The position numbers and the translations under genes are program-made. Below the pieces are notes generated by a model. That model made no database searches. It worked only from the letters and a program-made list of their open reading frames with translations, and was not told where the DNA came from. From Octopus vulgaris (taxonomy: Eukaryota): DNA of 64,000 nt. Positions 1 to 64,000 of this stretch are shown here, in pieces. The DNA is taken from contig OX597817.1 of NCBI GenBank assembly GCA_951406725.2, positions 76,198,001 to 76,262,000 of the forward strand, in the 5' to 3' direction. Position 1 is the stretch's first letter, and every line of letters begins with the position of its first letter.

Positions 1-357
1 ATCTAACATTACACCAGTCTATTCAGGGAAAAATGGACACCAACTCAGAAATAGTCCAGCTCTCTATGCTCCATATTTCGCTGTCTGAAAGATCGGAGAA
101 AAAGAAAGCGCCCTAGTTAGTTCGCGCAATTAGTGAAAGCTTGATAAATGTTGACAAGTCATATTTCTTCATGAATGACTACCGTGGTTCAGAGATCTAA
201 TTCAGACTGCTTCAGTACCATCACATATAAAATGCAATTTAATCCGCAACTTTAATTCATTCAAACCATGAAAATACCAGCTTACTAATTTCTTATTTCT
301 TAACTGTTTTATTTATTTATTATTTTTTTGTTTGCATTTCAATATCTTCTTTCATTA

Positions 358-990
358 GGGCGGCGAGCTGGCAGTAACGTTAGCACTACGGGCGAAATGC
401 TTAGCTGTATTTCGTCTGCCGCTACGGTTTGAGTACAAATTCCGCTGAGGTCGACTTTGCCTTTCATCCTTTCGGGTCGATTACATAAGAATAAGTACCA
501 GTTACGCACTGGGGTCGATATAATCGACTTAATCCGTTTGTCTGTCCTTGTTTGTCCTCTCTGTGTGTAGCCCCTTGTGGGTAGTAAAGAAATAGGTATG
601 TCGTCTGCCGTTACATTCTGAGTTCAAATTCCGCTGAGGTCGACTTTGCCTTTCATCCTTTCTGGGTCGATAAATTAAGTACCAGTTACGCATTGGGGTC
701 GATGTAATCGACTTAATCTCTTTGTCTGTCCTTGTCTGTCCCCTCTATGTTTAGCCCCTTGTGGGCGATAAAAAAAGTAAGAATCGTTTCTGTGCCGGGA
801 AACATGCTTAACGTCATTTCTTCTGAATTTACATTTTGAGTTCAAATACCGTCGGCGCTGATTTTGTCTCTCATCCCTTTGGGGTGGGTGTGTCAATAAA
901 ATAAGTGCCACTTCAACAGTAAGGTCTAACTGATTGACTTATCTCTCCCTCAAAACTGCTAACCTTGTGCCAAAATTTGAAACCAATATT
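358..990 (+). mobile_element. Tandem copies of tRNA-derived SINE family A (GGCGGCGAGCTGGCAG... head)
   Basis: Head with B-box-like GAGTTCAAATTCC and core GTCGACTTTGCCTTTCATCCTTTCGGGGTCGAT...AAGTACCAG. The same sequence recurs many times in the window on both strands. Confidence 0.85.
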
Positions 991-1022
991 ATTTATCATT
1001 TTTCCCTAATATTTAAACATAT

Positions 1023-1060
1023 AGGCGCAGGAGTGGCTGTGTGGTAAGTAGCTTGCTAAC
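1023..1060 (+). mobile_element. 5' part (A box) of tRNA-derived SINE family B, interrupted by two insertions
   Basis: AGGCGCAGGAGTGGCTGTGTGGTAAGTAGCTTGCTAAC matches the start of uninterrupted copies at 9193 and 42373. The continuation resumes at ~5261. Confidence 0.92.
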
Positions 1061-3044
1061 TGCGCATGTGCGAGTCAGTGTTGTGTTTGCTACTGAAGCA
1101 GTGAAGATGTGCTTTTGAAGCCGTCTTGAATTGAAACTTTGGAAGCCCCATGTAAGGTGAGATTCTGTTTTCTGGGTCCAGTGGGAGTTTTTGTTGAGAA
1201 TTATTTTTTACATGCAGGAAGTCCTACTGGATTCAGAAATCTGATTCTGCCGACATGTGGCAGATATATTTTCTCGCTGAGAAAATTTTGGGGGGCGTAT
1301 CCGTCTCCGAATTGTGAAAATTGTATGGTGCTGTGAAGAACTACCAATTTTACACCAATTTTTGTGGAAGTTGTGCGATCCTGGTTCGATTTAGGCCGGG
1401 AGTACCAAATGGCCAAAAGGATTTTGCTGTGTTTTTGACTTTCTTTTTAACTTTATTTGACTTTCTTTTCAACTTTATTTGACTCTCTCCGTTTTTCATT
1501 GTGACATTCTTCGGATTTCCTTTTCTTCTCGTTTTTTAGTTTTATTCTAAATACATTTATTTAAAAAAAAAACAAAAAAAAAACATGGCAACAAAAGAAA
1601 CCACCGCTTTGGAATGGGAGGTCGTCCCACCAAAGCAGTGGATTGAAAGTCTTGAGAAGAGGACGGTGGTCCTACGAACCTATTCTAGGTCGCGTGGAGC
1701 CATTGCCCTCTTCGACAAGAATACTATAGAGAAAGAGTTGGGGGACTACCTGCCAACTATAAAATTTATTTCTCGGGGGAGCAAATTTGCAACGGTCTGG
1801 TTGCTGTTTGGTACCCCCGAGGAAGCTAGCAGATTTGCTAGCGAGCCACTGGAGGGAGAGGAAATTTTGTTCCTCCCCTCGTATTGTGGCAGAAAAGTGA
1901 AAAGAGCCTGGGTGTGTGGGCTGCCCCCGGGCACGGAGGCGGAATGGATCGAAAAGACCATCCGGCGAGGCCTGGGGGATAGCGGACCCAGACTGCTAAG
2001 TGTGAAGGTGGCTCCCGCGGTCGCCTGGCAGGGGTCGAGGGCAACCTTGACCCTGTGGACACCGGTAGCCGTGGGGCAAATGAAATTCCCGGACTTCCTG
2101 AGAATGGCTGGGCACAGGTACCCGGTGATACTCGAGGGTCGCCCCCCCAAGTGTCACCTGTGCCTGAAGCCCGGACATATCAGGAAGAATTGTCCCAGGG
2201 GCCGTAGTGGTGCCCCGGAGCAGAGAGGGGAAAAGGCGCCCGCCGCCCCCTCATTGGAGGGGGAGACGATGGAAGTCGTGGAGGAGGTTGCCTCCACGAA
2301 AAGAAAGAGAAAGGCGAGCAACAATGGTTGCCCGCCAAAGAACGCTCAGGGGGCGAAGGGGGATAGCAATCCCCCGTGTCTGGTGACGGAGTCCCCTGGG
2401 TCAGCAGTCTCCCCCAAAAGAAGGAGGAGAAAAAGGAGAGGTCGGACGACTGACGTTTCTGTGTCGCCGACGGAGCCGCGGGTGGGATGTGTGCCACCCG
2501 CGGACAAGGCTCCGCCAGTGGGAAGTGTGCCACCGACGGAGGAGTGTGAGGTCCCTCCCTGTGAAGAGGAGATGCTTCTCCTCCTTTACCACAAGGGAGA
2601 GAAGGTTGAAAGATTCTTGACTGGCTTGGGTGACCGAGAGCGTAAGGACACGGTCGGCTCAAGGAGTCCGTTATGGCCTCCGCAGGTAGCTGCGGAGAAA
2701 GTAACAGAAGATACTTTGTCAAGGGTCGCAGAGACCTTTGAAAAGAAAGACTTTACCTTTCTCTTTGCAGGCCCCGACTTGTCGTCGCAGAGTTGTCTGC
2801 AGGCGGCAAGACAATTTGCTTCGGGGACCTGACGAGAAGAATTATTGAACATTTTTATGCAATTTGAATCATTGTTTATTAAATGTATTTATTGAAACAT
2901 TGTTTTAGAGAAGCAAAAGTCGGCGGGCGCTTTCGACTTCTCCCATCACCATCTTCATCAACCACCACCATCATCCATTAATGTCCTTGTCCAGCCCGTA
3001 GCTACTACTCTGTGTACTGCCCTAGTGGCAAATTATTTAAAATA
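1061..3044 (+). mobile_element. ORF1-only non-autonomous Tx1/L1-like retroelement, copy 1
   Basis: Perfect 15-bp TSD AAGTAGCTTGCTAAC (1046-1060 and 3045-3059). Single gag-like ORF. Structured 3' end finishing AATA(AA). Homologous to the adjacent copy 2. Confidence 0.85.
1585..2832 (+). CDS. Tx1-type ORF1 / ZCCHC3-like nucleic-acid-binding protein (415 aa)
   Basis: Intact ORF with AAACATGG start. Zinc knuckle EGRPPKCHLCLKPGHIRKNCP (CX2CX4HX4C). RRM-like N-terminal half (VWLLF, AWVCGLPP). Basic NLS-like runs KRKRK and KRRRRKRR. Confidence 0.88.
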   Translation: MATKETTALEWEVVPPKQWIESLEKRTVVLRTYSRSRGAIALFDKNTIEKELGDYLPTIKFISRGSKFATVWLLFGTPEEASRFASEPLEGEEILFLPSYCGRKVKRAWVCGLPPGTEAEWIEKTIRRGLGDSGPRLLSVKVAPAVAWQGSRATLTLWTPVAVGQMKFPDFLRMAGHRYPVILEGRPPKCHLCLKPGHIRKNCPRGRSGAPEQRGEKAPAAPSLEGETMEVVEEVASTKRKRKASNNGCPPKNAQGAKGDSNPPCLVTESPGSAVSPKRRRRKRRGRTTDVSVSPTEPRVGCVPPADKAPPVGSVPPTEECEVPPCEEEMLLLLYHKGEKVERFLTGLGDRERKDTVGSRSPLWPPQVAAEKVTEDTLSRVAETFEKKDFTFLFAGPDLSSQSCLQAARQFASGT

Positions 3045-3046
3045 AA
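2901..3046 (+). other. Conserved structured 3' end of copy 1
   Basis: GAGAAG(2908-2913)/CTTCTC(2937-2942) stem. Loop GCGGGC is complementary to GCCCGT (2994-2999). Terminal TGCC-ctagt-GGCA hairpin, then AATAAA. Conserved in copy 2. Confidence 0.7.
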
Positions 3047-3762
3047 GTAGCTTGCTAACCACACATGCGCAGTTAGTCGGTTGCTTCCTGTTGAGCTAGA
3101 GTGGACGTGAGTAACAAGCTCCTTCCAACTAAAGAAAAAAGACCAAAAACGGAAAGTTGTCGAGGTAAGTGATTTTGTTTATTGTGAGTTGGGCATAATT
3201 TATTGCGTGCCAATTATTATTTCAGTAGGTTGTGTCCAACTCTGAGACAATTTCGCCTGCGCTAGGCGGCTGCCGTTTTTGTGTTCATTGAAAAAAAAAA
3301 AAAAAAGAAAAAACAGTGGAGGGGCGTATCCTCAGAATTCAATACAGTTACTGTTAAAATCACCGTTGGCGGTAGCCAGTGCTGTGTTTGGATTTGTTGA
3401 ATTTATTCCCTTGTCAGAGTACTTCGCAAGAAAAGTATAAAAATAAGCCACTATTGGATTACCTTTCGGACCTTTTTGTGGAGGTTGTGTTGCAGTTGCG
3501 GTGTTCCAGGTTCAACCCAGGCCGGGAGTACCGCAAGGCCAGAATATTTTTGCTGTGTTTTTTCTGTTTATTAACTTTCTTTTGAACTTCATTTACCCCC
3601 CCCCCCCTTTTGTTTTTTCTTTATTGCGACTTTCCGTTAATTTCTTCCCTTCTGTTGTGCTTTCTCCTTTTTGTTTTTTCAAAAATCTATCAAATTTATT
3701 TAGACTTTTGAACTTTTTTCTTCCTGCTTTTGAGTCTAATTTGAATATATTTTTTAAAAAAC

Positions 3763-4950
3763 ATGGCAATGAAAAATAACAAAGTTTTGGAGTGGGAAAT
3801 CATACCACCCAAAAAGTGGTTGAAGGACCGTGAAGATAGGACGGTGGTGTTGAGAACCTACTCCAAGGCACTTGACACCATCGCCCTATTCGAAAAGACG
3901 GCAAATAAGGAGGAGTTGGAGGAGTATTTGCCAACAATTAAATTCATTTCCAGGGGTGTCAAATATGGAACGGTGTGGTTGCTGTTTGACACCCCTGAAG
4001 AGGCTTGCAAATTTGCTAGCGAACCCTTGGAGGGTAAGGAAATCTTATTCCTGCCCACTTACAAAAAAAAGAAATTGATGAAAGCTTGGATCTGCGGACT
4101 GCCACCCGACATAGAACCCGAGTGGATAGAGGAGACTATCCGCCGGGGTCTGGGTGACAGCGAAACTAAGCTCCTCAATGTAAAAGTTCTTCCTGCGGCT
4201 GCTTGGGTTGGCTCGAAAGCAGTTTTGACCCTGTGGACCCAATCAGCCAATCTGGTTTTTCCAGATTTTTTGAAAATGGCCGGGTGCAGGTACCCGGTGA
4301 TGCTTGAGGGTCGCCCCCCTAAGTGTCATCGGTGCTTGGAGTCCGGCCACATAAAGAAGAATTGTCCTCGGGAACAAAATAGGATCCCGGAACAGTTAAG
4401 TAAAACCCCTCTAGAAGAGGGAACGATAACGGCCGAGAAAGCAGAGGACTCCTCAAGCAGAGGCCGAAAGAGGAAGGTGAGCAACAATGGGTGCTCACCA
4501 AAGGATAATAGGGATGAGGAGAGGAGGGCGAATCTTCCAGCCACGGAGGAGACGCACCCTCCCTCAGTTGAAAAGGGAAAAAAAAAGAAAAAGAGGAAGA
4601 AAAACGGGACGTTGCCGGCTGTCAGTGTGGCACCGGAATGTCGCGGAACTACGTCGGTTGGGGTTGTGCCACCGACAAGAGAAGGAATACCGTTGGCGGA
4701 AACTGTGCCGCCAACGAAAGAACTGAATGTATTGGTCCTCTTCTATAGAGGAGGAGAAATTGAAAAAGTGATGGAAGAGCACTACAAGGGAGCACCTTTA
4801 GCCTTCACACTAGGGCTAAAGGAGCTCAATGAAGACTATAACTTGGTCCCGGGCGACGCGAACTCGGAACTTGACTACGTTCTGAGGGAGGCGTGGTTGA
4901 TGGTGGAGGGCGCGGGCACAAGCTATTTCGAGGACGATATGTATTATTAG
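3763..4950 (+). CDS. Tx1-type ORF1 / ZCCHC3-like nucleic-acid-binding protein (395 aa)
   Basis: Intact ORF with knuckle EGRPPKCHRCLESGHIKKNCP. About two-thirds identical to copy 1 over the first ~160 aa by manual count. C-terminus divergent. Confidence 0.88.
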   Translation: MAMKNNKVLEWEIIPPKKWLKDREDRTVVLRTYSKALDTIALFEKTANKEELEEYLPTIKFISRGVKYGTVWLLFDTPEEACKFASEPLEGKEILFLPTYKKKKLMKAWICGLPPDIEPEWIEETIRRGLGDSETKLLNVKVLPAAAWVGSKAVLTLWTQSANLVFPDFLKMAGCRYPVMLEGRPPKCHRCLESGHIKKNCPREQNRIPEQLSKTPLEEGTITAEKAEDSSSRGRKRKVSNNGCSPKDNRDEERRANLPATEETHPPSVEKGKKKKKRKKNGTLPAVSVAPECRGTTSVGVVPPTREGIPLAETVPPTKELNVLVLFYRGGEIEKVMEEHYKGAPLAFTLGLKELNEDYNLVPGDANSELDYVLREAWLMVEGAGTSYFEDDMYY

Positions 4951-5077
4951 TAATGGACTTAAGTCCAAAAATTGAAAAATTGTAAGAGGATTAATACCTC
5001 GTTTTGTATTAATAATGGACTGCTAAGCCCAAAATTGGAAAAATTGTAAGAGGTTTAATACCTCGTTTTGTGTTAAT
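4951..5077 (+). repeat. ~62-bp imperfect tandem duplication in the 3'UTR of copy 2
   Basis: TAATGGACT...AATTGTAAGAGG(A/T)TTAATACCTCGTTTTGT(A/G)TTAA occurs twice. Confidence 0.85.
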
Positions 5078-5094
5078 CTTTTTAAGAAGAACAA

Positions 5095-5248
5095 TGTTTT
5101 AGAGAAGCAAAAGTCGGCGGGCGCTTTCTGTCTTCTCCCATCCTTAACATCTTTCTTTCATTATCATTCACCTCATTAATGTCCTCGTCCAGCCCGCAAA
5201 GCTAACTTAATCTGTGTACTGCCTTTATGGCAAATGTTTTGAAATAAA
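5095..5248 (+). other. Conserved structured 3' end of copy 2
   Basis: Same GAGAAG/CTTCTC stem, GCGGGC/GCCCGC pairing, TGCC-tttat-GGCA hairpin and AATAAA as in copy 1. Confidence 0.7.
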
Positions 5249-5260
5249 GTAGATTGCTAA

Positions 5261-5620
5261 CCAACTACATGGTTCCGGGTTCAGTCCCACTGCGTGACAT
5301 CTTGGGCAAGTGTCTTCTGCTATAGCCCCGGGCCGACCAGTGCCTTGTGAGTGGATATGGTAGACGGAAACTGAAAGAAGCCTGTCGTATATATGTATAT
5401 ATATATAAGTTTGTGTGTCTGTGTTTGTCCCCCTAGCATTGCTTGACAACCGATGCTGGTGTGTTTACGTTCCCGTCTCTTAGCGGTTCGGCAAAGAGGC
5501 CGATAGAATAAGTACTGGGCTTACAAAGAATAAGTCCCGGGGTCGATTTGCTCGACTAAAGGCGGTGCTCCAGCATGGCCGCAGTCAAATGACTGAAACG
5601 AGTAAAAGAGTAAAAGAGTA
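5261..5620 (+). mobile_element. 3' remainder of the interrupted SINE family B copy
   Basis: CCAACTACATGGTTCCGGGTTCAGTCCC (B box), internal TA/TG repeat, and tail GGTGCTCCAGCATGGCCGCAGTCAAATGACTGAAAC followed by (GAGTAAAA)n. Confidence 0.92.
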
Positions 5621-5658
5621 TATCCTTTAATTCTTTTCTTTTCTGCTTTTCATCTTTA

Positions 5659-6027
5659 TACAGGGTGAGACGGACGTTTCTGAAATGACTATTATTCAGC
5701 TCCAGTGGGAGGGACATATGTGCAACAGGTAGCATTCGGTCTGTGGTGCCTTAGCTTTTTTTTCTTTTCAGGTGAAACCATGGCGTTGTAGATGATAGAG
5801 CATCGCATGTTTGCCAATGACAGTTAAGTGAATAATAAACGAGTCTGTCACAGCAGTTCAGCGTGAGTTTCGGTGCCACTTCAACATTCACCGAAATCAG
5901 GTTGTTCCCACACGTAACACAATCTTACGTGAATTCACTTCGTACACGAGGTACGCTAATGAATAGGAGACCGGTGGGGGCGCCACGTACGGTCCGGAGC
6001 CGGAAAATGTGGAACACGTCAGACAAG
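5659..6027 (+). pseudogene. Tc1/mariner-superfamily transposon 5' fragment (degenerate HTH N-terminus)
   Basis: Starts TA|CAGGGTG. Broken translation ..ESVTAVQREFRCHFNIHRNQVVPTRNTILR..NSLRTRGTLMNRRPVGAPRTVR resembles DUF4817-type transposase N-termini. Confidence 0.7.
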
Positions 6028-6292
6028 TTTTCAGAAATGCATAAATGAAAACGGGCAGCAATTGATGGATGTTGATTTCCACACCTGATTTTGACAAATA
6101 CTCATTTAATACACAAATATTGATGTCAATAGAATTCGTTTGTAGCCAAAAGTAACGATTTTGTGAATTTAAAAAAAAACGTCCCTCCTCCTTGCCCCGC
6201 CTCTCTGTATTGTCTTCATCTTTCCCAGAAGATTAATCAATTTCCTATCTCCGCCCAGTCTAGCTTACTACCACAACTCATCACAAAACGTA

Positions 6293-6379
<87 letters not shown>

Positions 6380-7969
6380 CACGTTAACCCATTACACATT
6401 TACTCTTAGGAAGCTATATACAAAACTTCTGAGCCATACATAATCTGTTTTCTTCGTATTTACTGTAAAGAGTCTTAACATTGCCCGATGATCTTATCAT
6501 TCCGCTATATATATATCTGTGTGTGTATGTATATATGTGTGTGTATGTACGTATGTATGTATCTATGTATGTATGTGTGCGTGTGTGTGTATAGTTATAT
6601 GTGTAGAGATGGTGAGAAACGAGAAAAGTGAGATATAGTCAGCTAGATAGATACATGAATCGATAGATATGCCGTTCAAACTGAGTTAATCAAAGCGTGA
6701 TATTTAATAATTAAATCTGGAGGAGGGCTAAACGTTTCATCGTTTCTTTGATTTTATGTGTATATCATTTAAAACGTCGTGGGGAATGGATCCCAAATAT
6801 ACAAAAAAAAATTGTCACTAAGCATCCATATATTTCAGTAACTATTTACCTTATCAGCCGCTGTTAAAATAAAAACGATTATTTGCTCAGTATATAGCAG
6901 CTAGCAGAATCGTTTGCATAGTGGACGAAATGCTTTGACATTTTTCTTCTCGCGGTCGGTAAAATAAGCACCAGTTGAGCATTGGACTCAATATAATCGA
7001 TTATATCCCTCCTTCCAAATTCCAGGCTTTGTACCAAAATTTGAAACCAATATATATCAGTTGTACTACTATATTTCATGACAAAGAAATGAAGCTGTTA
7101 TTTTACTTTTAGAAAAGTAGTATGGGGAATATAAGTTATGATGCTTGAATTCATATTGTTTATATTAAATATTTCGACTTTAAAATACTAAAATTTCAGT
7201 CTATATCTGTCGGCCTCTATCTGTTATAGGATTTCTATCATCTGTTTAAATATCACACATTAGGCTGTGTGAACATCTAACCACTACTCTACATTGTTGT
7301 TGTCATTTGACCACTACTAACCACTACTCTAGTCGTTGTTGTCATTTGACCAAGAAGTTTAAACTATCCAATGGTTGTGTTGTGTTAAGCAAAAATGAGA
7401 AAGTTGATTTTTTGTATTAACTTTTCGAACCAAAATGCCAGTCAGACACATTAATAAGACGGAAACAAATGAATCACGATCGTTTTAAATATTCAAGAGA
7501 TCTGACCACATAGAATAATGTTTAGTTGTATCTTTCCGATAGGAAGGTACATGATAATTCGTATCATAGAATAGGACTATAAGACAAGCTTGCGTACAAT
7601 TCATACTCTATTTTTCTAAGGTTAAATAAGAAATGTATTATGGTTTCATATCTGAACACTTTGCGAAATGGTGTCAGACGCATCGGTATATGTTTATTTA
7701 ATCTTATGTATATTTAATCACTTTTGCTGAGAGCTTAATATTGCATGTAATATTAATAGGGAAAGAATGAATATAGGAGCGGATCTGTCTCTGGGAACGG
7801 AAAAAAATGTGTTTTTATCAGTGGAGCAAGTTTAAATGAAAAGCTACCAAATTAGTTTTTCAATCACGCCCTGCATCATATGTACAACACTGAAGTTCTT
7901 TCCTTCAGCTGTATACATTTTTTGCATCATTTCAAGAAATATATAATTGTTGGGAATAACTGTTTCATT

Positions 7970-8430
7970 CAAGATTGCTCTTTCCCTCCCTCTCCTACTC
8001 TTTACCTCCACTACTGCTCTTCACCTCCCTCTGCTACTCTTTACCTCTCTCCCATGCTCTTTACTACTTCCACATCTGCTCTTTCCCTTCCATTCCTACT
8101 CTTTACATTCCTCTCCTAATTTTTACTGTCCTCACTTGCTTTTTAACTCCGCCTTCTACTTTTTACTTACCTTTCCCTTCTTCATTTTATCTCCCTCATC
8201 TGTCCGTTACCTCTATCCTATTCTTTATTACCTTCCTCTCCTTCTCTTTACTGCATCCATCTCCTGTTTTTTACCTCCTTCTCTACTCTTTCCGTCCCTC
8301 ACTGTTCTTTTCCTCCCTCTTCTATTCTTTAAATTCCTCGCCTGATTCTGTTTTCTACTCCTTCTCTTTACATCTCTTTCTGCTCTTTACTACTCTCCTT
8401 TCATCGCCTCCCACTGCCAGTTTTCACCGT
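7970..8430. repeat. CT-rich low-complexity tract
   Basis: Pyrimidine-rich degenerate repeats. Overlapping ORFs are artefacts. Confidence 0.8.
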
Positions 8431-8779
8431 CCTTTAATAGTAGAATAAACCTAGAGATTAAGTATAAGATTTTTTATTAAGAATAAACACAAGCAGAGGA
8501 CGATATCTTGTATATCGCAAAATGTAGGTGCCCATTTCGAATTGTCTTTCCTGAGGAAATATAAGCAATTATTTGTGTTACCGACACATCTGTCTAGGCA
8601 GATAAACAATTACAAATTGTACAATTTAAACAGAATTGGTACAGATTTCGTTCCTCATACAATAATCGATATTCCGTTATTTCCACGAAGTATTATTCCA
8701 TGATAGATACATACATACTTAGATATTCGTACATGTACACACCAGTTTTCATGCTTGTATATATACATACATACGCACT

Positions 8780-8819
<40 letters not shown>

Positions 8820-8851
8820 TGTATATATATTTATGTATATGTATGTATATG

Positions 8852-8915
<64 letters not shown>

Positions 8916-9057
8916 ATATATATCGCTTAGGCATTGCAAGATTAATAACCTAGTGTACAGAATAATAAATATATACTTCAAAATAAAGGGTTAGTCGAGT
9001 ACAGAGCAGTAATAAGAAAATGAGACGACAAAGTAATACACGATTATCTTCTCATTC

Positions 9058-9141
9058 GAGGTTCTGATGAAGCTATAAGTTGTTACTAAAGTACTTAACT
9101 CTGAGTCCACTGCATCTTATAGCAGAAACAAATGTATGCTA
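9058..9141 (+). ncRNA. Degenerate type I hammerhead ribozyme motif in a short TA-flanked element (8923-9180)
   Basis: CTGATGA (9064-9070), helix II GCTATAAG/CTTATAGC, then GAAAC-AAAT-GTA. Helix I pairs poorly. Confidence 0.6.
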
Positions 9142-9192
9142 ATGAAGTTCATAAGATAATCGTTCATTTCTTTGTCATCTTATATATTATAA

Positions 9193-9550
9193 GGCGCAGG
9201 AGTGGCTGCGCGGTAAGTAGCTTGCTTACCAACTAATATGTTTCCAGGTTCAGTCCCACTGCTTGGCACCTTGGGCAAGTGTCTTCGACTATAGTCTTGG
9301 GCCGACCAAAGACTTGTGAGTGGATTTGGTAGACGGAAACTGAAAGAAGCCCGTCGTATATATATTTATATATGTGTTTGTGTTTGTCGCTTGACAACCG
9401 ATGCTAGTGTGTTTATGTGCCCGTAATTTAGCGATTCGGCAATAGAGACCGATAGAATAAGTACTAGGCTTACAAAAGACATAAGTCCTGGGGCTACGGT
9501 GCTCCAGCATGGCCACAGTCAAATGACTGAAACAAATAAAAGTAGAAGAG
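9193..9550 (+). mobile_element. SINE family B, uninterrupted
   Basis: Same head, B box and CAGTC-aaat-GACTG tail as 1023/5261. Confidence 0.9.
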
Positions 9551-9667
9551 TATATATAAAACATTCGAGTATTTACACTGTTAAAACTATCAATTAAAAA
9601 TATTCACCGCAGATGATATTGACAATAGTAACATCTTACGTCGAGTGTAAATACTCGAATATTTTTG

Positions 9668-9710
<43 letters not shown>

Positions 9711-10835
9711 CACCATGTGGATCGGCTTGGCGCAAAAGAAGTCATAACCTTATAAAGTCATAGATTTATAAGGTGACGGAGTTAGAATTTTTATCAGTGA
9801 CTCATATTGAAGAAGGTTGAGGCCCTTGGGACAGAATCTGAAACAATTGTATATGATTATCTGAATGGCATATTCTTTAAAGGTGAGCATTTTTAATGTC
9901 TTAATACTTTATCCGTTTTCTCGCCTGCTTTTGTTTTTCTGTTATTTGCTACCTTCCGGCGGTTGAATTAGGAATTTAGCTTCTATTTCTAAATAGGCTG
10001 ATGTTTTTTTTCCGCATCCTCACGCCTTGTGCTAATTTTATATATCCATACAAACATATATACAAAATTACGTGTAAGGATTGCTAAATTCCAGAATAGA
10101 CTGAATTAAATATGTTTGTAAGCCTGAGTGTCAATAATTTTACAATATAATAAAAAGTAAGAACTCAAATCAATAAAATAAATAAAAACTAGTATAACGG
10201 TCATAAAATATTCTTGTGCACTTTTAATGACAGTAATCTAAAAAATTTTTTTTTATATATAAAAATCTAAAGAATACACTAAGAATTTATGGCGGAGTGG
10301 GAAATATCTTCTTTATGTAATATATACTTACATGGTGTGCAAAAGTGTACGTACGCCGCTATATATATATATATAAATATAAAAAATGGAACAAAAATGA
10401 AATAGAGGACAGTAAAACATCCGGACAGATAGACGGGTCATTCGTGGCCTTCTGTCGTCAATCAAGTTTCCAGATTTGTCTGTACAGCTTCGGGCAGTTA
10501 CACTTGAAACTGTTCAAATCTGATTGCCCCCCAAAAGTCTAAGCTTAGAGCATTAGATTTTTTGTAAGAAACCAAGCGAATGTGTACGACAACAAAGACA
10601 CAAAAACCAGAGAACATGTTATACAGTTACAAATACAAACAACAAGAATTATAACAAGTGTCTTTCGACTAATGAGAACGAATCAAATTGACCTGGCGTG
10701 TTTAGAGTGAAAGCCTGGAGGCAGGAACATAGAAGATGGACATAAGAGAAGTTGGTGATCCCTTTACTAGTTTCAGTCACTGGACTGTAGTCATGCTGGA
10801 GCACCACCTTATATATATATATATATATATTTATA

Positions 10836-11711
10836 TGTAGGATGTTCGGGATAAATATGACAGTTTGCAATAAATGAAAAGAAAACAAAATATACCATCC
10901 AAAAATAAACGTATCTTAAAAGACAATATAACCTACATTATATCCGGGAGATAACAATATCCTCAAATTAGTTGCTCTTAGTTTCCAGTACGACATCAAG
11001 ACAGTTATGGAACCTAGTGCATCCTTTCCCCACTGTGTACCTGGAGAGACTTCCCAACATCTCCTCGATCTTGGCAACCAGCTCGGCCTTGCTGTCGAAC
11101 GCAGAGTGGTTGTTGCCTTTCACAATCGCGACCCATACATAGTCATCCATGGGATTAGAATCGAGGAAATTAGGAGACCATAAAATTGGGGCTGGTGAAA
11201 TCGAAGAAGTTTTCCGACAATCACTTCTCACTCTTTCTGGAGATATGGTATGGAGCCGAATCCTGCTACCGCAGATATGACCTTCTAGCAACAATCTTTT
11301 ACAATCAGAGACTGATCACAGACTCCAGCAGCTACACATGACCGTCTGAATTGAACCTAAGGTCCTTTTCAAAGATGTGGGGATGAATCTCGGCGTGCGG
11401 ACGTTGTCCGGACAAATGCTGAGTGCCGTTCTGCTGATAACGGCTTCGTAGTCTTCGTTGTAACTGTCCATGTCACTCCTTACAGCGTTTATATTGTTGA
11501 CAGAGTATTGAGCAGTATTGTGGTACCGGAGCAAATCATTATGATAGAGGTAGCTCTTTTCCAATATTTAGATGGCTTCCATTGATCCATGTCAGCTAAC
11601 TATTTTGTCAATTACAATTTAAATCATAATGCTTTCCAACGCCGTTGACAGTTCTGCAATACAGTAAGCTGTTCTTGAAGAAAGACAAAAATTTAGTCCG
11701 GATATCCAATA
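10836..11711 (-). pseudogene. Internally deleted Tc1/mariner transposon
   Basis: Minus-strand WSPNFLDSNPMDDYVW resembles the WPPxSPDLNPxD motif. Imperfect TIRs at ~10838-10856 and ~11691-11710, in TA context. Confidence 0.72.
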
Positions 11712-12791
11712 AATATATATATGGACACACACACGCACCCTACCCCATTTATATATATTATATCTATCTATATATACATTAGAACATTCATAAATATATG
11801 CATCCATAAATAGATGTATCTGTTTTAATCGTCTGAATTCTTCCTACAAAGGATGCGCTAGTTTCCAACGCAGCAACAAAAGTTCGATCACTGGAATTTG
11901 AATAACTCAAATGATAACCATATTAAGTTTAACTTCGATATTTTTACTGTTCCACTTATGGATTGTTTTTGTAAAGTACTCGCATACTAGTCAGATTCTT
12001 TAGCTTCAAAGTCCTAGTTGCTCATAAAGAACAGTTCAATAATTATTGGGATAAACGTAAATTTATAATCAGGAGGGAGAAACTGAAAGTTATGAAGTCT
12101 CTATCCATGTTTTCCGCTTCTCACTAACTCTGAGGAAAATGTTTACATCTTCAGAACAGCTTACGTCTAAGGCTGCCTGAGATTTTCTTTCTTGTCCCAA
12201 GCAATTATATATGGTCTGTAATGCTACCAGTTGAGTTAGGTCTCGTTGGTAATGTTCCACCAATTTTAATGAGTTATGGATTTATGTATTGAATGATAAG
12301 GCCATTGCAATTTTTATCAAAGAATATTCTTTATTGCATATGACATTGTATATTGCGTTAACAACACAAAGCAGGTAGTAGGACCTTCATGACATTTTTG
12401 GGTATCTGCTGTTCAAATGTGTATATCTTCTATGGATGTGTACCATAATCAATATTTTCAGTTGGAAGTGGGACGCATGAGAGCAACACACTCACTTTTC
12501 ATGAATGGTTATTAGCCATTTTCAGCTTCTCGATTGCAAAATTTGACTTTCAAAATATAACGTGCGGTAACCGACATTTTATCATGTTATCATTATCCTC
12601 AATTTCACTGAGAACATACCAATATTATACAGAAAGCTTCACTTACATGTCTTATTAAGGCGCGCCAGTTCTCCAATTCTTGGGTTGTGTGTGAGGACTG
12701 AATATTTCTTGAGTGATTCATTAGAGACCCGTTGGTTGTTTCTCTTTTCCCTTTGCACGTCTAGGACTTGGTGTATTAACATAGTTGAGAC

Positions 12792-12892
<101 letters not shown>

Positions 12893-14170
12893 TGTATGTG
12901 TGTGTGTGTGTATGTGTGTGTATATGTGTGTGTCAGAGTTAGCTCATTATTTTTCAATCAATTGTTTAGATAAATGTCGCTTTAAATTGGAGTATATATA
13001 TAATTATGATACATTAATTTTATAGTCATTATTCTGTTTGCATATATATATATATATACAGGTATGCCAAAGAAACAGCCAAAGATGTCGGTATATTTAC
13101 GCCCCCGTAACGTAGCTGTTCGGAAACATAGACGATAGAATAAATGCTTGGATTAAACAAATAAATCCTGGGATTGAACTGCTCGGTAAAGCAATGTCGC
13201 AGTCAAATGATTGAAACAATTGATAGAGTAAATGAATGCAATAAATACAAACACTGCGCTTGCCGGATGGGGTAGCGATTGATTATATGTACGTCTATGT
13301 ACATATTTATATGTCGTGCATTTAATTTCATTAACTCGTTGCATAGAAGTGTTGAAAAGTGTGTGTTTGTAAAAAGATATGAGGCGATAAGCAAATAAAT
13401 GTTCGAGAATCTGTGCATTAGAACAACGTCAATAAGTTAATCACAAGAAACTGTTTATGTGAATGAATGTGGTTTTTTGTAGCTGTGCACAAATATCAAT
13501 AAATATATGGAGAAGAATGTAATAAAAGGTCACAAAACCCCAAGTAAATAATACATGTTACGTAGTTAGAGACTGATAAAACGTTTACGCACTTTGAGAT
13601 CAGAAGAGATCTCACGAAATCCATTTCGTAACACTTGCTAAATTAATTAATTGCTACTAAAAATATAATTTATTTTTAATTAGTTTCATGGATTTAGGCG
13701 AAACACTTCAAATAGTAATGAACAACAGCAATTACTTGATTACAAGCTAAAGAATGTGAAGATTTTGAGATGAAACGCACATCACACTTTCTGAAATTAA
13801 AACCAACACGAAAAATTTTAAGAGTTTTATTAAGGGGGTAACTGCAATGATGACTATATTTTAATGATAGTGTAGTTTAGCTTTTACTCTAATATCCACA
13901 CACACGCATGCGCACGCACACGCATTTACGTATGTATAAATATACATACACAGATGCATAGACAATTATATATACATATGTATATATGTGTGTACATGTA
14001 TATTAATGTACATGTATACACGTGTTATATATCATTAAATACATCGTATTTATATACACATACATGCAAACACGTATATATTTAAATATTTCTACAAGTA
14101 TGTAAATACATGTATTTTTACACATGTGCTATATACATGTGTATGTATGTGTGTATATATAAATATACAT

Positions 14171-14201
<31 letters not shown>

Positions 14202-14202
<1 letters not shown>

Positions 14203-16628
14203 CACCGGACCACAGACTTTATTAGAAGAATCAGGTGGGCGGCCTACCATTTCGATAACCCGGAGAAAAGCAACCCCAACTCTAACCAAGAAGAAATAGC
14301 ACACAGGAAGATATTTAAAAGCAGAAGAAACCCACCCTCTAACTACGCACTGGAAAATTTTGAAAAAGACTTAATCGACCTCATCACCAACATCAACATT
14401 AGTAAACATAAGACCATTTCCAACACCCACTTAAGGAGCCTTAAAGATTTCCTGCATTCACTTAGGAACGATGATAGTCTTATCATACCCGCCGACAAGA
14501 CTGGGAACTGTTATAGGCTAGACTACCAAACCTACAAATCGCTCATCATGAGGGAACTTAGCAAAAAGTATAAAACTACTTCTACGGATAACCTTAAGGA
14601 AATTAACTACAAAATCAAGGAAATTATGAGCAAATTAGACCTCCTGGACAGAACAGAACCTATTAAACCACAAGTACCCAAAATTACTATTAAAGACCAT
14701 AAGAAAGACTTCCCAGATAGTGTAGGAGTACGATTAATCTGTCCGACTAAATCGGATATCGGCAGACTTAGCAAGACTATCCTGGACAAGGTGATCCCAC
14801 ACATCAAACCCCACATCCCACTCCAACTATGGATTAACACCGACGATGTGCTAGAATGGTTTAACACTATCACCAATAGGCCCGACTACTCATTCATCCA
14901 ATTCGACATAGCTAGCTACTACGCCAGTATATCCCCCATCTTACTTAACAAATCCCTTATTTTTGCCCGCAACCTTTCACTCATAGACAGAGAAAAATTG
15001 ACATAATTCTATTAGCTAGAAAAACCATAATAGAATTCGACGGTAGACTCTGGACCAGATCCGATACCCCCGACAATTTCGATGTGGCTATGGGCTCGAG
15101 CGATTCAGCTCAGGTGACTGACTTGGTCGGGGCCTACCTGCTCAAGAAGCTTTTCTCCGAGGTACCGGATCTTCAGGGGGGTCTATACAGAGACGACGCT
15201 CTCTTCATATACCCCACCAACAATAGGAGTAAACTAGAAAGAATTAGGAAAAAGATCAGGCTTTTTTTCAAATCCTTCAATCTTAAACTAGAATTTATGA
15301 CCAATACTAAAATAGTAAACTTCTTAGATGTTACGTTAGATTTGAATAAGCACCTTCACCACCCGTATAGGAAACCCGAAGAAACTACCAAATACATCCA
15401 TACCTCTTCCAACCATCCACCCTGTATAATTAGCACCACGGTCCAAGCCATCTCAGACAGACTGTCAAAACTATCCTCTAATAGAGAAATTTTCAATAAT
15501 CATGCACAACACTACAACCAGGCTCTCTATAGTGCCGGGTATAACCAGAGAATATCATATGTAGACCACCCGGGAGCGTCCGTCGGCCATAAGACTCCCA
15601 ATTATAATCGAACTCAGCACTCAACTCACACTAGCGATAATTCTAATTTAAACTCCAAACAACGTATAGGAAATAGGCGAACTAATAGAATAGCACACAA
15701 TAGTAACCCTCCCGACGAGAGCAATATAGATCCTATTAGGAGAAATAGAAGGGATAATAGCAGATTACGCAAATATATATGGTTCAACATACCTTTCAAC
15801 TTAGCAGTTAGGGGTAAGTTATGTAAGAGAATATTCTCTATAATTTCCAACAACTTCCCACCCACCCACAAGTATAGAAGTATCTTCTCCAACAAAACTA
15901 TTAGGATTTCCTACTCTACCCTGCCCAACATGAGCTGCCTCATAGCTAAACATAACTATATTAATATTAGAACAGCTAGATCAAGAGCAAACCATAGCGA
16001 CCAACAGAACCCCCCTCATCTAGACAGTAGACAATATAACCAGACTGGCAGCCATACTACCCAAACAGTTAGTAATAACACCCGCCAACACAACAGAGGA
16101 AATACTACACCCATCAACAACCAGGAGGATACCAACGCCCCCACTCGTATTGCAACACCTCCGCCTGGGATTAGCAGCACACGACCGAATAATGCAATGC
16201 AATGCAACTGCAGATGTGCATCAAAGTGCCCGCTGCAGGGCGCATGTAGGGCGAAAAACGTAATATACTCATGTGAGGTGAGTACTCAGTTTAACACACT
16301 CACCTATATTGGTTGCTCAACCTCCTGGAAATCCAGATACTACAACCACCGGTCCTCGCTGAGACACAGACATAAGGCTAACAGCACCTCCCTCTCTAAA
16401 AGAATTTGGGAATTAAAAGACAAATGCATAGGCTTCAAACTCAGATGGTCCATCATCGGATCAGCTGCACCTTATTTAAATAATAGAGCAGGATGCCAAC
16501 TATGTTGTGTAGAACTCCTGAACATCCTGAAATTCAAAGACAAACACAATCTTATTAACAAAAGGTCAGAGTTCAAACCATCCTGTATACATAAACTTAT
16601 TAATACTTTCAAATACTACAATGCTTAG
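14202..16628 (+). CDS. PLE reverse transcriptase-GIY-YIG polyprotein (one frameshift at ~14990-14998, 5' end missing)
   Basis: Motifs IIPADKTGN, FIQFDIASYY, FDVAMGSSDSAQVTDLVG, LYRDD, VNFLDVTLDL, CNCRCASKCPLQGAC and NVIY..TYIG..R..H. The second frame is open from ~14997 into ORF 15084-16628. Confidence 0.9.
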
Positions 16629-18496
16629 GTCTTATACCAACTCCCCCATGCAATTTCCTCCCACCCGGTGCAACCTGTTGGCTCCAGCACATCCCGCTTT
16701 CCTATATGTGCGTATATATGTGTATGTGTGTGTGTGTGCGTATGTATGTGCACATACGTGTACGTATGTGTACATATATATATATATATGTACATGTGCG
16801 TGTGTGTGTGTGTGTGTGGGTGTGTGTATGTGCATATACGGTTCCCTGCTTTTTCCTCCTATATATACAAATTTTGTCTCCCATATATGACTTCTTTTCC
16901 CTATATCTATACCCTTTCACATTTCTAACTCGGATGTTGAACGCACACCGCCAAACTCCACTTCCCACCCTTCCAATTTTCAGTTCCTCCCGCCCGCCCC
17001 TACGTTTAACACACACCTCTAACTTTCAACCACCTTCATCTCATGTTAAACTTTACCAAATTATACTTTTATCTTATTTTATTTTATTTTTATTTTTATT
17101 TTTACTTTTATTTTTACTTTTATCCTACTTCCATTTATTTTTATTTTTAATTTTATTTTTACTTTTATTCTACTTCCATTTATTCTCATTTTTATTTTCA
17201 TCCCTTACCTTAACTCTTATAATTTTTATAATTCTTATATTTCATTTCTAACTATTACATCGTATTTCTTATTTTATACTGTATTTTTTATTTCTAATCT
17301 TTACCCTTACCCTCATTCTTACCCATAACTTATCGCTTTACACCTCTATATATGTTTATTTACTTACCTATGGATCCACTTTTTGACTATACGAGCGTCC
17401 GCGTACGTGTGTATACGCATACATTCATACGCACGCGCATATATGTACATGCATACTTCGATATCTTATAGCTATACCCATGTGCGCGTGTGTCTCTGTG
17501 TGTGTATGTGAGTGTATATGTGCACGCACATACGGACACACAGCCGTGTGTGCGTGCACGTATAGACATGAGTACGGGATTCTTTACATACGTTCTTATA
17601 CACATCCTTTAATATCTTATACCTAGACCTAGAGGCGTGGGCATATACGTGTGTGTATGTAGTGATGGGCGCGCGTATATACATGTGAGTGTGTACGCGT
17701 ATAATGTCCGTGTATACATGCGGATATTCTGTTGTATGTATGTGTGTGTACGCGCGTGCGTGTGGGTGCGTGTGTGTTTATGTACGTGTTCACACGCGGG
17801 TGCGTGTGTATGCTTATAGGCTTGGAGGCGTATATGTACGCGTGTATGTGGGTGTATGTATCCATGATGATATGTATGTACTAGAAGTCCATTTAATTCA
17901 AGGAACCAGATTAAATGCTCATCAGCTCTGATTTACAACGCATTAGGTCCCCAGACGAAACTGTTGATTTACTGACAATTCTACAACTAAATTTTATCAA
18001 TCTCCTGACCACCATGCTTGGTCCGTAACCTCTATACATCCCTTATCTTTACATTCTTTTACACTTTTATCATGTTTTTATCAGGTTTTTTTACTTTTAT
18101 TTCTATTTCTATTTTTTTTTACTTTATAACCTTATGCCTTTACATTTATTTATATTTATTTATATTTATTTATATTTCTTTATACCCCCTTTACATCTCC
18201 TTACAACTCTTTATATCTTTATCCTCTACATTTTTATATCATTCTATACTTACACTTTTTATACATTTTTTATCCCTCGTCCCGAACTCTCGCCCCTCCA
18301 TCTTCACCTCTATATATGTATTTATTTATTTACATTACCTCAACATCCAATTTTCCTCATTCTACATTGAGAGAAGAAAGAGATGGGCGCTTCAATTCTA
18401 TGCTGCTGCCGCATTATGTCGTACGTGAATGAGAGGATTTGCATCCCCAACCAAGAATTTTTGATGTAACACATGTCCTTGTGGAAGCTGTTGTGC

Positions 18497-18570
18497 GCGG
18501 CTGAAGAAGGCCACAGACATACATTATGCATTGTTATAAATCTAATAAAGGCCCGAAACATATGTACCGC
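18497..18570 (+). ncRNA. Type I hammerhead ribozyme at the PLE 3' end
   Basis: Helix I GCGG/CCGC, core CTGAAGA, helix II GGCC/GGCC, then GAAA-C-ATAT-G-TA with palindromic helix III. The first pair of helix II is an A-C mismatch. Confidence 0.8.
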
Positions 18571-18677
18571 TGAGTCCTTCGCATCATGTTTTTATTTCAT
18601 TTTGATCAATTTACTCCACCACCTACACCACCAAACGGTATACACAGGTGCTTATAATTATCAAGTACTCACCCCGA

Positions 18678-18729
<52 letters not shown>

Positions 18730-18746
18730 ACATATATAACATATAC

Positions 18747-18785
<39 letters not shown>

Positions 18786-18790
<5 letters not shown>

Positions 18791-19096
18791 TTCGATTTTT
18801 GGATTTGGTTTGCAAGAGTCTTTATATAAGTTCGTGTGTTCAAGCATATTCTGTTGTGTCTGGGGAGAGTCAATTTCTTTTTCTGCCTTATAATGTAACA
18901 CACTCACCGATAAAATTTCCACTTTTTTCTTTTTCTTCTTTTCTTCATTTTCCTAAAATTTTCGTTGCGTCTTGCAACCTTTTTAATAGTTTTGACTCTC
19001 TTTAGGAAAATAAAAATAAGAACAAAGTGAAAATTTTGCCGGTGAGTGTGTTACAATATAAGGCACAAAAAGAAAATGAGTCTCACCAGCCACAAC

Positions 19097-19100
<4 letters not shown>
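18786..19100. repeat. PLE pseudo-LTR-like repeat with inverted partial copy (also 22168-22404, 63855-64000)
   Basis: GTTGTGTCTGGGGAGAGTC..CCTTATAATGTAACACACTCACCG is repeated and inverted. The minus strand has hammerhead-like TAAAAAG-GTTGC-AAGAC-GCAAC-GAAA. Confidence 0.6.
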
Positions 19101-19168
<68 letters not shown>

Positions 19169-19657
19169 TTCATTCTCTGAATGCATGTATGTATGTATGT
19201 ATGTATGTATGTATGGTGGGTGGATGGATGGATGGATATATGAATGTATGAATGGATACCTTCCCATTTACCATCCCAATAATTACAAATTTTAGCCAAG
19301 CAAAGAGCATTGCACGAAAGTATATTTGTAGTTGGAACATTTTCGAAGCTTTCAGTATTAGATGTTAAAAAGAATAATAATAATAATAATAAATTCTGTA
19401 AATTACTTGTGTACAATTACACTGGACATTATGATACAGTGTGCGCACGCAACTATATTAGTGTGAGGCTATAAATACACATCGATCGAAGCTGTTACTA
19501 TACAATTCAATTTGAAAGTTACGAAATGCTTCGATTAATTAATTGCAGGAAATCGAGTGAAACGAAAATCAATGATTGAAATATTTGAATGAATTAGACG
19601 TTAATTGATTGTAGTAATGTGTAGACTTTTTATTTCTACATTCCTTTCAATGCAAGG

Positions 19658-19709
<52 letters not shown>

Positions 19710-20060
19710 GCGATAGGCTTCTTTGAATTTCCGTCTGCCAAATTCACTCATAAGATCTTGATTGGCCTCAGGCTATAGTAGAAGCCAATTGCTCAAGTTG
19801 TCAGGCTCAAGGTGAACCCGGGACCATGTAGTCGGGAAGCATGCTTCTTACCTTACATCCAATTCCTGCACCTAACTTCACACGTGCTGTTGGTGATTTC
19901 CTTTCCTTTTGGGGGCTAATTCTTTTCTCCTTTCCGACAAAGGGCTATACTCCAAACGTCAAGAACTCTCTCTTTTTTATTGAGCGTCAAACTAATACAT
20001 CCTAGTGCACATCCTCTTGTATCTTATTCGTAATTTTATTGTTCCTTTCTTTGAATTGAC

Positions 20061-20096
<36 letters not shown>

Positions 20097-20097
20097 C

Positions 20098-20292
20098 GCC
20101 ATGATAGATCGTTAGCTCCTACACGCATTTTTCTCTCCTTGTTTCTCTCCTTGTTTTTTTCTGTGTATCTTTCTGTCGAAGAGCGTAGAAGACTTGTTCT
20201 ATTTCCATTCCTGAGCGCCATACTAATAAATACATTTGTGTTTTTGTACTCCACCAGCCTTCGTCTTTTGTTTCTTTTCGTAAACCTTCCCG

Positions 20293-20345
<53 letters not shown>

Positions 20346-20520
20346 AGGGGAAGGTTTACGAAAATAAACAAAAGACGAAGGCAGGTGGAGTACAAACAAA
20401 CAAATGTATTAGTATGGCGCTCAGGAATAGAAATAGAACAAGTCTTTTACGTTTCGAGCCTAATTTACAGAAAAACAAAAGACGAAGACAGGTGTAGGAA
20501 CAACAAGCAGGTGTATTACT
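20098..20520. repeat. Inverted pair of PLE-terminal-like repeats around (TA)n (related copy 62958-63076)
   Basis: ~20190-20294 is the reverse complement of ~20345-20446. Contains GAAGAGCGTAG(GCTCGAAACGTAA) hammerhead remnants. Confidence 0.7.
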
Positions 20521-20869
20521 GCGTGTTGTGTGAATGTGTAAAGATTATCACAATTTTTTTGTGTGCACCTTTTCACATTTTTGTTGATATCATACAACTA
20601 GTGTGTAAAGTTTTAACCACGTTTTAATACAAACTCGCAGACGTACTCCTTCACACAAAGAAACACGTGCGCGCGCAAGTAAAACTCGAAAAAGTCAATG
20701 AGGGATGATCGAAGAGGAAAGTGTCAGAATTGAATATTTTCATCCTCTTCCACTACACATTATTTCAGTATAGACGCTATTCGGAAGAACAGCGCCAGCT
20801 GGTCTTGTAAAAGGAAACTTGTGGGTCATGAATAAAAAGGACATCAACAACAACAACAACAACAGTAAT

Positions 20870-20937
<68 letters not shown>

Positions 20938-21494
20938 CAAGCAGAAGAAGAAGAAGAAGAAGAAGAAGAAGAAGAAGAAGAAGAAGAAGAAGAATGATAA
21001 TAACCCTTACGACTAAAGACATACGCCTCAAATTGTGGGGGAGGGGGATGGTCGGTTGCAACGTCCCCAGTATTTCACTGTACTTAATTTATTGATCCCA
21101 AGGGGATAAAAAGACAGAGTCGATCTCGGCGGAATTTGAACTCAGGACGTAGCGGCCTACGAAATGCCACTAAGCATTTCGCCTGGCCTGCTGACAATCC
21201 TGTCAGTTCGCTACCTTAAGAATGATGATAATAATAATAATAATAATAATGGTTTCAAATTTTTTCACAAGGGAAGCCATTTTGGGGGAGGGTATGAGTT
21301 GATTACTTCGACCCCAGCGTTCAATTGGTACTTATTTTATCGATCCCGAAAAGATAAAAGGCAAAGTCGACCTAGGTGAAATTTGAAATCAGAACCTAAA
21401 ACGAACGAAATGCCACACGGTATTTTTGCCCGGCAAAAAAGACATGGCAAAAATCACGGCCTACAAATAGCAAAGACAAATAGCAAAACCCCAG

Positions 21495-21970
21495 CAGACA
21501 TCGAAAATGAAGATTGCAAAATCTCGTGGTATGCTATGAGCCATTGCGATCACCTGACCAAGTATCGGAAACTGGATGTGGTGAATAAAAAAGAAAGAAC
21601 TTGCTTGATAATCGGCATAGCATCTGATGACAACAGGATCAATGAGAAAAATAAAAAAGACTGAATAACTACGATGATTAGCAGTGGGAAATACGAAGGT
21701 AGTGGTCAATGAAGAGAGTAGACGTGATACCAATAATAATTGGTTCACTTGAATGTATCAACGCTCAACTACCAACATGGCTCAAAAAGATTGTTACTGA
21801 TGTAAAGAGAGAACACCTATAAAATTCTGCATTGCTTGGAACTACATGAATTCTTCGTTGAATTCCTGAAGCATTACCAGTAAACAAGTGTCACCTTAGT
21901 CTGCTGGTTGTGGACAGTTGACGCTTTCCATCACACTCATCAAAATAAACTGAGTGTTTTAATCAAATAA
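21495..21970 (+). pseudogene. 3' end of R4/Dong-like non-LTR retrotransposon (restriction-like endonuclease)
   Basis: Degenerate ENEDCKISW..CDH...RKLDVV..KERTCLIIGIA..IPIIIGSL..SALLGT, ending directly in (TAA)n. Confidence 0.7.
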
Positions 21971-22849
21971 TAATAATAATAATAATAATAATGATAATAA
22001 TAATAATAATAATAATAACAATAACAATAATAATAATAATATAATAATAATAGTAATAACAACAACAACAACAACAACAACAACAATAATAATAATAATA
22101 ATAATAATAATAATTTAGGCATAAAAGTTTTCGTTCGTCATCAACTGAGGCAGGCTTCCTGGCTATCATGTCTCTTTTCTGTTGTGTCTGGGGAGAGTCA
22201 TTTCTATTTGTGCCTTATAATGTAACACACTTACCGGTAAAATTTCCATTTATTTGTTATTTTTATTTTCCGAAAATGTTCGTTGCATTTTGCAACCTTT
22301 TCAATAGTCTTGAGTCAAGAATCTCCCCAGACACAACAGAATATGCTTCAATACACGAACTCATATAAAGACTCTTGCAAACCAAATCCAAAAACGAAAT
22401 ATGTCTCTTTTCATAATAGTGCAATGTATTTAAATATTAGGATATAGTTTTTTTTTAGCTTTGTCTTGGTCCTATGGACGCAGTTTGGACTAATGGTATC
22501 GCATGCAGATGTTTAACAGCTGGGTCAAATCATTTTGGTTTCTTCTTACTCACTAACGTTAGATAATTGTTTGCATGTAGAATAACAGTATAAATACGTT
22601 TCTAACTTGTGTTTCTTTTCTCGTCAAATTTCAGATGATGTGTTATATTACTATTTTGTTTTACTTATAGCTTCAATAGTGAAAACTTGTTTGCGTTTCC
22701 GCGATGCACCCATTCAAACCCACCGATACCGGAAATCTTGTTAAGTTTGTGGTAAAGATGATAAAGTGATAGTGTTAGTAAAAATAATAATAATATAAAT
22801 GACAGCGGCAGTAGTAGTGATGGGGATAGTCATAATAATAATAACGATA

Positions 22850-23032
22850 CCTTCTACTATAGCAACAAGGCCTGCAATTGTGGTGGAGGAGGATAGTCGA
22901 TTACATCGATCCCAGTACTTGACTGGTACTTAATTTATCGACCCCGAAAGGGTGAAAGGCAAAGTCGACCTCGCTGGAATTTGAACTCAGAATCTATAGA
23001 CGGACAAAACACCGCTAAGCATTTTGCCCGGC
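22850..23032 (-). mobile_element. SINE family A (further minus-strand copies ~21040-21430, 30860-31070)
   Basis: Reverse complement of the family A core. Confidence 0.8.
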
Positions 23033-23299
23033 GTGAGACCAAGTAGTGACGGAAAGGATTAATGAGGAGGTGAGCCATCAGTTGTATATTTTGTGCTTGC
23101 CTTATTGTGTTGGTCTGGAAGGAATGTCTCGATAGATTCCGGTGTTGGCGACTGAATGCTGTAATTAGGTTTAAAATATAAATACTTATGATCCATTGTG
23201 ACTAAACCGGAAAATCCATTAAACGTGCTTGGTGAGGAAGGTGATGGATAGATATCCTGTGAGAAGGAAAAAAAGACTCGCCAAAGCGTCGATGAACTC

Positions 23300-24610
23300 A
23301 TGGGGGTCAACGACGATCCAACGGAGTGTATATGAGGCTAAAAGTTAACTCTGAGCCTTGTTTGACAACTCACCTCGTGATGATGTCACGATTAAAATAC
23401 TGGTGATTGCACAACCTTAAATATGCTACTTCAAAATAAGTGAATCAAATGATGGTAATAACTGCGTTAACGGGATCGGAAATAACAATAATGGTAACTT
23501 GCACAGCAGGCAAGGAGTGTCTGATCAAGCTCCATCAGGATCAGGATCAAAGTCAAAAGTGCAGTGAAAGAAAAATGAAATGGGAAAAAATGGTAAACAA
23601 AATTATGATTGAATGTTGGCTGAGAACTGAGCTGAATAGAAGGTTTCATGAAGCGAATGAAAACAATACGGGATGAAAAAGGAGTCTGCCCAACGATTGA
23701 TAAACCAGGCTAGGGCAGTTCGTATAAACGACAGTACTACAAGATTAGACGTTGAAGAAATTCAGAGGGGAATAAAAAATGAACGGGAAGACTGTAACAA
23801 CAGTATCAGAAAGTTGTATTGAAGAATTAAGAGATGGAAAAAAATGAAAAAGCAATTAATTACTATGTGCCTGAGAATACTGATGAAGTAAATAGTGAAG
23901 GTAATTTAGCTGGACAAGTGACAGTAAATGTTGAACAAGACTTGAACGATGAAGAAGAGAAAATGCTAGCTATGCTGCGAGGTAAACTGTTTGGTGTGAA
24001 AAGTGAAATGCCTCTTAAAGTAAGGTATATAGACAGAGGAAAATTAAGAAGAACCACAAGAAAATAAAATAGTGTTGTGAGCTTCGGTAAAAGATAAAAT
24101 TAGTGAAACAAACCAGCTAATCATGGCTGCTGCTAATGTTGTAGCTGACATAATAGGATATAAGCAGAAGTCTGTTGAAGAAAAGAAATGGAAGGAAAAG
24201 AATGAACAAAATTGGAGTAAGAGAATACTAATGAAGTTGGAAAAGACATGGAAAGAATTGGAGCAATTAAATATGGTAATGAGAGAGCAACCTAAGAATG
24301 AGGTTGTAATCAGAAAAATTCAAGTTAGATGATAAGGGAAAGCAAAGAGTAATTGAAGAATTGTCACAAAGGGTGACGGCATTAAAGGCCAAATTGAAAA
24401 GGTATGATGCTAGACGCAAAGATTTTGAACAGAACAGATTGTTTCAATCAAATAGAAGGCCTATTTTTGAGGAAGTATAGGGGGAATAACATCAGGAAAT
24501 GATTTCTTACGTGCAAGAAAGTAAAGTATTTTGAGAAGAAACTCCGGAACACGCCAGTGACACATGAAAAAAGTGCAGCGTTTGAAAGACTTGAAAGCTT
24601 GTGGATATCC
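23300..24610 (+). pseudogene. Degenerate 5' part of an R4/Dong-like LINE ORF
   Basis: Fragments KWEKMVNKIMIECWL, LINQARAVRIN and ELSQRVTALKAKLKRYDARRKDFEQNRLFQSN resemble the pre-RT region of R4-clade elements. Many stops and frameshifts. Confidence 0.65.
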
Positions 24611-24736
24611 AAGTTTACAGGTAGTAACCCACCACCCACATATATTCTACCGGGAATAAGGCCAAACAGAAGTTCAGTCGAATAGTAATAGATAACATCA
24701 TCATCAAAATTATTGTTATTATTCTTAATATTGCTA

Positions 24737-25181
24737 AGGCGGGGAGTTGGCAGAATCGTTAGCACGCCGGGCAAAATGCTTAGCCGCATTGTGTCCATCC
24801 TTACGTTCTGAGTTCAAATTTCGCAGGGGTCGACTTTGCCTTTCATCCTTTCGGAGGTCGATAAAATGAGTACCAGTGAAACACTGGGGTCGATGTAATC
24901 GACTTGTCTCCTCCGCACAAATTTCAGGCCTTGTGCCTATAGTAGAAAGGATTATTATCATTATTGCAAAAGCAGCGAACTGTCAGAATCTTTGGCAGGG
25001 CGGGCAAAATGCGTAGCGGCATTTTGTCCGTCTGTACGTTCTGAGTTCAAATGCCCCCCTGATCGACTTTGCCTTTCATCCTTAAGGTGTCGATACATTA
25101 AGTACCAGCTGAGTACTGGAGCTGATGTAATCGACTTGAACCCTCCCACAAAATATCAAGTCTTGTGCCTTTAGTAGAAAG

Positions 25182-25182
<1 letters not shown>
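24737..25182 (+). mobile_element. Two tandem SINE family A copies
   Basis: Head and core motifs, each ending in an (ATT)n-like tail. Confidence 0.85.
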
Positions 25183-25230
<48 letters not shown>

Positions 25231-25348
25231 GCTATCATGGTCCTAATCCTGATTATTATGCTCCTTCTCACCTTCTCCAACTCCTCCTCCTCAACATCAT
25301 AATCAACATAATCAAAACCATTAAAGTCATTAGTGTAATTTTTATAGC

Positions 25349-25406
<58 letters not shown>

Positions 25407-25486
25407 GCAACAACAACAATAATAATAACATGATTATTATTATTATTATTATTATTATTGTTATTGTTATTATTATTATTATTATT

Positions 25487-26040
25487 GAGTGAGAGAGCAG
25501 TTCATGCCATCAAAGTGACACTGGGGTAAAATATACGAAGCCCAATATACCCATCATGACTACCCGTCTGATAAAGGCACACCAGACACATGCATCACAA
25601 CCATACGTGCGCGACATGGTGATCTCATATCAAGATAAACAGCACATGACCTTGCAGGTGGGGCCCAGTTAGAATTTTCTCCAGGTTGAGTAGCCCATCC
25701 CGCTCAAACGGTCCCTGAATAAGGGTTGTTTAAGGATGTTGAAAGAACCACCCATGTTTCCAGAGGTGAATTATTCAAACCCCAAAGAATCCCTCTCAAC
25801 ACATGGATATGATGCTCCCCCACTACTTCTGCTCGTGATCAGAGATGCACATATCGTCAGCCACTAAGGGACATGCTCAACTGGTTACGGTCAAACAACT
25901 GACAAGCAAATATGTGGTATTGAGCAGAATATTTGCTGTAGCCCATCTTTTATACCAAGACAAAACAATGTACATGATAACACTTCCAATCAGTTAAGAT
26001 CAGAAGCCATGAGAGCCACTGCCTGGTATTGCATCAGGGC

Positions 26041-26041
<1 letters not shown>
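25487..26041 (-). mobile_element. ~555-bp non-coding interspersed element embedded in (ATT)n
   Basis: Near-identical copy at 52813-53368 with the same ends, also within (ATT)n. Diverged fragment at ~44460-44620. Confidence 0.85.
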
Positions 26042-26104
<63 letters not shown>

Positions 26105-27207
26105 TAAATCATGACTGCTTTTTCACCATTATAACTGTCATTGACTACAGTAATACTATTCGAACTTAATTAATCTAATTTGTTCTTGAATGACGGAACA
26201 ATTGGTTGACAATGGAAAGTTTGCTGATATCATCTGCAGAACTGACACTATCAATTATATGGCAAATGCTACACTAATTAACATTAATTCCTTTGCAATT
26301 AAAATAATTTTAAGATTTCATGGAACACGCATAATTGAAAGTGCGATTATAATTTGTTTTCAACGGCGGCAAAGGAATCTTTAGTCATTTAGATGATGTT
26401 GAGTAGGTGGAAGAAGCGGAGGAAGAGAAGGAGGAGGAGTTGGAAGACTAGGAGAAGAAGCAGCATGCTCAGGATCATATTCATGGTAACAATAATTCAC
26501 AGACACATACACACATACACACACACATGGTATATATTACATACATATTATATATATACTTATCGACGTCGTCGGCTTCATCCGGGAATTTAGTTTCTTC
26601 TTTGCTGAACGCTTCTTTTACAGTGATAGTGTTCATTACTTTGTAGACCAATTCTTGCATAGAATAGCTGATGGCATTGGCTGCATGGTAATGCTAGTGG
26701 AGGACGAGATTGATTTTACTTAGCGTTTCTCTCCTGTCATGTGATTTCTTTGTTTTTTTTCTCTTTTTTGAATTGCTTCAGTCATTGGATTGCAACAAAT
26801 ATGGGGCAATGCTCGCCTGCGCGTATTGTACTGGTCTACACTGACAAAACCGCTAGGTCATAGGGATGTAAACATCCAAAACATTGGTTGACAAACGGGG
26901 TGAGGGACAAACACAACGACGGGTTTTATTGAGTTTTCGTTTACCAAATCCCCTTATCAGACATTGGTTGGCCCAAGACTACAGAAGAGGACAACTGCAT
27001 CTATATATATAATGTATATTTTCATATATGTATGTATACGTATCCATTTGTGCATGTATATACATGTATGTATGTGTGTGTATGCGTGTGTGTGTATGTG
27101 TATAATATATATTTTGTATATAATATTAATTAATTTTATTTCTATGTTTTGGTTTATGTTTTTCACTGTTTGATTTGCTTAATAGTGGTTTTATCTCTAC
27201 TTTTATT

Positions 27208-27323
<116 letters not shown>

Positions 27324-27348
27324 AGTGTGTGTGTATATATATATATAA

Positions 27349-27615
27349 GTGGAGGCGCAATGACCCAGTGGTCGTAGGATCGCGATTTCGATTCCCAGAC
27401 CGGGCATTGTGAGTGTTTATTGAGCGAAAACACCTAAAAGCTCCACGAGGTTACGGCAGGGGGTGGTGGAGATCCCTGCTTTCTCTCACTCTTTCTACTG
27501 TTGGCCTGCTCACTTAGCCAACGGAGTGGCGTCATTTGAAGGCTAAAACAATGCGAAGGGCATTGTGACCAGCGATGTGTAGCAATATCTGATAGCCTGG
27601 TCGGTCACGGTGATC
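27349..27615 (+). mobile_element. Third tRNA-derived SINE family (C)
   Basis: GGAGGCGCAATGACCCAGTGG..TTCGATTCCCAG A/B-box-like head. Related head at ~50182-50290. Confidence 0.6.
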
Positions 27616-27646
27616 ATGGTGATATATATATATATCGGTCACGGTG

Positions 27647-27686
<40 letters not shown>

Positions 27687-28317
27687 ATACAAGTCCGGGC
27701 AAGTTGTTTTTTGGAAGAATAGTAGCAGTCGCCCATGCGTACCAATCTCCTTTCTCCACGCCACCGAAATTATCCAAGAGAAAGGCAAAGGTCGATGTAG
27801 CTTGGCACAATTGACGTTGCTACTCATCTCTACAGCCCAGTGAACTGGAGCAACGTGGAATAAAGTGCCTTGCTGAAGAACACAATACACAGCCCCGTAC
27901 GGGAATAGAGCTAACATCCCCACGATCGTAAGACCAACAGTCTAATCACTGAGCCATGCGCGTTAATACACACAAAGCAACACACACCGACACACACACA
28001 CAGGCACACACACATAAATACATAAGATTATACATGTATTTTCTTCTTATGCCTGTCTCATAAATATATTCAGCTTAAATACGTTTAGCTCCCAATAATT
28101 TAACCAATTCTGAATTTACATATGATTCCGTATCATTTCATACCAGCCTTACTTTTTATGGGAAGTTCAATTACCCGCGTTATTCTCTCTTCATTTCAAA
28201 TTTGATCTCATCGACATGTAATATACATTTAACTTAATATTTCCGTAAGTGAGCAGTTTTTTCTTGTGCACTTAAATTTCTTTTTCACTTCCACTCCACT
28301 CATTCTCTCATCTCCCC

Positions 28318-28405
<88 letters not shown>

Positions 28406-28679
28406 GTCGTAACTAAATTTTTCCCCTCGCTCCTTTCTCTATACACTGCTTTCCCTGTATAGGCAAATTTTTTTTCAAGATTAGATTCTACAGTACAATA
28501 GGAAAATTCAAAAGAAAAGTTTACATAATAAGAATACCTTTGGCTTTTGGATTATTTTCAGTTTTCATGCATATATATATACATACGTACATACATACAT
28601 AACATATACGTTCACACATGCATACATACATGTATGGATGAATACATACATACATGTATGTATGATAGAAGCCATAGCC

Positions 28680-29280
28680 ACTAATAATAAAAAGGAGTAC
28701 TTATGGAATGTCCTATTGAAACCTCAATAAAATGTAAACATAATAGATCCGACATAGGAAGAAAAACTGTGTGCAGTTGTGGAAATCAAATGTCCAGCTG
28801 ATGTTAACATAAAGCTGAAGATCAGTGAAAAAGAAAATACCTATCCTGAGGAATCTACAGCTATTCTATCCAGATTACAAGCTTAGATTTATACCTGTAA
28901 TTATTGGGGTACTGAGATATATAACGCATTACCTAGATACCAATCATCAGAAATTAGTCTTATCAAAACCAGAAAGGAAAAAGCTGATTCGAAAACAACA
29001 GATCCAATGCATCATTGGAACGGTAAAAATTTGTAAAACTTTTCAGAAGTTTACCATTTAGATATATATGAGCATGTCTAGATGTGCAACTATATGCATG
29101 AGAATACATATATAAAAGTAAACATACAAATCTGACACGTGTACATACATACATACATACATACAAAAATACCCTGTATATGTTGTTGAAATTCCAATGA
29201 AGGAGACTTGAATCTAGGTTAGAAACCGGCTCTGTCTATATTCGCAAGAAATCTTGAAGTAAAACTGAATAACGACATGC
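28680..29280 (+). pseudogene. 3' fragment of an RLE-type (R2/R4-group) non-LTR retrotransposon
   Basis: LWNVL..SIKCKHNRSDI..CAVVEIKCPADVNI..LRNLQLFYPDYKLRFIPVIIGVL. A reverse copy of the 3' tail lies at ~32735-32910. Confidence 0.65.
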
Positions 29281-29976
29281 ATAATCAAATGTGCAGAAAC
29301 GACTTACTCTGAAGAGATTAAAATGTAACGTAATCCAAAGGGAGAGTAAGAAAATCCATGAATCATGTACTCCAAATCATTCGGAAGTACATAGAGAGTA
29401 CGTGTGATCGTACTGTAAATAGTCAAATCGAAAAAGCGAACATTAAAAATAGAAATAACAAAACAAGAGGACGTGCACATGAAATGTTTGACGCTATACA
29501 GGAGCAAGAGAATGCATGCTAATCCAAATGGAGGGAAGTATGGCTGAGTTCGGGGTCTTGATGAGAGAAGGCAAATCCTTAATTTCTACGCTACAAATGA
29601 TCACAAAATCTGGAACTATGAAGATTTGTATGACCTTATTAAGATTTAAAGGATGATGGTCAAAGCAAGATGCTTTCCTTCACAATCTTTCCACCAAGTA
29701 GATGGCCAGTCAAAATTTACTCTAAATTTAAAAGAGAATATCCATCCAGAATTATATATAAGGGTAGAGGTCGTTGTTATTGTAATAGTAATCGTGGTGG
29801 TTGTAGCAACAGTGGTATTAGTTGCAGTAGCAGTTGTAGTAGTAATGATGGTATTAGTAAGTAGTAGTAGTAGTAGTCGTGTCAGCAGTAGTAATAGTTG
29901 CTGTTGTCGTTGTGGTGATGGTAGAATCCCCAGTATTTGCGGTAGTGTCTGTTGTAGTAGTGGCAGTAGTAATATA

Positions 29977-30046
<70 letters not shown>

Positions 30047-31648
30047 TAACGATACTAGGAATTATAATGATATTTACAAAAATAGAAATAGCAAAGATTA
30101 TATTAACAACATTAATCTTGAAGATATTAAGGATAAAGTAGCGAGGAGAGGAAGACGGAGAGAAAAAAGGAGATAAGGAAATGCTGAAATGGAGAAGTAT
30201 AAGGAATTAGATGGAAGGAAGGTGGCAAAAATAACAAAATAATAATAATAATAATTATTATTATTATTATAATAATAATAATAATTATAATAATAAAAAT
30301 GATGATGATGATGATGATGATGATGGTAATGATAGATGAAATTAAAAATTAAAAAATGAATAAGTAAAAAAGAAAAGAAAAAATCAAAAATGGAAACTTT
30401 TTAAATCAAAAAATTTAATTATTAAAAATATAATAATTATGAATAAATAAAAAGGAAAAATAATATACATGGAAAATAAAATAATCAAGAAAATTATATA
30501 AAAAACTAGAACAAAATGCAAAGATTAGCAAATAAAGATAGTAATTAATGAAAGAATAAAATAATATATTAACTAAATTGATGTAATTAAAAACATGGTT
30601 AGGTTAAAAGTTAAATGGGATTTTTTTCTTTCTTTTTTTTTATAAGTGTATACGCACATATCTTATGCTGCCACCACCACCATTGCTGCTGCTGCTGACA
30701 CTACTACTACTACTACTACTACAGTTGCTAGAACCACTATTTTGCTACTGCTGTTACCACCACTACAACAACTAATTCAATATCAACGACCTCTACCACT
30801 ATCGCTGTAGCCAAAACCACAACTACAACTTCAACAATAACAACGACTGCTACTAATCTCGGTTTCAAATTTTGGCACAAGGCTAACAACTTCAGAGAAG
30901 TGTTAAGCCGATTACATCGACGCCAGTGTTCAACTGGTGCTTATTTCATCGAGCCGAAAAGATGAGGAGTAAAGTGGACATCGGTGGGATTTGAACTCGG
31001 ATCGTAAAGACGAACGAAATGTTGCTAAGCATTTTGTCCGGCTTGCTAACGATTCTACCAGCTCGCCGTCTTAATATGTAAAATCGCCCACGACGGAATT
31101 TGAACTCAGAACGTAATGAAGGACAAAATGCGGCCGAGTACCTCATCCGGTGAGGGAACACTTCCACTTGCTCGTCATCATCTTCTCCTAATATTACTAC
31201 TACTACTAATCGTTAGCACGCCGGGCAAAATACTTAGCGGCATTTCGTCTATCTTTACGGTCTAAATTCAAATTCCGCTGATGTCGACTTGGGGGGAGGG
31301 TCTTTTGCAGAAATGTAAACAAACCAAGACCGATTGTCAAACGGTAGTGGTGGTGGTGATGTCAAACACAAACACAAAGATACACATTCAGTTTTCGTCT
31401 ATTAAATTCGGCCCCAAAACATTGGTCGGTACGAGGCCATAACCGCACAGTAGGACTGAACCGGTAACAAATGGTTGCAAAGCAAGCCTCTTCATCCCAC
31501 ATCCACGCCTGCGCCTCTACTTATCTACTGTAAACGATAGGTATTTAATTCATGTGTCACGAAATGGTGACAGGTAAAGTAGATCGTTATGCAATTCGAA
31601 CGCAATTTCACCATTTTAAGCGCATAACAACTTCAGCGTTGTATGGAT

Positions 31649-31925
31649 TCATATCGAGTTTTCTGTTGCTACACTACCGCTGGCAGTCTGTTTTACTCTT
31701 TCCTCTATCCTAAGCATAGCATATAAATGACAGAATATGAAAAACAATATCTCTAGCTGTATCGGTAATATGGAAAAGGAAATAACACCGATGTTAAAAT
31801 AAATATTGGGGGTAATGATAACTCCGTTCATAGAGGCTACAACAGCATACACAGAATTAATTAAAAAATATCTTATTTTAGCAGGAAAGTTCACAACTCC
31901 ATCTGATGCCACTCGAAACAACTAA
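31649..31925 (-). other. Candidate host exon encoding a hydrophobic membrane segment
   Basis: Non-repetitive open frame (..YFLINSVYAVVASMNGVIITPNIYFNIGVISFSILPIQLEILFFIFCHLY..) after a TTCCTTTTGTAG/TTTTAG acceptor. No family recognised. Confidence 0.3.
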
Positions 31926-34900
31926 AATTCTACAAAAGGAAGAAATCAAAGAATTATTATAGAAATAGAGATGACTGGAGACAATTGTTTCTTAAATAAT
32001 ATATAAACACTTGCTTAAATCGTAGCATGCCATCTGTTGCTCTAATCTTTGGGTTTTCATTAAATTACTACGTAACACAAACATAGAAATGTCACAATCA
32101 GTCTATTCTCTTCATATCTATCTATCTGTCTGTCTGCCTGTCTGACTGCCTGTCTGTCTGACTGTCTGTCTGTCTGTCTGTTTGTGTGCCTGTCTCTTCA
32201 TCTAACTAGCTACCTATCGGTATACATGTACGTATATGTATACATCTAGATATACATATTGCAGTTTATATACATGTGTGTATGTTTGTGTACGTGCGCG
32301 TGCGCGAGTGTGTGTGTTTGTGTGTGTGTGTATGTATGTGTGTGTGCGTGTGTTCCAAAAGCATATTTATAATAACCAAAAGTACAAAAACGACATGTTT
32401 GATAATAGTCCAGCAACGTTTATAGCTCAAGGCTATCCATCTTTTATTCAAGATGGACAGACATAATCGAAAACTTGGTATCCAATAATGTAAATGTTTA
32501 TATATTCGAATATCAGTGTGTTCTTATCTTGAAGCATCAACGGCATCTTCTTTAAGCATTTACGCATAGATATATTGAAATCACTCCAGATTATACCCCA
32601 AACTAATATAGTACTTCAGTATAATAATATGAAGCAAAATTTCGTTATAATTCAACGTTAGGTGTACTGAAATCTTTTATAAAATGATCGTATCACAAAT
32701 GTATGCACCCACACAGATATATCCATATGTATGTCATTATTCAATTTATTTCAAGATTTCTTGCTAATAGAGAAATAATCGGTTTCTAACCTTGATCCAA
32801 GACTTCTTCATTGGAATTTCAACATCATCAACAGGATAATTTTATTTTCGTTTGTATGTATGTATGCATGTATGTGCAGATTTGTATGTTTTATTTATGC
32901 ATTCTCATGCAAAACGATACCTGAGGGTTGCATCAAGTGACTTCTAGCGGCGGAAGTTTATCCTACAAAGAACGAGTTTATTCTACAAAGAGCGTTTCTG
33001 GATTGCGTGTTTAACGAAAACTCTAAATAATCAATTGAATCGATCTAATATGCTAGTTAACTTATTAAAATTCCCACCTCAATAAAACTGAATAAAAAAT
33101 TTTGTTTTAATTGTTTATTCTGAACACCATATTTGCCTTAAATCCACAACCCAGTCTCTACAGCTGTCATCACAACAGCGATTCTCTCATCTTACTTCTC
33201 TCTATCTTTATACCTCGGATTACTTGTTAGTCACTTCCGACCGCCACTCTAACTTACGCTTACATATCAATATTGTTATGGTGTGAAAGAAGGGAAGAAG
33301 CAAATGTTGTGTAGAATGAACACATCAAAGTATTTTCGATAAAAGATGCGTCGACAAATAGAAAAATAGAAAGATGTATATAGCGTGTGTGTGTGTGGGG
33401 GGGGGATGAGGAAAGCTTCTAACAAAGATGTAAGTTGAAAAACTTTTATATGTTACAGATGCAAAGCCCCATCTTCCGAAGGATACAATTAAAGAAATAA
33501 GTATTACGTACACTCTGCCATTTGAATCGTTGACTTCAATGGTAGGATCTACGTAGTCTTTCCTCTCCGCATTGTTAGGAGTTTTGCTCATTTCCCTTTT
33601 CGTGTATTATTTAACTTCTGTACTACAATGCTTCAAATGAACTATAACGCTCTTCCGTATATATATATCTATGTATGTATATTCATATTAAGTAAATTAG
33701 ATGAATATGAACTATGCAATCCCAGGGCTGTTTTACGTCAATATATTGCGTATTTGTGTTAAGCGTTCTAGAAAAAATAGTCGATAAACTGAGCCTGGGA
33801 AATTATTACACTTTCCTTAGGTTGTTTCCAATGAACATGCTAAAGGCAGAAACACTGTACTTCCTAATAGTTTCCGTGCTTCTCACAAATGAAATTATGG
33901 TGCCATCTTTGTACTTAAGCAATACGAAAACTATTTTTTAAAATGTTTTGTAGCCATAAAACTGTTTTACAACTAGTCTAAACACACACATACACAACGT
34001 TACTGTAGCTCCCCTGAATAGTAATGGCACCTACACAAATTCCTTTCGCAAATACTAAAGAAAATAAAACTTTAAAACGATAGCAAGTAGTAATAGTAGT
34101 GCTATTACCACTACTGCTGCTGCTGCTTCTTCTACTGCTGCTGCTATCTCTTTCTTTGTTTGTCTCCCTCATCATCCAAATTATTACTCTTGCGTCTACA
34201 AGTACTTGTACTATTCCTTCTACTAATCTTCTTCTTCTTCTTCTTCTTTTTCTTCTTCTTCTACTTCTTCTTCTTCTACTTCTTCTTCTTCTTCTTTCTC
34301 CTCTACCCTTTCCTCCTCCTCCTCCTCCTACTACTACTACTGCTACTACTACTACCACTACTACTACAACAACAACAAGAATTTCTAATGCTGCGGCCAT
34401 CGCGTTCTCCCAGTATCGCTGGCAGCAAAGATAATCTCATTTCTATTATTGCTACCAAGTTAATCCTTGTACCACATCATAAATAAAATGAAATGAAATA
34501 AAATAAAATAGAATAAAATAGAGTAAAAGCCTTCATTTTAATCTCTTGATTCCGAGTCTATAAACTTTTCAAGACTATAAACTTAAATTCTGTACTAATG
34601 TCGGTTGGAACTGACACATCACGTGTTTTTCAGTAGCGTTTATAATCATCAATTTTTACCGCTTTACGCATTTATGTCTTTTTAGCATTTTCCTATTTGT
34701 TATGATTACTATATTAGTTCTTTTTTCCTGAAGAAGGGATTGCGAAAAAAACAAAACAAAACAAAAACAAAATAAAAAAAACAAGGAGGAAAACAACAAA
34801 AAAATAAAACAAAACGATTTCATTTTTGTTTAATCTGGAGGTTAAGAAATTTGGTTAAATGAAGTGAAAATTGGATGGGTATGGCAACAGAATATTACTC

Positions 34901-34948
34901 TTGTGATAGCTGATAGCCGCGTCGATAAGGTAACTTATTGTTCGCGAA

Positions 34949-35180
34949 AGGCGGCGAGCTGGCAGAAACGTTAGCACGCCGGGCGAAATACGTAACCGTA
35001 TTTCGTCTACCGTTATGTTCTGAGTTCAAATTCCGCCAAGGTCGACTTTGCCTTTCATCCTTTCGGGGTCGATAAATTAAGTACCAGTTACGCACTGGGG
35101 TCGATATAATAGACTTAATCCGTTTGTCTGTCCTTGTTTGTCCCCTCTATGTTTAGCCCCTTGTGGGTAATAAAGAAACA
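34949..35180 (+). mobile_element. SINE family A
   Basis: Close match to 358-595. Confidence 0.9.
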
Positions 35181-35305
35181 GATAAAATAACTTATTATTC
35201 GCGGAAGTACGTGACATCATTAGTTCGAATCGTAGCTCAGATGCTGTGCGTCAGTGTCGATGATCTACCATACGTGGTCTTAGTTGCTGCTAAATATTTG
35301 TGAAC

Positions 35306-35467
35306 AGGCGCAAGTGTGGCTCTGTGGTAAGAAGCTTGCTCCTTACCCACATAGTTCGGGGTTCAATCCCACTGCGCGGCACCTTGGCCAGGTGTCTTCT
35401 AGTACAACCTCGGGTCGACCAAAGCTTTGTGAGCCGATTTGGTAGATGGAAACTGAAAGAAGCGCGT

Positions 35468-35512
<45 letters not shown>

Positions 35513-36660
35513 ACGGAGATGAATAAACGGGAAAACGTTATGCCCTAGTTCCGTTGGCTGGAGTCGAACCGGCGGGGAAAAAATAATGGTTCTTTGTCTT
35601 GTCAACGGTAAGGGAAATTAATGAGTTTAGGAAGTACCTCTGACCCTTACACGGTCAGGGAAAGTTGAGAAAAATGCCACCCTTTAAAATGCGACGAACT
35701 GGTGTTAGAGAGACAGACAGCGAATGGCCGGAGAAGGGTTCAGTTGGCAAGAGGCGGACAGCCAGCGAGGAGATGATAGTGGCAACTGCGAGGCGAGGAA
35801 GACAGGCAGAGAATATTGGGAATTGCCAGGCGAGAGGTAGAGAAGAAGATGAAAGCGAAGAAGCTGGACTACTTATAGTGGGTTCAGAAATATTTGGTAT
35901 TGTTGTTTATGTTTCGATTTGTGTTTTGGACTTTAATGTTGAATTATGATGTTTGAAAAAGAGACTATAAAAAGAACGTGTAATCTGTTTAAGAAAAAAA
36001 AGAACTTGTAAATGTTTAAAGAAAATTGAGAACTGTTTGTGTCTCTAAAAGAAAAGAAAAAGACTTTGTTTGATTCTGTATTGTGTTGCATGTCAACCAG
36101 TTGATTGTTTTGGAAAAGTCGTTTTGTGTATTACGTTTGATTGATTTTGTAAAGTTATGAATTGTTAAATGCTTTTGTTTTTAAATGTATTTGAAATGTA
36201 TTATGTTTAATTGATGTTGTAAAATTATATAAATTGATGTTAAATGTAAGAAACTGCCTCCGCTGTCTCTCTCCTTTGTTGTTGTTGTCTTCGGTCTCTG
36301 GCTTGCGTTCGCTGCTCACTCCGCTTTCTGTGGTGGATTTCCGTTTGACTGAGCGTAGACGTTGTCGTCAACTAAGGGTCCTGAGTTGAGTCGAGCGACG
36401 GTCGTAACAATATACATGTTTATATTTATGTGTGTCTTTGTCTGGAATTGTCTCCTCCTGCCATCGCTTGACAATCGATGTTGATGTGTTTACGTCCCAA
36501 TATCCTAGTGGTTCGGCAAAAGATATCGATGGAATAAGCAATGGGCTTGCGAAGAATAAGTCTTGGGGTCGATTTCTTCGACTAAAAACCTTTTAAAGCG
36601 GTGCTCTAGAATAGCCGCAGTCAAATGACTGGAACATGTAAAAGAATAAAAGAATGAAAA
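35306..36660 (+). mobile_element. SINE family B split by a solo LTR
   Basis: 5' half at 35306-35470 and 3' half at 36410-36660. Confidence 0.8.
35509..36409. mobile_element. Solo LTR (Gypsy-type) inserted in the (TA)n of a SINE
   Basis: TGTTACG...CGTAACA termini (TG..CA, 7-bp inverted repeat). ATAT on both flanks. 901 bp with no coding content. Confidence 0.8.
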
Positions 36661-36948
36661 TACATATTTAAATTGAGAATTATGGAAATATTATTTGCAG
36701 AGTTATTTTCTAAGAAAACAGGAAAATTCCTTAGATGTCAATCTAAAATGTAAAACTTTGTTATTCCTATTAGTAATTAACCCACGTGTAATGGAGAATA
36801 AGTAATGCCCAAAATTATCCACTTTCCTGTGGCTGTGTGGTAAGAAGCTTGCCTTCTAACCACATGGTTACGGGTTCAGTCTCACTACGTGGCATCTTGG
36901 GCAAGTGACATCTATTATAGCCTCGGGCCAACCAAAGCCTTGTTAGTA

Positions 36949-37292
36949 CTGGAATGTCTGGAATGTCAGGAATGTTTGGAATTTCAGGAATGTCTGGAAT
37001 GTCAGGAATGTCTGGAATGTCTGGAATGTCAGGAATGACTGGAATGTGTGGAATGTCATGTATGTCAGGTATGTCTGGAATGTCCGGAATGTCTGGAATG
37101 TCTGGAATGTTTGATGAAAATGTTTGATGAAAATGTCTGATTAAAATGTTTGATAAAATGTTTGATGAAAATGTCTGATGAAAATGTTTGATGTAAATGT
37201 TTGATGAAAATGTTCGATGAAAATGTTTGATGTATATTTTCATCAGACATTTTCCTCAGACATTTTCATCAAACATTTTCATCAAACATTTT
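36949..37292. repeat. Compound minisatellite: (CTGGAATGT)n, then (TTTGATGAAAATG)n, then inverted copies
   Basis: 9-bp units 36949-37110, 13-bp units 37105-37232, reverse-complement units 37238-37292. Confidence 0.9.
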
Positions 37293-38281
37293 TGTGTTGA
37301 AATTTAGTTAACCCATGACAAATGACGACAAAATAGTAAATTAGTTGTTGGAAACTGAAAAAATTATCAGGGAGCTAGATAAATAATATGGAACTGTATT
37401 ACCTACATAAATAATGTTTAATCAATCAGGGATTTCGACAGAAATATGGTGAATTCCCTAACTGCTGAAGAATTTTTCTTCCTGAAGTGTATTTAATCAA
37501 TGTTAGCTTTGTAATTGTGGAATCTATTGCACCATTGTCAAAGATATACTCACATAAGCAGTGTAATACTTCAGGCAAGCGGATATCTCGTCACTTTAGT
37601 TGCACTTATACTGGTTAAAGTATGAAATTTGTTCCTTCCTGTGTCATTTATTAATGTCTATGTGGACTAGACAGTTTCAAAATTGAATGTATTGACTATC
37701 GACTTACTCGGTGTCGGTAGCATGATACATACTGCCGACCACTTCATTGTAGACAAACATTGAAATATAATCCATTTATCGTTTGATGACTAGATGAGAG
37801 CACTATTCATGACATAAAATAAAAGTAATTACATGAATTAAAATAAATTTAAGAACACCGAATAAAATAGAGCTAAATTCAAAGAATCACATTAGGACAG
37901 TTTGTGAGAAATCAAGAGGAAATGTTTCTATACAATTTATAGAGTCTGTAACGTGTCGAACTTCAATAGAACGTGGTATTAGACATTTTGGTTTTGCAAA
38001 AGATTCGACGAATAGCTTAAAATAAATACTTTTATCACACGAAATCTTGCTTTATTTTGAGAGAAAACAAATGCTAAAGAGGTATTTAGACAGTTTAACA
38101 AATTAATGCTTCAGTTTGTATGAATAAAAAGAGCTAAATGATCTGACAGTAAAGATTCTGAAGTAAAAATACGACTATTTAGTTTGTTTCATAAAAGAAA
38201 TTGTGGCATTTAGTATAAGAACTAACAACGGCTTAAGATGTAGCTCAAAAACAGACTTCAGACATTTTGTTATGAAAGAAT

Positions 38282-38519
38282 GGGGATGATTTTAAGATGG
38301 TCATATTTGTAGAGAACTTTTAACTGCTAGAAATAAAGAATTCAATGAGAGAGTCTCTCAAAGCTTACACTAGCTGATCTGCTGGAAGTAGCTACCAAAT
38401 GGGGATGATTTTAAGATGGTCATATTTGTAGAGAACTTTTAACTGCTAGAAATAATGAATTCAATGAGAGAGTCTCTCAAAGCTTACACTAGCTGATCTG
38501 CTGGAAGTAGCTACCAAAT
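38282..38519 (+). repeat. 119-bp direct tandem duplication
   Basis: 38282-38400 and 38401-38519, nearly identical (AATAAAGAA vs AATAATGAA). Confidence 0.95.
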
Positions 38520-38895
38520 ATTAAAATCGTAACGTAAATAGAATGACGCATTGTGTAATGTAGTAAGTACTTTATGCACTGTCTGGATTGCCAGTTTGAA
38601 GTCTTTGATCACAGGTTTGATCGTTCGAGTCACAAGGAAATCCTACTCCTCGCGCATTGGTTGGTAATATGCACGATAATTTCGTTAATTGTTTTAGATG
38701 CTGGTATTATCGGGAGCAAAGACAAATATGAGATAATGATAAGAGTAATTTAAAACGGATCCAGTACTTAATTTGTATTTATGCCTTCGACTCCAAGATG
38801 ATAGAAAGCGAGGACCACATCACTGTTATTTCAGTTCAGAATTTAGGGATATATAAATTAATGACGAAAGGGACACTTTGTTCACTGCTATTTTT

Positions 38896-39893
38896 TTTAT
38901 TTATTTATTTTATTTATTTATCTAGTTTCAGCTCACAAGCTGTGGCCATGCTGGGGCACCATCATTTGATGTTGCTACATGATTTTACTTCACGAATGCT
39001 TTTTAGCAATTGCCATTTGGTGCATGAGAGAGTTCGATGCAGCTGCCCACATCTGCACATCCTGCCGTGAAGTTGGTTCATCTGGGATACCTGACAAGAA
39101 GAGATCCAGTTTCATTTTAAAGACATCTGCATCCACCCCATGCAAGTCTCTTAGGTTCTTTGGGAGGATATTGAAGAGCTGTGGGCCTCGGAAGTCCAGG
39201 CTATCACAGTATCTTGTCCTACATCTTGATGGCAAATTTGGAGTCCTTGGCACTATGCAGTGGCGCCCAGTTCTGGCATTTGTGTAACTCTCGATGCCAA
39301 AGTTTGGGACAAGTCCTTCTAGGATTTTCCAGATATATATTATGGCATATCTTTCTCGCCTACGTTCTAAGGAATAGAGTCTCAATCACTTGAGTCTTTC
39401 CCAATAGCTTATATGCTGCACAGAGGCTATCTTCTTCGTGTAGCTTCGTTGGATCGCCTCAAGTTCTGTGATTAACTTGACACTGGATGGTGACCATAGC
39501 TGAGAGCAATAGTCAAAGTGGCTTAGGACAAGTGTCCTCCAGAGGACCATCATGGTTTCCTGGTTTCTTGTTTTGAAGGTTCTAAGAATCCATCCGGTCA
39601 GCCGCCTACATTTCATTGCCAATTTAGCAACATGCACTTGAAAGGTTGCATCATCACTCATGTAAATACCCAGGTCTCGCACTGATTGTGCCTCTGGGAT
39701 TGCAGTCCCTCCAGGTCCACTGTATTTATTGGGTATTGCATTTAGTTTTGCGTGCTGATAGCATAGAGCTTGAAACTTTTCAGCATTGAACTGCATGCTA
39801 TTCTTTTCAGCCCACTTGTATATTTTGTCCAGCTCACATTGCAGGTTCTTAATGTCTTCAGGGTTCTGTATTGCCTGTGAAACTTTTGTATCA
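38896..39893 (-). pseudogene. 5'-truncated CR1/L2-group LINE (RT C-terminus and 3' tail)
   Basis: DTKVSQAI..LQCELDKIYKWAEKNSMQFNAEKFQ..VRDLGI..LSHFDYCSQLWSP..LEAIQRSYTKKI..RLYSLERRRERY, followed by a stem-loop and (TAAA)n tail. Confidence 0.88.
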
Positions 39894-40289
39894 GTTTTGT
39901 TATACCGGTTATGCAATACAATATCGTTATCAGAAAGAAAAAGCTTTATTTTCTGGTGTAAAGCTAGCAATTTTATGAGGCGGGTATTAATGGTTTTGCT
40001 AGTTTCTCCCCTTAATAATAATGGTTTCAAATTTTCGTCCAAGGCCAGAAATTTTGGGAAACAGGGTGAGTCGATTATATCGGACTCCAGTGCTGGCAGA
40101 ATCCTTAGAGCGTCAGAAAAATGCTATGCAACGCTTGTTCTGGATTTTAACGTTCTAAGTTCAAATGCCACCGTGCTTTGCTTGTCATTTTTTCGAAGTC
40201 GATGAAACAAATCTACTTATCCCTCTGTTCAAAATTTCTGGCTTTGTGCCAAAATTAGAAAGAGTTATAATTAAGGGTGGGAAGGCTGG

Positions 40290-40710
40290 AAGCTGCCAGA
40301 AACATTAGTACGCCGGGCGAAATGCTTAGCAGTATTTCGTCTGCCTTTACGTTCTGAGTTCAAATTCCGCCGAGGTCGACTTTGCCTTTCATCCTTCGGG
40401 GTCGATAAATTAGATACCAGTTACGCACTGGGGTCGATGTATTCGATTTAGTCTCCTTGTCTGTTCTTGTTTGTCCCCTCTATGTTTAGCCCCTTCTGTG
40501 CAATAAAGAAATAAGAATCGTCAGCACACCGGGCAAAATGCTTAGCATATTTCGTTCGTCTTTACGTTCTTAGTTCAAATTTCGCCGGGGTCGACTTTGC
40601 CTTTCATCATTTCAGGATCTATAGATAAATACCTGTCAAGCACTGGGGTCGATGTAATCGGCATACCCCCACCTCGAGAAATTGCTGGCGTTGTACCAAA
40701 ATTTGAAAGC
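40290..40710 (+). mobile_element. Tandem SINE family A copies
   Basis: Family A core occurs twice. Confidence 0.85.
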
Positions 40711-41204
40711 GTTATTTCTGTTGTTATTGTTGTTTTTGTTATTTGTAAATTGTAAAACCTTCCCATTAGATTGTTATTAATGGCTAAATCGTGAATCAAA
40801 TGACAAAAAAATATCCGTATATTATTATTGCTAATATTTTTTCTCCTATAATTTTTCAAATGAATATATTATGAGTAAACTGATGTTTTTCATCTAAATA
40901 TTGGTTTTAATATCAATTACTCTCAGTTTCTTTTTAAATTGTTTTTTTATTATTGTTTGATTATTGATCATAAAGTCACATTTTGTTATCATTGTTGCTG
41001 ACGTGGAAACAACAATTATAATTGCTGTTACTACCACGATAAAGTTTTACATAAGTAATGTCCTGAAAATTCAATTAACTGGGAGTGTTTGAATTATACA
41101 ATCTAGAAGCGAGGGATTTAACTTTAATAAGGCCAATAGATTGAATTCTCTTCCTCCTCTGTCTACCGCTGCTAATGCTGCTGGTGATACTGTTCTTGCT
41201 GCTG

Positions 41205-41240
<36 letters not shown>

Positions 41241-41348
41241 GAATCTGTAACTCTACGGCCATTGCATTCTACTAGCAGCGGTAGCAGCAAAGATAATCCC
41301 GTTTCTATTATCGCTACCAAGTTAATATTTGTACCGCTCCTAAGAAAA

Positions 41349-41395
<47 letters not shown>

Positions 41396-41704
41396 AAATC
41401 TTCACCGTAATCTTCTGATTTCAAGTCTATAAATTTAGAACTGTATATAAATTTAGATTCGTTACTAATGCCGGCTAGAATTGACACATCACATGGTGTT
41501 TTTCAGCGACATTTAGAGAGAAAATGGCTGAGAGAAGTTAAAGGTAAGAGAAATGAAAAGAAGAGAAACCAGTGAAAATGAAGTGAAGAGAAAAATAAAG
41601 GTGAAATGAAGACTGGAGTACGATTACTGAACTGACAGTACGATTAGAAGATAAACGTCAATTCAAACTCGTCGGTGACACGATTGAAAGATTGAATGTA
41701 AAAT

Positions 41705-41846
41705 CTATTTCCTTCCGTTACTTCCAGTATCCATAATGTTTGGAGACACAGCATACATATGAATGGGTAACGGAATAGTTCCTTTTGTTGGAGTGGTTGG
41801 TGATTGGTTAGTTTGGCGTATCTTGTAGTGTGCTTCGAACGTGCTC
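41705..41846 (-). other. Candidate terminal exon of an unknown host gene
   Basis: GCTTTCAG acceptor followed by open frame STFEAHYKIRQTNQSPTTPTKGTIPLPIHMYAVSPNIMDTGSNGRK*, in non-repetitive sequence. Confidence 0.3.
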
Positions 41847-41902
41847 CTGAAAGCGATCAGCAAGACAAAGCTTTGTAATTCCAGTAATATACAGAACACC
41901 GT

Positions 41903-42970
41903 AAGGCGGCAGGTTGGCAGGGCGTTAATACGCTAGGCAAAATACTCAGCGGCATTTCGTCCGTCTTTCCATTCTGAGTTCAAATTCCGCCAAGGTTGCT
42001 TTTGCCTTTCATCCTCTTAGGGTCGATAAAATAAGCAACAGTTGAGCACTGGGGTCGATGTAATCGACTTACCTCTCCACCACAATTGCTGGCCCTGCAC
42101 CAGAATTTGAAACCAGTATTTAATATCTCCATAAGGCGACGAACTTGCTGAATCGTTAACATATCGAGCAAAATGCTTAGCGACATTTCGTCTGTCTCTG
42201 CGTTTTGAGCTAAAATTCTGCCGAGGTCGACTTTACCTTTCATCTTTGTGGCGGTGGGGAGTTGATAACATAAGTATCATCTGATTACTGTAGTCGATGT
42301 AATCGACTTACCCCTTCCCCTGGAGTTGCTGGCCTTGTGTAAAAATTTGAAACCTGTATTTGATATCTCCATAGGCGCAGGAGTGGCTGTCTGGTAAGTA
42401 GCTTGCTAACCAACCACATAGTTCTGGGTTCAGTCCCACTGCGTGGCACCTTGGGCAAGTGTCTTCTACTATAGCCTCGGGCCGACCAAGGCCTTGTGAG
42501 TGGATTTGGTGTGTGTGTGTGTGTGTGTGTGTATATGTTTGTGCGTTTGTGTTTGTCCCCCCAACATCGCTTGACAACCGATGGTGGTGTGTTTACGTCG
42601 CCGTAACCTAGCTGTTCGGCAAAAGAAGACTGATAGAATAAGTACTAGGCTTACAAAAATAAGCCTTGGGGTCGATTTGCTCGACTAAAGGCGGTGCTCC
42701 AGCAAGACTGCAGTGAAATGACTGAAACAAGTAAAAAGAGTAAAGGGTATAAGGCGACGAGCTGGCTGAATCATTAACATGCCGGGCAAAATGCTTAGCG
42801 GCATTTCGACCATCTTTACATTCTAAGTTTAAATTCCGCCGAGGTTGACTTTGCCTTAGGCTCGATAAAAAGCATACCAGCTGAATACTGGGATCGATTA
42901 ATTGACTTACCTCTCCCCCGGAGTTGCCGGCCTTGTTCCAAAATTTGAAGCCAGTATTTAATATCTCCAT
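41903..42970 (+). mobile_element. SINE cluster A-A-B-A, including an uninterrupted family B copy (42373-42750)
   Basis: The B copy shows the empty target GGTAAGTAGCTTGCTAACCAACCACAT. Confidence 0.88.
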
Positions 42971-44755
42971 AAGACGCAAGTTTGCTCATGATGCAACACA
43001 TGTGGCTTAAATATCCGTTTCATGCGTTATTGCTTAAAATTTATAGCTATTTCTTTTGTCCAATACATGCTTGAAACAAAGCATTTATATTATTTTTATT
43101 TATATTATTTGCACTTTAACTTTTAGTCAGAAGTAAAGCAAAGTTCATGACCCTTTACAGGGCATCTGAGACTAATGTGAGGAAGTGAGGGAGGAGGTAT
43201 CTTTAAACAGGAATAAATGTCAAAAGCTAAAGACACATAAGTTGCCTGATGGTGGTGCTAATGTAGGCAGTGTATTATATTTAACACTCAAATAGGCAAC
43301 TGCAAGATTGGAAATCAGAACGCAAAAAAACTGAGAAAGGGATATAGTATATATAAATAAGAAATATGATGCACTGGTCAACCTCCTTTTCATAAAAAAT
43401 TACTCATGGCTGATCAGTTGCCATGTGATCATATCTATCCGCACACTTCTGCAACAAATAAATATGATTTTTTAGTTTCAATTTACTTTTCAATGAAACG
43501 AATATCAGACATATTTACACAGACAATCGATCTGCGCTCGCCCATGCGCGCACATCGGTAAAATTATCCACACACATACTGCCATTGGCTTCTATAAATA
43601 TAAGTTAACAGAAACAAGATCCCGTTCAATGAAACCTAATCACTCCCATGTTAACACATCTCAGTCAAATAAATACAATTTCTAATTTTCATAGAACAAA
43701 AAATAAAAATGTTAATACTCATAAGATACACGCACATACATATATGCACACACATACACACCTATATACTGAGGGAGGGAAAGAAAGAGACTGTAAGACA
43801 AGAATTAATGTGTAAACATCAGATATTATGGTAAATACGAGCTCAGTTAATTGCAAATCTTAAAACCCCCAACACGTTATTACAATACTGTATATCCCTG
43901 TGGAACAAATTTTAATTAATTAATTATGGATCTTAATTAATTAATGAGAGAAATATGGATGTTTATTTTTAGTGATCCAGCTGTTCATCTCAATCAAATT
44001 ATGAAATATATGTAAAATTTCTGTTTTTCTGCTTTTTATACACACGCATACACACACAAACACACACACAAAAACGCACATACACACATCTGTCTAGTAC
44101 TCTGGATACAACTTTAAACTGCAAGCATTAGTGAGGCCGGGGTTCGGAGTTTTGAGGAGTATCGAACCACATCTTAGTAACTATTGTTCTTAGAGTTACT
44201 CTGACCCGGTGTAGCAGAACTTGTTGTGGGTGCTACTTAGCTATGGGTAAAATAGCATGTAACCACCCAAGCCAGGGTACATTGAAATCAGGGGAGGCAC
44301 CATGGTAAAAGCGAACTATTTCAGTAAATGAATGTTACTGAGTAACCCGATTTTTCTCCTTGGGTAGCAACTGTTATTTCCTATTTGCTTACCCATATAG
44401 AGTATGAAACATGGCTAGTATTTCCTTCAGACTTTGTTTTCTGTTACATTTATTAAAACCCAGAAGAATCCCTCCCAACACATGTCTATGATGCTCCCCA
44501 TCGCTCCTGCTCATGATAATAGAGATGCACATATTGTCAGCGACTAAGAGGTATGCTCAAGTGGTTAAGGACCAGTAACTGTCAAGCAAATCTGTGGTAC
44601 TCAGCAGAATATTCGCTATAAAGATATTTCTGTTTTGTGCATGGCATTTATCATTCATCGAAGTTAGATACATGCCAAGCACCGCTCTTGTAATTCTGTT
44701 CAGATTAAAACTGAAACGGTATGCATACACACCATACACACATAGACAAATATAT

Positions 44756-44805
<50 letters not shown>

Positions 44806-45311
44806 CTAGCAGTATCGCCCGGCGTTGCTCGGGTTTGTAAGGGAAATAACTATATAAGCATTTTTAGAGAGTTACTTCCCTTATAGATGCCAATTCGGGC
44901 TTTCTTAGCCATTTCTGTTTTGGTGTCTTCAAGCCATGAAGTCGTTGTTCTAAAAGAACGCTGGTCTCCTTGACAACGCATTACGACGTTGATTTCCTTA
45001 AACTCCCTTCACGAGGGAGGGAAGAAGGGGAAGAAGCAAACACAGGTGCAGATGTTTGAGCGTGGACGCCATCTCCGCCGCCATCGACACACGAAAAATT
45101 ATGCATTAAAATGGAATAAAAAATGATGTTAAATTATTTTTAAAATCGTAGACTCATCGTAGACGCGCGCTAATAGCCAGACGGGCTCGATATTAATCAC
45201 GACTATAAAATACCCGAATTTGGTTAAACTGCACCGCAAAATGTGGGAGGAGTTAGGAATCTAAATCGTAGGAGACAGACACTCACACAACTACATTTTT
45301 ACATATATAGA
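44806..45311 (-). mobile_element. Non-autonomous Helitron-like element
   Basis: Minus strand starts A|TC and ends CTAG|T. Subterminal hairpin CCCG-AGCAACGC-CGGG lies just before the end. No TSD. Confidence 0.8.
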
Positions 45312-46331
45312 TATATATATAAGATTACATTGTCTAATGTTGTTTTGCATTTAATACAACTGTGCGGTTTAAGGGTATTCGATTTCTATTTCTAGAAGCT
45401 TAAGCGTCTATGTAGTGACTCCTCTGTTGAATAAGATTTATATTCTATGGTTTCTTTAACTATAAAGTTTCGAGATACCTGACAGCAATTGGTCGATGTG
45501 TTATATTCGGCTCATCGATTTTTTATTATAACAACAAAGGGTGTAAAAAATTAGTTTTTGATGATAACAAGTGTAAATATATGTTATAAAATACCGAGAG
45601 CAATTAATGAAAAGCAAAGAAAAAGAACTGATATTAAAAATCAACGATGATAACTGTAATCGTATTGTTTTGTGAATAACATGGTATTTCTAATAATGAT
45701 ATTAAATAAAAACATGATTAATGGATGAATAGAGAGGTGCTAAAAGTGAAAAAAATATATATTATATATAGGTGTAAGTGTCTGACCGTGTGGTAAAATT
45801 TTCTTTACAGCCGGAAGCTTTTTAGTTCAGACCCTTTGCGTGCCGTATTTGATGTATAGCCATGTAACCACACACGTGATTTTTCCTGGACATTTTTACT
45901 TCTCTGGACTTGTCTTTTCTTCTTTTTCTGATGAAAAGCCATACTTGAAACGTTATATACTCACCCTTTTCCCCACATTTACTATAATCTAATCTAATTA
46001 CTATGATCTAATATATTCTGTGTGAACGTACTTTTGACTTTCGTTGTTCGGTTATTTGTATTTTATTTCGATTTGCCTCTCTCTCTCTCTCGCTACATAT
46101 ATTTATATCTATCTATCTCTCTCTCTATATATATATATTGACATCCAGAAGACCCAAGATGGTAGGTAAGGCTATGTAGAAGCTATAGAAAGACCGTATT
46201 TAAACTCTCGGTTCGATAATAATACGAACGAGGAGTCTAATACGGGTCTTTCATGAGCATGTATATGTTAAATAAAATGAGAGAACAAAGACAAGGCAGT
46301 GTGGAATTTTCAGGACATTTATAAAAAGAAA

Positions 46332-46387
46332 GATAGTCTTACATCTTTTTTCTGGGATATTAGAGATATCCCTTCATCAGAGACGAT
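46332..46387 (-). ncRNA. Type I hammerhead ribozyme motif (degenerate helix III)
   Basis: Minus strand GTCT-CTGATGA-A-GGGATAT..ATATCCC-A-GAAA-AAAGAT-GTA-AGAC. Confidence 0.65.
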
Positions 46388-46949
46388 GTGAGATGGTCAA
46401 ATAAGGGGAAGTAGTAGAGTGTAATATAAGGAGTTATTTTGGAAAAGGAAGGAAATAAGAAGTATAGAGGGAAATAAAAGAATAAAAGTAAAAACAAAAG
46501 ATATATGTAGGATGTTATAGTTACTGTTCCATTATGTAAGGAAAGTGATGTGTAGAAGTGGTAGAAATGCTTCTTCTTAATGGTATGTGAATTCCGATAG
46601 TTCATATTTTGTCATTAAAAGATAAAAAATGTGGAGACGTAGATTGCATGTGGTCTTCGTTGAATGAAGAGTTCCATAACCTGCCGAAATGTGAATAGTC
46701 TACGTGGTTGAAAACGTATGGAACATGCACAGGTGATTAGATCATAGACATGTAGTGAAGGAGATTCCTCTTTCCATTTGAAAGGAATTGATGGTTATTT
46801 ATTTTTTCCACATTGTCAGCGCGTTCAAGAAAGAGCTTTATTTGGATTTATTGAAGCATTTGAAGGTAGTCGTGTGCAAAATGCTCGTGCCATGGACAAA
46901 AACAGTCGAGATACTGCAAAACACACACGCGCGCGCACACACACAAACG

Positions 46950-47315
46950 TCTTTTCATTTTTCATCTTCCACTTGTTTCAGTCATTAGACTGCGGCTATG
47001 CTGGGGCACCGCCTTGAAGATTTTTTAGTCGAATGAATCAACCCCAGTATTTAGTGTTTTTGTGAAACCTGATACTTATTCTATCAGACACTTTTGCCGA
47101 ACCGCTACGTTACGGGGACGTGAATGCACTAACAACGGTGAAAGACACACACATAGATATATATACCGCGGGCTTCTTTCAGTTTTCGTCTACCGAATGC
47201 ACTGACAAGGATTTCGAAGGCCCGAGGCCATAGCTGAAGATACTTGGCCAAGATGACATGCAGCGGGAGTGAACCTGGAATCATGTGGCTGGGAAGTAAG
47301 CTTCTTGCCACTGGG
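46950..47315 (-). mobile_element. SINE family B
   Basis: Reverse complement of the family B head and tail. Confidence 0.8.
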
Positions 47316-47325
47316 CTACACACAT

Positions 47326-47403
<78 letters not shown>

Positions 47404-49079
47404 CCACACACACATGATATACATCGTGTTAGTACAATTCATCGCAAAGTCAATTCGCCATCAGCATGCATGTATGAATATCATGGGTTATTTCGTTTTG
47501 TTATTCTCATTTCAACTGTTTAATGCTAGGTTTGGCTTCAGTTCAAATTGGGCTCACGAAAAAGGCTTTGTGTCGAATAATTGCTGATTTTCGAGCTGTG
47601 GCGTAAAGCGAACGTAAGTTCTAAGGACGTAGGAGAGATAACTCGTGACGAATTATATCTTGACTATAACAAACAGCAGAAGAAATTATTTAAGTAAAGT
47701 AAACAGCCAAAAGAAAGGATAGAAAAATATCAAGAAACGTATTAGAAATATGATAGGCAAGTATAATCTTGTAAAAAAATATATTAATTTCCTGAAAGAT
47801 CATAATCTGAAATTTTAATATCTTAATGTTTCTTATTAAATTTTTGAGTTAGCATTTTTGTGTTCTTGTTAAATTTCATAATGAATAATTTTAAATAAAA
47901 ACTCAATTTTAATTTATTATTACATTTATTATTTATGCAATGAAACCATTTACATGAGGTAAATGTTCTTTTACAAAAATATCTACAGTAAAATAATGGA
48001 ATGAATCTGAAGAGAAGGTAAAATTTTCTTTTTGGTTGTTTGTTTATTATTGATGCTATTAGATTTTCGATACTACATTCCAATTTTCGGTGTCTCTACG
48101 TCTAATATCAACACCAAAAAGAATATTTGTATTTGTTAACGTTGGATGAACACCTGTTTCATAACTTGATAATATTCTGACTTGAATACTGGCGACAGAA
48201 GTTGTATTAATGTCAAAAGGTAATTTCGATCGCCAACGTAATGTGGATGGTCTGTTAGAACATAGACTACTGCGTTAATTACCTCGAGAAGAACTCTCAT
48301 CAGGACTCGCGGTGACAGAATAAGAGACCGATAGAATAAGTACCAGGCTTACAGAGAATAAACCTAGGGGTCGATTCCTTCGATTAAAAGGCGGTGATCC
48401 AGCATGGCCACAGTTAACCTAACTGAAACAAGTGAAAGACTATATATGCGCTCACATATGCACACACGCATACACACATACACACACGCACGCTCGCACA
48501 AACACACACACATACACATATGCATATATCAATTTTAAATATCTCACATAGCTTATATAAGGAAAAAATTATTTCTTGATTCTGAGGAAGAGGAAAAACT
48601 GAACAAGAAAAGGAAAAATAGAAAAAAAAAAGAACCGGACAATAAAAAGTGACAAAAAAAAAAGACGAAGCAGAGGGCAAAAAAAATAAAAGCAAACATC
48701 AAGAGAAAACGGAAGACAAGAATAAAAGCAAAAAATAGGAGAATCTCGATGAAATACATTGTATCTGATTACGTAGTAGGTTAGTCCAGGAAGTGGGTTG
48801 TTTTTAAAAGGAGAAAGGGAGATAGTTAAAAGAGATCGGAAAGTTTAAATAGACGCAGAGAAATAATGAGAGAAAATAGCGCGAGGGGTACGTGGGCTGG
48901 GCAATGCCACATACAGATTTTGATTACTCTCTGGCAAGGGAAATTTGATAGGAAGCCATATATATGTATTTTATGCATGTATACATAGATACAAAAATAT
49001 ACACGTATACATACATACATACATACATACACACATACACACACACGCACACATACACACTCATATATATAAATATAAG

Positions 49080-49118
<39 letters not shown>

Positions 49119-49580
49119 TTATAATGCACGAAAGAGAAAGTGAGACAGAGACAGAGAGAGCGAAGGTATGTGTGTGAACGAGGGAGAGAGATTGCATATA
49201 TAACTGAGCACACGTAGGCTTTTTCGTGATTGCATTAAATTATTTTTGTCTCCTTTCTTCTCTTCGCAGGTGGTCCTGGACTTTTCTCTTACATATAACA
49301 ATGTATTACCAAAAGGTAATAGCTTTTACCCCATCCGTTCTTCCTTCTGCGCCAAAGTAATAATATTGACTGTGAACCACTCTTATACTTTTGTAGCTTT
49401 GTGCCTTTTGGTTACATTTGTTTATGTATATATTACTATATATGTTACTGCTAGTTTAATCCTAGGCAGATTTTCCGCTAGCTGGTTATCGGTGCCGCCT
49501 ACACGATGAACATATATATTGCTCTGAAATTTATATACTACTCTGATCTATTCTTTACGTTTTACAACTAGCTAGTTTGC

Positions 49581-49654
<74 letters not shown>

Positions 49655-49681
49655 ACACACACTCACATATATACACATATA

Positions 49682-50140
<459 letters not shown>

Positions 50141-51514
50141 TAAACGAATATACATTTATGTATATGTATATAAGTGTATGTGAAGGCGAGTGACCTTGAG
50201 TTTAGTGAGTCGCACTCATGATCGCTAGGTCGTGGATTCGATTCCCTGACTGGACGGTACATTGTGTTCTTGAGCGAAACACTTCATTTCACTTTGTTCT
50301 GCGGGAGAGAGAGAGAGTGTGTGTGTGTGATAGAATCGTTGCCGCGGTAGCTGAAAGGCTTTGCAGTATATCTTTCGGTTCTCTGTATTCTGAGTTCAAA
50401 TCTGTGTTCATCTCAAGTCTAATCATAGTAGCCGGAGTTCCAGTAATCTACTTGTCGGTGCCAAGGGAGAAGACGGGACCTCCCGGTCGCATAGAGAGTC
50501 CCGGAGAAGGTTCGCATACACAAGACCTATGCAAGGGCAGGCCACCAATGGACAAGATATCCATCTTTCTTTCTATCTATGTATTTATCTATCTAAATGT
50601 GTGTGTGTGTTTGCATGTATGTGTATGCGTATGTATATATACATATACTACGTTAATGAACCTGAAAACCCCCAAGAAAGGTTAATCAGAGTTTCCCAGT
50701 ATTTAGATTATTCTGAATTATGCAGCTTTAATATAATAGCATTTTGCCCTATCTTTGGTGTTCGAGTACTACTTACTGGACGGCTACTCTGGTTGGGTCA
50801 TAAAATCTCAAACCTTCAAATTTATTTTCTTTATTTGAGACACCCATGAATTGAAAACATTGTGCGAGAAATACCTCGGATGACGACACCTTGATAATAT
50901 TTCAGACTACGTTTTAGAGACATTGCCAGATGCTTCAATACATGAATTGCTTTGATAAGCAAAGGCTATAATGCTGTGATCCGCTGATATATCACTGCAA
51001 GACATTTATTCTCGTCCTTCATCCCTGAATTTCCAGATAAATTGGGAAAATAGAAGTACAGTATTTCCTGTTATATGACCGAAAAGAATGTTGATTCAGA
51101 TGATAACTCTTGAAACATTTGGACGAAAGCCCTTGTATTAAATTTCTATGATGTCCTATCTGCGACGATACTCGTTAAACAATATTTTCTATATAACAGA
51201 ATTTACAAACCGGACAGACAAATGTGTGTTAATATACGCACAAATGCCCATATATAATTTAGATATGCGTGTTTATGTATGTAGACTCGTATGTCTGTCA
51301 CAAAAGCATGGTTCCTATTTGCATTGTGTTATTGATCAAAATGCTTCATTTCAAGTGGTTCTGCGATCATTGGGACAGCTTAGTGTGGTACACATTGGAC
51401 CTGTATAGGTAATGCCAAAGTCGAGTTGATGGAAGGCGGGAGCTTAATAGACCTGTAAAAGTCGTAGACCTCGCTCGACTTTGTCTAACATTTCTGAGTG
51501 CATGTATATGCGTT

Positions 51515-51546
<32 letters not shown>

Positions 51547-52234
51547 TAATAGTTATCGCCATACTAATATGGCAGTCTATAAATAAGACTAAAGCTGTCG
51601 CTGATTAGCTCCAAGAGGCCACCGCCTCTAGCTAGCTATATGACACACGAACCTGCGTCCATTACAACCTTCGAACAGGGGAGGTAAGCCGCTTCACCTT
51701 GCTAGTCAGACATCTGCAGACATGTTTCAGGGCTGTTGCCCTTTATATTTTATATTTTGTATATTCTATTAATTATTTTTATTTTCATGTTTTGGTTTAT
51801 GTTTTTCACTGTTTGATTTGCCTAATAGTGGTTTTATCTCTAATTTAAGTTATACACACATACATACATGCATACATACATACATACATACATACATACA
51901 TACATACATACATACATACATACATACATACATACATACATACATACATACATACATACATACACACGCACACACACACATATATACACATACATATACA
52001 CACACATATATAAATATAATATCAGTAATAGAAATATCAAAAATATATGCATATATGTTTACGTAGGATGGCGTATCTATATATTTCTATTTATTCGTTA
52101 GCTTACACGGTGATGCATAGTGTTCTGTGGGTGCACGTATAAATGTATATGTATGTCTACGTATTGCATTGCTTATTTACATCTATTCTGTGTGCTGATA
52201 CTACACATCTATCTATGTATCTGTATATCTATCC

Positions 52235-52372
<138 letters not shown>

Positions 52373-52780
52373 ATATCTATCTATCTATCTTTTTGTATAC
52401 ATACATACACATATATGCATGTGCATGTTTGTGTTTGTGTATGTGTGTCTATAAAAAACTTGACTCCATATGTCGCCCAGACAAATGAAACCAATTACAT
52501 ATAGTATTTTAAAAAAATTATCTCTCACACTGTAATGAACAACATAACCACAAAATGGAAAATCTTTAATAGTATTTCTCCACCACCACCACCACAACCA
52601 CCAACCTGCACCACCTCAATTGACCCTCACCATCAACCCCACTATTCCCTCATCTTATTTTAGCTCCTCCTTCTCTTTTTCTTCTTCTTCTTCTTCTTCT
52701 TCTTCTTCTTCTTCTTCTTCTTCTTCTTCTTCTTCTTCTTCTTCTTCTTCTAAATATTAATGTCATCATTATCATCATCA

Positions 52781-52812
<32 letters not shown>

Positions 52813-53368
52813 GAGTGAGCGAGCAGAGCATGCCATCAAAGTGACACTGGGGTAAAATATACGAAGCCCAGTATACCCATCATGACTACCCGTCTGATAA
52901 GGGTACACCAGGCACATGCATCACAACCATATGTGCGCGACATGGTGATCTCATATCAAGATAAACAGCACATGACCTTGCAGGTGGGGGCCAGCTAGAA
53001 TTTTCTTCAGGTTGAGTAGCCCATCCCGCTCAAACGGTCCCTGAATAAGGGTTGTTTAAGGATGTTGAAAGAACCACCCATGTTTCCAAAGGTGAATTAT
53101 CCAAATCCCCAAAGAATCCCTCTCAACACATGGCTATGATGCTCCCCCACTACTTCTGCTCGTGATCAGAGATGCACATATCGTCAGCCACTAAGGGACA
53201 TGCTCAACTGGTTAAGGTCAAACAACTGACAAGCAAATCTGTGGTATTGAGCAGAATATTTGCTGTAGCCCATCTTTTATACCAAGACAAAACAATGTAC
53301 ATGATAACACTTCCAATCAGTTAAGATCAGAAGCCATGAGAACCACTGCCTGGTACTGCATCAGGGCA
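52813..53368 (-). mobile_element. Second copy of the ~555-bp (ATT)n-embedded element
   Basis: Near-identical to 25487-26041. Confidence 0.85.
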
Positions 53369-53419
<51 letters not shown>

Positions 53420-54089
53420 CCCAGTGCTCCTGCTCCTCTACCTTCCTCTTCATTATTAATATTATTGTTGTTGTTTTTCTTTCTTTCCTTTTTTCTTATC
53501 TTCCTTCTTATACTTTGGTTGTTGATAACTATCATTATTTTTTTGAAATACTTTATTCGCATCGATTTTTCCACCTTCAATTTATCCTCATTTATAAGAC
53601 GCTCATTATTCTCACCAATGAAATTTCACTTTTTTCTTCTTGTTATACTTCTTTTTTTATTTTATTCACAACTTTCTTATTAATATATCTTATCTTTTAC
53701 AGAAGGATGCCAAACTCTTGTTATATATTTCAGTGGGGAGTACATATTTTGCTAGAAACTACGAGAAATAACGAAACGCCAAACAGTGTTACAATAATAT
53801 ATTTACAGATATTTGTCGAATTGAAATACGCTGCACGCAAAAATAAACATAATAAACAAACAAACAACAATTATAAAAGAAAGAATAATATAAACATAAA
53901 ATAAAGCAAAAAATAATCTTACATTTTGTGAATTTTTATGTGTGTATGTGTACACAAGTGTAAATGTATATGTGTGTGTGTGCGTCTGTGATTGTGTCGT
54001 GTGTTGAAGTGTACATGTAGATGTACATACATATAAAAGTACAGTTTTTTTGGGAATTACATATATACATGGATAGCTGTAGGTACAGA

Positions 54090-54132
<43 letters not shown>

Positions 54133-54486
54133 AGCATATATATATTTGCCTATATATATGTGTGTGTGTGTGTAAATATAGGTACACACACGCATATATT
54201 CATATTGTTTATGTGTTTGCGTGTGTTGTGTGTGTGTGTGTACACGAATGTGTGAACTAAAGAGAAGAGGTAACACTCAACAGATATTCCGAATTGTATT
54301 TGTTGAGAGAAAGGTTGATTCAGTACTTTATGTTACTTCAAATTTGAGAGCGTAATAGCTCTTCCATCTCCTCGGGCATTCTGAATGACCGAAGGGAAGG
54401 GAGCGTTTCATGTTTTAAACTCAAAATACATAAATATGTATGTATGCATGTATATACATACATATATGCATACATATACATACCTA

Positions 54487-55157
54487 TATATTAATTATAA
54501 TAAAGGGTTAATTGCAACAAGTTGCTCAAAACCACATACTGAAAATATTAGAAATAGCAGCCAAATAGGTCACTATTTCTACTACTAGTAAAAAAAGTCT
54601 CCACAAACAGAATTTGTAACCCGTATATGGTAAAGAGAAAGAAGACAACGAAATCCCAGCCTATTGGATTAATTATGGACGAATTCGTTTCTGGATTAGA
54701 ATCGAAAGTTCATTTCCTCGTCAACATAATATTTCCTATAAATCTAGAAATGCTAGGAAGAAATTCACCCATTACACCAACTCGATTAGGCGACATCGAA
54801 CGATATAACGGTCCGCTAGCATCTCCACATTTATATAGACAGGCGAATTCGTATCTCCTTCCAAAATTACCACGTGAGTTACAAAAACATTACCAACGAA
54901 ACGAAGTTTCGCAAATATATTGTCTGGGAGTAATAGTATTCAATACACATAAAGGGTGAAATATAATTAAATTAAATTAATATAATTAATAAATTTCACC
55001 TAGTAGTTTTTTCGGTATGGAAATGACCATATTTGGTAAGGATTATATTAATTATAATAAAGGGTTAATTGCAACAAGTTGCTCAAAACCACATACCGAA
55101 AATATTAGAAATAGCAGCCAAATAGGTCACTATTTCTACTACAAGTAAAAAAGTCTC
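54487..55157. repeat. ~110-bp direct repeats (54487-54600, 55045-55157) flanking ~450 bp, PLE-like arrangement
   Basis: TATATTAATTATAATAAAGGGTTAATTGCAACAAG...AAAAAAGTCTC occurs twice. Confidence 0.75.
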
Positions 55158-55353
55158 TGGATGGTTTTATATTTACAGATATTTATTAGTATGTTACATG
55201 TTTTTATAAATCATATATCACATATTAGCGCCTTCGTCCACTCTAGTGGAGTTGTCAAAAGTTCAATTATGATATATGATTTATAAAAACATGTAGCATA
55301 CTAATAAATATCCATAAATATAAAACCATCCAGATTTCTGAGTACCTCATTTC

Positions 55354-55417
<64 letters not shown>

Positions 55418-55871
55418 TATATACAAACTGTTGGATCCGGAGTTGCTTGTGTTTTCTCTGTTGAAGTTAAGCTCACCTCTGACCTTGTATTGAAATCTTC
55501 TGTGTTCCTCGTGCCAACTATTACTCATTATGATGTTATGTCTGTTTCGGCAGGGATTTTACCCGGTTAACGCTTTCGACATACTCCTACATACTGGACC
55601 GTCTGAAATCGCAGTCAAACTTTTGGGTGTACCACGACCAGTTGAGAATCATGTTTGTTTATTTCTCTCCCCTGTACAAAATTGATCAGCGTATCCCATC
55701 TTAGCAAAATCCAAAGAAATGTGCTAAGGCTACGTCGTAAAACAGCATCCATGTGACCATTTGCATGAAAATGTAAAAGTTATGGCAAAAAATAAAATCC
55801 CTATGAGAACGAACGGGAACTTGAAGCTCTGAGTAACAGTTTTTGTGATATTTTTACTGCTTTTCAATGAA

Positions 55872-55916
<45 letters not shown>

Positions 55917-55959
55917 TATATATGTAGTTAGATAGATAGATAAATATACATACACACAT

Positions 55960-55998
<39 letters not shown>

Positions 55999-56161
55999 CA
56001 CATACACACATATATATATATGTGTGTGTGTGTGTGTATATGTATGTATATATATATATATATATATAAATTAACAATTGAGGATAAAATCTTTAAAAGA
56101 AATTATCAGTAGTCAGCGGGAAAAACCTCGTAAGAGAAAAAATCCGTAAATTCTTCCCTCA

Positions 56162-56211
<50 letters not shown>

Positions 56212-56212
<1 letters not shown>

Positions 56213-57290
56213 TAGCAGTATCACCCGGTATTGCTTGGGTTTGTTTCGACCCTTTAGAATTGAAATTTTTGAAAAGTAAAAATTTTGCCTCATGCAACTT
56301 ATTATTCTCTTCAAGTGAACATTTTTCCCGTTGAAATACACCGAAAAATGGCGACACATCAGTCAAAAATCGTAAAAAATAGGGATTTTCATAGAAAAAA
56401 AGCACCTTTTTGATGTAAATTTTTGGTGTTAACATGGTCCAATTAGAATTTTATCTTCTACAAAATGAAGAGCAAGCCTTCTTCTATCATACTCTCAAAT
56501 TTGGTCAACTTGCGCTGCAGGGTCTCAAAGGAGATAGTGTTAGTTGAAGGCTACCAAACCTGCTTTATATATACTTAGATTTGTTACACACTACTTTCCA
56601 TCCTTAATAATGAAACTTGGTAGATCCAAAAGTTAAACACACAGACACACACACAGATACACAAGTTGAGTTTTATATATATAGATTTCTCAACGGGGAT
56701 TTCAGGGGAGAGTTTCAGGGTGTCGCTGGCGATGTATCGAGATGATAAAAAATCCGGCCTGCTAAAATTTGGTTAAAGTGATTCAAACTGCAGACTCAAC
56801 GCAAAATGGTCACATTTAATTCAAAGCGTTAAAAATGTTATGAAAACAATTGGTATGTGTTCACAAAGTCCAAACGATTAATTCGAAAGACTCTTCAAGG
56901 CTACAGCCCGAAAATTCATTTCTTTGCCGAATTTCTACAGTGTTTACGGCGATTCGTTTTTATATCTTGATTTTTTTAATTTTTCATGCAATTTACGCAT
57001 GCTTGCACGCGTGGTGAACACAGTTCACGTCAAACAGCTGACTGAGTAAAGTTCACTATTCAATGCATGGGATAAGGCCTAAACAAACACATTATCGATT
57101 TTTACACTTGCGAGATGAATTTCGGAACAGAAATTGCGCAGTTCAATTTTCATTCGCCTAAACTTTAAGTGACCCATTTTTAGTGGTTCTACGATTTGTT
57201 GGCTAGGAGGAGATGTGCCAGGAAGTTAAACACACAGACATGCACACAGATACACACACAGACACACAAGTTGAATTTTATATATATAGA
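56212..57290 (-). mobile_element. Composite Helitron-like element
   Basis: 3' CTAG and hairpin homologous to 44806-44840. Repeated 5'-end-like TCTATATATATAAAA(C/T)TCAACTTGTGT at 56685 and 57290. Confidence 0.7.
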
Positions 57291-57296
57291 TATATG

Positions 57297-57330
<34 letters not shown>

Positions 57331-57363
57331 TGTATGTATGTATATATATATATATATACATAC

Positions 57364-57422
<59 letters not shown>

Positions 57423-57426
57423 TATA

Positions 57427-57500
<74 letters not shown>

Positions 57501-58194
57501 CCTACAGACACACACACATACATATATTTATCAAGGCAGAAGTTATATTATTTTCCTTCTTACAATGTGGCTTACCCTAAAATTTCCATCACGCTTATTT
57601 CATTAAAGAGTCGTAGATTTGGACTTCGATTCTATCCCAAGAATAAAAGTTTTCGAACCTTAAAACAAACCCTTTACTTTGATCGCCAATCAAGACATAT
57701 AGACAAGTTATGAGACTATAAAATCAGATTTGAGCAATAACTAATGCAGCTTCCACCTAGTTCAATGGCTCCTGACTGACGCACTAAATGAAGGCTATAT
57801 TTCATTAGTTAGATTTATCGAGTTATCACGAATCAAGCCATGATTTATTGTTCCTGGATAAGCAGATATTATATGAAATGTCCAGTCCAGTAAGCTTAAA
57901 TCTCACTGTACTTCTTTTCTCTGTCTTTCACTCTCTGTATATCTCTGTCTTGTTCTCTCTCTTCGGCTCTCCCTCTCTTACTTTTTCTCTCTCTCTTACT
58001 CTCGCTTTTTTATCTGTGTCAGTTACAACGTAGAAACTTTATAGGTAGGGTTGTGTCTGTGAGTTTAATGTGTAAGAAGCTTACATACATTTATACATTT
58101 AGTTACATACATGAGTAAATATATACACATATTTAAGTATTATGTATATATATATATATACACATATACACATATATAATGTATATGTATGCGA

Positions 58195-58195
58195 T

Positions 58196-58238
<43 letters not shown>

Positions 58239-58334
58239 CACTTTCTCTCTCTCTCTCTATCGTTCTCTCTCTCTCACTCTCATTCTTCCCCCTCTCACTC
58301 TCCTTCTCATTCTCTCTTCCCTCCCCTCTCTCTT

Positions 58335-58369
<35 letters not shown>

Positions 58370-58370
58370 G

Positions 58371-58421
<51 letters not shown>

Positions 58422-58878
58422 CTCTCTCTATCTATCTACCTATCTATCTATCTTTCTCTCTATCTATCTATCTTTCTCTCTCCCTCTCACTCTCATCCTT
58501 CCCCTCTCACTCTCACTTATTCCTTGTCCCCCTCCCCCTCTCTATCCCTCTTTCTCTTTCCCTCTCTCTTTCTCTCCTTTTCTCACTCTCATTCTCTCTC
58601 TCACCCTCATTCTCGCTCTCTCACTCTCATTCTCTCACTCCATCTCTCTCCATCTCTCTCTCTCTCTGTCTATGCATCTTTCTATATATACCTTTTCTTT
58701 CTTTCTCTCTCTATCTCCGTTTCTCACAGTCTCTCTCTCTCTCTTTCTCTCTCTTTCACTCTCATTCTTTCTCTTTCTCATTCTCTCTCTCCGTCTCTCT
58801 CTCTGTCTCTGTCTCTCTCTCTCTCTCTGTCTCTCTCTCTAACTCTCTATCTACCTATCTATCTGTCTGTCTGTCTAC
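58195..58878. repeat. (TCTA)n/(TC)n compound microsatellite
   Basis: Visible directly. Explains ORFs 58142-59050 and overlapping ones. Confidence 0.95.
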
Positions 58879-59017
58879 GTTAATATCGAACAGTGAGAAT
58901 GATTGCTCAACACCGCATTGGTGGATAAACATTTTTCAATTGTGGATTAACCAGGCTTCCATTAGTTACATGTTAAGAGATTTCAACGTTTCTTTTGAGG
59001 GTAGTACTAAAAGATAT

Positions 59018-59644
59018 TGTATGGTTAATTCGTTAGCAACGAATAACTAAGACGACACAGAGAGTTCACAATGTCTTCAACAAAAGATTTATTGTAACAC
59101 AGTGAAAATATACACATACAAATGGAAGTTCAATTCCAATGCATTCATACAATTAGAAACTCGATTCAAACAATCGTATTCATACCAAGAACAAATGAAT
59201 GCTGGTTGCATTCACTTAAGAATTTGTTGAGTTCCTGTTGCCAGACTTCAGGTCAACATAGCAATTTGACACAAGAATAAGTCAAAGGAAAGTACTTATC
59301 AAACGACCGCCTGTATTGTTTGCCACCGGTTCGTACTGTGAGAACAAGAGAGAGTTTTAAGTCCCAAAGAAATTACTTTAACCAATTTCAGCTACCATTC
59401 TGGACTTTCAAACGTAGATCAGCCAAAAGAGAAATGATTTGAGTGAGTCGACGTGTGTATTCGTATAGAGCAAAAACGCGATTGTTTGAACATGGAGACG
59501 ACTGGCATATATAGCTATGCCGTTCAGCGACGCCTAGCTGCCAACTACACGCAAGAGGAGATAACTCAGTGTTATTACCCTTTTTAATGTAAATGAACCA
59601 TATCATATTAGCGACGTCACCGGTGTTCACACACAACGCCTACA
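59018..59644 (-). mobile_element. 3' LTR of the Gypsy element
   Basis: Minus strand begins TGTA right after the polypurine tract GGAGGAGGA (59648-59656), has AATAAA at ~59090, and ends ACA. Left boundary is approximate. Confidence 0.6.
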
Positions 59645-60079
59645 TGATCCTCCTCCAGACAGTAAGTAGTAAGAAAGGTTGATATGCAAAGGAGTTAACG
59701 TAGGCTAGGAAAGACAAAAACGTGGGAAAAGGTGTTTAAAGAAGCTGGCAAAGCGCAAACTACGCATGCAAACACAGTATTTATAAAATTAAATGTAAAG
59801 AACTTGTTATACAATACAGCAAATATAAAAATGCAGCAAAACAGTTAAAATTTGCAATTTGTACATGAATTCTTGTACCCACAGGAACAAATATAAACAA
59901 ATTTAGAAAGTTTGCTTGGCCAAAGTGTGGTGCGATCTGTGCGCGTGACGTAAGGTCTGGAGGGTGATGGCGTTGGCGATGGTGGTCGTGAAACCTATGC
60001 TAGTGGTATAGAAGGTGTTTGCGAAGGTATTGTAAATGTGGTGGTGGGGGGAGGCTCAGGTGTATGAGCGTCAGTATGT

Positions 60080-62085
60080 ACCTTCTTGAGTCTATCCACA
60101 GACATAATCACTTTTTCCGTTAAGGTCTATTGTGAATACTTTGTCTGTGCGATTAAGAACCCGGCAATGTCCAGAGTATGGAGCTGTGAGAGGATGCCTC
60201 ACAGCATCGTTGCAGATGAACACATGGGTCCACGTAGAAATGTCCTTAGGTACTGCAGACTTCACGGATTGTGACCGAGTGTTCATAGGTGGCAGATGAC
60301 AGAAGTATGACCGCAAAATCCTTAGAAGCATTATTAGTTGGTGTCAAAATCTGGCCAGGCAATGATAACGGTACCCGATAAAGCAGTTTAGCAGCAGAAA
60401 AGCCCAGGACCGCTTTCACGGAGGACCGACAACCCAAAAGGGTAGGTACTCGATCCATCTTGGGGGATTTGGTGATGCACTAAGAGCTATTTTCAATTGA
60501 CGGTGGAAGCGCTCTACCATCTCGTTAGACTCGGGGTGGTAGCTTGTCGTGTGCTACCAGGAGGTGGGAAAGTTAGCGGAAGAGCTGTGATTCAAATTGT
60601 CGCCTCCGATCAGTGGTGATCTTTGAGGGAACACCGAAACGCGATATCCAGCCTGATATCATAGCGCGAGCGACTGATTCAGCGGAGATGTCCACTAGGG
60701 GAATGGCTTCAAGCCGCCGGGAGAAACGATCTATACAAATTAACATGTACGAAAAACCTGGATGCGATAAAGAGAGAAGCGCATCAAAAACTATGGGCGA
60801 TAACAAGCAGTCTGGGTGATCCAGTAGAAACACCGCAGAGGATCTTTCCATCAGCAGATGGAAGTGGCAGGTATTCAAACTTGCAACAAGAAAAACTGAG
60901 CAGAAGAAACGTCAATCGAATCCAACGATGGTTGGTCTGAAGCAATTGCAACCAAATAAATAGCAGCAGAAGAAAGGGAACATACTGAAAGCTTAGACAA
61001 GAAGGTGTCAGCTGGTATATTTGAAGTTCCAGCTATGTGGCCAATGTCATTGGTGAACTGAGAAATGGAATCCAAGTAGCTGTATGCTCTCGGTGAGTAC
61101 GTATCCGATTTGGATTACAGAGCAAACGTAAGTGGTTTGTGATCTGTGAATATCACGAACTCTCGACCTTCAAGGAGATGATGAAAGTGTGTCATGGTAC
61201 GATAATCAGCTAGCAGTTCCCTGTCAAAGTTACTATACCGCAGTTCTGCTGGCTTCAATTGGTGTGAAAAACATTCCCAAAGTTGAGTCAAGTGGTCAAC
61301 TTGAAGAGACGGTTACAGAAAGCTTGGCGTTCATTTTAGGATGAACGAGTAAGGAAATTTGAGCAAATTCAGTCTTGACAGATTTAAGCGACTGCAACGC
61401 ATGAGGAAAGAGAGAAACAGGAGCGACTATCTTTTTTCTATCTTTCAAGAACTGGGGTAAAGCAAATAGCTTGTCCGCACATATGAGAATGAAATGGCGA
61501 CAGAAATTTATCAACCCTAGGAAATGCCGTAATTGTCTTAATAAGATGGATGGTGCAAGATGCTGAATCGCTCCGCCCTGTGCAGGTGGAGGTCGAATGC
61601 CTTTAGAGTCAATAAGTTGTGCCAGGAATTCTAACGAAGAAACGCCAAATACGCACTTGGTGGGGTTGACCTTGACGTTGTAAGATCGAAGAAGCTGCAA
61701 TAACTGAGATAAATGCTGATGATGATGCTCAGCAGTATTTCTGGCTATCAAAATGTCATCCACATATGCAAAAGACAAAATCCAACCCACGAACAACTTC
61801 CTCAATAAATCGCTGGAAAGTACTGGCAGCATTGTGCAGTCCAAATGGCATGGATAAGAACTCGAACGAGCCAAATGGTGTGGTCAAGGTTGTTTTCGGG
61901 ATGTCTGCCGAGTTCACTGGTATTTGGTGGTATGCGCGTACTAGGTCAATTTTACACAAGACAGTGCATCCATGGAGAGCAGAGGAAAAATCCTGAAGGT
62001 AAGGGATAGCGGTCAGGGATAGTAATGGCATTGAGGCGTCTATAATCACCAACCGGCCGGAAGTTCTGGTTTCTCTTTTCGCCAT
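60080..62085 (-). pseudogene. Decayed Ty3/Gypsy pol (RT, RNase H, integrase)
   Basis: [70 protein letters not shown] and [33 protein letters not shown]. Frameshifts and stops present. Confidence 0.92.
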
Positions 62086-62150
62086 GTGTACACAGGTACA
62101 CACACGAACACACATATATTTATACATACAAACATACACACACACGCGCG

Positions 62151-62187
<37 letters not shown>

Positions 62188-62190
62188 ACG

Positions 62191-62244
<54 letters not shown>

Positions 62245-62925
62245 AACAATTTGAGAAAAAAATGTCCAAATCAATCAGGTGTAACCCTACAGCGTTTTAT
62301 GCATCTACATATCGTACTTTGGGGTCTTATTTATCGTATATCTATATATTTATCTATAAATATAGAAAGTATCTGATAAAAGTCAATATACCAGCGGTGG
62401 TGCCCCAGTATGGCCGCAGCCTTCGGGCTGAAACATTTTTAAGAATTTATACCTGAAGATGTGTTGGAATAATTGTAAATCTGACGATTGAATGTATGTA
62501 TTTATATGTTTATATATATGGGTATACAGTTGTGTACATGTATATATATTGTAATCTTCCATTACTGAAATACGTGTAGTTCCTTCAAATTTGATAAATA
62601 TAAATATTAACTAAAGTATGATATAATCAATGAAGTACATTATATACCCAGCTGGAAATTTTGGTTATATCCGTTAAGTATTATTTCGTGATGTGCAAAC
62701 TGGTACCATGAGTTTACTGTAAGATTAGGTTATTTTTGCATTATCTGAAATAGAATATCGATTAATCCCCCAAAATTGAATATACATATATAGATATTTA
62801 TATACATACACATACATATCTGTATATGCGTGTTCCTGAATATATGTAAATATGTATGTTTGTGTGTGCATGTACGTGAGTGTGTACGTGCGTATGTGTA
62901 ATGTATATATATATATATATATATA

Positions 62926-62956
<31 letters not shown>

Positions 62957-64000
62957 TGGGAGAGTTTACGAAAAAAAACAAAAGACGAAGACAGGTGGTG
63001 TACGTAACAAATAGATGTATTAGTATAACGCTCAGGCATAGAAAAAGTATTTTACGTTTCGAGCCTACGCTCTTCTATATATATATATATGTGCATCTGA
63101 ATATTCAAGTGTATGTGTGCGTATGAGTGTGCATGCGCGCGCGCATTTATGTGCTTGTGAGTGTGCGAAACGAAGCTACATTTATGACAAAATAATTTTG
63201 ACTTTTATGCTTCAACTTCAGCTGTTCATAAGCTCTCCGTTTTTATTTTCCACTTCGTGCATTTTTATTTTCCACTACGTTTTACGCTTCGCTAATTGAA
63301 AATGGTAAGTTCTGATTCTTTTAAGAAGTCTGGAATTTATATAAAAAACAGTATAAGGAATCCTCTTGAATATATGAACAGTAGTACAGTGAACTTGGTA
63401 TCGATGATACGAACGTCAGTTGTGGCATTAATTTATATAAAATGTCAAATTTTAGAAAATAACGTCTTGTATAATTCTAGAAGGAATTTGACATTTCTTC
63501 GAGAACCTTTGTACATAACAGAATAATGAGAAAACACTATACACATACAATACATCATACATACATGCATACATGTCCATACGTACGTACGTATGTATAA
63601 ATGTATGTATGCATGCGTGAATGTATGTATGTATGTTTGTATGTATGTATGTATGTATGTATGTATGTATGTATGTATGTATGTATGTATGTGTATGTAT
63701 GTATGTTTGTATGTATGTGTATTTGTCCAATTTCTCTGTGCAATCGCGCATAATAATCATAGTCTTAATTGCCATAATAATCATCCAATGTCGACCAATT
63801 GAAGTGTGACTAAAATGATCTCGGTGCTTATCATTGTTAAAATAACGGTATAGATTCTGTTGTGTCATAAGGAAAGTCATTTTCTTTTTGTGCCTCATAA
63901 TGTAACACACTCACCGGTAAAATTTCCACGTATTTCTTATTTTTATTTTCCTAAACTTTTCGTTACGTCTTGCAACCTTTTCAATAGTCTTGACTCTCAA

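Follow-up and report, generated by a model that had tools for sequence, protein, structure and literature searches.

An L1/Tx1-type LINE and ORF1-only retroelements stacked at a single base of a SINE in Octopus vulgaris

The stretch of DNA analysed here, called the window, comprises 64,000 nt of the Octopus vulgaris contig OX597817.1 (assembly GCA_951406725.2, positions 76,198,001-76,262,000, forward strand). As a preliminary description of the sequence had noted, a SINE of putative tRNA type near the start of the window is interrupted at GGT^AAGTAG by two retroelements of about 2 kb, termed e1 and e2 (Table 1). Two empty copies of the SINE, at 9192 and 42371, show the head running uninterrupted into the remainder. 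Searching the window for the 15-nt target with up to two mismatches returned five matches against 0.09 expected; three of these (1046, 3045 and, differing at one position, 5247) had already been reported as bounding the two elements, and the other two (9215 and 42396) belong to the empty copies. The A and B boxes assigned to the SINE are look-alike motifs spotted by eye, and neither ARAGORN nor Rfam returned a tRNA match for its head. Octopus SINEs were reportedly published by Ohshima and Okada in 1994. A repeat search over the entire window was dominated by microsatellites.

Table 1. Features of the interrupted SINE and of the two elements within it (window positions)
Feature	Position	Strand	Remarks
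Target SINE 5' head	1023..1045	+	stops at insertion point GGT^
A-box-like TGGCTGTGTGG	1034-1044	+	within SINE 5' head; labelled by motif resemblance
Junction 1	1046..1060	+	~10 nt of target duplication, then CTAAC supplied by the element, giving a rebuilt 15-nt target
e1, ORF1-only non-autonomous retroelement	1056..3044	+	start anywhere in 1055-1061
e1 ORF1, 415 aa	1585..2832	+	RRM ~aa 14-103, RRM ~104-186, CCHC knuckle 189-204
e1 3' terminus	3008..3046	+	~37 nt common to e1 and A1 (79%)
Junction 2	3045..3059	+	former 5' junction of e2, target for e1
e2, ORF1-only non-autonomous retroelement	3055..5246	+	136 genome-wide 5' junctions match e2 start
e2 ORF1, 395 aa	3763..4950	+	414 aa in sister copies
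e2 3' terminus	5210..5248	+	common to A1; AATAAA at 5243-5248 spans junction
Junction 3	5247..5261	+	original genomic target; one substitution (C>A) at 5253
Target SINE remainder	5262..~5620	+	82% to empty copy at 42371-42751
B-box-like GGTTCAGTCCC	5278-5288	+	within SINE remainder; labelled by motif resemblance

From junction to junction e1 measures 1,999 nt and e2 2,202 nt; their identity to each other is 71% across the ORF core and 80% in the final ~150 nt. The start of e1 is defined by 40 exact 5' junctions genome-wide; at its other end there is no poly(A) tail, and an AATAAA (3041-3046) spans the junction. Both copies of ORF1 had been called intact, which holds for e1, open over its 415 codons and ending in a basic low-complexity tail, and does not fully hold for e2, where comparison with a sister copy (L051) shows 57 nt lost in frame near 4808. 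The geometry of the stack fits the suggested order of events, e2 first and e1 second. Segmental duplication of a single locus was rejected, the flanks being different at all loci. Contigs from four sequencing runs, three guessed to be RNA and one DNA, cover parts of e1 and e2.

An autonomous partner with APE and RT domains had been predicted for these elements, and one exists. This partner, A1, is a young 5.45 kb LINE of the L1/Tx1 type that is inserted at the same base in 30/30 copies and occurs inside the same arrays as e1 and e2; intact copies exist, with both ORFs open at loci L109 and L114. The ORF2 domains of A1 (Pfam Exo_endo_phos, RVT_1 and zf-RVT, with the motifs GDFN, TDH and YADD) identify it as a non-LTR retrotransposon of the L1/Tx1 group, and its nearest solved structure in the PDB is L1 ORF2p (E 8e-67), with R2 at 6e-20. 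Tx1 elements have an ORF1 of RRMs and a CCHC knuckle, as against the coiled-coil, RRM and CTD of L1, and many multicopy sequences serve the clade as targets. An ORF1 with RRMs and CCHC is found here (in the AF2 model of e1 ORF1 and in zf-CCHC matches to 11/11 sequences), and A1 uses a multicopy target, 30/30 of its 3' ends lying at one SINE base. By architecture, membership of A1 in the Tx1 clade appears well supported; among the relatives found there was no labelled Tx1 reference, and the nearest named ones are unannotated Argonauta and Patella proteins. A sister family, whose ORF2 shares 70% identity with that of A1 in the C-terminal 300 aa, lies in (TC)n or CT-rich sequence at 3/3 fetched loci.

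The partner had been expected to share the last 150 nt of e1 and e2, and here the expectation was not borne out, as only ~37 nt are in common (E 0.009-0.035). Mobilisation of e1 and e2 in trans by A1 ORF2 is probable on the grounds of the common insertion site, the common tail and co-activity, and does not draw on common descent.

When 122 short elements of full length were compared with A1 ORF2 by tblastn, none gave a match at E<0.01, in agreement with their description as ORF1-only. The proposed RRM/CCHC character of ORF1 likewise stands, as two RRM folds plus a CCHC knuckle. Single-sequence input to AF2 gave a pLDDT of 36; the model used, built from an 11-sequence alignment, reached 81 for e1 ORF1, and both of its halves match RRMs. 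All 11 aligned ORF1s match zf-CCHC at E<=1 and one matches RRM_3, while Pfam applied directly to the e1 and e2 ORF1s found no RRM or ZCCHC3 domain. A lead from the Atlas pointed to ZCCHC3-type RBD clusters (score 0.90). Over the first 205 codons, dN/dS between e1 and sister families is 0.11-0.27 in 10/10 pairs, and ORF1 of the ORF1-only elements is thus under purifying selection. The core of the original claim, a long-lived, site-specific ORF1-only lineage with an APE-RT partner, holds.

The ORF1s of e1 and e2 are homologous to those of A1 and the TC-family. The two elements are not plain deletions of A1, because their ORF1 is only 28-29% identical to A1 ORF1, and loss of ORF2 from A1 was rejected as their origin. 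At least two separately derived ORF1-only lineages are present, one made up of e1, e2, eX and eZ and the other of e3, which behaves alike. The ORF1 searches of the genome scored 101/13,345 and 105/15,311 candidates, and therefore leave room for a rare ORF2-bearing relative of e1 and e2; no longer, fused relatives of ORF1 turned up when they were looked for, a result of little weight.

Most copies had been expected at the SINE site GGT^AAGTAG, and this proved true of 30/30 loci from the e1 search (22 separate places) and 30/30 loci for e2. Genome-wide, 328/361 3' ends lie directly before an exact AAGTAG. Eight of the 33 exceptions were fetched, of which 5 are variant or deleted SINE sites and ~3 are off-target. 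A looser pattern yielded 1,073 junctions, with 0 for the reversed control, and exact 31-mers count at least 67,601 perfect empty targets in the genome.

The junctions themselves are partly made by the elements. Target-site duplications of 15 and 17 bp had been described at the two insertions; the duplications really span ~10-15 bp, and the elements themselves bring the distal CTAAC(CA), which rebuilds the target. At 17/18 informative loci a target reading TTAC is paired with a 5' copy reading TAAC, and the CA after the 15-mer of e2 is that element's own start, being present at L009, where the target continues GA. Duplication lengths are confounded because this target mimic is carried by the element. 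Copies truncated at the 5' end have 10-15 nt of target on that side (L132, L149, L152, L155, L156, L162, L164), and a minority of loci retain 15 nt (L169, L175). Internal junctions are derived from the target, in line with sequential insertion. A rare GG variant is present in all three junctions of L175, and an extra T in the 3' junction was inherited by the 5' junction in 13/21 cases versus 4/35 otherwise (p=1.6e-4, with copies within an array not independent of one another). Target variants at positions 7-10 are unduplicated at some loci (the window, L105, L134, L147), and therefore either later mutation or RNA-borne junctions are needed at these.

Stacks like the one in the window are far too frequent to be chance encounters. 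About 1.6% of targets are occupied (exact-match counts on both sides), and by hand tally 17/99 A1 5' ends and 18/100 e2 5' ends of full-length copies are preceded by another element, while the e1 family lies directly before another element at 18/21 loci. The excess is significant for A1, e2 and e1 (binomial p<1e-12), and its degree is family-specific. Among the 54 inspected of 59 e1-type 3' ends, 42 run into an element and 12 into the SINE, and the largest arrays hold nine elements. Some homotypic e1 runs resemble local duplications (C5 copies 3/5 and 4/6). Neighbours of e1 type were counted in 9/43 cases for young e2 subtypes versus 3/51 for older ones, a difference that is not significant (p=0.059).

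The preliminary description had the two insertions in the window as independent, and a reading in which every hit falls on a random SINE copy, leaving duplications of 15-17 bp, does account for the geometry of sequential target-primed insertion and for the minority of loci with 15 nt of retained target. Its duplication lengths are confounded by the mimic, however, and repeat hits on occupied sites exceed the chance rate 10-fold to several-hundred-fold, which makes it very unlikely; the contradiction would lift if nearly all empty SINEs were inaccessible in the germline, a form of the explanation preferred below. It is also very improbable that the arrays arose by unequal crossing-over or tandem duplication, or that they were mis-assembled. 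Nearly identical e1 copies in runs of 5-7, repeated haplotype pairs (C5 3/5 and 4/6; C1 1/2) and the many homopolymer frameshifts of array copies would suit such an origin, yet it cannot place e1 before unrelated e2, A1 or e3 at 18 separate loci, and the nearest relatives of array members often lie on other contigs.

We consider it probable that the arrays are the work of one site-specific LINE, A1, together with ORF1-only families that it mobilises in trans and that rebuild and re-use its target. The A1 endonuclease would nick the bottom strand of the SINE at GGT^AAGTAG and prime reverse transcription there. The ORF1-only lineages, keeping an RNA-binding ORF1 of their own and the ~37-nt A1-like 3' end, would borrow A1 ORF2. 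The top strand would be cut 10-15 nt downstream, and since each element RNA would begin with (G)CTAAC, which repeats target positions 10/11-15, the end of the cDNA could anneal to the cut top strand and so restore an intact target immediately upstream of the incoming element. Such a rebuilt site would be re-used far more than an empty SINE, by further target-primed rounds soon after the first, and repeated rounds would produce mixed arrays that grow at the 5' end, of which the window holds one. Re-use is perhaps best attributed to the promoter of a young, active element, which may be accessible or a site of recruitment, or to re-nicking by the same RNP. The SINE may, as originally suggested, act as a safe harbour.

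Stacks might instead form in single events, with the RT, having copied one RNA, jumping onto the 3' end of a second one packaged with it, often e1, and internal junctions then being RNA-derived. Such end-to-end jumps are cited for R2, and in the octopus arrays neighbours are roughly age-matched, e1 copies are mosaics of several haplotypes and 5' UTRs have been swapped between families (L009, L063, L076, L120, L170). Template jumping is unlikely all the same, given that locus-specific variants appear in internal as well as outermost junctions (L175 and the inheritance of the extra T) and that near-identical e1 haplotypes have different junction types in different arrays. Read-through is plausible because the poly(A) signal straddles the junction, and multimeric RNAs running from e1 into e2 or A1 could be retrotransposed as units, the stacks copying a few sources. 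The order e1-then-e2 does recur at about ten loci, and one contig of run X2 (RNA by guess) starts at 3031 and continues through e2, its e1 side being too short to count as bridging. Against this, different e1 haplotypes precede several e2 5' subtypes, two A1 subtypes and e3; orders differ (A1-e1-A1, e3-e1-A1, e2-A1, A1-e2); the e2 tree, of little resolution, is star-like with paired copies ungrouped; and many source stacks must still arise de novo, so that we regard read-through as quite unlikely. A single e1-e2 dimer as master was likewise rejected.

Several parts of this system are known separately. According to PMC4494074, Tx1-clade LINEs can target transposons, as Tx1 of Xenopus does in Tx1D and the crocodilian Tx1-Mar in Mariner-N4_AMi; non-autonomous SINEU passengers use the Tx1-Mar target, and tandem SINEU-3 copies flanking a duplication are ascribed there to sequential insertion. 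The octopus case is alike in that an APE-RT LINE enters a multicopy transposon with non-autonomous passengers at the same target. It differs in having one base of a SINE as its target, where Tx1-Mar has two preferred regions, in passengers that encode their own ORF1, and in an excess of stacking that has been measured and varies by family. The Tx1 families Kibi and Koshi, which occupy (TC)n and (TTC)n (PMC4494074), resemble the A1 sister family in target, A1 itself using the SINE site.

ORF1-only LINEs are also known, namely HAL1 (from L1), HeT-A (Jockey clade) and Ag-Sponge (CR1), and among those listed in PMC5786205 there is no Tx1-derived case. Like these, the octopus elements have a 5' UTR, a selected ORF1 and a LINE-like 3' end without ORF2; unlike them, they insert sequence-specifically and their ORF1 is 2xRRM+CCHC. 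This ORF1 is not L1-type, and the elements are HAL1-like in working and are not classed as HAL1. For R1 and R2, the bottom-strand cut is described as fixed and the top-strand cut as flexible, target-like 5' bases of the RNA anneal, and non-templated bases appear if annealing fails (PMC2718515). The octopus elements would share all of these features, among them the annealing of target-like bases at the RNA 5' end; R1 and R2 use rDNA and co-transcribed flanks, whereas here the start, CTAAC or CTTAC, behaves as heritable and family-specific and the target is a dispersed SINE.

We found no description in the literature of the combination of a single-base SINE target, ORF1-only passengers, a rebuilt site and stacking, and it is this combination that appears new. 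The sites that non-LTR retrotransposons hit strictly at one base now include a SINE, and the few known ORF1-only LINEs gain a Tx1-type case that originated twice, separately, in the same genome. Because ~68,000 identical targets stand empty against ~1,000 insertions, target choice becomes countable, and the landing of a site-specific LINE is seen not to be set by sequence alone, occupied sites being strongly preferred to a family-specific degree. The purpose of retained non-autonomous ORF1 proteins and second-strand priming become testable questions, and the young intact A1 copies offer an APE-type site-specific RT with precise full-length insertions and no poly(A) tail.

The arrays recall those of HeT-A, TART and TAHRE at Drosophila telomeres, which likewise are head-to-tail mixtures of ORF1-only and autonomous elements extended by successive insertion at one end (PMC5537684); the octopus arrays differ in being interstitial and endonuclease-made, with rebuilt 15-mers as separators, no poly(A) and no evident host function. 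As a tentative and rather doubtful extension, e1 and e3 might be second-round specialists, or hyperparasites, that rarely enter an empty SINE and insert before a fresh element. They could arrive because the same ORF2 complex nicks the rebuilt site again, or because their divergent ORF1 guides the RNP towards active elements. On this view the conserved 5' mimic would have been selected as a means of making landing pads renew themselves, giving rise to interstitial, 5'-growing arrays of the HeT-A/TART kind.

The stacked elements e1 and e2 belong to a real system, in which a LINE that targets a single base of a SINE (GGT^AAGTAG) carries two lineages of ORF1-only passengers, the 5' end rebuilds the target, and sites already occupied are re-used strongly and to a family-specific degree. 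This system, found in a search of the 2.8 Gb genome, goes beyond what the preliminary description had described. The layout proposed there, a split SINE holding two elements between three copies of a 15-mer, is confirmed within the window (G000:C4:76,198,001-76,262,000; Table). With up to two mismatches allowed, the window contains five occurrences of the 15-mer versus 0.09 expected, and the two outside the stack are empty SINEs. Both ORF1s had been called intact; the frames are indeed open, but that of e2 has a 57-nt in-frame deletion compared with a sister copy.

Table. Features of the stacked locus and of related elements
Feature	Position	Remarks
Target SINE head	1023-1045	upstream of first 15-mer
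First 15-mer, AAGTAGCTTGCTAAC	1046	between SINE head and e1
NRF1-like motif (presumed), e1	1061-1072	
e1 ORF1	1585-2832	415 aa
Second 15-mer, identical to AAGTAGCTTGCTAAC	3045	between e1 and e2
NRF1-like motif (presumed), e2	3062-3071	
e2 ORF1	3763-4950	395 aa
Direct repeat, ~65-nt	4950-5080	e2 3' UTR; also in sister copies
Third 15-mer copy	5247	one mismatch; between e2 and SINE remainder
Target SINE remainder	to about 5620	downstream of third 15-mer
NRF1-like motif (presumed), e3		e3 starts in L120, L128
Sister family of A1	G000:C29 28.02-28.26 Mb; C12 54.75 Mb	

Copies of e1 and e2 were located by protein searches, with the flank ignored, each of which scored about 100 out of more than 13,000 initial ORF1 candidates. 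All 30 e1 loci (22 separate places) and all 30 e2 loci end at the target base, and genome-wide an exact AAGTAG follows 328 of 361 e1/e2-type 3' ends, so that most copies do sit at the proposed site. Among the 33 misses, the eight inspected comprise four variant SINE sites, one SINE with a deletion and three apparently off-target ends. At two apparently off-target loci, L192 and L193, AAGT is still present past the end of the element, a hint that the first target bases are carried at the 3' end of the RNA. A looser junction pattern gave 1,073 matches, versus none in a reversed control. Forty of these, on contig 1, include old ORF1-only families (~45-65% protein identity to e1), short 3' stubs and four A1-related copies, two of them only ~70-80% identical to A1 ORF2. 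The presence of such diverged copies at the target shows long use of the site by both lineages, in keeping with the long-lived lineage first proposed. Some occupants are very short: L138 holds a 106-nt bipartite e2 (5' 48 nt plus 3' 42 nt), and L132, L155 and L162 hold 3' stubs of 51-65 nt. At L153 (G000:C1:111,116,891-111,116,968) two opposed 3' junctions lie 52 nt apart in one SINE.

All 122 short full-length elements lack any remnant of ORF2. ORF1 dN/dS is 0.11-0.27 among five ORF1-only copies drawn from different subfamilies. For e1 ORF1 a single homolog was retrieved, an uncharacterised protein of Octopus sinensis (66% identity). In an AF2 model (pLDDT 81, built on an 11-sequence alignment) both halves of ORF1 match RRMs, the best match being La (Z 9.7, rmsd 2.4, 82 residues) and the second half reaching Z 7.5; tandem-RRM proteins are among the Foldseek matches, and a CCHC knuckle lies after the two halves. 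The ORF1 (408 aa) of e3, a 1.5 kb ORF1-only family, is 37-40% identical to autonomous ORF1s versus 26-30% to those of e1/e2, so ORF1-only elements have at least two origins. The extreme 5' ends of e1, e2 and e3 carry a predicted TGCGCATGYGC motif that we take to be NRF1-like. Exchange of 5' UTRs between families is frequent (L009, L063, L067, L076, L077, L120, L170), including e2 starts on e1 bodies and e1-like starts on e2 bodies, and some swapped elements have amplified into subfamilies.

An APE-RT partner sharing the target and the 3' 150 nt had been postulated. A 5.45 kb two-ORF element, A1, which closes an array on contig 1 at its 3' side, ends at the e1/e2 target base in all 30 copies retrieved, but the sequence in common is the last ~37 nt only, and the ORF1s are 28-29% identical. 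The ORF2 of A1, 1,133 aa long where intact, contains APE, RT and zf-RVT domains, and its closest solved structure is L1 ORF2p; searching with its C-terminal 300 aa produced 131 scored matches, many of them at 97-100%. Circumstantial evidence thus points to A1 as the partner that mobilises e1 and e2, and its architecture would place it in Tx1. A sister autonomous family (L117, L118, L119), 70% identical to A1 over the ORF2 C-terminus and with ORF2 open over 1,122-1,138 aa, lies in (TC)n or CT-rich sequence at 3/3 loci, a preference like the (TC)n insertion of Kibi. Three equal-scoring copies of this family fall within 240 kb on G000:C29, where the one examined lies behind a ~95-nt tandem repeat.

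The junctions had been read as target site duplications of 15 and 17 bp, a reading that does not hold. About half of the empty targets (among the first 100 matches listed) have TTAC instead of TAAC. Where full-length elements of TAAC-start families occupy TTAC targets, 17 of 18 loci have TAAC in the 5' copy, a count that leaves out families with CTTAC-type or otherwise different starts. Target variants are duplicated at position 7 (L060) and position 10 (L130), a few others at positions 7-10 are not, and 5'-truncated copies carry 10-15 nt of target, often with microhomology at its end. The true duplication therefore spans about 10-15 nt, and the 15-mer is restored by element sequence, the distal (G)CTAAC, with CA in young e2. 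Variants with one extra T are frequent: of 82 solo A1 5' ends, 18 are TTT-type and 8 TGTC-type by hand tally. The added base looks non-templated. The elements lack a poly(A) tail, and AATAAA spans the 3' junction. These junctions parallel the R1/R2 model, in which the first cut is fixed, the second is flexible and target-like cDNA ends anneal (PMC2718515). At least three copies of A1 lie head to tail at L127 and G000:C9:2.665-2.681 Mb, with the extra T at every junction.

Perfect empty targets number at least 67,601 (31-nt, exact match), which puts occupancy at about 1.6% of sites, a baseline made of exact-match counts. Against this, 17 of 99 A1 5' ends (the first 100 of 104 listed, less a chance match) and 18 of 100 e2 5' ends (the first 100 of 136 listed) lie behind another element. 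This bias differs between families: as incoming elements, e2 runs into SINE in 30/30 cases and A1 in 28/30. Full-length e1 lies upstream of another element at 18/21 loci (two chimeric copies excluded; one solo, one unseen). Among 59 e1-type 3' ends, 12 run into SINE and 42 (24 loci) into an element, with 5 unexamined; e3 and a relative have an element directly downstream in 6/6. The longest arrays hold seven e1 plus A1, six e1 plus e2, and nine mixed elements. Array members include several haplotypes common to different contigs, some mosaics and some local duplicates. Neighbours are roughly matched in age, though age-matching by e2 subtype is not significant (p=0.059). One rare variant runs across all three junctions of L175, and an extra-T junction is inherited 5'-ward in 13/21 cases versus 4/35; internal junctions stem from the target. 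Together with the excess stacking, this points to target-primed insertions made one after another at a site that is regenerated, so that of the independent insertions first claimed the succession stands and the independence does not. The rebuilt site may be favoured through an open promoter at the 5' end of a young element, where e1, e2 and e3 have their presumed NRF1-like motif, or through renewed nicking by the same complex; either would fit.

Every ingredient has a precedent. According to PMC4494074, the targets of Tx1 families include DNA transposons, LTR elements, snRNA genes and microsatellites; these families have SINEU passengers, and SINEU-3 copies in tandem enclose a TSD. The ORF1-only LINEs listed in PMC5786205 are HeT-A, HAL1 and Ag-Sponge, with no Tx1-derived member there; HeT-A forms mixed head-to-tail arrays, to which its ORF1 directs targeting (PMC5537684). 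For Octopus vulgaris, a repeat annotation of 2026 reports 80 L1-Tx1 families, 13 recently active (PMC13282606), and the words 'target', 'nested' and 'non-autonomous' are absent from its text; consensus sequences of such families may thus already sit unnoticed in libraries. The literature covered, which takes in few subscription papers, yielded no SINE-specific Tx1 family and no Tx1-derived ORF1-only family, and a Repbase or Dfam entry is possible; the combination and the measured stacking bias were not found in print.

The locus tags of ORF2 relatives in the limpet Patella caerulea alternate along one consecutive series (SNE40_003393-003415), a pattern suggestive of some twelve related LINEs in tandem. 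Within the window, another SINE family (525-596, 708-780) has 3' tails resembling the 3' ends of both A1 and the (TC)n-targeting family, suggesting that a Tx1-type LINE mobilises this SINE too. At 14086-16625 (+), two open frames (306 and 559 aa), the longer with an RT-like YRDD motif, look by eye like a Penelope-type element, and a 195-aa frame with a YVDD motif at 61299-61883 (-) resembles, again by eye, a fragment of LTR-retrotransposon RT.

What the first reader, a model, noticed from the sequence alone, without database searches (positions are those of the whole stretch)
1157..3225. Equal-length (61 nt) candidate intron in the 5'UTR of both retroelements
Copy 1 has AAG|GTGAGA (1157) to TTTTTTACATGCAG| (1217). 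Copy 2 has GAG|GTAAGT (3165) to TTATTTCAG| (3225). Both are 61 nt and lie ~100 nt from the element 5' end, although the internal sequence is not alignable. A retained sense intron in an element that moves via RNA is unusual. It would imply separate spliced mRNA and unspliced transposition template, as known for Penelope elements.
Basis: partly seen in the sequence, partly recalled or inferred. Interest (0 to 1): 0.7.

Follow-up and report, generated by a model that had tools for sequence, protein, structure and literature searches.

The report
Hairpin-masked splice donor in octopus retroposons
Two related jumping genes in a likely octopus genome each carry a 61-base intron-like stretch near their start, predicted to fold into a long conserved RNA hairpin that likely hides its splice signals, which would explain why none of about 200 genomic copies checked has lost it.

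Summary
Both 61-nt GT...AG stretches are there. They lie in two ORF1-only, half-LINE-like elements stacked at one site of a tRNA-derived SINE; the scan has already reported this element family on other DNA. Splicing is not shown: 0 of 61 A-type and 0 of at least 139 B-type genomic copies are intronless, and no run on record as RNA was available. The donor motif is kept in 29 of 30 diverged versions, an acceptor-like AG at 57-65 nt in only 17 of 30. The two UTRs are homologous, so equal length is shared descent, not convergence. Best reading: a conserved donor-like site, likely masked by structure and rarely spliced, as for human L1's G98U99 donor. A Penelope-like split into spliced mRNA and unspliced template remains possible (~20%) but untested.

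The parts
1021..1045 (+). 5' part of the tRNA-derived SINE head into which the elements are inserted
   Evidence: same sequence precedes an empty SINE at 42396; contigs join it to 5260-5270
1046..1060 (+). target repeat 1 (15 nt)
1061..3044 (+). element A, ORF1-only non-LTR element, about 2.0 kb
1145..1261 (+). predicted long RNA hairpin of element A holding both candidate splice sites
   Evidence: -58.5 kcal/mol, z -6.91, antisense z -2.35; covariation
1157..1217 (+). 61-nt GT-AG candidate intron A (5' arm and loop of the hairpin)
   Evidence: kept in 61 of 61 genomic copies at the donor side
1585..2832 (+). ORF1 of A, 415 aa: two predicted RRM-like domains and a CCHC knuckle (aa 189-204)
2905..3044 (+). 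3' tail shared by A and B; its last ~30 nt are also shared with the autonomous partner; ends AATA with no poly(A)
3045..3059 (+). target repeat 2 between A and B
3060..5246 (+). element B, ORF1-only non-LTR element, about 2.2 kb
3145..3280 (+). predicted long RNA hairpin of element B holding both candidate splice sites
   Evidence: -56.6 kcal/mol, z -6.82, antisense z -1.57
3165..3225 (+). 61-nt GT-AG candidate intron B (second AG at 3227-3228)
   Evidence: no copy joined to either acceptor
3763..4950 (+). ORF1 of B, 395 aa, 66-67% identical to A in the first ~205 aa
5247..5261 (+). target repeat 3 (one mismatch)
5262..5600 (+). 3' part of the host SINE (right end approximate)
   Evidence: sequence

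Best explanation
The 61-nt stretches are the 5' arm and loop of a predicted long RNA hairpin conserved in the 5'UTR of a family of ORF1-only retroelements, and the hairpin likely masks a conserved splice-donor-like site so that the RNA is likely seldom spliced and the same unspliced RNA would serve as both message and transposition template. Shown: the sequence, the covariation of the stem, the strict conservation of the donor letters, the looser conservation of the acceptor, the absence of intronless copies, and a complete LINE with the same target and 3' end. Inferred: the elements are copied in trans by that LINE's ORF2 through target-primed reverse transcription; the donor letters are kept because they bind U1 snRNP or a transcription factor and so support expression (as shown for the RUNX3 site at human L1's donor); a spliced copy would lose half of the hairpin and be a dead end. 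The equal 61-nt length comes from common descent, perhaps helped by a short-intron size constraint.
For: Fold z -6.91 and -6.82 on the sense strand against -2.35 and -1.57 antisense. GT and AG paired with probability 0.93-1.0 in the whole-UTR ensemble of both elements. On 19 subfamily representatives 88.2% of cells pair, 14 of 26 pairs show a two-sided change (shuffles 8.1 +/- 1.4, 0 of 500 as high; slid controls 3-7). The middle helix covaries freely (11 of 13 pairs) while the donor helix hardly does (1 of 8), so its letters are constrained beyond pairing. Among 30 model-found versions under 90% identity: -1 G 30, +1 G 29, +2 T 29, +3 and +4 purine 30 and 30, +5 G 28; +2 stays T opposite G in 25 (wobble) and +4 A faces C in 6 (mismatch), the letters U1 needs rather than those the stem prefers (U1 pairing rules recalled). 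Acceptor-like AG absent in 7 of 30, only at 75 nt or more in 5, and first at 57-65 nt in 17. No intronless copy: 0 of 61 A (44 separate loci once arrays are merged), 0 of at least 139 B, i.e. under about 1.7% (rule of three). The autonomous partner has a donor-like site paired at 0.92-1.0 but no AG from +9 to +131. Precedent: L1's G98U99 donor is conserved, mostly unused, needed for promoter activity and suggested to be sequestered in structure (PMC5860796, sections 10 and 17).
Against: The donor-to-CAG distance stays 61 nt across A- and B-type subfamilies although the stem register differs by 4 nt between them, and many C-type versions also have a T-rich AG at 60-65 nt, which fits a real length-constrained intron. 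Representatives are related, so counts are not independent events; the 19 rows of the first alignment were anchored on the donor, and the structure was drawn from these sequences. Folding is predicted only. No test of U1 or transcription-factor binding was possible. One subfamily has a weakened donor (GTGGAA/GTGGGG, 3 of 30), although it carries a second repeat with an intact one.
Confidence: 0.55

Rival explanations
1. It is a real, regulated 61-nt intron: the spliced RNA (hairpin destroyed) is the translated message and only unspliced RNA is copied into the genome, as described for Penelope-like elements.
For: Complete U2-type ends in both window copies; GT 29 of 30, acceptor-like AG at 57-65 nt in 17 of 30 versus 1 of 26 other donor-like sites in the window; 61 nt kept across A and B despite a shifted stem register; a -57 kcal/mol hairpin in a 5'UTR would hinder scanning, so removing one arm could switch translation on (inference). 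Penelope and Chlamys-3 keep a 5'UTR intron over their promoter (PMC8557442 passages).
Against: No acceptor in 7 of 30 versions or in the autonomous partner; both sites predicted paired; 0 intronless copies in about 180 loci although a trans-mobilised element needs only its 3' end and L1 does retrotranspose spliced RNA (about 1.8% of full-length copies); the elements lack Penelope's RT-GIY-YIG and pseudo-LTR architecture.
Confidence: 0.22
2. The motif has nothing to do with splicing: AGGTRRG and its partner CTGCC are an inverted pair of DNA promoter sites, or a conserved RNA helix bound by ORF1p/ORF2p or cut by Dicer/ADAR, and the AG is a by-product of T-rich loops and pairing.
For: The partner strand is also well conserved (C 29, C 28, G 25 of 30); +4 is G in 20 of 30, less usual for donors (recalled); some subfamilies fold well on both strands; the unit is repeated in tandem in several UTRs like promoter monomers; L1's donor is explained by a RUNX3 site.
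Against: The donor strand is more constrained than its partner (5 gaps at two partner columns, A-C mismatches tolerated); many G-U pairs and strand-biased folding point to RNA; an unrelated UTR group (autonomous partner and relatives) also has CG|GTRAG near its 5' end.
Confidence: 0.2
3. Chance: GT and AG happen to lie 61 nt apart in T-rich UTRs.
For: The two copies are homologous, so they count as one event.
Against: Donor letters are conserved where neighbouring columns are not; background 1 of 26; covarying stem.
Confidence: 0.03

Closest known systems
Human L1 5'UTR splice donor G98U99 and SpIREs (PMC5860796; read: abstract, section 10, section 17 part 1 of 2)
   Same: A conserved donor about 100 nt into the 5'UTR of an L1-group element, mostly unused in genomic copies; the authors suggest sequestration in RNA structure.
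   Different: L1 is autonomous, its acceptors lie 500-900 nt away, spliced copies exist (about 1.8%), and no covarying hairpin was shown there; here the stretch is 61 nt, inside a covarying stem, with 0 spliced copies found.
Penelope (75-bp) and Chlamys-3_cRei (398-bp) 5'UTR introns (PMC8557442; read: passages)
   Same: Short 5'UTR intron-like stretch retained in genomic copies, near the likely promoter.
   Different: Those introns are shown spliced and the elements are RT-GIY-YIG PLEs; these elements encode only an ORF1 and depend on an APE-RT LINE.
HAL1 (half-L1) (PMC5753468; read: passages)
   Same: Non-autonomous L1-group derivative encoding only ORF1p.
   Different: Mollusc lineage, sequence-specific insertion, tandem arrays, no poly(A) tail, 21-31% ORF1 identity to the complete LINEs seen.
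Tx1-clade elements that target other repeats: Tx1/Tx1D, Tx1-Mar and SINEU-3 (PMC4494074; read: passages and section 15)
   Same: Target-specific insertion into another repeat, tandem copies sandwiching a target duplication, non-autonomous passengers.
   Different: Target here is a tRNA-derived SINE head; passengers code for ORF1; no 5'UTR donor/hairpin is mentioned in the parts read.

Membership tests
U2-type spliceosomal intron | GT donor matching AG|GTRAG | tested here: met
   GT in 29 of 30 diverged versions
U2-type spliceosomal intron | YAG acceptor after a pyrimidine tract | tested here: inconclusive
   present in both window copies (9 of 13 pyrimidines) and 30 of 30 A and 29 of 29 scored B copies; across subfamilies 17 of 30 at 57-65 nt, none in 7 of 30
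U2-type spliceosomal intron | branch point | not tested
   no branch-point model run; a CTAAT is visible in B relatives only
U2-type spliceosomal intron | exon-exon junction in RNA | tested here: inconclusive
   no run on record as RNA; contigs of runs only guessed to be RNA show no such joint
U2-type spliceosomal intron | processed (intronless) retrocopies, expected if spliced RNA is copied | tested here: not met
   0 of 61 A, 0 of at least 139 B; exact exon-end patterns see young copies only
HAL1-like ORF1-only non-LTR element (works-like class) | single ORF, no RT or endonuclease | tested here: met
HAL1-like ORF1-only non-LTR element (works-like class) | ORF homologous to ORF1 of complete L1-group LINEs | tested here: met
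   tblastn E 1e-14 to 1e-29 to ORFs upstream of RT ORFs; alignment; two-RRM fold matches
HAL1-like ORF1-only non-LTR element (works-like class) | target duplication and 5'-truncated copies | tested here: met
   6-15 nt exact repeats in 21 single insertions scored; truncated copy L174 with 13-nt repeat
HAL1 proper (mammalian) | poly(A) tail and descent from mammalian L1 (feature recalled) | tested here: not met
   copies end AATA directly on the target
Tx1 clade (autonomous partner) | ORF1 with CCHC plus ORF2 with APE, RT and zf-RVT | tested here: met
   L218, L211: PF03372, PF00078, PF13966, PF00098 over cut-offs
Tx1 clade (autonomous partner) | target-sequence preference | tested here: met
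   L211, L212, L218 flanked by the same target repeat
Tx1 clade (autonomous partner) | RT phylogeny with named Tx1 elements | not tested
   none of 21 homologues carried a clade name; the Tx1 label rests on architecture and on L1-Tx1 being listed as active in an octopus
Penelope-like elements | single ORF with RT and GIY-YIG endonuclease | tested here: not met
Penelope-like elements | spliced 5'UTR intron overlapping the internal promoter | not testable with these tools
   no start-site, promoter or confirmed RNA data

The most novel reading that the evidence does not exclude
A non-LTR, ORF1-only retroelement with a genuine 61-nt intron that is gated by a conserved hairpin: folded RNA stays unspliced and is the transposition template; unfolding (by ORF1p, a helicase or ADAR editing) lets it splice, destroys the hairpin and turns on translation. 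This would be Penelope-like intron retention reinvented in the L1/Tx1 group by an RNA-structure switch.
Probability: 0.2. Interest if true: 0.7.

Novelty: new variant of a known kind. Interest (0 to 1): 0.42.

Why it matters
How retroelements keep splice signals without losing them on copying is open: for L1 the authors could only suggest that the donor is hidden in RNA structure, and for Penelope-like elements the meaning of intron retention is stated to be unknown. This family offers dozens of naturally diverged UTRs in which the masking stem covaries while the donor letters stay fixed, so the idea becomes directly testable with a 140-nt reporter. If splicing proves rare, it is a neat but modest feature of a repeat family the scan has already reported.

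Tried and rejected
RNA evidence: no RNA holder listed among 24 runs, so expression and splicing stay untested. Seven runs only guessed to be RNA, all as assembled contigs, were laid (X1, X6, X17, X19; X6, X11, X12, X20). In one search the joint table was filled by empty-SINE joints (15 shown, 83 not shown), so it says nothing. In one search all 12 listed joints were other rearrangements; none joined 1156-1218 or 3164-3226/3229 and none had GT..AG ends. Unspliced contigs cross stretch A (X1) or its donor (X12) and stretch B (X1, X6, X19, X20), but these may be DNA, antisense or intronic host RNA, and contigs drop rare forms; not counted either way. Subfamily C intronless test: 29 of 53 matches continue GTAGG, the other 24 are at the chance level (control 30) and were not fetched: inconclusive. 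Rfam: only 2 weak matches inside ORF1, far below gathering scores; no ribozyme or miRNA family at the hairpins. Upstream-ATG removal as the purpose of splicing: rejected, B has no ATG in the stretch and A keeps five others. Penelope membership: rejected (no RT/GIY-YIG). Convergent equal length: rejected (homologous UTRs). The covariance model could be run only on loci in hand (84 sources), not genome-wide. The HAL1 primary paper was not held. Look-ups of earlier scan notes by this hairpin's sequence and by words gave nothing. One search includes 26 antisense or partial matches and was not used for counts.

Full report
Observation. Both stretches are as described: 1157-1217 and 3165-3225, each 61 nt, GT to AG, starting 97 and 106 nt after a 15-nt target repeat. 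B has a second AG three bases on. In the window, both strands, 28 sites read AG|GTRRG and 3 have a pyrimidine-preceded YAG at 58-65 nt; two of these are the finding. The interiors do not align beyond chance (106 of 1000 shuffles), the surrounding 160-180 nt align weakly (15 of 1000).

The elements. A (1061-3044) and B (3060-5246) each hold one ORF (415 and 395 aa) with a sub-threshold zinc knuckle. An AlphaFold model from a 13-sequence alignment (pLDDT 81.9) matches tandem-RRM proteins such as hnRNP A1 (best E 3e-5, TM about 0.3). The ORF is 21-31% identical to ORF1s lying upstream of complete APE-RT-zf-RVT ORF2s in the same genome. The only database homologue of ORF A is named from Octopus sinensis (61%), so the genome is probably an octopus. 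The two elements are stacked inside a tRNA-derived SINE head with the target repeat at 1046, 3045 and 5247; an empty SINE is at 42396. The genome holds many copies (455 and 255 first-look candidates, 40 scored each; 163 exact matches of a tail motif), often in 2-kb tandem arrays mixing subfamilies. A 5'-truncated copy with a 13-nt repeat (L174) points to target-primed reverse transcription. Three complete LINE copies (L211, L212, L218) use the same target and end in nearly the same last 30 nt, a likely helper. I reached this reading before looking at earlier scan notes; seven of the eight notes returned describe the same family on other DNA and the eighth is this stretch, so the family itself is not new to the scan.

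Is the intron ever lost? Exact exon-end patterns followed by wildcards list what follows in every matching copy. A: 60 matches plus 1 in the complementary search; 56 GTAAG, 2 GTGAG, 1 GCAAG, 2 ATAAG, all continuing into the stretch, 0 joined; merging four arrays leaves 44 loci. B: 139 matches, 100 listed, all GT (93 GTAAG, 7 GTGAG); the exclusion search that would show either junction returned 10 matches, all GTG. So fewer than about 1.7% of about 180 loci are spliced copies (rule of three). These patterns see only young copies. For human L1, spliced copies from one 5'UTR event are about 1.8% of full-length insertions (PMC5860796, discussion), so rare splicing is not excluded. For subfamily C the test was inconclusive. 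RNA could not be tested properly: see Tried and rejected.

The hairpin. Each stretch is the 5' arm and loop of a long stem-loop whose 3' arm lies in the supposed second exon: A 1145-1261, -58.5 kcal/mol, z -6.91; B 3145-3280, -56.6, z -6.82; the antisense strands give z -2.35 and -1.57. In whole-UTR ensembles GT and AG are paired at 0.93-1.0. From 170 element starts in the fetched loci, 38 clusters were formed (several are SINE continuations or truncated copies and were dropped); 19 with this UTR type were aligned. On that alignment 88.2% of cells pair and 14 of 26 pairs change on both sides, against 8.1 +/- 1.4 in shuffles (0 of 500) and 3-7 in slid controls; the tool warns that kinship and structure drawn from the same sequences inflate these figures. 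The middle helix covaries in 11 of 13 pairs, the donor helix in 1 of 8. A covariance model found 101 matches in 84 sources; the 75 sense-strand matches above 53 bits reduce to 30 at under 90% identity (26 antisense or partial matches dropped). In these 30 the donor reads -1 G 30, +1 G 29, +2 T 29, +3 purine 30, +4 purine 30, +5 G 28, while +2 faces G in 25 (wobble) and +4 A faces C in 6. Those are the letters U1 pairs with (recalled), kept at a cost to the stem. The acceptor is looser: the first acceptor-like AG at 50 nt or more lies at 57-65 nt in 17, at 75-123 nt in 6, and is absent in 7 (one of these has one at 40 nt). In A- and B-type versions the distance to the homologous CAG column is 61 nt in 9 of 10, although the stem register differs by 4 nt between A and B (from the folds). 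The autonomous partner has an unrelated UTR with CCG|GTAAGA paired at 0.92-1.0 and no AG between +9 and +131. Some ORF1-only subfamilies with other UTRs show no such donor or stem.

Mechanism. The best-supported reading is a conserved donor-like site masked by a conserved stem, with unspliced RNA serving as message and template. A trans-mobilised element needs only its 3' end, so abundant spliced message should leave intronless copies (inference); none was found. The L1 precedent is close: its G98U99 donor is conserved, mostly unused, lies in a RUNX3 site whose mutation cuts RNA to about 18%, and is suggested to be sequestered in structure (PMC5860796, sections 10 and 17). A non-splicing role for the motif (DNA site or protein-bound helix) is about as likely.

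Literature. Ten searches found no paper describing an intron or a donor-masking hairpin in Tx1-type or ORF1-only elements of cephalopods; most listings were seen as title and abstract start only. An octopus repeat annotation lists 13 recently active L1-Tx1 families and has no occurrence of 'intron' in its main text (PMC13282606, passages). HAL1 is defined in PMC5753468 (passages); Tx1 targeting of other repeats and tandem SINEU-3 in PMC4494074 (passages and section 15). No supplements were read; repeat libraries there, and Repbase/Dfam entries, may already hold these consensus families.

Verdict. Observation confirmed; interpretation partly supported and unproven; a new variant of known kinds (HAL1-like passenger of a target-specific Tx1-type LINE, with an L1-like masked donor); interest 0.42.

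Noticed in passing
L071, L075, L078, L080, L083, L085, L169, L204 (5' versus 3' junctions): The 5' copy of the target repeat often matches a subfamily-typical sequence rather than the local SINE variant at the 3' end (exact match 8-10 nt in 14 of 21 single insertions, 15 nt in 5), suggesting the RNA carries a few target-like bases at its 5' end.
   Followed up: partly
window 3040-3046 and 5242-5248: Elements end in AATA and complete an AATAAA with the first bases of the target; no poly(A) at any junction seen. Cleavage just downstream would leave target sequence on the RNA 3' end, a possible aid to precise insertion (inference).
   Followed up: partly
L152:3565-4058, L167:8759-9349, L168:1203-1590 and 3454-4040: The ~200-nt hairpin unit is repeated two or three times in tandem in some 5'UTRs, like promoter monomers; where the first unit's donor is weak the second is intact.
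   Followed up: partly
L154, L155, L160, L161: Another complete LINE family forms 5.4-kb tandem arrays flanked by a different fixed target, next to a sequence with a hammerhead-like core (motif recalled, not tested).
   Followed up: no
L213:667-2154 and L214:6989-8483: A further 1.5-kb ORF1-only family, only about 28-32% identical to ORF A and without the donor/hairpin, uses the same target and tail: a likely separate origin of a half-LINE.
   Followed up: partly
L151-L153: A non-target-specific complete LINE carries a C-type hairpin UTR inside an array, and another is nested inside an ORF1-only copy: UTR swapping and nesting.
   Followed up: no
window 14200-16628 (+): Two overlapping frames (306 and 559 aa) with RT-like and GIY-YIG-like motifs (recalled), a likely Penelope-like element with one frame shift; Pfam gave no RT hit.
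   Followed up: partly
window 60573-62274 (-): Fragments with RVT_1 and integrase (rve) domains: a broken LTR-type retrotransposon.
   Followed up: no
window 407-790: Two tandem copies (period 184) of a short repeat whose 3' end resembles the 3' end of the complete non-targeted LINEs: likely a SINE that borrows that LINE's tail.
   Followed up: no
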